This document shows positions 1-64,000 of a DNA stretch of 64,000 nt, piece by piece. The notes beneath the pieces are model-generated. The model was given only the letters and a program-made list of their open reading frames with translations. It did not search any database and was not told the DNA's origin. This DNA comes from Eledone cirrhosa (Eukaryota), in the NCBI GenBank assembly GCA_964016885.1, contig OZ024741.1, positions 95,232,001 through 95,296,000 on the forward strand. The letters are read 5' to 3'. How positions within the stretch are numbered: position 1 is the first letter of the stretch; each line of letters begins with the position of its first letter. The position numbers were made by a program, and so were the translations under genes.

Positions 1-142
1 AGATAAGTTAATAGTTAATGCAGAGAGTGGTAATAAATTCTAACACTTTAATTCAGCAATTTTTTCTTTAAAATATTTTAAGACATGGTATGTTTTATAC
101 TTATCTTCATTGAAGATTCATATCAAATGTTGTCTGGCTTAG

Positions 143-343
143 CCCTTTAGCATTTACATTATTTACTATTGTATTTTCACGGTAAAGGCATTACCTCACA
201 TAATATCAAATCTATAAGATTTTGATCTTATTTATTTTGAGAACAATACTTTAACGCTGGTATAAGTGGCCGGTTACACCCAGTTTGAACAGAAAGAGGT
301 GAGAGAATTTTGGCCGGATGCGGCCATTTTAAATGTTAAAGGG
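143..343. mobile_element. piggyBac-like MITE, family A
   Basis: TIRs ccctttagcattta / taaatgttaaaggg, flanked by TTAG and TTAA; homologous to 11539-11757 and 61105-61322. Confidence 0.75.
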
Positions 344-560
344 TTAAGGTGGTTTGGTTTTGGAAGAAAATGTGGTCAATGTCATTCCAAAATCAAAAAT
401 TCAAAAAATAATTAACTCTATCTATGGCACAAGGTTAGTTTAGCTAGTTAAATACTTGGGGGGAACCATAAGTCCAGCACTCCGGATATGTGCCACTTCA
501 ATCTTGTTTGATATTACTCTATATTATTGGTCATGTTATGTATAGGTGCAGTGTGACAGC

Positions 561-848
561 CAGGGCCAGCGCTTCAATATAGGCAAACTAGGCAGCCGCC
601 TAGGGTGCTGACTTCAGGGGGTGTATTTCTACAAATCAACAACAATTTTGAAAAATAAATAAATTTCAGTTTTATTGAGGGTCGGTTTTTTTTTTTATCC
701 TGGTTTATTTCATACAGAGAAAAATAATTGAAAAACATTTTAAAAAAATGTTATTGTTTATAAATTTTGAAATTGATATTTTTCTTGAAGGGTGTGTGTG
801 CAGAATCTAACTTTACCTAGGGTGCCAGATAGTCTGGCACTGGTCCTG
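561..848. mobile_element. hAT-like MITE
   Basis: TIRs cagggccagcgc / gcactggtcctg; imperfect 8-bp TSD gtgacagc / atgacagg. Confidence 0.6.
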
Positions 849-1389
849 ATGACAGGTTGTGTATAGGTGCAGTATGACAGTGAAAACGTATTGCCTCTGT
901 TTTGCTAGAGTGAATTCCAACAAGGTGGAAATAGATAATTCATGATAGTCTTAGCCCCTGGGAAATTATAGACATGATTAATAACTGCTTCTGCTTACTA
1001 TAGTTGTACTAAACTTGGTGTTGGTGGTATTGTAATAGATATGAGTTGCTGATGAATGTGTGGATGGATGGAAGAATCATTCTGAAATCAAACTGAAGGT
1101 GATTTAGATTCAGACATGGCAGGTGGAAAAAGCAGGAAAGAAACCCACCATATGAGTTATATATACTTAAAAACTGGAGTTCTGAGAGAAAAACAAAACA
1201 GGAGTTCGCATGTTCATATGATTCTCAAGGGAATTAATCAACAAAAGAGAATTATAATTGGGAATTGAAAACTAGTTTATGGACTTCACTTACTGAGATA
1301 ATATGTCCGAATGATAAATTAGTCACTTTGAATTCATGTGTCATGTTTTATTCTTTCTTTTTTTTCCTTTTCATTATTGCTTTGATCTA

Positions 1390-2150
1390 GAGAGGTGGGG
1401 AGGCTTTGCCTATTGTCTTTGCAGACTCTTGGAGGCCTGTTAATATTCCTCTAGAGAAATTACAAGCTAGAGGGAAGGAGAGGATTCCAGAGAGATTATG
1501 TTCTAGGAAGAAAGGACAGTAATTAATAGTTAGTGTAGTTCTTAGATTTGATCGATCCATTACTTTAATTTCAGTTGGTCTTTTTAAACTGTTAAAATAA
1601 ATTTAGCATGTAAGAAAGACTGGCACACTGAAGGATTTAAAAGCATGGCAAAATTAGAGGTGTCTATAGATCCCTAAATTTTTCTTTTGTGCCGACATTA
1701 CAAATAATTGAGTTTGTTGCTGTTACCATGTTACCATGTAAAGGGATTCAAATTGAAAAGTGAGAATTTACAGAATTTATACTGCTGGAAAGGTATCAAT
1801 TGTTACACAAGAATACATTGTTTTATTGAGTGAATAGCATAAAATCTCTGTGAACATGATTTATTTTACAAGAGAATTTTTAGGACGGCTTTTTTTTTCA
1901 TTTATGATCTCTAATCAGTAATCTGAACAAAAGACTCCCTACGTGTCTCATTCAGATAATCAAGGTTTAACACATATATCGGTTAGAATGTGTAAGGAAA
2001 GAATTGCAGGACAGATTTTTACAGGCTAAGCCAACTGGTAGGAAATCCAGAGGTAGACCGTAAGCAAGATGGATCATTTGGAGCCAATTGCTTCTGATAA
2101 GACTCTCTGGAAGGCTTGTCTAAGGTTTAACTGTTTAAAATATTACTGTG
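1390..2150 (-). pseudogene. Highly decayed CR1-like LINE RT/C-terminal relic
   Basis: Minus-strand remnants resemble LDxSKAFxRV and SFLPRT*SLWN; many stops. Confidence 0.4.
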
Positions 2151-2194
2151 ATACTTGTGGACAAATACCTTTTTTTAAAAAGTTTTATGTGAAT

Positions 2195-2520
2195 TGGCAG
2201 AGTTGTTAGAACTTTGGATAAAGTGCTTTGTGGTATTTTTTCCGTCTCTCTGCTCTCTCAGTTCGAATCCCACTGAGGTTAACTTTGCCTTTCATCTATT
2301 TGAGGTTGATAAAATCATATCAGTCTAGTACTGGGGGTCAATTCTTCCTCTATAACTCTTTCTCACTTCCATTTCCCTACTTTCTATCCTTCTCTGGAAG
2401 AAATCTGCTGTACTCAGGCCTGGAGAGTGGATGGGCTTTGCTGAGTTTTAAAATGGTTTAAGAAAAGCTGTATTAATATGGTGCCCCTACGACTTCCTCA
2501 GGAGTTACAGATCCTTACCA
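2195..2520 (+). mobile_element. tRNA-SINE head fused to a LINE-like 5' segment (copy 1)
   Basis: A/B boxes and ctttgcctttcatc body; collinear for about 320 bp with 41420-41735. Confidence 0.5.
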
Positions 2521-2794
2521 TACTATGTCAATGTAAAAAGGGGGATTAATCCAGCCCATCTAGATTCTAGTTGGTGTGTTCATCAGATATCCTACATTAA
2601 CTCAATAAAGACTTCAACTAGAGTTGAAACCAATCAAACCAATCCCTCTTTTCTGTCCTCAGAGAGATAAAAACATACTTGTTTATATATTTTTATGTGT
2701 GTTAGGTTACACATCACAACATTGGCTAAGATTTGTATTGTTTATCATTACATACACCAAACTATATTTTAGATTATGGAACTGCTGTTTTGTA

Positions 2795-3060
2795 CATCAT
2801 AATCATCACCGTTTAACGTCCATTTTCCATGCTAGCATGGGTTTCAAGAGTTGTCTTGTGAGATAGAACTATTCCTGGCTTGGTTTCTACAGCTGGATGC
2901 CTTTCCTAATGCCAATCACATTTACAGTGTGAACTGGGTGCCTTTTATCATGACACTAAAACGACCAGCTTATAAGGTGGACCAGATGCTTTTTGCTGTG
3001 TCACCAACATGACCATTTTACAGGTTGAACTGGGTGCTTTTTGTCATGACACACATAAAA
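2795..3060 (-). mobile_element. Old RTE-tailed element 3' end
   Basis: (GAT)n tail, terminal hairpin, ggatgcc.ttcctaa motif and repeated pseudoknot-like units; similar copy at about 13900-14190. Confidence 0.6.
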
Positions 3061-4811
3061 CATAGGCGTTTCGATTGTTGTATGGATTAGCAATGTAAGT
3101 GAAAGAAAGTAATAGATGCTTTTGATCATCGAACTTCTTAATGAAGGCTTCCTAGGGCTAAATAACCACAAAATAAACTCATTAACTTTACCCATTTATT
3201 TCTGTTCTGCAGTTTAAGAGGGCTTAGGAGAAGGCTGTGGGCATTTCCTCTCCTCTTCATACTAACTAACAAGTAAAAGAATGGAAATCACCAAGTCCCA
3301 GCTAACAGTGATTAAAATATCTTCTGAACATGGCTTTGCTATAAAAAGTCTGTTTCCTCCTTTATTTGCCTACTTTATCACACTGTATTCTGTTTCCCTT
3401 TTTGTTTAAGTGTTTATTTGGATCATCTGTTGACTACATCTCTGCTCTGCTCTTGGACTTATATTAATAACAGTTGTAACTTGCCACTTTTTACTCTCTT
3501 TCTAATCTTTGGTTCCACATTGGTCTGCTGGTTCCTGTTGTTTTCTTTTGTTTTGTTATGTTATGTTATGTTCCACTGTCCAACACGACTATTTCCGTTA
3601 GCTAGCACCTCACCTTCCCACCTCATCACCTCGCCATCTGTCTTCTAAAGAATGCTCTACCATTATGGTTACTTGTAGCGATACTTATTGTGCTTATGGC
3701 ACTCAAATTGTGTTAGAATTTGTAAGGAGAAGCTAGTGGTTATATTATATTTAAATTTATATATATTTATATATATATTTAAAGTTTTAGTCTATTTTAT
3801 TTATTTATTTAATATCCTGTTTACATTGCAATTGTTTCTTCATTGTGGTTCCACTAAGTGCCAGTGTTTGGAACATGTTTTCCAGTTCTGTTCACTGGAC
3901 TTGTTACACTATGTTTATTAGTTAGGAAGAGAGAGAAAAATACAAAAAAGGGAAAATGCTAAATATACTAGATATCTTTAATGAATCCATGATGGATGTC
4001 TACCATTCTAAGGTCTGTATTTGCATGTTATTAACGATTTTCTCTGTTGCCATCTTCGAAAGCTGGAACATTTTTAGTTATAGATTTTCTCTATAGAATT
4101 TCATTAAAAGTATCAGATTTTTTCCCCTCTCCCTCTTCATAATTTAAGTTTTCCTATTAAAATAGATCAAAAGATTAAATTCTTCAAAATACTTAAATCA
4201 GAATAGGAAAATTGAATATGCTAAGATAAATCTAAAACTCTACATAAAATCATGAAATATGTTAGTCTTTCTTTTTTTTTATTTTTTACTATTATTTTAA
4301 AGTTTTGTCATTATATCTTCTTTACATAAAAAAAATACAAAAAACTAATTGCATTACATTTTCCTGGTTTTTTAAATATAACGATGCTGCTGGTGGTGAT
4401 ACTTTTGTTGTTGTTACTGTGTTTCTTTGTCTTATTGATGATACCGAAAGTTGAGGGTTCTAATGGAAGTAATTTATCTGATTCAAAGAAAGTATGTTTA
4501 ATTGAAATAGTAAATTTTTTTTTCCATAATCTATAAGTTTGAAAGATCTTTGAAAATAATTTTTTCTTAAATTATATTGTTGCTATAATTGTTAGTATGA
4601 AGTTTCATAATAGCTGATGTTATTAAAACAGCTCCTTTTTTAAAGAATATTTCTGAAAAGTAAGGTGTTTCTAGGTTACGAATAATCTTCATTTATCTTG
4701 TTTGTATGAATCTGTCTGTGTGTGTGTGTGTCATTAATGGTGTATGTATTCTTTACTAAGGTCAGACTTGGAGTCTTGTTACTCTAGAGTTTTTCCCATG
4801 TACTCACTGAC

Positions 4812-4862
4812 TCTTGTCTGATGAACTTGTGAGTACACAGGAGAAACCCCAGATTAACAAGA
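4812..4862 (+). ncRNA. Type I hammerhead ribozyme motif (partly decayed) in a Penelope-like inverted repeat (4747-4888)
   Basis: Stem I tcttgt/acaaga, CTGATGA at 4818, stem II cttgtg-agta-cacagg, GAAA at 4843; the inverted arm preserves a palindromic stem III actctagagt with a GTA triplet. Confidence 0.7.
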
Positions 4863-4975
4863 CTCAAACTTAGCCTTAATAAAGAATATATCAGTTTCTA
4901 CTATGGTATTGAGTAGTCGTTATTATGACCACCATTACTAAGCATATATATATATATATTATTTACACACACACA

Positions 4976-5289
4976 CCATATTTGATAGCTTATAAGATAC
5001 ACTTTTTTTTTAAAGTCCCAGAAAATCACCCTCCATCTTATAAGGTCAAGGGTCAGTTTGGTTTACTAGCTAGTGGAATTCTGATGTTGCAGTGGCCTTT
5101 AAATTTAATTTTCGCACTTCCTTATGTTTTAGAATTATGATATAGAGTGATAAAAAAAAATATGATGTACAAACATTATATCCTTCACCTGACATTCATA
5201 GTTTAAACCTATTTATTTATTTTATCAATGCCTGCCCAAATTGAGTTTCGTCTTATAGCCTCATGTGTCCTATAAGCCATCAAATATGG
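4976..5289. mobile_element. Tc1/mariner-pogo-type MITE
   Basis: TIRs ccatatttgatagcttataag / cctataagccatcaaatatgg, followed by TA. Confidence 0.65.
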
Positions 5290-5727
5290 TATATCAATTT
5301 TTTTACCTTACTTTAGTCAAAATAATGTTGTAAAAAAATATACTTGTATAAAAATCAGTTCCTTTTATCTGTATTTAAGTAGTTTTTTGATTACATTTAT
5401 CAAATCAAATGGTGATAAAAATCAAAGTGAAATAAAACCCATACTATGTTACTATTTTATCTAGGTAGTTTATTTAAATCTGGCTTGATTTCATAGAATT
5501 AGTTTTACAATTTATCAATAGTTCACTTTTCTTCAGTACAACTTAAGTATAACTTAAATCAAGAAGTTTTGAAATCTGCACTGTGATTTTTGAAGTGAAA
5601 TACTCTTCTCCAGTGCTGTATTAATAATAGGAAAATTATTTATAAATGTATACTAACCCATTGTTTTACGGATGGAATAAGTAATATTAGGTTTCTATTC
5701 TAAATCATAACAAGACTATGTTTATGG

Positions 5728-5762
<35 letters not shown>

Positions 5763-5767
<5 letters not shown>

Positions 5768-6282
5768 CAGACCTAGAAAATCCTGGGACGAGCTGATAAA
5801 CTCCGACCTCACACACTTACACCTCTCCAAGACAATGTCACTGGACCGAGACCTTTGGCGGTACTCAGTAATAGAGAAGACCCGCCTTACCTAAATACAT
5901 AGTAAAACCTACTACAGCCAGTAGGCATCTCTAACAAAATACACCCCCGTCCCACCACCCACACCCCATCCACACCACCCCCTCCTATGTAAAGTTATGT
6001 TGGTGCCACAACATCCAGGCCGAAACAAATGAGATCGTGTAGGTGTCACAACAAAAAAACACACAGTCCACGCTGTAATGTGGCCGTGTAGGCAACACGG
6101 TAAAAACCTCCCAGACCCACACTGTAAATGTGGTTGGTGTTAGGAAGGGCATCCAACTGTAGAAAACCTGCCAGACAGTCCTATGCGAGCAAGACAATCA
6201 CTCTTGCTTCAAGTGGGAATACCCCCGTCCAAACCCATGCAAGCGTGGAACACGGACGTTAAACGTTGATGATGATGATGAT
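5763..6282 (+). mobile_element. 5'-truncated RTE-A copy
   Basis: Near-identical to 24420-24920; (GAT)n tail; (TA)n on both sides. Confidence 0.95.
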
Positions 6283-6620
6283 ATATATATATATATATAT
6301 ATAAAACAAATTTAATATAGAAATGGCATCTACAGGACTAGAACTGTTTCATTCGAAGCCATTTCTATTTCAAATATGTTGTATACACTCTACTAATTTA
6401 TTGAGTACCTTACTGTGGTTACCCCCGATTGAACACGGGACTTACGCGCACTTGTATGTATATATATATATATTTATTAAAATAACAGATTAAAGTTTAA
6501 GCAAAGAATCTGTTATTTTTTTATAAATATTTGCTCTAAGTTCTTATATATTTGATATATATTTATCCTTATCGAGCTCTCTTTGGATTTTAGTCTTCAC
6601 ATTTATTATTATTACTATAT

Positions 6621-6894
6621 ATCATCATCATCATTTTACGTCCGCTTTTCCCTGCTTGCAAGGGTGGGATGGGAACTGATTCTAGCTTGATTTCTACAGC
6701 TGGATGCCCTTCCTAACACCAACCTCATTTACAGTGAGTGCTGGGTGGTTTTTGGCGTGGCACCTACACGACCACTTTGCAGCTGAGTAAACTGGAGCAA
6801 TGTGAAATAAAGGAAACAACACATCACCCGGTCTGAGAATTGAACTCACAACCTTTTGATTGCAAGGCCAATGCTCTAACCACGAAGCCCTGTG

Positions 6895-6896
<2 letters not shown>
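6621..6896 (-). mobile_element. tRNA-derived SINE with RTE-type tail (family S1), internally deleted
   Basis: Homologous to 12275-12613; (GAT)n tail. Confidence 0.85.
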
Positions 6897-6949
<53 letters not shown>

Positions 6950-8739
6950 GAGAGAGAGAGAGAGAGGGGGGGGGGAGTTCAAATTACAATAATACCATAA
7001 AACAACATTATTTCATTTACTTACCCACAACTAATTATAAAGTGATACTGGTAGTAGGACTAAATACAGCTAGTCAATTTGAACACATCAATTAATGAGG
7101 CTCTAATTGCTTATTAAGTCCCAAAATGATTTGGGAAAAAAACAAATTAATATTTTAAACAAAATAAACCCACTTTAAATTTTCTTAATTTCAGACAGAC
7201 CCTGTCACCAGGATGGGAGCACTGGATGGCATTGTCCCCTTCCCTTTCTTTTCAGTGGTGCATCCCCAGATTTTGAAAATAAAGTTTATAAAAAAGATCC
7301 TGAAATACGTTCGTTATGAAATATTTCAGGTTCTGGAGTGCCCCACGACCACGAAAGCCTTGCAACAGGCCTGACTTTAGATTGTTTTTAATTATAATTT
7401 AAAAGTAAAGTTGTACAAATCAAAAATCAGCAAATTTAGCTCCTGAATTAGTGAAACTAAGCTCAGATTTATAACCCCTACTATAATAGGTTAAAATATT
7501 GGACTTAATGATCATAATATCTTAGGTTCAACTCCTGGACTGGGTAGCATGTTGTGTTCTTGAACAAAACACTTCGTTTCATATTGCTGTACCAACAGCT
7601 GATGGGAGTTAACCCTGTGATGGGCTAGTGTCATTGTACCCTCTGCCACTTAAACACCAATGAAACCAGAATATGCTCCAGACTTGGGGCAGACTTTAAC
7701 TATGTACTTGGCAAATACACCAAGATGCCAATATTTATTCAGGGAAAACAACATTTACTACTACTATAAACAGTAGGGGCACTGTTTATAATTTGTCGAT
7801 GTTTCATTAACTTATAGATAAAGAGTTGAAGGTTGTTGATTACATAGTTTGTACCCCACCTTAACAAATGTATTACCTTGTTATAATTATAGAAAACATA
7901 TTGTCCTGTATTGTCCTACTTTGTGTAAACCCTTGTGGTTAATAAAGAAAGCATTTTTATATATTAGACACAATTAGTATTATTAAAGACAGAATTTATA
8001 TAATTTATAGAGATTTGGACTAAATGTTTTGTGGTATTTAATTCCACTGAAATCAACTGAGATTTTCATCCTTTCAGAGTCGATAAAATAAAGCACCAAT
8101 CCAGTACTGGTATAATCAACTTTCCTCTTTCCTCGATTTGCTGGCCTTGTGTTGGTGCCATGAAAAATGCACCCATTACACCCTGTAAGGTAGTTGGTGA
8201 TAGGAAGGGCAATGGGCTATAGAAACCATGCCAAAAAAGGATGGAGAAGACTCTTTAGTGTGCCATGTTCACAACCTCTTTGGTGTTGTTGATCTACATG
8301 ATAAATGCACCCAGTAATTCTGTAAAGTGCTTGGTGATAGGAAGGGTACCCAACCATAGAAAAAAGAGCAAAAAACAAGGGTTAGGATGATTATTTTGTT
8401 GTGTCAAGGTTATGATAACCTTCTTAGTGCTGGTGTCATAATGAAATGCACTCTGTATAGTGTGGGAATGTATGTGAGAAGCAGAGGCCCTAGCCTGTTT
8501 GAGCAGTCAGTAGCTCCAATTAAGTACTGACTTGGTCTGTGATAATGTTGTCTAACTCCTGTTAGCATGGAGAATGATGACACACCCATCTTTTGTTTGT
8601 CATAGAATCTTCCCAGCTTCATTAAAATCCCAGGAAAATATCCAAGATCTGAAAATGTCAAAAAATTTAGAATTACAATTTTGAATCATCTCATTGTTTT
8701 TTTAAAGAGAGGCCAATGAATCTATAAATGTATGTGTAA

Positions 8740-9010
8740 GGTCGAGTTGCTTAGTTGTTAGAGTATTTGGCTCACAATTGTAAGGTCATGCATTTGATTC
8801 CCGGTGGTGTGTTGTGTCCTTGAGCAAGACACTTTATTTTGCATTGTTCTAGTCCACTCAGCTGGCAAAAATGAGTTGTACCTGTAATTCGAAGGACCAG
8901 CCCTGTCACATTCTGTGTCATGCTGAATCTCCCTGAGGACTTTAAGTGTATATGTGTCTGTGAAATGCTCAGCCACTTACATGTTAATTTCACGAGCAGG
9001 CTGCTCTGTT
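8740..9010 (+). mobile_element. tRNA/CORE-like SINE with a different tail
   Basis: Head and gtgttgtgtccttgagcaagacactt body shared with S1; 3' part matches 44190-44360 inverted. Confidence 0.6.
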
Positions 9011-9323
9011 CATTTTTCAGTTTCATGGTGGGGTGTGAACATAGGATTATCTCTCCATTCCTTTATTAGAATAGTTGAGGATTTCTGCTGGCACTTAGAT
9101 ATCACTTTACAATGGTTTCACTTTACAATAAAATTGAGTGAATCTGTAAAAATTTAGAGTAGTCCAATAGGCGAAGTGAAGAGCATTAATAGCATGTTTC
9201 TATACAAGTATGGCTCTTAGAGAAAGGACTGGAAGACTAGACAGCATAACTCTGGGTTACACCCTCAAGACTAATGACTAAAATATGTTCAAAGTTACAG
9301 GATTTATTATTATTGTGTGATGA

Positions 9324-9505
9324 GGGCGGTGGAATGGTAGAGTAATTAGAGAGTGGACAAATATTTAGCAGTATTTGTTCTGGCTCTTTTTGTTCTGAGT
9401 TCAAATCTGACCGAGGTTAACTTTGCCTTTTATCTTTCCGAGGTTGATAAAGTAAACTACCAGTCAAATTGCTGGCCTTGTGCCTAAATTAGAAATCATT
9501 ATTGT
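9324..9505 (+). mobile_element. tRNA-SINE family S2 ((ATT)n tail)
   Basis: A box, gagttcaaat B box, body motif, 3' end ggccttgtgcctaaattagaaatcattatt. Confidence 0.75.
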
Positions 9506-10853
9506 TTTATGATGTAAAATGACGATGAGGGATTGGTAGTGAGATGGGGAGAGCGGGAGAGATAGAGGCAGTGACAGTGGGAGTTTGGTTCCTTTGTATT
9601 CGGACTTAGTGTATATGAATATGTTCATGGACACACACTCACACAAATATTTTTACATTATATAGTATTACTATTACTCAAAAATAAGTATGCAAACAAA
9701 GTTTATTTCTAGGATGTGACCTATACTGTTGAGGATAAACTTTTCCTAACACAACATCAATCATATATATAGGTATATACATATATATTAGATAGTTGGA
9801 CAAATGCTTAGCAGTATTTGTTCTGGCACTTTATGTTCTGAGTTCAAATTCCTTGAGGTTAATAAAATAAAGTACTAGGCTTGATTTAATTGACTTTTTC
9901 CTAAAATAGAAATTATTATTGTTTTACAAATAGGATTTTAACTCTTGGATCATGAGTCTGTATCTGACCAATTTTGTATTTTGGCAAGTTACTCAACCAT
10001 TATTTGCCTAAGAGCTTAGTGTAAAATTAAAAAATCCTTAAGCTGTTCTATGATCAAGGGAAGATGTTTCTGCATGTCTATGTTTAATTTCAGTTCTATA
10101 AGTTTCCATTTGATTATTGATGTTTGCTCCTTTGGTGAACACACTTGGCTTCAGCTTATCATTTGTCTAAGATCATCTGCAAGTGACTACATGTATTTTT
10201 TTCTCTCATGTTTCTTTTTTCCTTTGTTTTCTCATGTTTTCCTTTGTCTTGTCATCTGTTTTTCTTTTTCTTCTCTCTTTCTTAAACCTTCACTCTTCTT
10301 TCTGTGTCTACCTTCCAATGAAGGACTAGTATCCTTAACATCAAGACTCTTTTATAACTTCTTTTAAACATTAAACTAACATACCATTATTGTAATATGT
10401 TGTTCTATGGTATTTTTGTTTTCATTTTTTTTTTATTTGTATTATCTTTAAGAAACTTGCATATTTATGGACATATTTTCCAAAATATTGTGTATGCAAC
10501 AAAAAATTATTTAATTGCGAATTAAAGGTTACAAAGGTAGTGTACAGAGTGTTGGATAGAATGTTTTGGTAGTATCATTAGAATGTCAGACAAAATGCTC
10601 TGAAGCATTTAGTTATGGCCCTGTACATTTTGAGTTCAAATCATACTAAGGTCAACTTTACTTTTATTCCTTCTGGAGGTCGATAAAAGAAAGTACCAGT
10701 TAAGTACTGGGGTTAGTATAATCGCTTTTGTACTACCAGAAATTGCTTAAATTAGAAAAAAAGGATCTTTGTGCTGTCCAAATTCCGCCAAAGGCAACTT
10801 TGCATCTCTTACTTTTGGGGGTTCATAAATAAATAGTCAAATATGTGGTTGAT

Positions 10854-10912
<59 letters not shown>

Positions 10913-10959
10913 GTCAACAAGATGGTCTTTTATAAAATAAATAAATAAAAATAAACACA

Positions 10960-11345
10960 TGGAAGTTGATTGTGGAAGATGTGTAAATGCTGGAGAGAAA
11001 CAAACCAAACATGCTCCATTGTATGTGTAACCTTAATGTGCAGGAATGGTGAAGCATGGATGAACTGCTGAGGGAAAAACTGGATGTAAGAGAAGATTGC
11101 GCTGGTATGGACATGTTATGTGTTAGGATGATGATTGTTGAATGAAGAAGTGTCAGGAATTTCAGGTGGAAGATGAAAACCGAGAAGGGGGTGGGGTGGG
11201 GGAAGAGGTGGTGAAAGCTGATCTTAAGAAACTATACCTCTCAAAGGAGATGACAAAAGAAAGAATCAAGTGGAGAGATGCTGTACAAGAGAGGATTCAT
11301 CTCACCCATGCAAGTATGGAAGAGCAAATGTGTAAATGATGATGT
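10960..11345 (+). mobile_element. Old RTE 3' fragment
   Basis: RRLRWYGHV-like motif, KADL, terminal hairpin and GAT tail. Confidence 0.65.
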
Positions 11346-11538
11346 TGATAATACTGATGATAATGATTATGATAATGGGAAATCATCTTTGTATTCTAGA
11401 AAACTTCATGACAAACACATAGTGCTTATTAAGGAATTCCCCAAGGTTTCTGTCATCAATCTGATAAGGCTAGGAAGTAAAATAAAGGTTATCTGTAAGA
11501 CACACCTAGTTATGTTCAGTTTGGGTTTTCCTATTTAA

Positions 11539-11757
11539 CCCTTTAGCATTTATATTTCTCTATATATACTATATATTTTCATGGTAAAGTCTTTATGTCA
11601 TATAATATCTCTCATAATATCGAATCTACAAGATTTTGTTATTATTTATTTTGAGAAAAATACCTTAATATTGGTACGAGCAACCGGTTATGACCAGTTT
11701 GAATAGAAAGAGGTGAGAAAATTCTGGCCAGATACGGACAGTTTAAATGCTAAAGGG
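11539..11757. mobile_element. piggyBac-like MITE, family A
   Basis: Perfect 14-bp TIR ccctttagcattta; TTAA TSD at 11535-11538 and 11758-11761. Confidence 0.9.
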
Positions 11758-12137
11758 TTAAGTAATATATATCACTTGGTGCCTATATTTAAAAACAAAT
11801 TCTTTCTCTCCCAATCTATTAGCATTCTACCTATCTAATATCTATATTTGCTTTTAATATGCAGGGAGAGAATAATAATAAATCATATTATTATATATTA
11901 AAGAAGTAAACACCATCTTGAAATATTTTTCACAAATACAAATGTAGTAAATTTTGTTTTCAATAACATGTTTTCATGTTTTAGTGACTAAAGAACATGG
12001 GTCATCTTTCTCTCCATAATGGTCAATATAGCTATTAAGGTAAGAATGATAAACACTTTTTAAGATAATTGGGTCGAAATGTTTAAAATATTGATGTTTC
12101 AATTGAACATGTATACGTATGTGTATGTATATGCATA

Positions 12138-12182
<45 letters not shown>

Positions 12183-12274
12183 ATATATATATGTGAATAT
12201 ATATGTATGCATGTTTGTGTATATGTGTGAATGTATGTGTATATACATGTGTGTGTAAATATATATGTGTGTGT

Positions 12275-12613
12275 ATCATCATCATCATCATTTTACGTCC
12301 GCTTTTCCCTGCTTGCAAGGGTGGGACGGGAACTGATTCTGGCTTGATTTCTACAGCTGGATGCCCTTCCTAACACCAACCTCATTTACAGTGAGTGCTG
12401 GGTGCTTTTTTTCCGTGGCACCTCCACGACCACTTTGCAGTGGAATGATAGGGACCTCAGTCCCTATCATCTCATTTCTACAGCTGAGTAAACTGGAGCA
12501 ATGTGAAATAAAATATCTTGCTCAAGGAAACAACACATCACCCGGTCTGAGAATTGAACTCACAACCTTTCGGTTGCAAGGCCAATGCTCTAGCCACTAA
12601 GCCATGTGCCTCC
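12275..12613 (-). mobile_element. Full-length SINE S1 (tRNA head, CORE-like body, RTE-type 3' tail)
   Basis: tRNA-like head (tggcttagtgg, gagttcaattc), pseudoknot units, terminal hairpin, (GAT)n; six copies in the window. Confidence 0.9.
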
Positions 12614-12706
12614 ATGTGTATGTGTGCGTGTATTTATGCATAAGCTATATATGTGTACACACCACACACACACACACACACACACTAAAATGGCACCATA
12701 CAGAAC

Positions 12707-12933
12707 TGTGTGAGTGTTATTTATTTATTTTTCCTTTAGCATTAGTTTACTTTGTTGTAATCCTGAGAATTGTTGGCTGACACTTGGTTTCTCTGTTTAC
12801 CACATCAGTTCTACCATCTGTTACCACCACAGTGTCTCTTCTTTTATTTGTAGACATGTTCTATTGCTGCAAGGTGTTGCTACTGAATAGAAACCCAGTG
12901 AATAAAGGGTGTGTATGTAGCACAACATTACCA
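12707..12933 (+). mobile_element. Probable solo LTR
   Basis: TG...CA ends, 4-bp TSD gaac/gagc, AATAAA at 12901; interrupts an element that is uninterrupted at 6320-6450. Confidence 0.6.
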
Positions 12934-12977
12934 GAGCTGCTTCACTGCCAAGCCATATTTAATTTTTTTAATATACA

Positions 12978-13020
<43 letters not shown>

Positions 13021-13076
13021 TCTACTAATGTATTGAGTATCTTACTTACTGTGGTTACCCCCGATTGAACCCAGGA

Positions 13077-13139
<63 letters not shown>

Positions 13140-13319
13140 CTCTTTATCTTTACCTTCCTTATTTATGTATATCCGTCTAAAACCTATATAACAAACACTA
13201 CAAGTAAGAATCTTAATCAATAGCCAATATTTTTTCTTCCAACATGTTAGATTCAATCAATTGGGGATTTTCTACTTTTTTCTTCTTTCTGTGTTCTTTA
13301 TTTTTCTGATTATTAATTG

Positions 13320-13362
<43 letters not shown>

Positions 13363-13521
13363 TACAGTTACCAAGATGATAGGAAAAGTATTTTCTATAG
13401 TCCGGCTACTCTCTCGGATTACTTACTCAGCAAGAAATAGTTTGGACGCATATACGAGCCAACCATATTAACAAAATGTATATTTGTAATGAAGCAGTTG
13501 TACTTAGTGGTGTCCTGGACC

Positions 13522-13558
<37 letters not shown>

Positions 13559-13657
13559 ATTGAATACAAAACTTCAAAGGTTTTGAAAAACAACAGAAAT
13601 ACAATGGCAAATTGATACTAAAACAAATCTCTTTTATATAGATATCCATATTAAATT

Positions 13658-13730
13658 TTTCTTTCTGATGAACAATTTCAGATGTCTCTATTGAGGTCGC
13701 CTGTCGTCGTGAAACCTTTGATAAATGGAA
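13658..13730 (+). ncRNA. Decayed hammerhead-like motif with long stem II
   Basis: CTGATGA at 13665, imperfect 17-18 bp hairpin, GAAA at 13711; lies in a short (TA)n-flanked element. Confidence 0.45.
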
Positions 13731-13820
13731 TAATTGTATTGTGTTGTTTATTACATAATTAAATAGCTCTGTAGTATACATAGAGCACTCTTCCTTTCTT
13801 TACCCTTTCTACGGAAATAC

Positions 13821-13857
<37 letters not shown>

Positions 13858-15164
13858 TCAATACATTAATAGAGAAAGTACATATATATTTTATATATCT
13901 TATCATTGTTTAATGTCCATTTTCCATGCTACCATGAGTTAGATGAGTTGCCCCTTTGATCAGGTGACCATTTCTTGCTTATACAGAACTGTTTTGGGCT
14001 TGGTTTCTACAGCTGGATGCATTTCCTTATGCCAACCACATTTACTGCGTGGACTAGGTGGTTTTTATTGTGGCACCAAAATGACCAACTTATAGGTCTG
14101 GACCAGAGGCTTTCTGTAGTGTCACCAATATGACCACTTTTTAAGGTGGTTTGGGTACTTTTTGTCACATCACACATAATACATAGATGTTCCAAATTAT
14201 TGCATGGATGACTATTAGCAATGTAAGTGAAGGAGGGCAATATTGACTAGGAATTAAAGCTGTTGGAAAAGAATATATTTTGAGGAGGTGGAGTGGCTGT
14301 ACACTTGTCTCGTCCTCTCACCTATATTAAAAGGAAGGTAATATGGAACCAATCTACTTAAAACTATCCTTGTTTTATGATACAAAACTGTTCATTTTAA
14401 AGTTTTCATATTTAGATTAAAATATCCAACATAATTTTATCTAAGGCCTCTTCATTAAATTGTGTTCTGCAAAGCAACTTAAAAAATAAATAATAATTGT
14501 TTTTTGCCATATACTTCCAGATTACCTATTATTTTCAAAAAATTACTTAAGCACCTAAGCAATGTATTTTATTAAAAATATGGCAAGGAAAAGATTAATG
14601 TTTAGTTTTAAAATCTTTGAAGTTTGTGGGTTAGAAATAATTGGTATAGTGGGTGTATTCCGGAGAGGAAGGATTAGTCAAAGTCCTTAGTGTCAAGGTC
14701 AAGGAATTTGAATAAAGTGAAGGTTATGGTAGAATAAGATGTTTTAGTAACAAGTTTAGACAGAAGTGCTGTTTAGTCACTAAGTTCAATAGAGTAGGGG
14801 CCATTGTAGTAACAGTAAAATGATCAGAGAGAGAGGGATTTACTGTGCCACTGTGTTGCTAAAAATACATTCATCTATTATTTGATTCACTTCAACTCAA
14901 CAGAGCTAGTAATACTTTTTTGAATATTTTAAAAATTAAATCCAAGAGAGACAGCTATGATTTGCCAAAGGTTAGAATTTTTAATAAAGCAAGTAGCTTC
15001 ATGTAGTCATGATTTATGTAAACTTTCTTGGACTATTACTTGTCAGATTCTGTCATTGTTTGAAATTATGGTTTGATGCTGTAATCAATACATAGCTTCT
15101 AGTGTAGCAGAAAATAACATCAATAAGTAATGACAAGTTAGTGTGCTGTGACAAAATTGATTAC

Positions 15165-15630
15165 ACTGTTTGAAGGTGATGCGTTGAAATAGCCATTGCA
15201 ACACACAGGGCTCACTCTTGGGGGTTGCCAACTCCACTCCTATAGTAGTGAGTAAGAAGATGGTATGAAGACCAAGAACTCTGGAAATCCCCACCACTAC
15301 AGGTTCAACAACAAGCCTATTGGAAAGCAACCAATATTTCAACAACTTGGTTAATGAAGCATGGGTTAATTGCCAAATGCATCAGGTTGCTGAAGGTGAA
15401 AAGTGCTACATGTTGCATTCTAGATGAGAGACCTACCACTGTAGAATGGGAAGATTGTGATGCCAGCTGGCTTTCTTTTGTCCCCTCAGTCAAACCCTAC
15501 TGGCTCAAGCTGTGAAAGGAAGCCAGTGGTATCCAAGTCATGCTATGAGACAGATTATATCTGGGGTGCTGCAAGCCAGAGACCATTGTCCTACACCATC
15601 TGGAAAGGGGGTTGAGTGACTGTATCATTG
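15165..15630 (-). pseudogene. Relic of a CRE-like non-LTR element (restriction-like endonuclease C-terminus)
   Basis: Translates to LEPVGFD*GDKRKPAGITIFPF..GRSLI*NATC and KY..EPVVVGISRVLG..EP..LQWLFQRI, matching the RPDG/WD/KY/P.AVE/QRIS motif series. Confidence 0.65.
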
Positions 15631-15873
15631 GGGTAGTGGTTATTGAGTAATCTTTCTCATGTTTCAGGTGGCAATCTTTTTCAAAGAAATAATCAGAAGT
15701 GTATTGGGAGTCTGTAAATAAAGACTAAACCTTTCAACACACTTCACATTTTTTCAAAGAATAGTCTTCTTTAAAAAATCTTGAGATCTTGCCTTTCTTC
15801 CTCACCATAAACAGACTTACCTTATTTAATCTTTGGAATCCTGCTCCCTGTCAATTGCATGATATCCAACTAT

Positions 15874-16189
<316 letters not shown>

Positions 16190-17956
16190 AAGCACTGAAA
16201 ACAATTATATACATCAATTCAAATTGATAACAGATAACAAAGGTGCAAACATGACAAAAATCACACCAATGCCGTACTGAAGAACTTGGGCTAAAGCAAT
16301 GATGTAAAAAAATCATCACTGATTCATACAGAAAGCAGTGTAAATAACAATAGTAAAGCAGTTGTTCATCACAGAGTGGAATACTAAACTAGCATGATAT
16401 AGTCAAACATTGTCAGAACTGACATGTTGGGCATATGGTCAAATGGTGTTGTCACTGGATTACTGGGTTGGCAGGTTCAAAAAAGCACAACCAATTTTAT
16501 TAACTGTTTATTGCCAGTGTAACCCATGAAAAATTTCAACTGTACTTTAGTTCTTTATTTTTCATAGTGGAAAGACTGGTTTAAGAACAATAAGCAAACA
16601 CATGTTGATAGTATATTAGACCCGAGTTGAATAATATATCTTCTGTGACAGCTGGAGATTTATGCTGCATACCCATTTTCTTCATGGTGCAGATAAAGGC
16701 AGATCAACCTTAGAAGGAAGTCTCAGATGACTGAATCAATAGAATATTGAACAATTAGCTAGAAAGTTCACATTTTGTTATTGGCACAGTGTCCATAGTT
16801 AGAATACTTATCTCTCACTAGTCTAGTCCACTTAGCTATAATTAACTAGCACAGCTGCTGCACTGTAACACTCACAACTGTTTCATTAGGTTGTTGTTCT
16901 GTGTTCAATTCATTCTGTGATTATGACCAGAAAATCTACATAATATAGCCAATGATGTTACTTCAGTATGACCACAACCAGCAAGTAAATTAGTAAACTA
17001 TTTAAAGAGGTTAAAAGTACCATGACAATAAGTCATAATTTTACTGTCATATATGAGAGTAGAAGATTTGATTTTTAACTTATTTTTTAACTCTTTTGAT
17101 GTCAATCTGCTGGAAACCACCATGTCTTTGTGTCTGATGAAAAAAAAAAAAAATGTTTAAACATAGAAAATAGTGTTTTGTTTGAAAGCTACCACAATGT
17201 GAATTGGACAGTAAATGTTAAAAATATGATAACAATGATGTTGGGGTCTTATCTTGCAGTTCTTTATAGGTCCTTATATTTTGGGATAAAATCCCTTCAT
17301 CAAAAGATTAATAGCAGAAACTAGTTCAGAACCGTATAGTTTTTGCTGCTCTTTAGCTGCTATTTACTGTCCAATTCACATTTGTTTGTTTGCATGTCTC
17401 TGAACAATTTTCGATACATTATACAATGCTACAAGCAAACTACAACACCCTCTCATCTAAAAATATTTAGTTCCAAGATAAACAGTAGGTAAGGCAGCTA
17501 GGTGTAAATATGCTTGTTTCATTGGTGTAGAATGTGTGGTTAGGAAATTTATTTTGTAATCACAAAGTCTCAGATTCGATCCCACTGAAAATACCCCTGG
17601 TTCTATGATATAAAATTGTTTGTTTATTCTAGTGTTTATATTATATTAAAACCTTCTATCATAACTTTTTGTAAGAACATTTATGTTTCAAGCACCAACT
17701 TAATATTGATTTCTACTTTAGACACAAAGCCAGTAATTTCGGAAAAGGTGAAATTTAATTAAATCAACCTCAATACTGTTACTTGATTTAATCAACCCTG
17801 AAATGATGAAAGGCAAAGTTGACTTCGATGGGATTCGAACACAAACACAGAACATAAAGGGTCATACCTAAACATCTCAAATCATTTTGTCTGATGTTTT
17901 AACGATTCTACCAATCTACCATATTAATACACCTACCTAATAATGAGAAAGTTAAT

Positions 17957-18103
17957 GTATATACTTGAATATAAGCCAAATTCCATTTATAAGTCAAGGT
18001 AGTTTATCAACACATTGTTTAAATAGCGTATATAAGTTGCTCCTTCATTTTACCATCAATTTATTGGTCACATATTCCTTGGCTTATATTCGAATATATA
18101 TGG
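17957..18103. mobile_element. pogo/Tc-type MITE
   Basis: TIRs gtatatacttgaatataagcc / ggcttatattcgaatatatatgg; homolog of 45688-45850. Confidence 0.6.
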
Positions 18104-18539
18104 TAGTTATATCACTAAATCCCTTCAAAATGGTAGATTATTTTGAAAATGATTTTTAAAATATAGGCAATGTCTTTCATTTGAAATATGGTAAAGAAAG
18201 AGCTAAATTTCTGATTCATATTCAGAGTTGATTTTGACAAAATCTATAACTCTTCAAACCTAATGCTATTCCAGCCATTGCATTTTGTGGGTCAACTTGG
18301 AGAATATTACAGTTTTATAAATAGTTCCAACCATATCAGTTTTCAACCCAATTTATTTATTTACATGGTGTTTGAAAATTGTTTTGTTAACAACTGTAGT
18401 TATCCTGTGTATGTGTGTGAGGGAGCATGCACATGTGCTCGTGTGTGTGTGAGAGTGGGTAGACACATTTCTATCTACATTTTTCCGTTTCTAAGGGTAA
18501 TTTATATATAGCATACACATCTATGTGTGTAAGTGTGTG

Positions 18540-18587
<48 letters not shown>

Positions 18588-18590
<3 letters not shown>

Positions 18591-19096
18591 TCATACGTCC
18601 GCTTTCCCCTGCTTGCAAGGGTGGGACGGATCCTATTCAGCACAGCATCTCTCCACTTGTCACAGTTCTTCGTCATCTCCTCCGTGAGTTTCAGCAATCT
18701 GAGGTCTGCTCTCACCACCTCCGTCCATGCTTTTCCTAAATTTTTTTTTTTTTCATTTTACATCTGCTTTTCCCTGCTTGCAAGGGTGGGACGGGAACTG
18801 ATTCTGGCTTGATTTCTACAGCTCGATGACCTTCCTAACACCAACCTCATTTACAGTGAGTGCGGGGTGCTTTTTTTCCGTGGCGCCTACATGACCACTT
18901 TACAGTGTGGGCTGGGTGCTTTTTTGCAGTGGAATGATAGAGACCCCCAGTCCCTATCATCTCATTTCTACACCTGAGTAAACTGGAGCAATGAGAAATA
19001 AAGTGTCTTGCTCAAGGAAACAACACATCATCTGGTCTGAGAATTGAACTCACAACTTTTTGATTGCAAGGCCAATGCTCTAACCACTAAGCCTCC
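18588..19096 (-). mobile_element. RTE 3' fragment plus SINE S1 in tandem
   Basis: VRADLRLLKL..WRDAV peptide with tail, followed by an S1 copy. Confidence 0.75.
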
Positions 19097-20023
19097 ATAT
19101 ATATATATTTGAGTATATGTATATGTGTGTGTGTATTCTATAAACTAGAAATTTACCCATTTTTACCTAGTATGCAGTAGCAGCATTGGAATTTTTTTCT
19201 CTACTGAAATTTTATCCTATTGATATTGCTATCAATACCTTTGGCTTGTTTTACTTGCTTTCTTCTTCACAGGAAAGTAATTCTTAACAATAGATATTAT
19301 GTTCTAAATTTTCTTTAAAGCAACAAAAATAATTTGTTTCTATATATAGGTTCATACATGGCTGTGTGGTTAAGCAGTTTGTCTTTTAACAATGCGGCTT
19401 CAGGTTCCATTGCATTGTGTGCCACTTTGTGCTAGTGTCTTCTGCTATAGCCTTTTAAGTCAAACCAATTTGACAGGTTTGAACAGAAAGAGGTGAGAGA
19501 ATCCTGGCCAGTTACAGCTGGTTTAAATGCTAAATGGTTAAATCTTAAAACAAAGTCAGTGTATTTTTATCATCACCATCATCATCATCATCTTTTCTAT
19601 GTCCATTTTTTCATGCTTGCATGGGTTGGACGAGTCTTGTCCAGCACAGCTTCTTCCCACTCATTGCTTTTCTTCGTCATCTCCACAGTGAGGTTCAGTG
19701 TTTTGAGATCTGCGTTCACTTTTTCTTCCCAAGTCTTCTTTGGTCTTCCTCTACAGAAGCTTCCTCTCATCTGAAACTCCTGTCACTTCTTCACCCAATG
19801 GTTGGACACACACTCACACATACACATGCCAAGCTTACACTTTGTTTCCATCTACCAAATTTCATTCACAATGCAATTGTCAACCCAAGATTATATAGTA
19901 GAACACATGATGCCATGACATGGACACGAATCTAAAACCATTTGGTTATTAAGTGAACTCCTTCACTACACTCCCATGCCTGCCACTAATTGTTTGATAT
20001 CACAACATACTTCATTATTTTAT

Positions 20024-20336
20024 GGTGGATTGGCAGTATTGGTAGAGGGTCGGACGCCATGCTTTGATGCAAAGAGTTACAGCCCTTTCTATTCTGAGTT
20101 CAAATCCCGCCGAGGTTAACTTTGCCTTTCATCCTTACAGGGTCGATAAAATAAAGTACCAGTAATACACTGGGTAATTGCTGGCCTTGTGCCAAAAGTA
20201 GAAACAATTATTTTATTATCAAATCCCGCCGAGGTTGACCTTGCCTTTCATTCTTACGGGGTCAATAAAATAAAGTACCAGTAATGAACTGGTAATTGCT
20301 GGCCTTGTGCCTAAAGTAGAAACAATTATTTTATTA
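20024..20336 (+). mobile_element. SINE S2 with a tandem partial second copy
   Basis: Full unit followed by a duplicated B-box-to-tail segment. Confidence 0.8.
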
Positions 20337-20408
20337 TCAAAATAATTAAAATAATTTTTGTTAGTTAATATTATGCTACTATCATATATTGGTTAATTCA
20401 TATTCATA

Positions 20409-20765
20409 TGTATTTTTTTGTTATCTATTTAAGGTTTAAATACGGTGTTTTTGTCGTATTGAACAGAACAAATCTTGCAGTTTTGCTTTTTGTTAAATCG
20501 CTTGTTAAACATTCATAACCTTCCAGCTATCTTAATTCTATCGTATTTGTCCAATTCCTTAATTCTATCGTATTCTCAAACAAAAAACAAAATCCTTCCC
20601 ATTCTACTTATAAATTACTTTAAATATATATAGTATGCTACTTGAAAGTCAAAAATCCGCTCCACCCCTTCACCCTCCTTACTACTCCACGAGGGGCTGC
20701 GGTCAGCCACAATATCTCTCCCCCTTCCCCCCCTCTCTTTCTTCCCCTCTATCTCTCTCTTAGCT

Positions 20766-20800
<35 letters not shown>

Positions 20801-21086
20801 AGATAAGTTCTCCTTCATGTTTATTCACTTTCGCCAATCCACCGCTGCTTCAATTATTTCTATGATGTACTCATGTAAATCGTAAAGTACAAATTCTTCT
20901 CTCCATTCCACGCTCAATTTCGTACATAGTCCAAACAAACATCCAATCTCGCAAAATCCGAAATCTGTATTTTTTTGTTATCTATTTAAGGTTTAAATAC
21001 GGTGTTTTTGTCGTATTGAACAGAACAAATCTTGCAGTTTTGCTTTTTGTTAAATCGCTTGTTAAACATTCATAACCTTCCAGCTA
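20409..21086 (+). repeat. Identical 121-bp direct repeats (20409-20529 and 20966-21086)
   Basis: Direct comparison, no mismatch seen. Confidence 0.9.
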
Positions 21087-21308
21087 GCTACCCCACACCC
21101 CTCCCTCCCGCCCCCACACGCCACCATACTTAATACGTGGACCAATCATAAGCCAGAGCCCCCCCCCCCCCCCCCCGCATCACCACCATTATTATAAGCC
21201 AGAGCCCCCCACCCCCACGCATCACCATTATTATTATTATTACGCGGACCAAATCATAAGCCAGAGGCCTATACTATCGCTTGCCCGGTTGCCTTCGATA
21301 TATGATGG

Positions 21309-24300
21309 ATGGATGGACGGACGGACTGCGGAATCCTGGAGAGTGGAAGGGAGAGAAAAATCTGGACGCCCAGAGCGAAAATGCCAAAGTTAAAGTCAAA
21401 TTCACCTCGTGGACGAGAATGCGAGCACTCCTCTTTGTTTCGTCCGCGGATGGCTAACATAACCCTATCTCCTCCCGCCCCCCACCACCCCCACCCTCCA
21501 AACGCAACCCAAAACTTCAGAGTTGGTACCATAAATGTAGGCACCCTAAAGGGTCGCGCTAACGAGGTTGTAGAAATGCTTGAACGTAAGGAGGTCGATG
21601 TTTGTTGTATTCAAGAGACCAGGTGGAGGGGTGGGTCTGCTAGATTCATTGAGGGTAAAAAACGATGTTATAAGCTTTTCTGGGTGGGAAACGACGATGG
21701 GCTGGGTGGAGTAGGAATCATGGTAGCAGAAAAGTGGGCAGATAAGATAATAGACGTAAATAGAGTGAACGACAGAATAATTAAAATAAGACTTGTCCTC
21801 AATAGAACTACGGTGACAGTAATATCTGCGTACGCACCCCAATCCGGACTGCCCGGCACTATAAAAGACAGATTCTATGAGACACTGTTGCTAACTACCT
21901 CCCAAATATCTGACAGTGACTATATAATTATTGCAGGCGACCTAAATGGTCATGTTGGACAACATTGTGACGGCTACGACGAAATCCATGGAGGCTATGG
22001 GTTTGGTACTAGAAATGAGGAAGGCTCCAGAATCCTGGAATACTGTGATGCAAATAACCTAACTATCTGTAACACTAACTTCAAAAAACGTGACAATCAC
22101 CTGATTACCTATAGATCCGGGGAACACACAAGCCAGGTAGATTATATCCTTACCAGAAGACGTGACAGAGTGTCTGTTGTAAACACTAAATCCCTCCCCC
22201 ATGAAGAATGCACCTCCCAACATAGACTGATAATTAGCGACCTCATAGTCAGGACGAGACGTACCCGACAGCAGAAGAGGACTATCCTCAGGAGGAAAAT
22301 ATGGAAACTAAAGGACCCCACAGCCAGAAATAAATTTCAAAGCATATTACTTGATGCTTTCGACAGTAAGGAAGAGCATCTAGAATCGGACAATATAGAG
22401 GGACAGTGGAAATTTCTGAAAGCAAACCTGCTGTTGGCGACAGACGAAGTCTGTGGCTGGAGCAGGCCTGTAGGCAGGAGGAGAGTAACATGGTGGTGGA
22501 ACAATAGGGTGGAGGGGTCAATTAAGGCCAAAAAGCAGGCTTGGAAAGTATGGCGGGATGGGGGAAGTAGAGTAGACTATCAAGTGGCCAGGAGGGAAGC
22601 TAGGAGAGAAGTGTACTTAGCAAGAAGGGAAGCTGAGGAAAGAAAGTTCAAGCATGTTCTACAACGCGATGACCAAAAACGTGAGGTGTTCAGGATTGCC
22701 AGGCAATGCGTCAAGGAAAACCGTGATATTGTCGGGGAGAAGTGTGTACTTAACGATGATGGCATACTTGCCATCACCGACACTGATAAGAAGGTAGCTT
22801 GGAAGTGTCACTATGAAAGGCTACTAAATGAGGAGAATAAATGGGAGAAAGACAGTCTCCCCCATATCGACCCGATAGAGGGACCAGCAGTGTTAGTCGA
22901 GGGGAGTATAATAAGTAAGGCAATCAAGGATATGAAGACTGGTAAGGCGGCTGGGCCTTCGGAAATAGTTGCTGAGATGCTGAAGGCATCTGGCACGGTG
23001 GGACACACCATGGTCACCCGCATAGTTAACCAAGTCGTACAGAATGGGGTTGTTCCGAAGGACTGGCATAGCAGCATCATCGTTAACTGTTATAAGGGTA
23101 AAGGAGACGCCCTAGATAGGAGTAACTATAGAGGCATTAAATTAATCGACCAGGTCATGAAGGTCACGGAAAAAGTAATAGCGCAACTAATCAGAGAGAG
23201 AATTGATCTAGATGAAATGCAGTTCGGGTTTGTGTCAGGCAAAAGCACCACAGACGCTCTTTTCATAGTACGACAACTACAGGAGAAGTACCTAGCTAAA
23301 GGTAAACCCCTCTACTTAGCTTTTGTCGACCTGGAGAAAGCCTTCGACAGAGTCCCCCGCTCCATTATCTGGTGGGCTCTTAGAAAACTAGGCGTTGACG
23401 AATGGCTTGTGAGGGCTATACAAGCCATGTATAAAGAAACAGTCAGCAAGGTTAGAATTAACAACGAATATAGTGAAGAGTTTAGCGTAAAAGTTGGCGT
23501 CCATCAGGGCTCTGTTCTCAGCCCCCTACTATTTATTATTGCCCTTCAGGCTATAACAGAGGAGTTCAAGACAGGCTGCCCATGGGAACTCCTATACGCA
23601 GACGACCTGACACTCATAGCGGAATCAATGGCCGAGCTAGAGAAGAAATTCCAAACATGGAAGCACGGCCTAGAGTCAAAAGGACTTAAAATTAACCTGG
23701 CTAAGACCAAAGTTCTAGTTTGTAGGAAAGAAAACAAGGCGGCGGTCCCTTCTGGGAAATGGTCGTGCTCGGTATGTAGGAAAGGCGTAGGTAGAAACTC
23801 CATCTTATGTCCTAAATGCAAAGTATGGGTGCATAAAAGATGTAGTGGGATCACAGGTAAGCTAACTAAGAACATAGACTTTACATGTGGCCGGTGTTCT
23901 GGTGCAATAAGTAGCAGCAAGTGCCCAAAAAATACTAGCTCTTTCAATTGCGCAGAGGGTTCTATAGAAATAGTGGACAGCTTCCGTTACCTGGGCGATA
24001 AAATCAGCAGTGGGGGAGGGTGCTCTGAAAGTACTGTAGCTAGAGTCAGAACTGGTTGGAAAAAGTTCAGAGAGCTTATACCACTATTAGCTGCTAAAGG
24101 GTTCTCCCTAAAAATGAAAGGCAGGTTGTACGATGCCTGCATACGAACAGCAATGTTGCATGGTAGTGAGACCTGGGCATTGTGTGCAGAGGATATACGC
24201 AGACTAGAGAGGAACGAAGCTTGCATGCTCCGCTGGATGTGTAACAGTAATATACGTGAACGGCAAAGCATAAACGAACTAAGGAAAAAATTAGAGATAA

Positions 24301-24563
24301 GAGGGATCAGATGTTGTTTACTCGAGAGAAGGCTGCGTTGGTATGGACACGTGATGCGCATGAAAGTCGATAGCTGTATTACAAAGTGCAGGGCAATAAA
24401 GATAGACGGTAGCCACGGAATAGGCAGACCTAGAAAAACATGGGATGAGCTGATAAACTCCGACCTCACACACTTACACCTCTCCAAGACAATGTCACTG
24501 GACCGTGACCTTTGGCGGTACTCAGTAACAGAGAAGACCCGCCTTGCCAGTAGGCATCTCTAA
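21309..24563 (+). CDS. RTE LINE polyprotein: AP endonuclease, reverse transcriptase and an inserted PHD-type zinc finger (true start may be 21381 or 21449)
   Basis: GTINV, IQETRW, SAYAPQ, GDLNGH, VDYIL, SQHR; NYRGIKL, QFGF, FVDLEKAFD, GVHQGSVLSP, YADD, FRYLG; RRLRWYGHV and GRPRKTW typical of RTE; no stops over 1084 aa. Confidence 0.95.
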   Translation: MDGRTDCGILESGRERKIWTPRAKMPKLKSNSPRGRECEHSSLFRPRMANITLSPPAPHHPHPPNATQNFRVGTINVGTLKGRANEVVEMLERKEVDVCCIQETRWRGGSARFIEGKKRCYKLFWVGNDDGLGGVGIMVAEKWADKIIDVNRVNDRIIKIRLVLNRTTVTVISAYAPQSGLPGTIKDRFYETLLLTTSQISDSDYIIIAGDLNGHVGQHCDGYDEIHGGYGFGTRNEEGSRILEYCDANNLTICNTNFKKRDNHLITYRSGEHTSQVDYILTRRRDRVSVVNTKSLPHEECTSQHRLIISDLIVRTRRTRQQKRTILRRKIWKLKDPTARNKFQSILLDAFDSKEEHLESDNIEGQWKFLKANLLLATDEVCGWSRPVGRRRVTWWWNNRVEGSIKAKKQAWKVWRDGGSRVDYQVARREARREVYLARREAEERKFKHVLQRDDQKREVFRIARQCVKENRDIVGEKCVLNDDGILAITDTDKKVAWKCHYERLLNEENKWEKDSLPHIDPIEGPAVLVEGSIISKAIKDMKTGKAAGPSEIVAEMLKASGTVGHTMVTRIVNQVVQNGVVPKDWHSSIIVNCYKGKGDALDRSNYRGIKLIDQVMKVTEKVIAQLIRERIDLDEMQFGFVSGKSTTDALFIVRQLQEKYLAKGKPLYLAFVDLEKAFDRVPRSIIWWALRKLGVDEWLVRAIQAMYKETVSKVRINNEYSEEFSVKVGVHQGSVLSPLLFIIALQAITEEFKTGCPWELLYADDLTLIAESMAELEKKFQTWKHGLESKGLKINLAKTKVLVCRKENKAAVPSGKWSCSVCRKGVGRNSILCPKCKVWVHKRCSGITGKLTKNIDFTCGRCSGAISSSKCPKNTSSFNCAEGSIEIVDSFRYLGDKISSGGGCSESTVARVRTGWKKFRELIPLLAAKGFSLKMKGRLYDACIRTAMLHGSETWALCAEDIRRLERNEACMLRWMCNSNIRERQSINELRKKLEIRGIRCCLLERRLRWYGHVMRMKVDSCITKCRAIKIDGSHGIGRPRKTWDELINSDLTHLHLSKTMSLDRDLWRYSVTEKTRLASRHL

Positions 24564-24665
24564 CAAACTACACCCCGTCCCGCCACCACCCCCACCCCAT
24601 CCACACCACCCCGTTCTATGTAAAGTTATGTTGGTGCCGCGCCATCCAGGCCGAAACAAATGAGA

Positions 24666-24800
24666 TCGTGTAGGTGTCACGACAAAAAAACACACAGTCC
24701 ACGCTGTAATGTGGCCGTGTAGGCAACACGGTAAAAACCTCCCAGACCCACACTGTAAATGTGGTTGGTGTTAGGAAGGGCATCCAACTGTAGAAAACCT
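24666..24800 (+). promoter_or_regulatory. Predicted chain of H-type RNA pseudoknots in the RTE 3' UTR
   Basis: Consecutive stem / loop-pairing modules with compensatory substitutions between subfamilies. Confidence 0.6.
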
Positions 24801-24856
24801 GCCAGACAGTCCTATGCGAGCAAGACAATCACTCTTGCCTCAAGTGGGACTACCCC

Positions 24857-24889
24857 CGTCCAAACCCATGCAAGCGTGGAACACGGACG
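24857..24889 (+). promoter_or_regulatory. 3'-terminal stem-loop before the (GAT)n tail
   Basis: cgtcc/ggacg and ccatgc/gcgtgg; pairing kept in RTE-B and SINE S1. Confidence 0.7.
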
Positions 24890-25860
24890 TTAAATGTTGA
24901 TGATGATGATGATGATGATGTTAATAATACTGTTTTGTTTGAAAGTTGACTTAGAAACTTCATTCAATAATTAGATGTTATACATTCCAACAGCTGTTTG
25001 AGACAGATCATATTCCTTTGTTTCTGTAGTAACGCTGATGGTAATATCTCATATCCATGTCACCAACATTGGTCGTACCTATCTGACTTTGTTGAGAAAA
25101 ATTCTAGTTTCATAAAAGTAGCAATTTTATAATCCTTTCATTAACATATTCCTAATGAAAAACATTACCTTTAACTTTCAAATCATTTTTGAAAATAATC
25201 AGGAATTTAGAGAGATTTAGTAATATTATTAACTTTCTCATTATTAAGTTGGTGTTTGGAACAAGTCTTAACACAGCTTCTGACATAAAATCATAATGGA
25301 AGGCTTTTAGATAAATATAAACACTTTAAAAAAGCAAGTTTTGTATCATAGAACTAGGGGTGGTTTCAGGTTGCTTGATATTAAAAAGGTTAAAAAGTAT
25401 GGTTTAATACCACCATCTGGCTCCCCTGTAAGTTTAGTGGATTCCATTCAACTACAAGCATTCAGGACCAGTTTCTGGTTTAAGGATACCTTTTTCATTC
25501 ACCCCCTCAAGTCTGAAAGGCCATGAAAAGTTGACAAAATGATAGAAAACAGGTTATATTGTTTTATGGCATCAATTTTTGTACTTTTGTGAAAGCCCGT
25601 AGTCTAGTAGTTAGGGTGTTGGACTCACAATCATAAGACGGCAGGTTTGATTCCTTGACTGTGTGCTACGTTGTGTCCTTGAGTAAAATACTTTATTTTC
25701 ACTCTGCTCCTTTTGCCAGAAATTGCACCTGGCAGATAGTATCAGCAATGGAAAGACCAATGGAAACATTGTTTCCTTGGTCTGATCTGATGATCAGCTT
25801 CTTTCTGTTTTCCTTTTCTTTTTTAGCACTTTACTGTTCTGAGTTCATATTGCTCCATTG

Positions 25861-25930
<70 letters not shown>

Positions 25931-27937
25931 GTTGATAAATGAAAAAAACAAAACAAACATAAGGATGCAAAAAAACAAAGTCATATTAGGTTCATGCTTG
26001 GAGGAGGGTTCATAATCTGACTCTAGTTTTTGAATACTCAATGACATCTAATAAGATACCACTTTTACACAAAAACAAATTTCGCTTCACTTCAATGAGT
26101 TCTAATAGGTTTATGATTCCTACTTTCCTACTTTAATTAGCTAGAATATTAAAGTATACATCATCATCATCATTGTTTAACGTCTATCTTCCACGCTAGC
26201 ATGGGTTTAGACGGGAATTATCCCACCTGAGGCAAGATTGGTCGTCTTGCTCGTATAGGACTGTCTGGCAGGTTTTCTACGGCTGGATGCCCTTACTAAC
26301 ACCAACCATGTATATATATAAATATTACTTGGCTCAAAACATATTCTCACAAGAAACTATACCAGTTTATAACTTGCTTTGTTGACTCTGTCAGGATTGG
26401 AACTCTAATAGAAGATATTACATAAATGTTCTATGATATCATTATATACACGAGCCTCTATGTGGCCACAGGGTCTGTTGGAAATTGTAATGAAATCTCC
26501 CTCAGATCACACCCTGCCATCTCAAACTAGGGCAGTGGATAGTTAGATAATATCATCTTTGGTTCCCTGAATGAACAAAGGGGTGGGGTGGGGGTGGGTG
26601 TAGACACAACTGGAATACTTTTGATCATAAATTTACTTGAACAGGGCTGGCCTGTGGTTAAACAGCAGTAACAACAGCAACAACAACAATGTATTACATA
26701 AAGGTGAATTAGGTTAAATATTTTGAAATATGTTTTTAATTTCAGTAAGAGAAATGTGAATCATTATTGCAATTATGAAGTTTAATCTGACAAGATGTAA
26801 TTAATTATTGATTCTAAGCAATTAACTGTCTTAATAAGTTGTTAGAGAGTTATTGGTGTACTAGTCTAGCAGTTAAAGAGTCAGTGGCTTGCATGTGCAC
26901 ATCAAAAATATGTTGTGTCTATATCCAAAACATTTAGCCTTTATTTAGCCTAGTCATTCTAACTTTTAATAGGTACCATAACATGATATAGTCCCAATGC
27001 TGTATACAGCAGTGCTGTAACAATTAACTGATCCATTACCATATTTCTTAAGAAATATGTTGAATGTTTCAATTAATTTTGAAAATATTCAAGAATTTGG
27101 AGGGTTTTAATAAAATAATTTTTTCATTAAGTTGGTGTAAAGAACATAACCAAGTTCTGATATGAAATTACGATGAATGGTTTTAATTTAGATAAGAACA
27201 CTTTAAAATAGACAATTTAATCACAGAACCAGAGTTGCTTTCAGACAAGCTGGTATAAGAAATGTGAATAAATGTTTCATTGTCTTGTACGTAGTGTTGA
27301 ATGTACTTTTTGTGAGTATTGCTTAACCGTTGTATTTTCATGGTAAAGGCTTTATCTCACATGATTATCTCACATAATATCGAATCTGAGATTTTGATAT
27401 TATTTATTTTGAGAATAATTGTTTCTTCTTTTGGCACAGGGCCAGCAATTACCCAGTGCATTACTGGTACTTTAGTTTAACGACCCCGTAAGGATGAAAG
27501 GCAAAGTTAACCTTGGTGGGATTAACTTTGCTTTTCATCCTTACGGGGTCGAAATTTGGTTATATTCTTTATGCCAACTTAATGAAAAAATTATTTTATT
27601 AAAACCCTCCAAATTTATTTTGAGAATAATACCTTAACATCAGTATGAGTGGCCAATTATGGCCAGTTTGAATAGAAATAGGTGAGAGAATTCTGGCCAG
27701 ATATGGCTGGTTTAAATGTTAAAGGGTTAAAGATGTTATCAGTAGTAGCTGTAGTTGTTGTTCTTTAACCCTAGGTTAACCCAGATCCAACCAGGCCTAT
27801 GATGAAAATCTGTACAGCTGTAAACATCCCATCCTTTTTTTAGAAGTATGTAGCCTATCATTAGCACTTCTACCTCTACTACATCTAAAAAAGAACGTAA
27901 TCAAATATATTTTAGCAAATCTCTCTCTCTCTCTCTC

Positions 27938-28339
<402 letters not shown>

Positions 28340-28352
28340 TATATAATATATA

Positions 28353-29411
28353 TCGGTGCTCTGGTGCAATAAGTAGCAGCAAGTGCCCACAAACTACTAG
28401 CTCTTTCAATTGCGCAGAGGGTTCTATAGAAATAGTGGACAGCTTCCGTTACCTGGGCGATAAAATCAGCAGTGGGGGAGGGTGCTCTGAAAGTACTGTA
28501 GCTAGAGTCAGAACTGGTTGGAAAAAGTTCAGAGAGCTTATACCACTATTAGCTGCTAAAGGGTTCTCACTAAAAATGAAAGGCAGGTTGTACGATGCCT
28601 GCATACGAACAGCAATGCTGCATGGCAGTGAGACCTGGGCATTGTGTGCAGAGGATATACGCAGACTAGAGAGGAACGAAGCTTGCATGCTCCGCTGGAT
28701 GTGTAACAGTAATATACGTGAACGGCAAAGCATAAACGAACTAAGGAAAAAATTAGAGATAAGAGGGATCAGATGTTGTTTACTCGAGAGAAGGCTACGT
28801 TGGTATGGACACGTGATGCGCATGAAAGTCGATAGCTGTATAACAAAGTGCAGGGCAATAAAGATAGACGGTAGTCACGGAATAGGCAGACCTAGAAAAA
28901 CCTGGGACGAGCTGATAAACTCCGACATCACACACTTACACCTCTCCAAGACAATGTCACTGGACCGAGACCTTTGGCGGTACTCAGTAACAGAGAAGAC
29001 CCGCCTTACCTAAATATATAGTAAAACCTACTCCAGCCAGTAGGCATCTCTAACAAAATACACCCCGTCCCACCACCCCCACCCCCACCCGATCCACACC
29101 ACCCCGTTCTATGTAAAGTTATGTTGGTGCCGCGCCTTCGAGGCCGAAACAAATGAGATCGTGTAGGTGTCACGACAAAAAAACACACAGTCCACGCTGT
29201 AATGTGGCCGTGTAGGCAACACGGTAAAAACCTCCCAGACCCACACTGTAAATGTGGTTGGTGTTAGGAAGGGCATCCAACTGTAGAAAACCTGCCAGAC
29301 AGTCCTATGCGAGCAAGACAATCACTCTTGCCTCAAGTGGGACTACCCCCGTCCAAACCCATGCAAGCGTGGAACACGGACGTTAAACGTTGATGATGAT
29401 GATGATGATGA
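28353..29411 (+). mobile_element. 5'-truncated RTE-A copy
   Basis: Near-identical to 23892-24920; bounded by TA-rich arrays. Confidence 0.95.
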
Positions 29412-29443
29412 TAATATATATATATATAATATATATATATAAT

Positions 29444-29496
<53 letters not shown>

Positions 29497-29526
29497 ATAT
29501 ATATATATAATATATATATATAATAT

Positions 29527-29597
<71 letters not shown>

Positions 29598-29599
<2 letters not shown>

Positions 29600-29993
29600 C
29601 ATCATCATCATCATCACCGTTTTACGTCCGTTCTTCCACGCTAGCATGGGTTAGACGGGTTGTCCTGTTGTGGGCAGTGTCTGGTCGGCTGACCATGCCT
29701 TGCTCATACAGGAACTGATCTGGCTTGATTTCTACAGCTGGATGCCCTTCCTAACACCAACCTCATTTACAGTGAGTGCTGGGTGCTTTTTCGTGGCGCC
29801 TACACGTCCACTTTACAGTGTGGGCTGGGTGCTTTTTTGCCGTGGCACCTCCACGACCACCTTGCGGTGGGGGGGGGGGGGCATATCGTTTATATGCTTC
29901 AGCATGTACCCATGGGAGGTCGGGTACCCTGTATTACTGCGTGACGCCAGAAGTCACGGTCGTGTGTCATTGACTTTGAGAGGTGTAGTTGGG

Positions 29994-29995
<2 letters not shown>
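29598..29995 (-). mobile_element. RTE-B 3' fragment
   Basis: Matches 58931-59325; between long TA arrays. Confidence 0.9.
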
Positions 29996-30340
<345 letters not shown>

Positions 30341-30493
30341 GATTTGATTTGATTGCAAACTGATGAGCAGATTGTTGGAACTGAACTGGAGTCACTTCTA
30401 TCATATTGATAAAGACCTTGAGCAAATCCACTGTGAAAAAAACCCATTACATTACAAAGTGAAACTTATTTATTTCATATATATATATATATG

Positions 30494-30540
<47 letters not shown>

Positions 30541-31648
30541 ATAGAGAGAGAGAAATATATATGTATTCTTGTAAAGCACACCCACCTACATTTACACATA
30601 CAGTATATATGCGCTTTGATGTGAACTATAACTCCCTTTGAAAATAAAGTTATATATACATATCCAATATCTATCTTTTGTTGAAGAACCACCTTCAGCC
30701 TGTGTTTGTCTGCAATATAATCACTGGTGCAGCTGTGACCAGGGTTTTAAAAAACTGAAACCAATAAATAGATCCACCATCAAACAAACATTTATAAACC
30801 ATTTCAAACTAGAACTAACTAATACACATGTACCCATGAATGTCTACACACACACTCTCATACATGAACGACTGATAGACACTTTAAGGATCTTTTTAAA
30901 TATTTTATAGATCTCAGTCACTTTATTTAGAAGAATATCACTTTGTTTAATGCTAATTCTGTGTTTCTGTAAAATAACTTAACTATTAATTGCAATTTTG
31001 TAATATTTTTTAAAATATGTTCATGTGTGTATATTTATGTACTCTTTCTTTCTCTCACTTCTATTCCTCTTTCTCTCTTTCTCTCTATGTTTGTATATTG
31101 TATCTATTAAGTATTTTTCTGTTGAATTTTGACTAGAAGTAGTTGTGGGTGGGACTAATATATTTCATAGACTCAGCTATTTAACCAAGTATGATCATGG
31201 AAGGCTATTTTGTCAGCTGCTGGTAGCAAAATACTAAGTCAACCATGACGCAGTTTAAACAAGGAATCTAGGATTTTTAAGTGTGTTTCATTTTGTTATT
31301 CACTTGCTATTTTGTCTCATATTGTAAGCATGAATTTAAATATTTTTATGAATCCTTGAAGTGTTTTTAAGGCCATGAATAGCTGTGTAGTTAAGCAGAT
31401 GAAAAACCAAACTTATGATCTTAGTCTACTACCTTTTACCTTGCTCGGTAAATGGAGACAATGTGTAATCAAATGTCAGTTCAAGAGACACAATAAAATC
31501 CTTGCTGTGGGGTGAATTTGAATTTGCAGTAGTTGTTCCAATATTTTATCTATATAACATATCACCAAAGTAAACATTATCATAATTATTAAATATATAT
31601 AAATATATATATAAATTAGGATTGGTGCTCTGAAATAGCGATGTACAC

Positions 31649-31819
31649 ATGAATGTATGTATAGTATATTTGGCAATATACCGTATGTTTAATTAAAAAC
31701 ATTTTGAAGACCTTGCGCTATCATTTAAAGTAGTGACTACTTTAAATGATAGCGCAAGGTCTTCAAAATGTTTTTAATTAAACATACGGTATATTGTCAA
31801 ATATACTATACATACATTC

Positions 31820-31821
<2 letters not shown>
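31649..31821. repeat. Near-perfect 173-bp palindrome
   Basis: 86-bp arms around G31735, one mismatch; bracketed by a 28-bp direct repeat. Confidence 0.92.
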
Positions 31822-31852
<31 letters not shown>

Positions 31853-31869
31853 AATTAGGATTGGTGCTC

Positions 31870-32159
31870 TGAAATAGCATGCCATCGCTTCCGCACCCAC
31901 TCTATTTGCCAGATTTACCTCCTGCGAACCTACACCTTTAACCTTAAGATGAAAATCAAGCCCAAAGGTTGCCAAGATCCAGCATGAATTGCAGAAAGTT
32001 CTCGACAAGCTTACAAAAGATGACTTTGAGGCCAAATTCCAGTAGTGGCAGAAATGCCTTGCAAGGGGACTATTTCGAAGGAGATGGTTTTTAAACTTGG
32101 GTAAATAAAGTCCTTTTCAAATAAAGAGATAGTTCAAAAACGTTTTGACTTAGACTTAT
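31870..32159 (+). mobile_element. mariner transposon 3' relic
   Basis: LPHPLYLPDLPPANLHL (HPPYSPDLAP motif), KMKIK, GDYFEGD, then a TIR-like end and TA. Confidence 0.8.
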
Positions 32160-32706
32160 ATATATATATATGAGGGTCAGTTGAAAAGTCCATAGGCTGA
32201 CCAAGGTACTCTCATGGAATGACCAAATGAGGTATTTTTTTCAAAAGTTATTAATCAGAGGTGAAATTAATGCATGCAAAGTTTCATAGGTCTAGCATCA
32301 CTCGTGCCTATTGTGCATAATTATCTTTTTGTTTCTCTCTGGAATGTAATAAAATCAAATATTTGTGAGAAAGGCATTCTGAAGGTGATAAGAAATTTTT
32401 GCACAACACTAGCAATTTTTTTGATTGGTACTTTATTTTATTGACTTTGGAAGGAAGAAAGGGAAAGTTGACTCCAGCAGGATTTGAACTCAGAACATAA
32501 AGGTCTATAACTAAATACCTCAAAGGCATTTTTTCTGATACTCTAACAACATTGTCAATCCAGACATCCACAATCAAAACAATTTTTTATGGTTGTAGTT
32601 TGTAATTTTAATTAAAAGTGATATTGCAGGAAATCGTTTATAAAACATTTTTTGGTAATTTGAAGATATTATCTTTGTTGATTTACAGTTACATATGACA
32701 ATATAG

Positions 32707-32924
32707 AAGTGGATTGGCAGTATCGGTAGACTCATAGAGTTACGCATAGAGTTTGATGCATAGAGTTACGGTCCTTGCCATTCTGAGTTCAAATCCTGCC
32801 GAGGTTAACTTTGCCTTTCATCCTTATGGGGTCGATAAAATAAAGTACCAGTCACGCACTGGGGTCGATTTAATCGACTTTCCCCTCCCCCCAAATTACT
32901 GGCCTTGTGCCTATATAAGAAACC
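32707..32924 (+). mobile_element. SINE S2 whose (ATT)n tail hosts the Tx1 element
   Basis: A/B boxes, body, ggccttgtgcc end, (ATT)6. Confidence 0.85.
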
Positions 32925-33147
32925 ATTATTATTATTATTATTGGTCTAAGCGGACGTATTTTGCTCGCTCCCAGTAAGTCGCTTTATTTGCCTGTTAAAA
33001 TTATTTGTTGTTAAATATTTCTTGTTGTGTAAGGGATATAAGCCTTTAGACTTTGCCCTGTGAAGGGGAAAGTATAATATTTGGGCCATTTGGCCCAAAT
33101 ATTTGAATTTTTTTTACATGTTAAAACATTTACGGAGAAAAAAAAAC

Positions 33148-35117
33148 ATGGCTGAGCCACGTCCCCCAGCGATATGTCTGCTGTTGTGCGACAACGACGT
33201 GGAAGTTGAGAGGAGCGCTACAGCGAAATTAACACAAATTGATAACACAAACACCACCACAAACAATGTAAACAAAGACACCAATGATACCAATGAGAAC
33301 TCTAATTTTTAAAAAAATTACAGTAACAGCGACAACGAAAATACAGATAACAAAAAAAAAAATAACAAATACAACAATATCAACACCACTAACATGAAAA
33401 CAAATAGCGACAACACCAACAGCAACATTACCAACTGCTCCGAGAACAACGGTGGCAACAAAGACAACAATGATAACAGCGACAGTGTTAACAACCACAC
33501 CAACGAGAACAACGACAACAACAACAACACTCCCAACTAAAACAAGAAGAACACTTTCGCTGCAGCAGCAGCAAAAAAGAGGCCATGCTTCAACATGGAC
33601 CTCTCAAACAAAGATGAAAAGTTGGCCCAGGCATGGAAGCTCATCAAGCAAGAGCAAACCTGGGCCAACTTAACTGTCCCGGTAAAAGCTATTGAGGCAG
33701 TGGAGCGCAGAACGGTGCATTATAGATGCATCTCAGCACAAACCAAAAGGGCAGCTTTAATCCCACAAGAAGATGTCGAAGTCGCGCTGAGGTGCATCAG
33801 AGAAGACACCCAGTACATAGAGAGGGGCAGACAGTACGGCACCATTTCGGTGTTGTTCAAGTCAGAAGCCCTCGCTATGAAACACGCTATGACTCCTTGC
33901 AAAACCAGCAAGGTCATAATGTACCCCCTCCCACATGGGAAAAAGAACGGCCCGTCTCCGCATTCCCAGAATCCCACCAGGACTTGACATGTGGTGGCTT
34001 CTGGGATGTGTGATTGTGGAGGGGATGGATACCGTCCCTATAAAAGTGACCAGAACGGCCAGAGAGGAGTGGTCCGGGGTTGACCTGGAGATCCTTCTCC
34101 AGATGAGGCCCGAGAATTTGAAGACAATCCCGGACCACATCCGCCTTCAGAATGGGACGGTCATTCACATTATGACTGAAGGCAAAAGGCCGCAGTGTTT
34201 TGTTTGTGGGGAAAAACCCCGTTTGCGAGCCTTCTGCCCTCAACTACTGAAAGAGGCAAGGGGTCGAAAGGCTCCACTGTTGCCGGCGCCGGGGCGAGGA
34301 CCACAACCAATACCAGCACCGGCAAAACCACCAACAACAACACCAATAGAAAGACCACCACCAACATTGACCACCCGAGGAAAGCTGTCAAATTCCCCCT
34401 CCCCCCCAAAATACACACACCAATAAAACCATAAACATACATACAGACACACAGACACAGACCCCTCATCTACCAGTAGTGAAGATGAGGGAAAACCAAA
34501 ATCACCTAAGATACAAAAAAGGAAATACAAAAAGAAAAAAAAAAACTCAACAAAGCACAAAATCACCCACAATAAAAAACGCAGACACCACCCACGCAAA
34601 CATCTCTCCAACAACACCAACATCAACACCACTATCACCATCACCAGAATCCCCCAAACGCAAACAACCTAAACAGACGCAAGAACAAATATACACACAA
34701 ACATCTGAAACCACAGACACCACACTCACAACAAACACAGACACAACCGAAACAACACCACCAAAACCATCACCACCACAGCCACGCAAACAAATAAAAT
34801 CACACCAACAAAATATACAAAACTTCGTGCTCGTCAGGAGGGCCAACAAGGAACTGATGGCCCTCGTAGCACGAAGTGAAAATATACAAAAAGAGGGGGA
34901 AATTTTTAAATCGAGCACATTTCGCGTGCCGGAAGATTTGGTTCTGGTGCGAATGTCGCTCGATATATTCAAAGAAATACGAGACAGCTTTCCACGGGAC
35001 GTGGGAACCCCAAACGTAAAACCCACTTCAAGACTTTTAAAGGGGTTCCCAAAAGAAACTCCACCAACTATAGAGGTCGAACAACCCGACCTTCACAAGA
35101 GCCCAGAAGGTAAGTAA
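33148..35117 (+). pseudogene. Tx1 ORF1 (gag-like, zinc knuckle), disrupted
   Basis: Frameshifted fragments; RPQCFVCGEKPRLRAFCP knuckle remnant; T/N/P-rich low-complexity flanks. Confidence 0.7.
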
Positions 35118-35148
35118 ACCTTCCTCTATCTCTTTTTAACCTGCCAAC

Positions 35149-38100
35149 ATGGCCGTATTAAGAGTAGGATGTTTAAATGTTCGAGGCCTGGGATCGTCCT
35201 GGAAGCAGGGTCACCTGCTCAACGACCTCAGGTCTATAGAAATGGATGTAATTGCCGTCCGCGAGACCAGGATTTCCGACATGCGTGCACTAGCCCCCAT
35301 TTTCGACGACTATCAGATCTTTGCATCTGTTAGCCGGCCGGGAATGGGAGGAGGGGTGGCAGTGCTGTTTAGGAAAGGCCTGGATCTCGAGGTAGGGTCG
35401 ATCTTCCGGGACCCGGACGGGAAGTTGGTGGTCCTGGACGTGAACAATAACGAAGGTAGTGCCTTTAGACAGGTGGCCGTCTATGCTCCTACTGGGGCAG
35501 GACGGCCGGACTTCTTTAGACGCCTGGAAGTCTTTCTGGGTACGTCTCGCCCTTTACTGTTAGCGGGGGACTGGAACGGCATCTTAGATGCACGCTGGGA
35601 CTGTGTGGGAGTATCCGATAGGAGCGGGGGGTGCAAAAGCCTCAAGAACCTGATCAGCCAGTTCCAACTGTCTGACAGGTACCGACTAGATTTTCCTAAT
35701 GCGCCAGTGTGGACCTGGGCTAACCGCATAGGGTCATTTGATCGTATATAGACAGGATATTCATTAGGAAAATAGACAGAAATAGTGTAAGCTGTCCATG
35801 TTTTGAAACAGTCGCCTATTCAGATCACAAGTTTGTGATCTGTATGGTCGACCTAGATAAGACGCGTAGGTTAGGACCTGGTTACTGGAAGCTAAACATG
35901 TAATTTCCGGCACGTAAGGCTTACAGGGACCAGGTCAACAATTTAGTTAAGAAAAAGTTGACAGGGGGAGTCGTCAACAATAGATGGTGGGGGGCTCTCA
36001 AAAGAGAGATTAGAGTAATGTCGATAGAGTTTAGCAAAGAAGTAGCGTTAGAGAAAAATAGAAAGGAGGGGGAGTTGCTAGATAAGTTACATGAGGCTAT
36101 TGGTAGTGGCATTGCAACTGACGTGCTAGCGGCGAGAATGGCATTAGACCATTTCTTCAATGCGAAACACGAAGGTTGCATTGTCAGAGCTAAGGCGCGT
36201 GCTCTGAGAAACAAGGGAACCAAAGCTGTTCGATGGGCCCACGTGGCAGAGGCGCAGCGTGGTAATAAAACCACGATTCGGTCTTTGACGGACCGAGACG
36301 GGCACGAGCTGAGCAATTCCAAGAGGATGTGTGAGGCCTTTTGCCAACATTTTGCTCGGTTGTTCGGGGGAAGTGGCGGGTCAGAGATGGTGGCGGACTT
36401 CAGTCCCTACCTCGATGGCTTGCTGCAACTCTCAACGGCTGACACTGGGCGCTGTGAAAGGCCAAGATTCAGGATGCTCTTGTCGGCTGCATGAGGCGCA
36501 AGTCACCTGGTTTGGATGGTCTGTCCCACGAGCTTTACGTAAATATGCCATACTTGTTCCCCAATCTCCTCAAAGCCCTCTACTGCAACTGGCAGCAAAA
36601 CGGGAGTATTCTCAGTTCTGTGAGCCGGGGCATAGTGACGCTGATTAGGAAAGACGAGAACAAGAGGGACACATTAGACAATTTCAGCCCCATAACTCTG
36701 CTCAACACAGAGTTTAAGATTTTGGCCAGGGTGTTAGCGAAGAGGTTGGTGCTTGTCGTCGGGTATTTGGTTGGGGAGCATTCGATAGGGTCAACCATCG
36801 GTACCTGGAGGCTGTCCTCAAGGCGGCTGGCTTCGGCCCCGTCTTCAGAAGCTGAATCACTGCAATGCACAGCGGCACCTGCTCGATGGTCAAAATTAAT
36901 GGCCACCTCTCGGAACCGTTTCAGGTCTCCCGATCGGTCCGTCAAGGGTGCCCTCTCTCCTCCCTTCTGTACGTATTGACTCTCGAGCCTTTACTGCGGA
37001 AGCTGGAGATGTTGCAGGGCATCCCGCTCGAACCGGGACGCGGAAAGGCTGTGTCGGCTTATGCGGACGACATCACCGTGATGGTGTCGGACACCTCAGA
37101 AATCGAGGTGGTCGGCAACTTATTGGAGGAATATGAAAGGTTGACGGGAGCAAAACTTAACCCGGAAAAGTCAGTAGGCTTGCAACTCGGCACCTGGAGA
37201 GGCAAGTCCATGCCGTCCAACAGCGTCGTTAGGCGCTGGACGGACGGACCGGTAAAGTTGCTAGGGGTTTGGTTCGGGCCAGACCTCCAGGTGGATAAGA
37301 ATTGGGACGAGGTGACGGGCAGAGTAGCCAGTCTCACCCAGAAATGGGCTGGGATGAAGCTATTACTGAAAGGTCGGGCGGATGTGGCAAACGCGTACAT
37401 CGCGTCTGTCATCTACTACCGTCTGACCGTTGTCCCTTGCCCCCGTTCGCGCCTCACCATCTTGGAGCGGCTCCTCTTCAAATTCTTGTGGAGGGGTCAG
37501 GTTCCGCTGGTGAGGCGGTCCATCTGCTGCCAGCACCCTCTACGTGGAGGGATGGGCATGCCGTGGCTAATGATGCGCAGGCACGCGCTGAGGCTGCGGC
37601 ATCTCCAGATATTCTGCCTAAACGGTGAACAGGTGTGGTCACCGTTTGTCAGATGGGCCTTTCCGCAGCTCGTTTCTTTGACTGAGCTGCAGTCCTGGGT
37701 CAAGAAGAGACCGAGACTGGGTGACTGGCATCTGGAATGTTGCCAGGCACTCACTGCCCTCTACCAGGTGGGCAATGCGGTCAGTGGAACTTCCACTCTC
37801 GAGTTCTATAGAGGATTAGTGGTGGGCAAGTGCGACGACGCACTCGGAGAGGCTCTGGGAGTCAACGAAGTTGAACTAACCAGTCTGTACCGGAGGACTT
37901 TCGAGCCGGGGACGATGGATAATTTCCAAAAATCCCTCGCTTGGCAGTGCTACCGGGGGGCACTGCCGGTTCGAGATAAACTCTACAGGCACAGAAGTGC
38001 TGTCAGACGGACCTGCCCGAGATACGCGCAGAGCGACGAAACCGTTCTGCACGCACTCGTCCAGTGTCCGTGCATTACTGACTTGTGGAGTTATGTTGAA

Positions 38101-38430
38101 CAGCTGTTGTTGCATGTAGAACGGATCCGGCTATCGGCCGAGTCCATAGTGAAGTTCGACCCGCCGCCTTCTTTTGGCCAGGAAGGGCAGGCAATTTTCC
38201 TCTGTCTGGTGGCAGTAGCGAAAGAGGTTGTATGGTGAATGAGGTTGAAAGGACTGAAGACAGACACTTTTCTCTTCGGCCAATCCCTCATCAACTTTTT
38301 CAAGTTTCACTTGGAAAGGAAGGTGAGGGTGGAGAGAGAAGTGTTGCCCCCCAGTACATTTGCTGAAAGGTGAGTGAATGTGGCGAGAATGGCCCGTGTG
38401 AGTGGGCCTACTCTGGTCATGCGGCTGTAG
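35149..38430 (+). pseudogene. Tx1 ORF2 (APE, RT, C-terminal zinc finger), disrupted
   Basis: LNVRG, VYAP, GDWN, SPGLDG, PITLLNTEFKIL, SVRQGCPLS, AYADD, KLLGV, CPR..ETVLHALVQC; stops, frameshifts and a deletion near 36780. Confidence 0.9.
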
Positions 38431-38695
38431 GTAGGTAAATTTGAGGAGGAGAGGGGTGCCCTTCCAGGGTGCTCTCGAATCGTCGGGTCATTCAGGACTG
38501 GTGGGGTACCTGAGCGAACCCTAGGTGGTCATTCCCCCTATTGGGGAATTTTTTCTTGTAATTTTATGGTTACTTTATTGTTACTTTGTTATTGTTATTC
38601 ATATTGTTTAATCGATTTTTCTGTAAAACCCCACTGTCCCAGTCTTTTGTATTGTCCCCTATATGTCGGCCCTTGTGGCCACATAAATGAAATCA

Positions 38696-38730
<35 letters not shown>

Positions 38731-38731
<1 letters not shown>

Positions 38732-38874
38732 TAGCATAGTTACGTCCCTTTACACTCTGAGTTCAAATCCTGTCGAGGTTAACTTTGCCTTTCATCCTTA
38801 CGGCATCGATAAAATAAAGTACCAGTAACGTACTGGGTGATTGCTGGCCTTGTGCCAAAAGTAGAAACAATTAT
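38731..38874 (+). mobile_element. 5'-truncated SINE S2
   Basis: B box, body and tail, directly after the Tx1 (ATT)n. Confidence 0.8.
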
Positions 38875-39448
38875 TCATCATCACCATTTTATGTCCGTTC
38901 TTCCATGCTAGCATGGGTTAGATGGGTTGTCCTGTTATGGGCAGTAGCTGGTCAGCTGACCTTGTCTTGTTCATATGGGAACTGATTCTGGCTTGATTTC
39001 TACAGCTGGATGCCCTTTCTAACACCAACCTCATTTACAGTGAGTGGTGGGTGCTTTTTTTCTGTGGCGCCTACACGTCCACTTTACAGTGTGGGCTGGG
39101 TGCTTTTTTGCCGTGGCACCTCCACGACCACTTTGCAGTGGGAGGGGGTGGGGGCATATTGTCTATATGCTTCAGCTTAGGCTTGTACTCGTGGGGGGGG
39201 GGGGGGTCTTCTGTATTACTGCATGACGCCAGAAGTCACGGTCGTGCGTCTTCGCCTTTGAGAGGTATAATTGGTTAAGGTCGGCTTTTATCACCTCATC
39301 AACTTTTTATGCAGCAGTCATCCTTCATACTCATCACATGTCCATACCAACGCACCCTCCTCTCCTGCACACAGCATTTAAATCCTCTTATGCTCAGTCT
39401 CTCTCTCAATTCATTTATGCTATGCCGTTCGCGTATATTACACATCCA
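38875..39448 (-). mobile_element. RTE-B 3' fragment
   Basis: Homologous to 58931-59560 with an internal deletion. Confidence 0.85.
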
Positions 39449-39483
39449 TAATATTATTATCATTATTAATTTTATTCCTATCA

Positions 39484-39707
39484 GGACGGTGCATTGGTAG
39501 TATCGGTAGAGAGTCGGACACCATGCTTTGCAGCATAGAGTTACGTCACTTTACGGTCTGAGTTCAAATCCCACCGAAGTTAACTTTGCCTTTCATCCTT
39601 ACAAGGTTGATAAAATAAAGCACCAGTGATGCACTGGGGTCGATTTAATCGAACCCCCCCCCCCCCCCCCCCATCAAATTACTGGCCTTGTGCCTATACT
39701 ATAAATC
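39484..39707 (+). mobile_element. SINE S2
   Basis: Full-length; 17-bp TSD attaattttattcctat. Confidence 0.9.
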
Positions 39708-41188
39708 ATTAATTTTATTCCTATTATTATTTGTTGGTGTTTATTTAAAGTTGACTTTCTTGTCTGAAATTCAATATAAAAGCAATCTTGTGTGAATAGT
39801 TTGTTCTAAAAAATCTAACGTGGTGGCAATTGATATGTTAAATATGCTGTGGGAAGGGTTGAGAACACAGCCTTGAACATTCACCCAAATTTCCAATTCT
39901 TTGTTAAATGTATTGTTAAATATGATTCCATTTGTAGCTATCTCATACATAGTAGTACTATTTGTACATACATAGCTGTTACCAATCCTTAGAAACCATT
40001 TATCCATGCTGAAACTTTCATTGCCTATAAAGTTATAGTACAATATCAAAAGCTTTATCTTCGTTGATACTTAAATTAGGTGTGGTCATTTGCTTTTAGA
40101 AAAGAAAAACAATTGCAGCTGTCTCATTAGGCATGTGCTTATATGCGATTTACACCTGTAAAATACTAATTTCTTTCTTTATAGTAATAATAATGATTTC
40201 TTCATTTACACCTGCAAAATCAATTTCCAGAAACAGCAATCCCATCAATTACCATAGTGTTATCTGCATAAGTTTAATATAGCCATTAATTACCATATAT
40301 ATGAAAAATACTGCCAATTTTCAATTAATTTTGAAAATAATTGAGAATTTGAAGGGATTCAGTAACCAACCATTGCTTGTGCTTGAACTATAACTTAACA
40401 AAGGCTCCCGCATAAAACCACAATGGAAGGTTTTTAGGTAAGATACAAACACTTTAAAGCCCTGTATTGCAGAACCAGGCACAGTTTTGGGCAGTTTAGT
40501 ATAAAAAAAGGGTTAAAACTCTGTATCACAGAACCAGGAGCAGTTTCAGGCAGTTTGGTATCAAAAGGGTTAAAAAGCAATGTAACAAACTTTAGAAAGA
40601 AGCAAGCCATCTCGCACGGGATACACACATTGTTCTTCTTTAGAGTCAAACACCTTTTTTCCCCTTAGTCCTGGGGGAAGATCAGCACTTAAGATACTTG
40701 TCAGGACCTTCAAAAATGGTGGGAGGGAGAATTGAAGTAATCCTCAAACAGGAATCCAATGCAAGTATTTGTAACAGAGCAGACTCTGTTATAGAGTATC
40801 AAAGGACCAGGTGACATATTAAGTCTACCACTCAAGTTGGCCATAGTGAAACTTGAACTCAGAATATAAATAGCCTGAAGAAATATCTCGAGGTATTCTG
40901 TTGATATTCTTCCAATGATTTTATTAGTCGACTAGCCTAGACTAGTACTCAATTTATTGACTCTGGAAGAATGAAAGACAAAGCTCACCTCAGTGGGGTT
41001 TGAACTCAGAATATAAGAAGCCGGAGTAATTACTGAAAGACATTTCATCTGATAGTTTAACACTTCTACCAACTTGACATAAATATTTACAGTAAAGAGA
41101 AAATATTAAAAATAGCAACAAACTTGGCTTATCTTTTATGACAAATCAGAAAGTATTGTTACAAATCAATTTACATTCAGTTTTGGGG

Positions 41189-41222
<34 letters not shown>

Positions 41223-41419
41223 CTGTTTAAGTCTCGAAACTCCATAAAGTCCTACATATAATTAAAGTGGAAGGTATCAGCTATTACTGGGAGAAGGGAA
41301 AGTTGATTATGTTGACTTCAGTATTTGACTAGTACTGTATTTTATTGATCTCAGAAGGAATAAAGACAAAGTTGACATCAGCTAATATTCAAAACTCCAT
41401 AAAGTCGATGTAGCAGCAA

Positions 41420-41735
41420 ATTGGCAGTCGTTAGAATGTCAGATAGAATGCTTTGCAGTATTCATCCTGGCTCTTTGTTCTCTGAGTTCAAATCTCGCCA
41501 TGGTCAACTTTGCCTTTCATCCATTCCCGTTGATAAAAAATATCAGTCAAGTACTGGGGCTGATTTTTTCTCTGTATCTCTTTCTCACTTCGATTCTTTC
41601 ACTCTCTATCTTTCTCAGGAAGAAATCTACTGTATTCAGACCTGGAGAGGGATCAGCTCTGCCAGGTTTTAAAATGTCTTAGAAATGCTGTATGTTAATA
41701 TGATGCCCCTACGACTCCCTCAGGAGTTACAGGAC
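41420..41735 (+). mobile_element. tRNA-SINE head fused to a LINE-like 5' segment (copy 2)
   Basis: Collinear with 2195-2520. Confidence 0.5.
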
Positions 41736-42130
41736 TATCCATTTATCCAAAGTCTTATGAACATTTAAACTGGAAGGTATCAGCTTATTATTGTCAAAGA
41801 AAGAACCATAAGGGGGTTAGTGAGGTTATGGAATTGATATTGGCTGTTCATTGGGGATATGGTTTTCATAAGCGGCCTCCAGCCATATATACTTACAGTT
41901 GGAGACTGCTGAACATCTGTGATCACCAAATGTGTTTGGTTTCTTTTCACAATGCTGTAGATTCACTGGTTGGGATAGCTTGCTCAACCCATCCCAAGTG
42001 AACACTGATCCAGAAGCATGTTATGGAGTGAGACTAATGAATGAAATGTTGGTGTAATTGAGGAGTTAACATAAAGGTAATTTAAGAAATATGCAGTTGA
42101 GCTAATCTAAAAGAATATAGCCAAAGTTAA

Positions 42131-42371
42131 CCCTTTTGTTACTATATTTCTAATGAAAAACATTGACTATGATTTTGAAAAGAATCAAAACTTTGGAGAG
42201 ATTGAGTAATGTATCCTTTTCATTATTAAGTTGGTGTTTGGAACATAATTTAACAAAAGTTCTTTCATAAAATTAGGATAAATGGGTTTTAGATAATCAT
42301 AAACACTTTAAAATAAACAGCTTTGTATTATAGAACCAAGAGCTGTTTCAGGTAGTTTGGTATCAAAAGGG
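42131..42371. mobile_element. piggyBac-like MITE, family B
   Basis: TIRs cccttttgttac / gtatcaaaaggg, TTAA TSD. Confidence 0.85.
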
Positions 42372-43558
42372 TTAAGAACTGTTTTAGACAGACAGATTCA
42401 ATTATTCATCCAACCATATGGTCAGTCATTATTGTGTGGTTGAAAAGATTGCTTTGTTGTCATGTGATTCTGGATTCAGTCTCATTGCATGATACCTTGA
42501 ACAAGTGTCTTCTAGTATAGCAAACCTGCCAATCTCTAAAAACCAAAACGGGGAGTACCATGAAAAAAAGTGCTCCAAAATGGGGAGAAATGAGGTAAAA
42601 TGGGGAGATTTTACATAATGAAAGCTATACCCATTTACATATGAGAAGACATCTCTTGCCCATCCAAAGTGGGTGGGAGATCTCCACGTCAGACAGGAAA
42701 AGTTGACAGGAAAAAAAATGTCTTCTGCTAAGTATTGTGAATAAAATTGGATAGTAGACTTCATACAGAAACCATTCATATATACCAGTTCTTTGGTGAT
42801 GTGTTATAATCTGTGGCCTAGTCAAACAGTACTATTTGGCTTTTAGATGACTCTACTGGAGCCCAGACCACTATGTTATAGATATTTACACCTGGTCTTA
42901 ATATATTACTGAATACCTTCATGCACTGCTTCTTACTTTTACAGTCTATGAGTCAGGCTTTCTTCCTTCCTTTCCTCTCACCAGTTTTGGAGGCTTTGCA
43001 ATCAGATCATGGGTGTGGCTTTCTTTCTCATTTCAACTAAACTATATATAAAAAAAAATAATAAATATGTTGTAAATCTAGTATCCTAATATTTGGGTAG
43101 ACACCTTGCTTTGCAGCATAGAGTTACGGCCCATTACGTTCTGAGTTCAAATCCTACCAAGGTTAACATTGCCTTTCATCCTCCTTAGAGGGTCAATAAA
43201 ATAAAGCAGCACTGGAATAATTGCTGGCCTTGTGCCACATGTAGAAACAATTATTTAAAAACATTTAACAAGTAATCTTTGAAATATAAATACAGTAAGG
43301 CCTAATATATACAATCAGTGTCTTGAATATCTTCAGTAATGTCTCACACATGTAATATATAGTGTTTTGAAATTTTTCAATTAGCGAAAATATATCCCAG
43401 CAATTAGAAAACAAAAACTTCTTCCATAGGTGTTTAAAATGTAAAAAGAACATGCAAGGTAGATTACTCTAATAAGATAAGTTAATATCATTTTTGGAAA
43501 GTTCAGACAGTACAGATTGGAGTAAATTTGGTCTTTAAAATCAAATGATGAAAATAAC

Positions 43559-43590
43559 AGACATGTTTTGGTCTTATTAGACCTCTTCAG
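43559..43590 (-). ncRNA. Minimal hammerhead relic
   Basis: CTGAAGA-ggtct(aata)agacc-AAAA-catg-TC; GAAA mutated and stem I weak. Confidence 0.4.
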
Positions 43591-43682
43591 TAAAGCATAT
43601 TCTATTCATTTGGTAAGACTAAGACTGATCAATATATATATAAAACGAATTAAGTTACAATGATTATGAATAGCAACATTAA

Positions 43683-43928
43683 CTCTTTTGGTACCAACCT
43701 ACCTGAAACTGCCCCAGGTTCTATGATACAGAACTGTTTGTTTTTAAATGTTTATATTTATCTAAAAACCTTCCATAATAAATGTATATAAGAAACTTTA
43801 TTAAGTCCCAAACATCAGCTTGATAATGAGAAAATTATTTTACTAAATTTCTTGAACTTCTTGATTATTTCAAAATGATTTGAATCTGAAAGACAATGTC
43901 TTTCATTAGAAATATGGTAACAAAAGTG
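43683..43928. mobile_element. piggyBac-like MITE, family B (inverted)
   Basis: TTAA on both sides; homologous to 42131-42371. Confidence 0.7.
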
Positions 43929-45687
43929 TTAAAACTTAGGTGAGCATTCTGCATACTAAATGCATATACGGTAAGGTCACACCTATGAAATATTCTGAGA
44001 CGAAAAGATTTGATTAACTGAGATCACCCAAGCAATTAGTTGACAAAAATGTTCCCCCAGAGAGATTAAAAATTAAAAAAAACAAGCAAGGGAGATAACA
44101 GGAGTGGATTTGATCTTTAAAGCATGTCATTTGTTAAAATACATATATCTTTGAAATATGTGTAACTTGTTTCAAAATAAATCTATGAACCTCAGTCAGT
44201 TTCGATGATGAGGGTTCCAGTACGATCAACGGAAACAGTCTGCTCATGAAATTAACGTGTAAGTGACAGCAGTCCATAGACACATAAACCATTAACATAT
44301 TTCTCTGGAAGATCCAGTATGACACAGTGTGTGACATGGCTAGCTCTTTGAACCACAGTTACAGTCTATCTGACAGGCTTCCAAACACTTTCTGTCTACC
44401 CAAATTCACTTATAAGGCATGGGTCAACCTGAGGCTATGGTAAATGACACTTACTTAATATGCCTTGCAGTGGGATTGAACCCAGAGACATGATGATTGC
44501 AAAGTGAACCTTTTAACCATTTAGCCATACAGTATTCATGTTAAAAAACATATCTTTGGAATAAGTTTTACTTGTTAAAACATGCAGATTTCCATTTATA
44601 TATTCATTTTATTATATCTGGAGGATTAATGGGTTTTTATATTTTATTTTATTAGTTTTCTTTTTTACTCAAATCAAAGGTTTGATTTTTCTGATATGGT
44701 AAATGACCTAAAACTAAGAACTAGTTGGATGACCCAGTCTGACTTATGAAAAAAGATAAGTGTGAACATAATTGCTCTAGCTATCATCTAGCTGTCTTCC
44801 GATAAAATGTGATATGACCAAACAATATTCTCTGATGTATGCTTGCACATAGATATGTTACATCATGTTTTTCCACCCTTCACTGCTTTTTTGGGTTGTG
44901 TGAAAGAAATATAAAGAATAAAAAATAAATATATAATACAACCTATATATGGATTTTCCTTTACATGTTCTATTATTAATTGACCAATAGAAATAGACAG
45001 GATATATAAACATAAAAAAATGAAGTGAAGTTAATAGTCGAATGAATGCATCATACTATTCTACAAACGATGTCTTATTCTTTAATCAATATGGAAATGA
45101 CATAGGTACTGCCAAGTTGTCAAAAAGTTCAATGAGTCATTGCTTATGCTTTGGTTCTTCATTGATTACCTGGACATAAGGTGGGAAGAGAAAGAGAGAG
45201 AGAGTCATTGTTTTTTACATCCATTCTTCCATAGGTTGGATAAAGGCCAAAACTTATCCTGGTTCCAGGAGGCGATAAGTAACAGAGTACGAGACAACGC
45301 TCTAGATGGGACAGCAGTCCATCACAGGGTTAACCTCTAGCTGCTGCTGGCATTCATTTTCATCTGAGTATACTGGAACAATGTAAAACAAAGTGCCTGG
45401 CAATCAAACCCACAGCTTTATTCCATAACCACTATACCACCTGTTTTCACTCACTACCTTGGTATAATAATCTTAAATCTATTTTTAAAATTCCATTGGT
45501 TTTATCAGACTTTTATCTTAGTCTGCATTTTTTTAATGTAGATTAATAAATTTAATGTAGATTAATAAATTTGCTTATTTACTGGAGTATTGGGGTTCTT
45601 TTGGAAAATATGTAGTCAGTTAAGCCATCCATTATACTTAACAGTCACAGGCAAACTGACCTTGATAGGAAGAAAGTGAGGTGATTA

Positions 45688-45850
45688 CTGTATATACTTG
45701 AATATAATAAGCCAACCCCACTATTTTATGTCTGAGAAATGGGCAAAAATCCAAACCTTATTTACGTAGAATTTGAAGTTGGTGACCCCGAATATAAGCC
45801 ATCAATTTTTTTGGTCTCATATTCCTTGGCTTATATTTGAGTATACACGG
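45688..45850. mobile_element. pogo/Tc-type MITE
   Basis: TIRs ctgtatatacttgaatata / tatatttgagtatacacgg, TA TSD. Confidence 0.7.
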
Positions 45851-46569
45851 TAAGCTTTAAGATTATGAAATTATTTAGTAGAAAATATCTAAAATTGAGA
45901 TTTATTAGTTTTAAATTTAATATCTTTATTGGTGGTGACAGATTGAGAAATCTATTTTTAGTGTGTTGCTTTTGTACTTTTCAAGAATATCTTGCTAATG
46001 TGGTTTCATATAGTACAGGGCATTAAGAGTTAAATAGCATTGAGAATGGCACTAACAATTTCTTAACAAATGAAAAAACAACAAAAAAAAACAACAAGGG
46101 CGGTGCCCCAGCATGGCCTCAGCCGGATGGCTGAAACAGGTAAAAGAGTAAAAGAGTAAACTAGGTTTGAGTTAACAAAAACAAGCATTTTAAGGCCATT
46201 TTCTTTGCTAAAGCAAGATGCAGATGCTATGACAAGCTTCTTCATTTTGTTCTGTTGGCTACAGCTCCTGGTTTTCATTTCCTCTTCCCCAAACAGAAAG
46301 AATGGGTTTCTTTTTCAAGATTTTGGCTGTTTAATAGCTGGAATATTGAGCTTCATTAGAGGAAATTTTGGATCACAGTGGATATGTAAAGTAATGTATT
46401 TGTGTGTGTGTGTGTATATATAGAGAGAGTTTAGGGATTGTATAGGGATGAGCTGATCAATCGCGAAACGCACATCACATCTCAATAAATTTAATGAAGA
46501 TCTAACACCTTGTCCTTTTTATTATTACTATTATATATATCGATAAATATATACACACATGTATATATG

Positions 46570-46615
<46 letters not shown>

Positions 46616-46627
46616 AATATATATGTA

Positions 46628-47632
46628 TATGTCTAACTTTGATAGGTTTCGGCCAGTATTGGCCCAGGCCATGTCTAACTTAATAGCACCACCTGCCAAA
46701 GTCTTCCAAATCAGGATTTGGACACTATGGCTCACTCAAGTAGAGAGTTATTGTTTACGGAGACATATCTGGGTGTAGGAGGTTTATCCGGAATTTCTTG
46801 AAGGAATTTATCCAAAGACTTCTTGAACTTTATGGGCTCTGTTTTAATGTGTTTTGGTGTAATGTTAAAGAGAGCAGGGCCAATTGAGGTGAAATAATTG
46901 TGCAGTATTGTTGTTATGAGATGCGAGTGTAATTTTTGTTGTGGGCGGATAGCACGGGGCCCAAGCCTTGGGTCTACCTTAAAGATGATGCCAACATCAT
47001 TTGGGTAATGCTGATGGAATATTTTCCACCTATACAGATGATGTAGCGCTCACGGCGACGTTGGAGAGAATAAAGTTTGAGTTTTCTAATCGACCCCAAT
47101 AGTCAAGGTCTGTCATGCCAACTATCTTTTTTGTGATTGACCTTTGAGGTGCTTCAACTTTCACAATACTTTGTTTCGTGTGGGCTGACCACAGTGGACA
47201 ACAGTATTCAAGGTGGGGTCAGACAAAAGTGGATAAGAGAAGGATAATGGTGTGGATATCTCTCGACTGGAAAGTTCTGAGAATCCAGGAACACATCCTG
47301 TGGGCCATGTCAACTTTGTTGTTTATATGAGTGGCCCAGATTATGTTTTTGTCCACAATTACTCCCAAGTCTCTGATGTTGTTGGATGTCATGAGAGTTT
47401 CACCTGAAGGAAGGAAGTAAGGGAGTTTCAAGGCATCCTCTTTTCCAAAGTGGATTAACTCAAATTTATCCTCATTCAGCAACGTATTGTTCTTTTCTGT
47501 CCATTGGATAACAGCCAGTAGGTCTGATTGAAGGCATGTCTGGTCACCCATGCCATTGATGACCTTCTGGAGCTTGGAATCATCTGCAGAGATTCTTATG
47601 TTGTTGTGCTCAATGATGTCAGTAATGTCATT
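46628..47632 (-). mobile_element. 5'-truncated CR1-group LINE
   Basis: ISADDSKL, LQSDL..W..N...N.DKF, RDLGVIVD, ILRTF, EYCCPLWS. Confidence 0.85.
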
Positions 47633-48189
47633 TCATCATCATATGCATATATATAAATATATGCATATTTAATATGTAGGCATGTAAACATGCCAGAAAA
47701 TACGAATTTCCCTGTGTATATTTATATACATATATGTGTGTATATATGCATGTGCAAGTGTGTGTGGGTATACATGTATGTGTATGTGTATATATATATA
47801 CATATGTGTGTGTGTATATATATGTGTGTAACTTGTTATATTTAGTATTCAAAATACACTTTTTTGTTATCTTTCTATTCTACTATATTCCTTACATTTT
47901 TCTTCCTTTAGCTAGTAAGTTTTTAGTGTCAAGACAAGTATGACTTTAAAAGAATATATATAAAAAGAGGAAAAGACCCCCCATAAAAATCAACAACAAA
48001 CAACAACCTAGATATTAAGATTTCTTCAGAGGTATTAAGGTTGATCTCTTCTAGACTGCCCAAATATTACCATACACCCTCCCCACACTGCCTCTCCCAC
48101 TATATATTGTTCCCCCAATATCAGCTTGATAAATCTACAGTTTAACCAGGTTCAGGTCTCCTATCTATCCATCTCACCCTCTCTCTCTG

Positions 48190-48256
<67 letters not shown>

Positions 48257-48394
48257 GTACCTACCTATCTATCTATCTGTTTATCTACATACCTATCTAT
48301 CTACATATCTATCTGCGTACCTACCTATCTAGCTATCTATGTCTGTCTGTCTGTCTGCCTGCATGCCTGTCTATCTGTCTGTCTGTCTGTCTGT

Positions 48395-49542
48395 CTCTTC
48401 CAGTTCCTGTGGAAGAAGCAGGCTCCACTGGTGAGGAGATCCGTCTGCTGTCAGCACCCTTCCAAATGAGGGCTGGGAATGCCGTGGCTGATGATGCGCA
48501 AACAAGTGCTGAGGCTACGGCATCTTCAGGTATTCCTCACCGAACAACCAGTGAGACAGGCCTTCACGCAACTTGTCTCGCTGATGGAGCTGCAGTCCTG
48601 GGTCAAGCGGTGACCGAAGAAAATGGGCACCTGGCACATTAAATGTGCTTAGGCACTCACAGTCCTCTGTCAAGCGGGCACAGCAATCAATGGAGACTCC
48701 ACTTCGACATTCTATAGAGAGACTCTGGGTGTCGAAGATGACAGGCTCACCAGTCTGTTCGATAGAACTTTCCGCCCGGGACCTATGGACAACTTCCAAA
48801 GGTTCCTGGCCTGGCAGTGCTACCGAGGAGCTCTACCAGTTCAAGACAAGATCTGCAGGCATGGACGCCCGGCATGGATCCTTCCAAGAGGTTGTGTCCA
48901 AGATGTGAGCAGGCCATTGAAACCGTCCTGCACGCAATTGTACACTGCCCTGGCGTAACCGACCTGTGGAACTACGCAGAACAACTGCTGTCGCGTATGG
49001 GACAAATCCAGTTGACTGCCGAGTCCATAGTAAGGATCAAACTGCCAACTTCTTTCAAAAACGAAAGAGACGCGGTTTTCCTCTGTATGGTAAAAGAGGT
49101 TATATGGTGGACAAGATTGAGAGGACTGAGGACAGAAGCCTTTCTCTCCGGACAACAACTTATTCCCTTCTTTAGGTACCACTTTAGAAGGAGAATCAGA
49201 GTGGAGAGAGAGGCTCTGCACCCCAGTAAATTTACTGAAAGGTGGGTGAATGTAGCAAAAATGGTCCGAGTGATTGGGCCTTCTCTGTATATAAACCTGT
49301 AGGTTGAAGAAGAGAGCAAAAGGAAGAAAGGAGCACTTGCACAACATGCTCCTGAAGTTGAGGGTTGTTTTATTGATGGGGTATTAAACAACCCATTTGT
49401 AACACCTTCCCCTATTGGGGATTTTGATTGTTAAATTTGTTTGTTTTAATAATATTTTTACACAACTGTACGTAAAATCCCCGGCATGTGTCTTTGTATT
49501 GTCCCCTTTTCTTGTGCGCCCTTGTGGCAAATAAAGAATTAT
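48395..49542 (+). mobile_element. 5'-truncated Tx1 relative in a (TCTA/TCTG)n tract
   Basis: LFQFLWK..PLVRRS; CPRCEQAIETVLHAIVHC; shared 3' end; ATCT repeats on both sides. Confidence 0.88.
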
Positions 49543-51085
49543 ATCTATCTATCTATCTATCTGCTCACCTATCTATCTATCTATCTATCTATTTATCTAT
49601 CTATCATGTCACACTCTCTATATCTATCAATTAGTCTTTCTCACTTATACTCTAACTCTTTCCTCTTAGTTATTTCACCCCTCCCCTCACACACACAAAC
49701 AAAAACAAAACAAGAACAAAGAAATTATTCTCTTCTGTTTTCAGCTTTAATTCTATCCTACAGGTTGTAACATCAACTTGCTCTTGTTGGTGTGTGTATG
49801 TGTAGCAGAGCGAGAAGAACATGTGTGAATGTGTATGCCAGTACATATATGTGTGTGTGTGACAGAGAGAGAGGAGGAGAGAAAGAGAGAGCGACAGACA
49901 GAGATAGATAGAGAGTGAGGCAGAGAGACAGAATGGGAGTGAGAGAGATTGAGTGAGAGAGAGAGAGACAGACAGAGTGAGAGAGAAAGAGACAGAGAGA
50001 CTGACCCTTATGTGAAAGTATTGGTACAATCATGCAGGGAGATTTGAGTAGGAGGGGAGCAGTTACTTTCTATAAGCATAGCTTGCTGCTCTCTTTTTCT
50101 TTCTTTATTTTATTATTTTATTTATTTATTTTCACCTGGGATTTTCTGAACCAATTACCTGAGGGGACTCATTATGGTTTTGAGGAATGCTACCTGCTTG
50201 CCACTTATTGCTGTAAAGATGGAGGGAGGGGAGAAGAAGAAGCAGAAGAAAAAGGGGCTAGTGCTTGGGAAGGTTGGTGCTATCTAGAATCTCTACAGTT
50301 ATAAACCCTTTCTTTCTCCCTTGTGTGTGTGTGTTAATTTTTTTCTAAATTTCTTACTATGAAAGTGTTAGAGGATGACAAATATAAATATAAACAAACA
50401 CAATAAAATCTGTTCCCTGTGTTTGTGGTTCTTTATTTAATCTCTCTTTCTATAAACCTGACCCCCTCATAGTCTTCATGATCTTTGTCTTTTCATCATT
50501 TTAATGGTGAGGGAGGAGTGAAAGCTGGTGGTGGTGTTTTATTTTATTTCTTTTATAAAATATTTCTGTTAGAATACTACTACTATTACTAATAATAAAA
50601 ATAGTAATGATTTCTAATTTAGGCACAAACAATTTTGTGGGAGGGAAAAGTCAATTATATTAACCTCAGTACTTGATTGTTACTTTAATTTTACTAACTC
50701 TGAGAGGATGTAAAGTGAAGTTGATCTTGTGGGATTTGAACTCAGAACTTAAAAAGCATTTTGTTTCAGACTCTGACAATTTTCTTATATGCATAATGTT
50801 TTTTCTAACACATAAATGTTATATGTATTTGCATATACATATGCACATATATATCATCATCATCGTCATCATTTTTACGTCCGCTTTTCCCTGCTTGCAA
50901 GGGTGGGACGGGAACTGATTCTAGCTTGATTTCTACACCTGGATGCCCTTCCTAACACCAACCTCATTTACAGTGAGTGCTGGGTGCTTTTTTGCTGTGG
51001 CACCTCCACGACCACTTCACAGTGGAATGATATGGACCCAGTCCCTATCATCTCATTTCTACAGCTGAGTAAGCATTATATATAT

Positions 51086-52669
51086 GCCTTTGACAGAGTC
51101 CCCTGCTCCATTATCTGGTGGGCTCTTAGAAAACTAGGTGTAGATGAATGGCTTGTGAGAGCTATACAAGCTATGTATAAAGAAACAGTCAGTAAGGTTA
51201 GAATTAACAATGAATATTGTGAAAAATTTAATGTAAAAGTTGGTGTTCATCAAGGCTCTGTCCTTAGCCCCTCCTATTTATTATTGCCCTTCAGGCTATA
51301 ACAGAGGAGTTTAAGACCGGCTGCCCATGGGAACTCCTATATGCAGATGATCTAACACTAATATGGCTGAACTAGAGAAGAAATTCCAAACATGGAAGAA
51401 TGGCCTAGAATCAAAAGGCCTTAAAGTTAACTTGTCTAAGACTAAAGTTCTAGATTGTAGAAAGGAAAATAGGGCACAGGTGCCTTCAGGAAAATGGGCC
51501 ATGCTCAGTGTGTAGGAAAGGAGTAAGCAGAAATTCCATTTTATGTCCCAAATGCAAACTATGGGTACATAAAAGATGTAGTGGTATCATAGGTAAACTA
51601 TCAAAGAACGTAGATTTTATATGTGGCCGATGCTCAGGTGTAATAAGTAGCAAGTGCCCACAGGCTACTAGCTCCTTCTATTGCCCAGATGGTGCTATAG
51701 AAATAGTGAACACTTTCCGTTACCTGGGTGACAAAATCAGCAGTGGTGGAGGGTGCTCTGAAAGTACAGTAGCCAGAGTCAGAACGGGATGGAAAAAGTT
51801 CAGAGAGCTTATACCGTTGTTGGCCACAAAAGGTTTCTCTCTAAAAATGAAAGGCAGATTGTATGATGCCTGTATACGAACAGCAATGCTACATGGCAGT
51901 GAGACATGGGCATTGCGTACAGAGGACCTGCGCGGACTGGAAAGGAATGAAGTATGCATGCTCCATTGGATGTGTAATAGTAATATACATGAACGGCAAA
52001 GCATGAATGAACTAAGTGAGAAATTAGGAATAAGAAGGATCAGATGCTGTTTACTTGAGAGAAGACTACGTTGGTATGGTCACGTGATGCGCATGAAAGA
52101 CGACAGCTGTATAAAAAAGTGCAGGGCGATCAAAATTGATGGTAGTTACGGAGACCCTGAAAAACCTGGTACAATTTGATAAATTCCGACCTTACACACT
52201 TGCTCCTCTCTAACACAATGTCACTGGACCGAGATCTTTGGCGCTACGCAGTAATACAGAAGACCCGCCTTGCCTATGTACAAAGCGAAACCTACAGTCA
52301 GTAGGCACCTCTTAACCAAATATACACCCCAATCCATTACCCCCACCCTATCCTCCCACTCCCACCAACACCACCCTCTCTCTATAAAGTTGGTACCACA
52401 ACATCCAGTCCAAATAAATGAGATCGAGATCGTGTAGGTGTCATGACAAAAAAACACACAGTCCACGCTGTAATGTGGCCGTGTAGGTAACATGGTGAAA
52501 AGTTCCCAGTTCCACACTGTAAATGTGGTTGGTGTTAGGAAGGGCATCCAGCCATAGAAAACCTGCCATATAGTCCTATATGAGCGAGACACGTTGACTC
52601 GACCAACCTTGCCTCAAGTGAGACAACTCCCGTCTAATCCATGCTAGTGTGGAAGATGATGATGATGAT
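51086..52669 (+). mobile_element. 5'-truncated RTE-A-related copy (frameshifted)
   Basis: RT, PHD finger, C-terminus, 3' UTR and GAT tail; begins after (TA)n. Confidence 0.92.
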
Positions 52670-52672
52670 ATA

Positions 52673-53440
52673 TATAATGAAGGAAGTGTGGTAAGGAACC
52701 AGGTGGACCATAATGCACCAGAGTACTCAATACTTAGGGTAGTAGAGTGGGTAATAGGAATATGTTCAAGACCCCGACGGCAGAGCTCAAGCCGTTACGA
52801 CGGCTATTCCTGGACTAAATTAGATTTTTAGCATGGTAATAAATAACCAAACTTTTCAAGGGGTAATTCCTTATATGGGAAGATTGTAGTTGTCAGAAGG
52901 ATTGGTCAAAATTTCTTGTAAACACAATTAAAATCTTTCATGGTGGTGGGTGGTAGGTGGGGGTAGCTGAACTTGCCTGTAGAACAATGAGGAAGTGGGT
53001 GGAGCCAGTCAAGCGTTGAAAGTGAATTCTATACAGCAAATTCTAAGGAGTGGGGATGGAATTAGGCTAGCTAGAAAGCAGGCGAAAAAAGAATTCTGGA
53101 GGAATCCGAGAGTGGGAAGTTATAAAATTAAAAAGTTAATAAATTGAAAAAAAAAATAAAAAATAATAAATAAAAATAATAATATTAAAAAATTAAATAA
53201 TAAAAAAAACTAGAGTCTAAAACAGCTGCTACATTTTTAGCTGGTATTGCGTTTTCGGCCAATGCTATATAGAATTTACTAATTTTAACCAATCCTTTTG
53301 ACAACTACAATCTTCCCATATAAGGAATTACCCCTTGAAAAGTTTGACTATTTATTACCATGCTAAAAATCTAATTTAGTCCAGGAATAGCCGTCGAAAC
53401 GGCTTGAGCTCTGCTGTCGGGGTCTTGAACATTTCCCTAT
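52673..53440. mobile_element. Penelope-like non-coding element with 160-bp inverted repeats
   Basis: Arms 52754-52913 and 53281-53440 each carry a hammerhead; TA-flanked. Confidence 0.7.
53330..53423 (+). ncRNA. Type I hammerhead ribozyme, U3-A8 core variant
   Basis: Stem I acccc/ggggt, TTGAAAA core, long stem II closed by G-C, GAAA at 53396, stem III acggc/gctgt, GTC triplet. Confidence 0.7.
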
Positions 53441-53600
53441 ATATATATATATATATAGTAATAATAAATATGAAGACCAAAATCTGGAGAAGGCTCGATA
53501 AGGATTCATCATCATCATCATTTAACGTCCATCTTCCACGGTAGCATGGGTAGGGCAGAGCAAAAAAGTATATATAAACTCTAACTCATTATTAGTACAG

Positions 53601-53769
53601 GGCGTTGATTTGGCAGTATCGGTAGAGGGCATGCTTTGTAGCATAGAGTTACGGCCCGTTACAAATCCCGCCGAGGTTAACTTTGCTTTTCATCCTTACG
53701 GAGGTCCATAAAATAAAGCACCAGTAATGCATTGGAGTAATTGCTGGCCTTGTACCAAAAGTAGAAACA
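53601..53769 (+). mobile_element. SINE S2
   Basis: 13-bp TSD attattagtacag. Confidence 0.9.
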
Positions 53770-53847
53770 ATTATTAGTACAGATTAAAGTTTAAACAAAG
53801 AATTGCTGCTTTCACCCTCTTTCTCTCTCTCTCTCTCTATATATATA

Positions 53848-54185
53848 TCATCATCATCATCATCATCATCATTATTTTACGTCCGCTTTTCCCTGCTTGC
53901 AAGAGTGGGACGGGAACTGATTCTGGCTTGATATCTACAGCTGGATGCCCTTCCTAACACCAACCTCATTTACAGTGAGTGCTGGGTGCTTTTTTGCCGT
54001 GGCACCTCCACGACCACTTCACAGTGGAATGATATGAACCCACTCCTTATCATCTCATTTCTACAGCTGAGTAAACTGGAGCAAATGTGAAATAAAGTGT
54101 TTTGCTCAAGGGAACAACACATCACCCGGTCTGAGAAAACCTTTCGATTGCAAGGCCAAAGCTCTAACCACTAAGCCATGTGCCC
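53848..54185 (-). mobile_element. SINE S1
   Basis: Full-length homolog of 12275-12613, TA-flanked. Confidence 0.88.
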
Positions 54186-54186
54186 T

Positions 54187-54239
<53 letters not shown>

Positions 54240-54370
54240 CAAATATTTATATAGTTCGTTGATTATTCGTACTTAAAACGTACTTAATCACCATAGTACC
54301 TTTGAAATATGTATAATAAAATATATATTTTGATTATGAGAATATTTTTCATTTATTAATATTTTGAATA

Positions 54371-54409
<39 letters not shown>

Positions 54410-54842
54410 TATACATAATATTAAATACAATGAAGGCCATATGCAATTATATGTAAGTTTATTTCCATATCCATGATATATATATTTTGCTGGGGTCAAT
54501 GACTAGGTAGTGCTCTTGTGCTCTTCCTGCCCAATCCCTTGGCCTAAGCTCGTCATATGGTATAAATTATTTAAACAAACAATATCAAACAATTTCAAAA
54601 GTTTTTATGATATGAGGAGCCTGTGTTTGTGTTGTTGATTCTCGGCGTGCTGGCCACTATAGTAACTAATTACACAGCAAGTGATGCTTTCCCGCCAATA
54701 CACCTAGCTTGTTGCCAACCATTGTTGCCGCCTTGCATGTTCGTTACTCGAGACAGAGTTCGTCACTTGTTCGGAAAAATTGTTTGTCAACCGATTTGTT
54801 TGTGATGAGAGGCATTCATGATCTGAGGTTCCACTGTATATA

Positions 54843-56184
54843 TCATCATCATCATTGTTTTTACATCTGCTTTTCCATACTTGCATGGGTTGGATGGGTC
54901 CTTCTCAGCATGGTATCTCTCAACTTCTCGCATTCCTTTGTCATCTCCTCTGTCCTAGCAATTTGAGGTCCACTCTCACAACCTCTGCCCAGGTCTTTAT
55001 AGGTCATCCTCTACTGTGGATTCTTTCCACTGGGATTTCCTGGCATTTCTTCACCCATCAATCATTGTCTATGTGCATCACATGTCCATACCAACGCTGT
55101 CTTCTCTCTTCATTATCCCTCTACATATTTTGTGTACCCAAGATTTACATTGTGTACATTGTATGGAGTTTATGCCTCCTCCTTTTCTGCATATTGAGCA
55201 TGGCCACTTCCCTGGGGAAATCTGGGTCCTGTCTTCTCTCCTATTCACTAGTACTTCAGATTTGGCTAAGTTTGCTCTTAGGCCTTTTGATTCCAAATTC
55301 AGTTTCCATAATCGGAATTTATTTTCTAGCTCTTTTTTTATATATATCATCATCATCATCGTTTAACGTCTATCTTCCATGCTAGCATGGGTTTAGATGG
55401 GAATTGTCCCACTTGAGGCAAGATTGGTCATCTCGCTTGTATGGGACTGTCTGGCAGGTTTTCTATGGTTGGATGTCCTTCCTAACACCAACCACATTTA
55501 CAGTGTGGACTGGGAGGTTTTTAACGTGTTACCTACACGGCCACATTACAGCGTGGACTGTGTGTTTTTTTGTCGTGGCACCTACACGACCTCATTTATT
55601 TAGGACTGGATGTTGTGGTACCAACATAACTTTACAGAGAAAGGGGTGGTGTTGAGGGGGTGGGGGAGTTGAGTTACACTTGTCTCCTAGCTTCCCTCCT
55701 GGCCACTTGATAGTCTTCTCTACTTCCCCTATCCCACCATACTTTCCAAGCCTGCTTTTTGGCTTTGATTGACTCCTCCACCTTACTGTTCCACCACCAA
55801 GTTACACTCCTGCCTATAGGTCTGCTCCAGCCACAGGTTTCATCTGTCGCCTTCAGCAGGTTAGCTTTCAGGAATTCCCACTGTTCCTATATTGTATGAC
55901 TCTAATTGCTCTTCCTTACTGTCAAAAGCATCAAGTAATATGCTTTTAAATTTGTTACTGGCTGTGGAGTCCTTTAACTTCCATATTCTTCTCCTTAGGG
56001 TAGACCTCCTCTGTTGTCGAGTACGTCTCATCCTGACTATGAGGTCGCTAACTATGAGGCTATATTGGGAAGTGCATTCTTCATGGGGGAGGGATTTAGT
56101 GTTTACAACAGACACTCTGTCACGTCTTCTGGTAAGGATATAATCTATTTGACTGGCGTGTTCCCCTGATCTATAGGTGATCAA

Positions 56185-56249
<65 letters not shown>

Positions 56250-56425
56250 CATGGAAGATGGACGTTAAACGATGATGATGATGATGAATACCCACCTGCA
56301 CATTGAATTCCTCACTAAACTTATCACCTACTCTCACTTTACTGACTACCTCTGGATATGGCTTGCATTGTTCTCATCAGCCACTTGTCTACCCCAGTTT
56401 CCTTAAGGGTGACCAGATAACAGAT
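54843..56425 (-). mobile_element. Nested RTE relics (older RTE interrupted by an internally deleted RTE-A-type copy at 55346-56186)
   Basis: WPCSICRKGGGINSIQCTQCKSWVHKIC finger, RT fragments, APE fragment joined to a 3' UTR. Confidence 0.75.
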
Positions 56426-56514
56426 CATAGTGCATCCATTTTCTGTTGAATGATGGTGGTGATAATGTACATGTACTCACATGTGCATACATGAAAATAT
56501 ACATGTACATACAC

Positions 56515-56586
<72 letters not shown>

Positions 56587-58930
56587 GTAAAGACATCCTT
56601 CAGTCATGAATGACAATGGGATTTGCACCTAGTAAGTTCTCTGAAGCACGAGCCAGGGCAAGGTGTTTTGTGGAAGACAAACAGTCACCCATTCATGCCA
56701 GTCTCCCCTCAACACTCCACCGATGATCTCCAAATTAATATTCTCTCTTTCAAGTTGTAAAGTCTCATTTTGGAATTCTTAATCTTACTTTGAACTGGTA
56801 GGGTCTCACTTTGAATTCATATGTCCTCACTTAGAATTCCAAATACTTTAGTAAGACCTACCGAAATTCTGAAAGTTGGAGATTTTTTATAATTATGACT
56901 GGGGTGTTAAATAGGGAGTTATTTCAAAAAAGATTAATTAGCAAAGTTCTTAGAATGCTGGATTAAATACCTCAGTATTTTTTACTAACTTCTTCCAATC
57001 TGAGCTCAAATCATGCCAAAGTTAACTTTGCCTTCCATCTTTTTTGGGGTCAATAAATAAGATCCAGCACAAGAGCAGTGGATTGGTAGAATTGTTAAAT
57101 AATCGAATCGGATGCTTTGCAGCATCTGATCTGGTTCTGTGTTATCTGAGGTCAAATTTTGCGACCAGCAGATAATATCAGCAATGAAAAGACCACCGGA
57201 AATATTGTTTCTTTGGCATGATCTGACTATCAGTTCCTTTCCTTTCTTATGGAAAGAAACATCATGATGTTGTTGCTGTTGTTTAGCCTCATGTTAACCC
57301 TAATTGAGTAGACCCATCACTCCATTTTTCCTTTTCCAGACTACATTATATAACACATACATTTTTGAAGACAAAAGGGTGTGATATGTGTGACACTTAG
57401 CAATTTCTAGCAAGTTGGATAATCATATAAAGGCCATTCAATTGGCTCGAAAAATAATGTGGATTCACTAGTGAATACTGAGGCTCTCATTACAGCTCAG
57501 CAAATGAAAGAAGCACGAAGCTTTTGGAGTTCTGTGATGCGAATCTGACAATTTGTCACAAAAATTTCAGCCAGCTAACATCGTAAACTATACAACAGTC
57601 TATTTTCTGCATAGTATATACTAGACAGTAGTATAATTGAACCAGTGTAATCTATATCATAACCTATTTTACAGTGTAATCTATATTGCTGTCTCTTTCT
57701 TTTGGTAAAATTTTAAAGCTCAGATAAAACTATTTGACTATTATTTAAAGTGATATGCAAATGTATCAGGTTATATCCATATAAAGAAAAAAACCCCCTA
57801 AAGTAACTGGAGACTTTATGAATATCAGAAAGGATGTAGAATTGAGTAAACAAGCCTGGTCCATTTAATACAACTGAATTCTTTATTAATGAGATGTTGA
57901 AGATTGCAAGGCTTTTTCTAAAGTGAACTTATTATGTGCAATGATAGCTTCAATATGAAATGGAAAATTCGCGCATAATTCATAAGGTGACCTGGAACAT
58001 AAAATTACTAGTTCCATTCACTGAAATGATACAATAGACCAACTTGTATAGTAAATAACACAACACTGATTTTAACTTTTCTACTTAGCTTTACCTAACT
58101 CTTGTTAAAATATACAGTGGGTTTGGTTTTCTTTTCGTGTCTTTCTTTTCTTTTGTTATAAAATACACTTATGAACAATGCCTTCATCAGATATTTTAGT
58201 TTTCAAGCAGAAGTCAAATGGATTAATCCATGCTCCACTGCAGTTTAGATACAATGAGGAGCACAATTAGAAAGGAGGGAGTACTAAAACTAGTTGTAAC
58301 TCCATGACATACTCTTCAACATAAGGAGCCTCTATGTACAAATCTAACCCAAATCAAATCTTACCATTTTTATACTAAGCAGAATGGACACATTGGATAA
58401 TGTAGTCTAAGCTAAACTGTGTCTGAGAAATAAAAAAAGACTGGATGATCATGGTTAAAATCAGGGCTGACCTGAGTCTAAACAACAAGAATGCTTCCGC
58501 TACCTTTCAGTATTCCTGCACTATTTCTACCCCCTTAAATATACCAGCACTACCCCTTCAGTATACCACCACCCTAAAGTATACCTACACTACCCCCTCA
58601 TTATACCTCCATAACCTTAAATGTATCTGAACTACTCTTCAGTATATCACTATTATATATGATTGATCAATAAGAGGTGGATTGATCAATATGAGGTGGA
58701 TTGACAGAATCAGTAACCAAATACCACAAAGTATTTTGTGGTATTTGGTTACATCCTTTTATATTCTGAGTTAAAATTCCACCCAGGTCAGCTTTGTCTA
58801 AAATAAGTACCCGATAAAGTACTGGTATCAATATAGTTGACTAAACCCTTAAAAATGGTGCCCCAGTATGGTTGCAGCCCAATGGTTGAAACCTGTAAAA
58901 TAAATATTAATTGAGTAACTCTACTACTTC

Positions 58931-60303
58931 ATCATCATCATCACCGTTTTACGTCCGTTCTTCCATGCTAGCATGGGTTAGACGGGTTGTCCTGTTGTGG
59001 GCAGTGTCTGGTCGGCTGACCTTGCCTTGCTCATACAGGAACTGATTTTGGCTTGCTTTCTACAGCTGGATGCCCTTCCTAACACCAACCTCATTTACAG
59101 TGAGTGCTGTGTGCTTTTTCCGTGTCACCTACACGTCCACTTTACAGCGTGGGCTGGGTGCTTTTTTGCTGTGGCACCTCCACGACCACCTTGCAGTAGG
59201 AGGGTGTGGGGGCATATTGTCTATATGCTTCAGCTTGTACCCATGGGAGGTCGGGTACTCTGTATTACTGCGTGACACCAGAGGTCACGGTCGTGTGTCA
59301 TCGCCTTTGAGAGGTGTAATTGGGTAAGGTCGGCTTTTATCACCTCATTCCAGGTCTTCTTGGGTCTCCCCACTCCGCGGTTTCCATTGACTTCTAGTGC
59401 TCTGCACCTTTTTATGCAGCTGTCATCCTTCATACGCATCACATGTCCATACCAACGCAACCGCCTCTCCTGCACACAGCCTTTGATTCCTCTTATGCTC
59501 AGTCTCTCTCTCAATTCATTTATTCTTTGTCGTTCACGTATATTACTATTACACATCCATCGGAGCATGCAGGCTTCGTTTCTTTCTAATCTACATAAGT
59601 CTTCCACCTTCAGCGCCCAGGTCTCACTACCATGTAATATTGCTGTTCGGATACACGCATCATACAGTTTGCCTTTCATTTTGAGGGAGAAGCCTTTAGC
59701 AGCTAGCAGTGGCAGTAGTTCCCTGAACTTCTTCCATCCCGTTCTTACCCTAGTTATTGTACTTTCTGAACACCCACCTCTGCTGCTAATTCAGTCACCT
59801 AGGTAGCAGAAGCTGTCTACTGTTTCTACAGAGCCCTCCCAGAGATTGGTGGTACTTGTTTCCTGTGGCTGTTTGCTGCTTGCTGTCCCAGCACAGCTGC
59901 TGCATGTGAAGCTTACATTCTTAATTAAGCTTCCTGAGATCCCGCTACATCTCTTGTGTACCCATTGTTTGCATTTGGGGCAGCGAATGGAGTTCCTACC
60001 TACACCTTTCCTACATACTGAGCTAGGCCATTTCCCTGAGGGGATCTGGGTTCTGTTTTCTCGTCTACTTACAAGGACCTTAGTCTTTGTCATGTTGACT
60101 TTGAGACCCTTTCTTTCTAGTCCCTGCTTCCAAGTTTGGAATTTCTTCTCTAGTTCTACCATAGATTCAGCTGTAAGTGCGAGGTCATCAGCATACAGGA
60201 GTTCCCATGGGCATCCGGTCTTAAACTCCTCCGTTATTGCCTGCAGGACTATGATGAACAGGAGAGGGCTAAGAACAGGGCCCTGGTGGACACCAACCTG
60301 TAC
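58931..60303 (-). mobile_element. 5'-truncated RTE-B copy
   Basis: GVHQG, YADD, PHD finger, RRLRWYGHV, GAT tail; 8-bp TSD actacttc. Confidence 0.93.
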
Positions 60304-60382
60304 ACTACTTCTAAGTATAAATTACCTAAATGTAAATATATCTACAACACTCTTTAAACTACCATTATTTTTAAATATCCCT

Positions 60383-60570
60383 GGGCAGTGAATTGGCAGC
60401 ATCGGTAGAGCGTCAGACACCATGCTTTACAGCATAGAGTTATGGCCCTTTACATTCTGAGTTCAAATCCTGCCGAGGTTAACTTTGCCTTTCGTCCTTG
60501 CGGGGTCAATAAAATAAAGTACCACTAATGCACTGGGATAATTGCTGGCCTTGTGCCAAAAGTAGAAACA
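60383..60570 (+). mobile_element. SINE S2
   Basis: About 19-bp imperfect TSD attatttttaaatatccct / attattttgaaatgtccct. Confidence 0.88.
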
Positions 60571-61104
60571 ATTATTTTGAAATGTCCCTCCACTACTACT
60601 CACTGGAAGTCATTTAAAATAACACAGCAAGTTTTTTTTTAAAATGATACAGTAGAGTGGAACTCTCATTTCCACCCCTTTTTTTAATGAAATATTACGT
60701 GGATTAAGAAGATTCTATTGCAGTTTGGTGCTGTTCATATTTAAATTGTGGAATTTGGAAACAAAGGTTGAGTGGGGTTGGCTTGTCGAGATCAATGATG
60801 CAAATGATCTAGTTATTTGTGAGACTAACTTCTGAAAATCACTCGGCTTGCTTACTTAGTTTACATGTAAGTTGCATAGTCAAACCTCTATTAAAGCAAG
60901 AAGCACAACAGGTGGTTGGTTGGTGAAGAGCACTAGAGTAATCTGATCTTCTACCGACAATTGTCTTGAGGCCACACATTCATGACAGTTGGGAAAAGTT
61001 AGAAGGAAGTAGTGAATAAGAGCTGCATGCATTGTAAACCTGTTGCTTTAAAACTGCTTGACACTTTGTTAATATTGCGGCGAAAAAATCCCTGTGAGTT
61101 TTTA

Positions 61105-61322
61105 TTTAGCATTTAAACCAGTTGTATCCGGCCAGAATTCTCTCACCTTTTTCTTTTCAAACCGGCCGTGACTAGCCACTCATACTGATATTCAGGTATT
61201 GGTCTCAAAATAAATAATATCAAAATCTCATAGATTCAATATTACGTGGGATAATTATGTGAGGTAAAGCTTTTACCGTGAAAATACTATAGTAAATACA
61301 GAGTAATGTAAATGCTAAAGGG
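61105..61322. mobile_element. piggyBac-like MITE, family A (inverted)
   Basis: Reverse complement of 11539-11757; ends aatgctaaaggg-TTAA. Confidence 0.8.
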
Positions 61323-61640
61323 TTAATTTGTGTCTTCTGAAGATAGGTGAAATTTGATGTTTTAGGTAATATGATGTTCTTCCAAGAAATAAGAAATGTA
61401 TTAAAAGGCTCATTTACAGTATTCCAATGCTCTTCTCAATTCTTTGAAGAATTTCTTTGTCCAAAACCTGAGAACCAATTTTCCGCACTTAGCACACCTG
61501 CATGCCTTATTGTATTGATGTTATTACCTGATATATGAAGAGTAATTCCTTAATTATCATTTATTAGCCGCAAGAAGATTTGTTGACAGCAACAACCCCT
61601 GACTTTTAATAGCAATGAAGTGGATAGTAAATAAATAATC

Positions 61641-61857
61641 ATTTCTACTATAGACACAAGGCCAGCAGTTTGGTGGGAGGGGAAAAATCGATTAAATCGA
61701 CCCCAGTGCATTACTGCTGTTTTATTTTATCGACCCTGTAAGGATGAAAAGCAAAGCTAACCTCGGTGGGATATAAACTCAGAACGTAAAGGGCCATAAC
61801 TCTATGCTGCAAAGCATGGTGTCTGATGTTCTACTGATACTGCCAATCCACATCCTT
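61641..61857 (-). mobile_element. SINE S2
   Basis: 16-bp TSD tagtaaataaataatc. Confidence 0.88.
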
Positions 61858-62462
61858 TAGTAAATAAATAATCCAAGTGTTTTAGTCACTTCTTACAACA
61901 ACCAGGTATACAGTGTACCTATTCTAAATCGGATACACAAAACTTTGAATATAGACAAATTATTTTTAAAAATCACCAAATAGTTTCCACAGATCTAGCA
62001 TATTTTATGTGTGTGTGTATGTTTATGTGTGTGTGTGTGTATGTTTACCCTACATGGCTTAACTACAATTAAAGTAGGGCCTGAAGGATAATTAAGAAAT
62101 ACTGTTAGAAGAACTGGAATTCAAGCAATTCTGCAACTGTGTTAATAAATTTCCCCTAAAAGCAGTCTTAAGTAAGGGTAAACTCCCAGTGAGCTATGTC
62201 TTTTTTTTGTAGCCCATGGCTCTTTTCATGGCCTCTGAGAGACTTATGAGGCAGAAGGAATAAGAAAGATTTCCTCAAACTGGAGCAGAATTCTTGCAAT
62301 AATATGGACACTGCTAAAAGCTCCCAAAGGCCAGACAGTTATGTTAAACCAGGTGAGCAAGATTTGAACTCAGAATGCAAAGAGTTGGAACAAATGCCGC
62401 AAAGCATCTCAATTTATTCCTTAACAATTCCAAGTTTACCTTGGAATTTGAATTCAGATCAC

Positions 62463-62583
62463 AGATGCGTTTATTTCTATGCTGTAAGGTGCATTTTGTT
62501 CTATACTGTAAAATGTATTTTTTTTCTATGCTGCAAGGTGTATTTTTTCTATGGTATAAGATGCATTTTGTTCTATGCTGTAA
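62463..62583. repeat. Minisatellite, about 24-26 bp x5
   Basis: Unit resembles ttctatgctgtaaggtgcattttg. Confidence 0.8.
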
Positions 62584-63009
62584 TGATTGCCAGTTTGCCT
62601 CTGCACCCATTACAATTGATATTTCACTTTGTGACACTTACCAGAATCAGACCTGTTTTAGTACAGCTTAGTTAAATTACCATCTTATGAAGTTCAGTAC
62701 TGGCTTAACTGGCCACTTATACTGATGTTAAGGTATTGTTCTCAAAATAAATGATATCAAAATCTCATAGATTCAATATTATGTGAGATAAAATGTCTAC
62801 TGGGAAAATACAATAGTATATAAAGAGTAATGTGAATGCTAAAGGGTTAAGTAGATCTGTACCAATTCAACAATGTGTTGATCATAATCTATTATGGGTG
62901 TGGTAACAGTCTTGTTTTCAGAGCATTTAATTGTAAACATATCTTATGAGTAGCTATCAATCGTAGCACCAAACAATATATATATATATCTATCTATCTA
63001 TCTATCTAT

Positions 63010-63602
63010 GTCACTGACCTGTGGGGATATGTAGAACGACTATTGTCGCGGGTGGGACCAATCCAGTTGACCACCGAGTCCATTGTCATGATCAAACCGC
63101 CACCCTCCTTCAAAAACGAAGGAGAGGCGGTTTTCCTTTGTGTGATAGCTATGGCGAAAGAGGTTGTATGGTGGACAAGGTTGAAAGGGCTGAGGTCAGA
63201 CACCTTTCTCTCCGGCCAACAACTGATTCTTTTTTTCAAATACCACTTTGGAAGAAGAATCAGGATGGAGAGAGAGGTGCTGTACCCCAGCAAGTTTTAT
63301 GAAAGGTGGGTGAAAGTGGCGAGAATGGCCCGAGTGAATGGGCCTTCTCTCTATATCAGCCTGTAGATTGAGGAAAAGGAGGAGGAGAGGAAAGGAGTAC
63401 AAGCTCTTCGTACTCCTGGAGATGAGGGTTGCACATTTTTTCGGGGGTATGTGTTACCCATATAAACTGTCTCCCTCTATTGGGGAAAATCGACTAACTT
63501 TTAAATTCCATCTGTGATAACATTTTACACGTTTTTATTGTATGTAAACTTCCCCCTTTGTATTTGTCCCCTTCTTTTGTGCCCCTGTGGCTAATAAAGA
63601 AA
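63010..63602 (+). mobile_element. 5'-truncated Tx1 relative in an (ATCT)n tract
   Basis: ESIVMIKPPPSF..AKEVVWWTRLKG; shared 3' end; tatc repeats on both sides. Confidence 0.88.
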
Positions 63603-63708
63603 TATATCTATCTATATATATATATATACTACCAAGCCAGCTTCCTACCTTAATGGTCGCTTATATTTATGGTACGTCAAAATTATTTATAAAACTGTTT
63701 ATATATTG

Positions 63709-63774
63709 TATTTTATCTGACGAAGGCATGCCATATTTTTAATATGGTATCCCTGAAATATGTATAATGAAATA
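63709..63774 (+). ncRNA. Type I hammerhead ribozyme, apparently intact core
   Basis: Stem I tattttat/atgaaata, CTGACGA at 63717, 14-bp stem II, GAAA at 63755, short near-palindromic stem III, ATA triplet. Confidence 0.75.
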
Positions 63775-63814
63775 AATATGGTTTTATAAATATAGTTTCC
63801 ATTTGTTTAATATC

Positions 63815-63857
<43 letters not shown>

Positions 63858-63878
63858 CATATAAGCATATATATATAT

Positions 63879-64000
63879 ATCATCATCATCATCTTCATTT
63901 AACGTCCACTTTCCACGCTAGCATGGGTTAGATGGGAGTTGTCCCACTTGAGGCACGGTTGGTCGGATGACCGTGTCTCGCTCATATAGGACTATCTGGC
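63879..64000 (-). mobile_element. RTE-A-related 3' end running off the window
   Basis: GAT tail, terminal hairpin, homology to 52560-52660. Confidence 0.85.

Follow-up and report, generated by a model that had tools for sequence, protein, structure and literature searches.

The 3' UTR of a full-length LINE in the 3.0 Gb genome of Eledone cirrhosa carries a chain of small repeated modules. Comparison across families well supports an origin of this chain as a 5' UTR element that was relocated and tandemly expanded, and not as a purpose-built poly(A) substitute. The chain is predicted to fold as stacked H-type pseudoknots, a fold that is moderately supported. More tentatively, we propose that it is a putative position-independent cis site by which the RTE protein would recognize and load its RNA, alongside the 3' stem-loop. 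Throughout, the window is the whole 64,000-nucleotide stretch of DNA that was analyzed, and coordinates are positions within it. The host element, RTE-A, has the following layout.

20383..21380, + strand: RTE-A 5' region, ~1 kb in common with other copies, without H and without an Rfam ribozyme
21381..24563, + strand: single ORF of RTE-A, with APE endonuclease, RT and PHD finger
24666..24693, + strand: unit 1, module A (PK1), TCGTG/CACGA, loop GTGT with ACAC 3' of an A-run
24694..24714, + strand: unit 1, module B (PK2), ACAG/CTGT, CCACG with TGTGG
24715..24742, + strand: unit 2, module A (PK3), strong hairpin, loop pairing of only 3 bp in a shifted register
24743..24764, + strand: unit 2, module B (PK4), CAG/CTG, CCACA with TGTGG
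24770..24803, + strand: element H, predicted fifth pseudoknot, GTT(A)GGA/TCCAAC, loop GGCA with TGCC past an A-rich linker
24857..24889, + strand: terminal two-stem tail, CGTCC/GGACG enclosing an inner hairpin, kept in related RTEs
24899..24919, + strand: (GAT)n tail sequence of RTE-A

RTE-A has one ORF with APE and RT, a microsatellite 3' tail and dispersed 5'-truncated copies. The label RTE for it and its relatives is taken over from the initial annotation; the APE tree was built with unnamed relatives only. The PHD finger lies 3' of the RT domain (23766-23897; aa 821-864 of the frame from 21306) and is common to many relatives. Elsewhere in the window, a broken two-ORF non-LTR element of another clade, with ORF1-like, APE and RT frames, occupies 33500-38240 (+).

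The 3' end of RTE-A consists, in order, of two 49-51-nt units (TRF period 49), H, a spacer, the two-stem tail and (GAT)n. In each unit, module A is a hairpin whose loop is complementary to five bases past an A-run, and module B is a CAG/CTG stem whose loop is complementary to xGTGG past TAAA. The helices of consecutive modules adjoin with zero linker. All of the complementarities listed for PK1-PK4 and the H-region hairpin in the initial annotation of this DNA are present. A 13-nt anchor has 21 matches in the window (at most 2 mismatches) versus 1.19 expected, and its 24-nt form occurs 110,433 times genome-wide. The number of modules varies between families, and older copies lie at 2880-3060, 8150-8365 and 14000-14190, both as previously claimed. 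The other copies and families in the window are as follows.

29716..29868, - strand: RTE-B copy, two units and H
59045..59195, - strand: RTE-B copy, part-decayed, two units and H
12282..12613, - strand: SINE S1, with A-/B-box-like head, CORE-like body, one unit and H, and RTE-C-type tail
18580..18760 (approximate ends), - strand: RTE-C 3' fragment, ORF end directly into the tail, no chain
8150..8365, + strand: old copies in tandem, with homology to the 5' UTR segment of RTE-C (long hairpin, A, B, H)
2880..3060, - strand: old copy, ~three units and H
14000..14190, - strand: old copy, several units and H

The homology of 8150-8365 to the RTE-C 5' segment has a local score of 103, and the highest of 1000 shuffles reached 54. 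Most RTE-A, RTE-B and S1 copies start within (TA)n runs, which suggests a target preference. One RTE-A subfamily (L013, L218, L228 and others) has a 112-nt duplication of PK2 to H that gives it two H elements; among 49 rows, 10 have the junction at one shared position. Additionally, the unit is found in 48-49-nt minisatellite arrays of up to ~10 kb (G000:C1:4643633-4653603 and others; L247, L233, L249, L265), and a 61-nt array derives from B+H. Because the unit also spreads in this bare 48-nt form, differences in module number may have no adaptive meaning.

The initial annotation described a chain of four stacked pseudoknots, of which two back-to-back were recovered. A blind H-type scan (second stem of at least 4 bp) gave two consecutive pseudoknots in RTE-A, RTE-B (29727) and S1, a result equalled by 8, 3 and 4 of 300 shuffles, respectively, and zero consecutive pseudoknots on the reverse strand of the same three. 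However, four were found in none of four copies, and the RTE-B copy at 59060 gave a single pseudoknot, with 166 of 300 shuffles as good. PK1, PK2, PK4 and H each have two interleaved stems and loops of feasible length, an arrangement that is weak in PK3. The ccgtgt/acacgg hairpin of PK3 is strong, but its agg/cct pairing belongs to a shifted register seen in RTE-A only; in the homologous register, 2 of 5 pairs are kept, and young RTE-B has a C.A mismatch. By stack energies, the pseudoknots outdo the best nested fold at a penalty of 7 kcal but mostly not at ~10-11, and nested alternatives dominate for the chain in ViennaRNA. Comparison with Rfam matched the chain to no known family: there were zero families at gathering score across the window, nothing relevant over 24550-24950 at E up to 10, and nothing over the RTE-A 5' region at E up to 5. 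The viral contigs searched had no match.

Element H, previously described as a gttgg/ccaac hairpin, is better read as a predicted fifth pseudoknot. The hairpin does appear in the nested MFE fold, but it is unconserved across animals, with 82.5% of cells paired and 349 of 500 shuffles as high. Modeled as a pseudoknot over 14 aligned copies, H has 90.9% of cells paired, and none of 500 shuffles is as high. The cross-animal pseudoknot has the form GTY(A)GGA/TCCRRC, with loop GGGCA pairing to TGCY. A scan of prokaryote genome contigs with an H pattern found 53 loci, which were split by flanking ORFs, tails and heads into 24 animal retroelements (contaminant), belonging by eye to about 10 animal families, and 29 chance hits. 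Most stem letters of H were set by the pattern, with the Y/R pair and the partner strand left free. These free Y/R positions are paired in 24/24 element hits versus 15/29 chance hits, and the GCY partner is present in 24/24 versus 12/29. Within the genome itself, GCY is found in 255 of 292 H copies. The animal-type LINEs and SINEs in these prokaryote-filed contigs (L112-L114, L118, L121, L122, L125-L130, L135, L139, L140, L145, L146, L151, L153, L156-L159, L161) are likely contamination.

Several of these loci place H relative to other parts of the element and show its homology to 5' UTR sequence of RTEs from other animals. H lies directly 3' of a twister-P1 match (below gathering score) in L158 and L159, and upstream of the APE ORF in L112, L113 and L158. 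In L153, H is located in the 3' UTR without A/B modules; therefore, A and B are not generally needed. Other RTE-like families of the octopus genome (L164-L172) open with an intact-looking twister-P1 of 39.8-49.8 bits (cut-off 67.2). At 9 twister-bearing RTE loci of this genome we see a pseudoknot-compatible stem, a GTARAAA linker and a loop complement (by eye) immediately 3' of the ribozyme, then the APE ORF. Twister cores within 35 nt of H in this genome gave 0 matches. Another conserved hairpin, GTCG..CGAC, then TAA, stands 5' of H in an old family (L020, L224, L273, L276, L130). This hairpin could represent the 3' portion of an HDV-like ribozyme; Rfam gave no match on L130.

We aligned units by a sequence-only profile over 1.34 Mb and examined covariation at two levels. 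In an R-scape-like test on copies (249 distinct units), 1 of 20 proposed pairs was significant, namely columns 39-51 (A-T to T-A), with E 0.010 in the set and E 0.62 over all 1,275 pairs. Because copies decay neutrally once inserted, the test was repeated at the subfamily level. From 645 near-full units, 253 were dropped as tandem arrays, and 299 of the remaining 392 were clustered, giving 10 subfamilies of at least 3 insertions each. At this level 159 of 179 cells are paired (null 0.80, p 0.007). Both sides have changed in 5 of 18 pairs versus 0.83 under a null that leaves CpG decay and recombination out of account (3 of 3000 simulations as high, p 0.001), although two of the five double changes had already been used to propose the fold and the remaining three alone give p ~0.04. 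Slid controls have 0-1 double-changed pairs. One further alignment, which contained a misregistered row and decayed single copies, was left out of the count. The claim of a modular structured RNA element with covariation is thus moderately supported between lineages and weak between copies. Both of the replacements on which it was built, gtgt/acac to ggtgc/gcacc and caca/tgtg to ctca/tgag, are real double changes.

A firm new paired change was found in an older relative of RTE-A, which has GGAG/CTCC where others have GGTG/CACC. Among the first 100 listed of 2,614 matches, this pair is A-T in 89, G-T in 3, mismatched in 8 and T-A in none. The change arose in a 3'-located family, and its descendants moved to AGGT/ACCT and later to AGG/CCT, the PK3 pairing of the initial annotation. 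Furthermore, RTE-C and run X2, from another organism, add GTGC/GCAC with GGTG/CACC, the X2 variants coming from loose ends. Pair-breaking changes among subfamilies are G.A, A.G and A.C at helix ends, and an internal C.A in unit 2 of young RTE-B. Stem by stem, paired changes fall in both stems of module A, only in the second of module B, and in one pair of the first stem of H. The CAG/CTG stem of PK2 and PK4 is invariant among subfamilies (30/30 cells), and therefore ctca/tgag backs the second helix of module B, not the knot itself. On its own, this second helix is also compatible with a nested hairpin.

The chain had been assigned to the LINE/SINE 3' UTR. That location holds for RTE-A and RTE-B, which have it in the 3' UTR only, but not for RTE-C, another LINE family and the third in this genome, with an amino-acid identity of about 57-69%. 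In RTE-C, A+B+H is located 64-82 nt upstream of the APE match in all 6 copies reaching that far, and H is absent within 300 nt 3' of the last ORF match in 20 of 20. The RTE-C chain has its own pair-keeping variants and ends ~45 nt 5' of an in-frame AUG, with an A/C-rich spacer between. For RTE-A, no H-like motif was found within 1.5 kb upstream at 14 of 15 loci, one locus being the window itself, and the lone match is outside the shared 5' region; one full-length RTE-B likewise has no H upstream. We had considered the chain dispensable in RTE-C, given its bare 3' end, a view overturned by the chain in the RTE-C 5' UTR. S1 joins the chain to an RTE-C tail, and all four families (RTE-A, RTE-B, RTE-C and S1) keep the chain somewhere, each at one end or in the body. 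The nearest metagenome relatives end in a bare tail (80 loci), and an H profile run over these loci, mostly ORF 3' ends, gave one weak match (E 1.5). The APE tree does not resolve the order of A, B and C, so the direction of the move rests on the outgroups (L112, L113, L158 and the twister families).

The 5' UTR position would be ancestral for the chain. The RTE-A/B lineage may have acquired its 3' chain when it captured the end of a SINE or of a bipartite non-autonomous element, with its 5' UTR probably replaced alongside, and the A+B unit would subsequently have been duplicated in tandem. The helices are predicted to form one continuous stack whose minor grooves take up the A-rich linkers, and the RTE protein would bind the resulting chain.

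S1 has the bipartite design of RTE-derived SINEs, with a head, an RTE 5' UTR piece and an RTE 3' tail. The small-RNA nature of the head was judged from A-/B-box-like motifs (Pol III boxes), and the body is one that we take to be CORE-like. The 3' end of this body (12470-12500, -) has the module-B layout, CAG/CTG with CTCA/TGAG, or CCCA/TGGG in one copy. It aligns to PK4 of RTE-B with p 0.0003, and with ~0.05 for the ancestral type. It is possible that a small pseudoknot is common to CORE domains.

Stringent LINEs recognize a 3' stem-loop. This recognition is also treated in PMC5135761. In the elements described here, the terminal two-stem tail fits that role, and the chain is separate, upstream and movable, ~50-190 nt upstream of the tail where reverse transcription must start. 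The inner and outer stems of the tail change in pairs among distant RTE relatives (by eye, 13 tails; e.g., L031-L035, L050). The tail is likely a better candidate than the chain for the RT priming signal, and the previously suggested docking site for the RT survives as a second site.

The tobamovirus upstream pseudoknot domain and TYMV-type stalks are built of back-to-back H-type pseudoknots of 3+5 bp without linkers. The chain resembles these stalks, as they are generally known, in its 3+5 bp back-to-back geometry and absence of linkers, but it has no sequence or Rfam relation to them and is also found in 5' UTRs and a SINE. It thus occurs outside the 3' UTRs of translated RNAs as well, as the RTE-C 5' UTR and S1 demonstrate. 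The suggestion that the chain substitutes for poly(A) or acts as a 3' translation enhancer is poorly supported, given the chain in the RTE-C 5' UTR and H in the 5' UTRs of relatives. The chain is also kept by a Pol III-box SINE, and it lies upstream of the tail.

RTE LINEs have been described in octopus (PMC9115989), and stem-loops in mollusc SINE domains (PMC4758252). RTE 5' UTR pieces are part of bipartite non-autonomous LINEs and SINE bodies, with a function that is proposed but unknown (Kojima 2018, PMC5786205). Like the chain, the Kojima piece comes from the middle of the 5' UTR, is conserved between distant animals and is kept by SINEs with an RTE 3' tail. The accessible text of that paper differs in suggesting that a transcriptional regulator binds the piece; it reports no RNA structure and no case of the piece within the 3' UTR of an autonomous LINE (PMC5786205). 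Its supplement text (figure images aside) did not contain the H motif, and the Kojima piece may be a different 5' UTR domain. The S1 chain with its RTE-C tail corresponds to the bipartite design described for RTE-mobilized SINEs (PMC5786205). Twister ribozymes occur at RTE 5' ends, for example in Perere-3 (Liu et al. 2021, PMC8501958), and the accessible text uses "pseudoknot" for the twister alone. By eye, Perere-3 shows a stem with a bulge, as well as a GTAGAAAATCAA linker and a loop complement of 7 bp, at the place that H takes behind the twister in L158 and L159 (PMC8501958). The chain differs from a twister in having no catalytic core. RTE 5' UTR pieces in SINE bodies and ribozymes at RTE 5' ends are therefore already known; the pseudoknot behind the ribozyme, the chain and its relocation appear to be new. 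We found no description of these three in the literature searched, with subscription papers, Repbase, patents, figure images and bioRxiv supplements outside its scope.

We rank a recognition site for the RTE protein ahead of the other explanations, as the retention of the chain in an untranslated SINE and at either ORF end would fit binding better than translation or end protection. The chain is kept at either end and in a SINE with the tail of another family, and a pair-keeping change took place in a 3'-located family, all of which favors a position-independent cis signal over a cap or poly(A) substitute. It is unlikely that the chain acts instead as an RNA stabilizer, an exonuclease roadblock that at first protected the uncapped RNA end generated by a 5' ribozyme and even now prolongs the lifetime of the RNA. 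Such a role would suit the position of H directly behind the twister in L158 and L159, the analogous pseudoknot-compatible elements behind twisters in this genome and in S. mansoni Perere-3, the cleaved RNA of which remains abundant in yeast (PMC8501958), and the R2 ribozyme fold described as cap-like protection (PMC13708176). However, the chain of RTE-A/B lies at too great a distance from the 5' end for it to protect the ORF and, being upstream of the tail, cannot guard the tail against 3' decay. The 5' truncation points of genomic copies, a small and indirect sample, also show no pile-up at the chain borders. Templates made by Xrn1, or RT stops at the chain, are not favored by the same absence of a pile-up at the 5' ends in this small sample of genomic copies. 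Less probable again is a role in translation, the main idea of the initial annotation, in which the chain would be an IRES-like or cap-independent enhancer in the 5' UTR and, once relocated, would enhance translation from the 3' end or stand in for poly(A). The distance of the RTE-C chain to the AUG, with its A/C-rich spacer, and the layout resembling that of tobamovirus stalks are in keeping with it. Cleaved, uncapped Perere-3 5' UTRs drive reporter translation (PMC8501958). Against this, the non-coding S1 keeps the chain, relatives end with a bare tail, and there is no Rfam match.

We give about the same low weight as to stabilization to the view that the chain is mostly neutral baggage, with H brought in by a captured SINE end and A/B an unselected, slippage-prone minisatellite whose complementarity came from short inverted copying. 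The two patterns with 15,163 and 9,480 matches, those listed being largely 48-nt arrays up to ~10 kb, would be expected from such a repeat, as would the 112-nt internal duplications in RTE-A, the weak copy-level covariation, the decay of PK3 and the marginal energies. Neutrality accounts less readily for the lineage-level double changes and pair retention, the concerted change of both module A stems, the H pairing kept across about 10 animal families, and the keeping of the chain by all four families. It is very improbable that the chain cleaves itself as a ribozyme or functions as a variant of the twister. A module-B-like piece upstream in RTE-C does match the 3' end of the L159 twister at 15/16 letters (p 0.0016, 1 of 4 twisters, post hoc). 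However, zero Rfam ribozymes match even at E 10, P1, L1, P2 and the T2 partner are all missing from the chain, module B aligns to the 4 twister-bearing loci with p 0.08-0.72, and cleavage at the chain would sever the ORF from the tail. The module-B-like piece is seen upstream in RTE-C at L399:2540-2565 and in L393, L398, L405, L408 and L409, and is possibly a ribozyme remnant. A twister origin of module B was not adopted: anchored alignments were not significant, and the L159 match (1 of 4 twisters) alone speaks for it. Likewise, derivation of the unit from H by insertions was not accepted (p 0.005-0.6, 36 comparisons).

A broader version of the preferred reading is more speculative than the recognition site itself, and we consider it rather improbable. 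RTEs across animals would carry a hitherto unrecognized pseudoknot behind the 5' ribozyme as a second, movable signal for the RTE protein, here moved to the 3' UTR and amplified to a stacked chain, partly from twister remains, and the 3' end of the CORE SINE domain may be built on the same knot.

Should the chain be neutral, it would still show clearly how a LINE captured a bipartite end and seeded 48-nt minisatellites. RTE UTR pairs serve as gene-writing templates tuned by screening, and a defined cis element would be useful for RTE-based gene writing (PMC13708176). Why SINEs keep "body" pieces of the RTE 5' UTR is an open question (PMC5786205). A 35-nt structure with natural compensatory variants and a natural 5'-to-3' transplant makes this question directly testable. 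If true, a movable signal for the RTE protein would explain the 5' UTR piece kept by RTE-mobilized SINEs.
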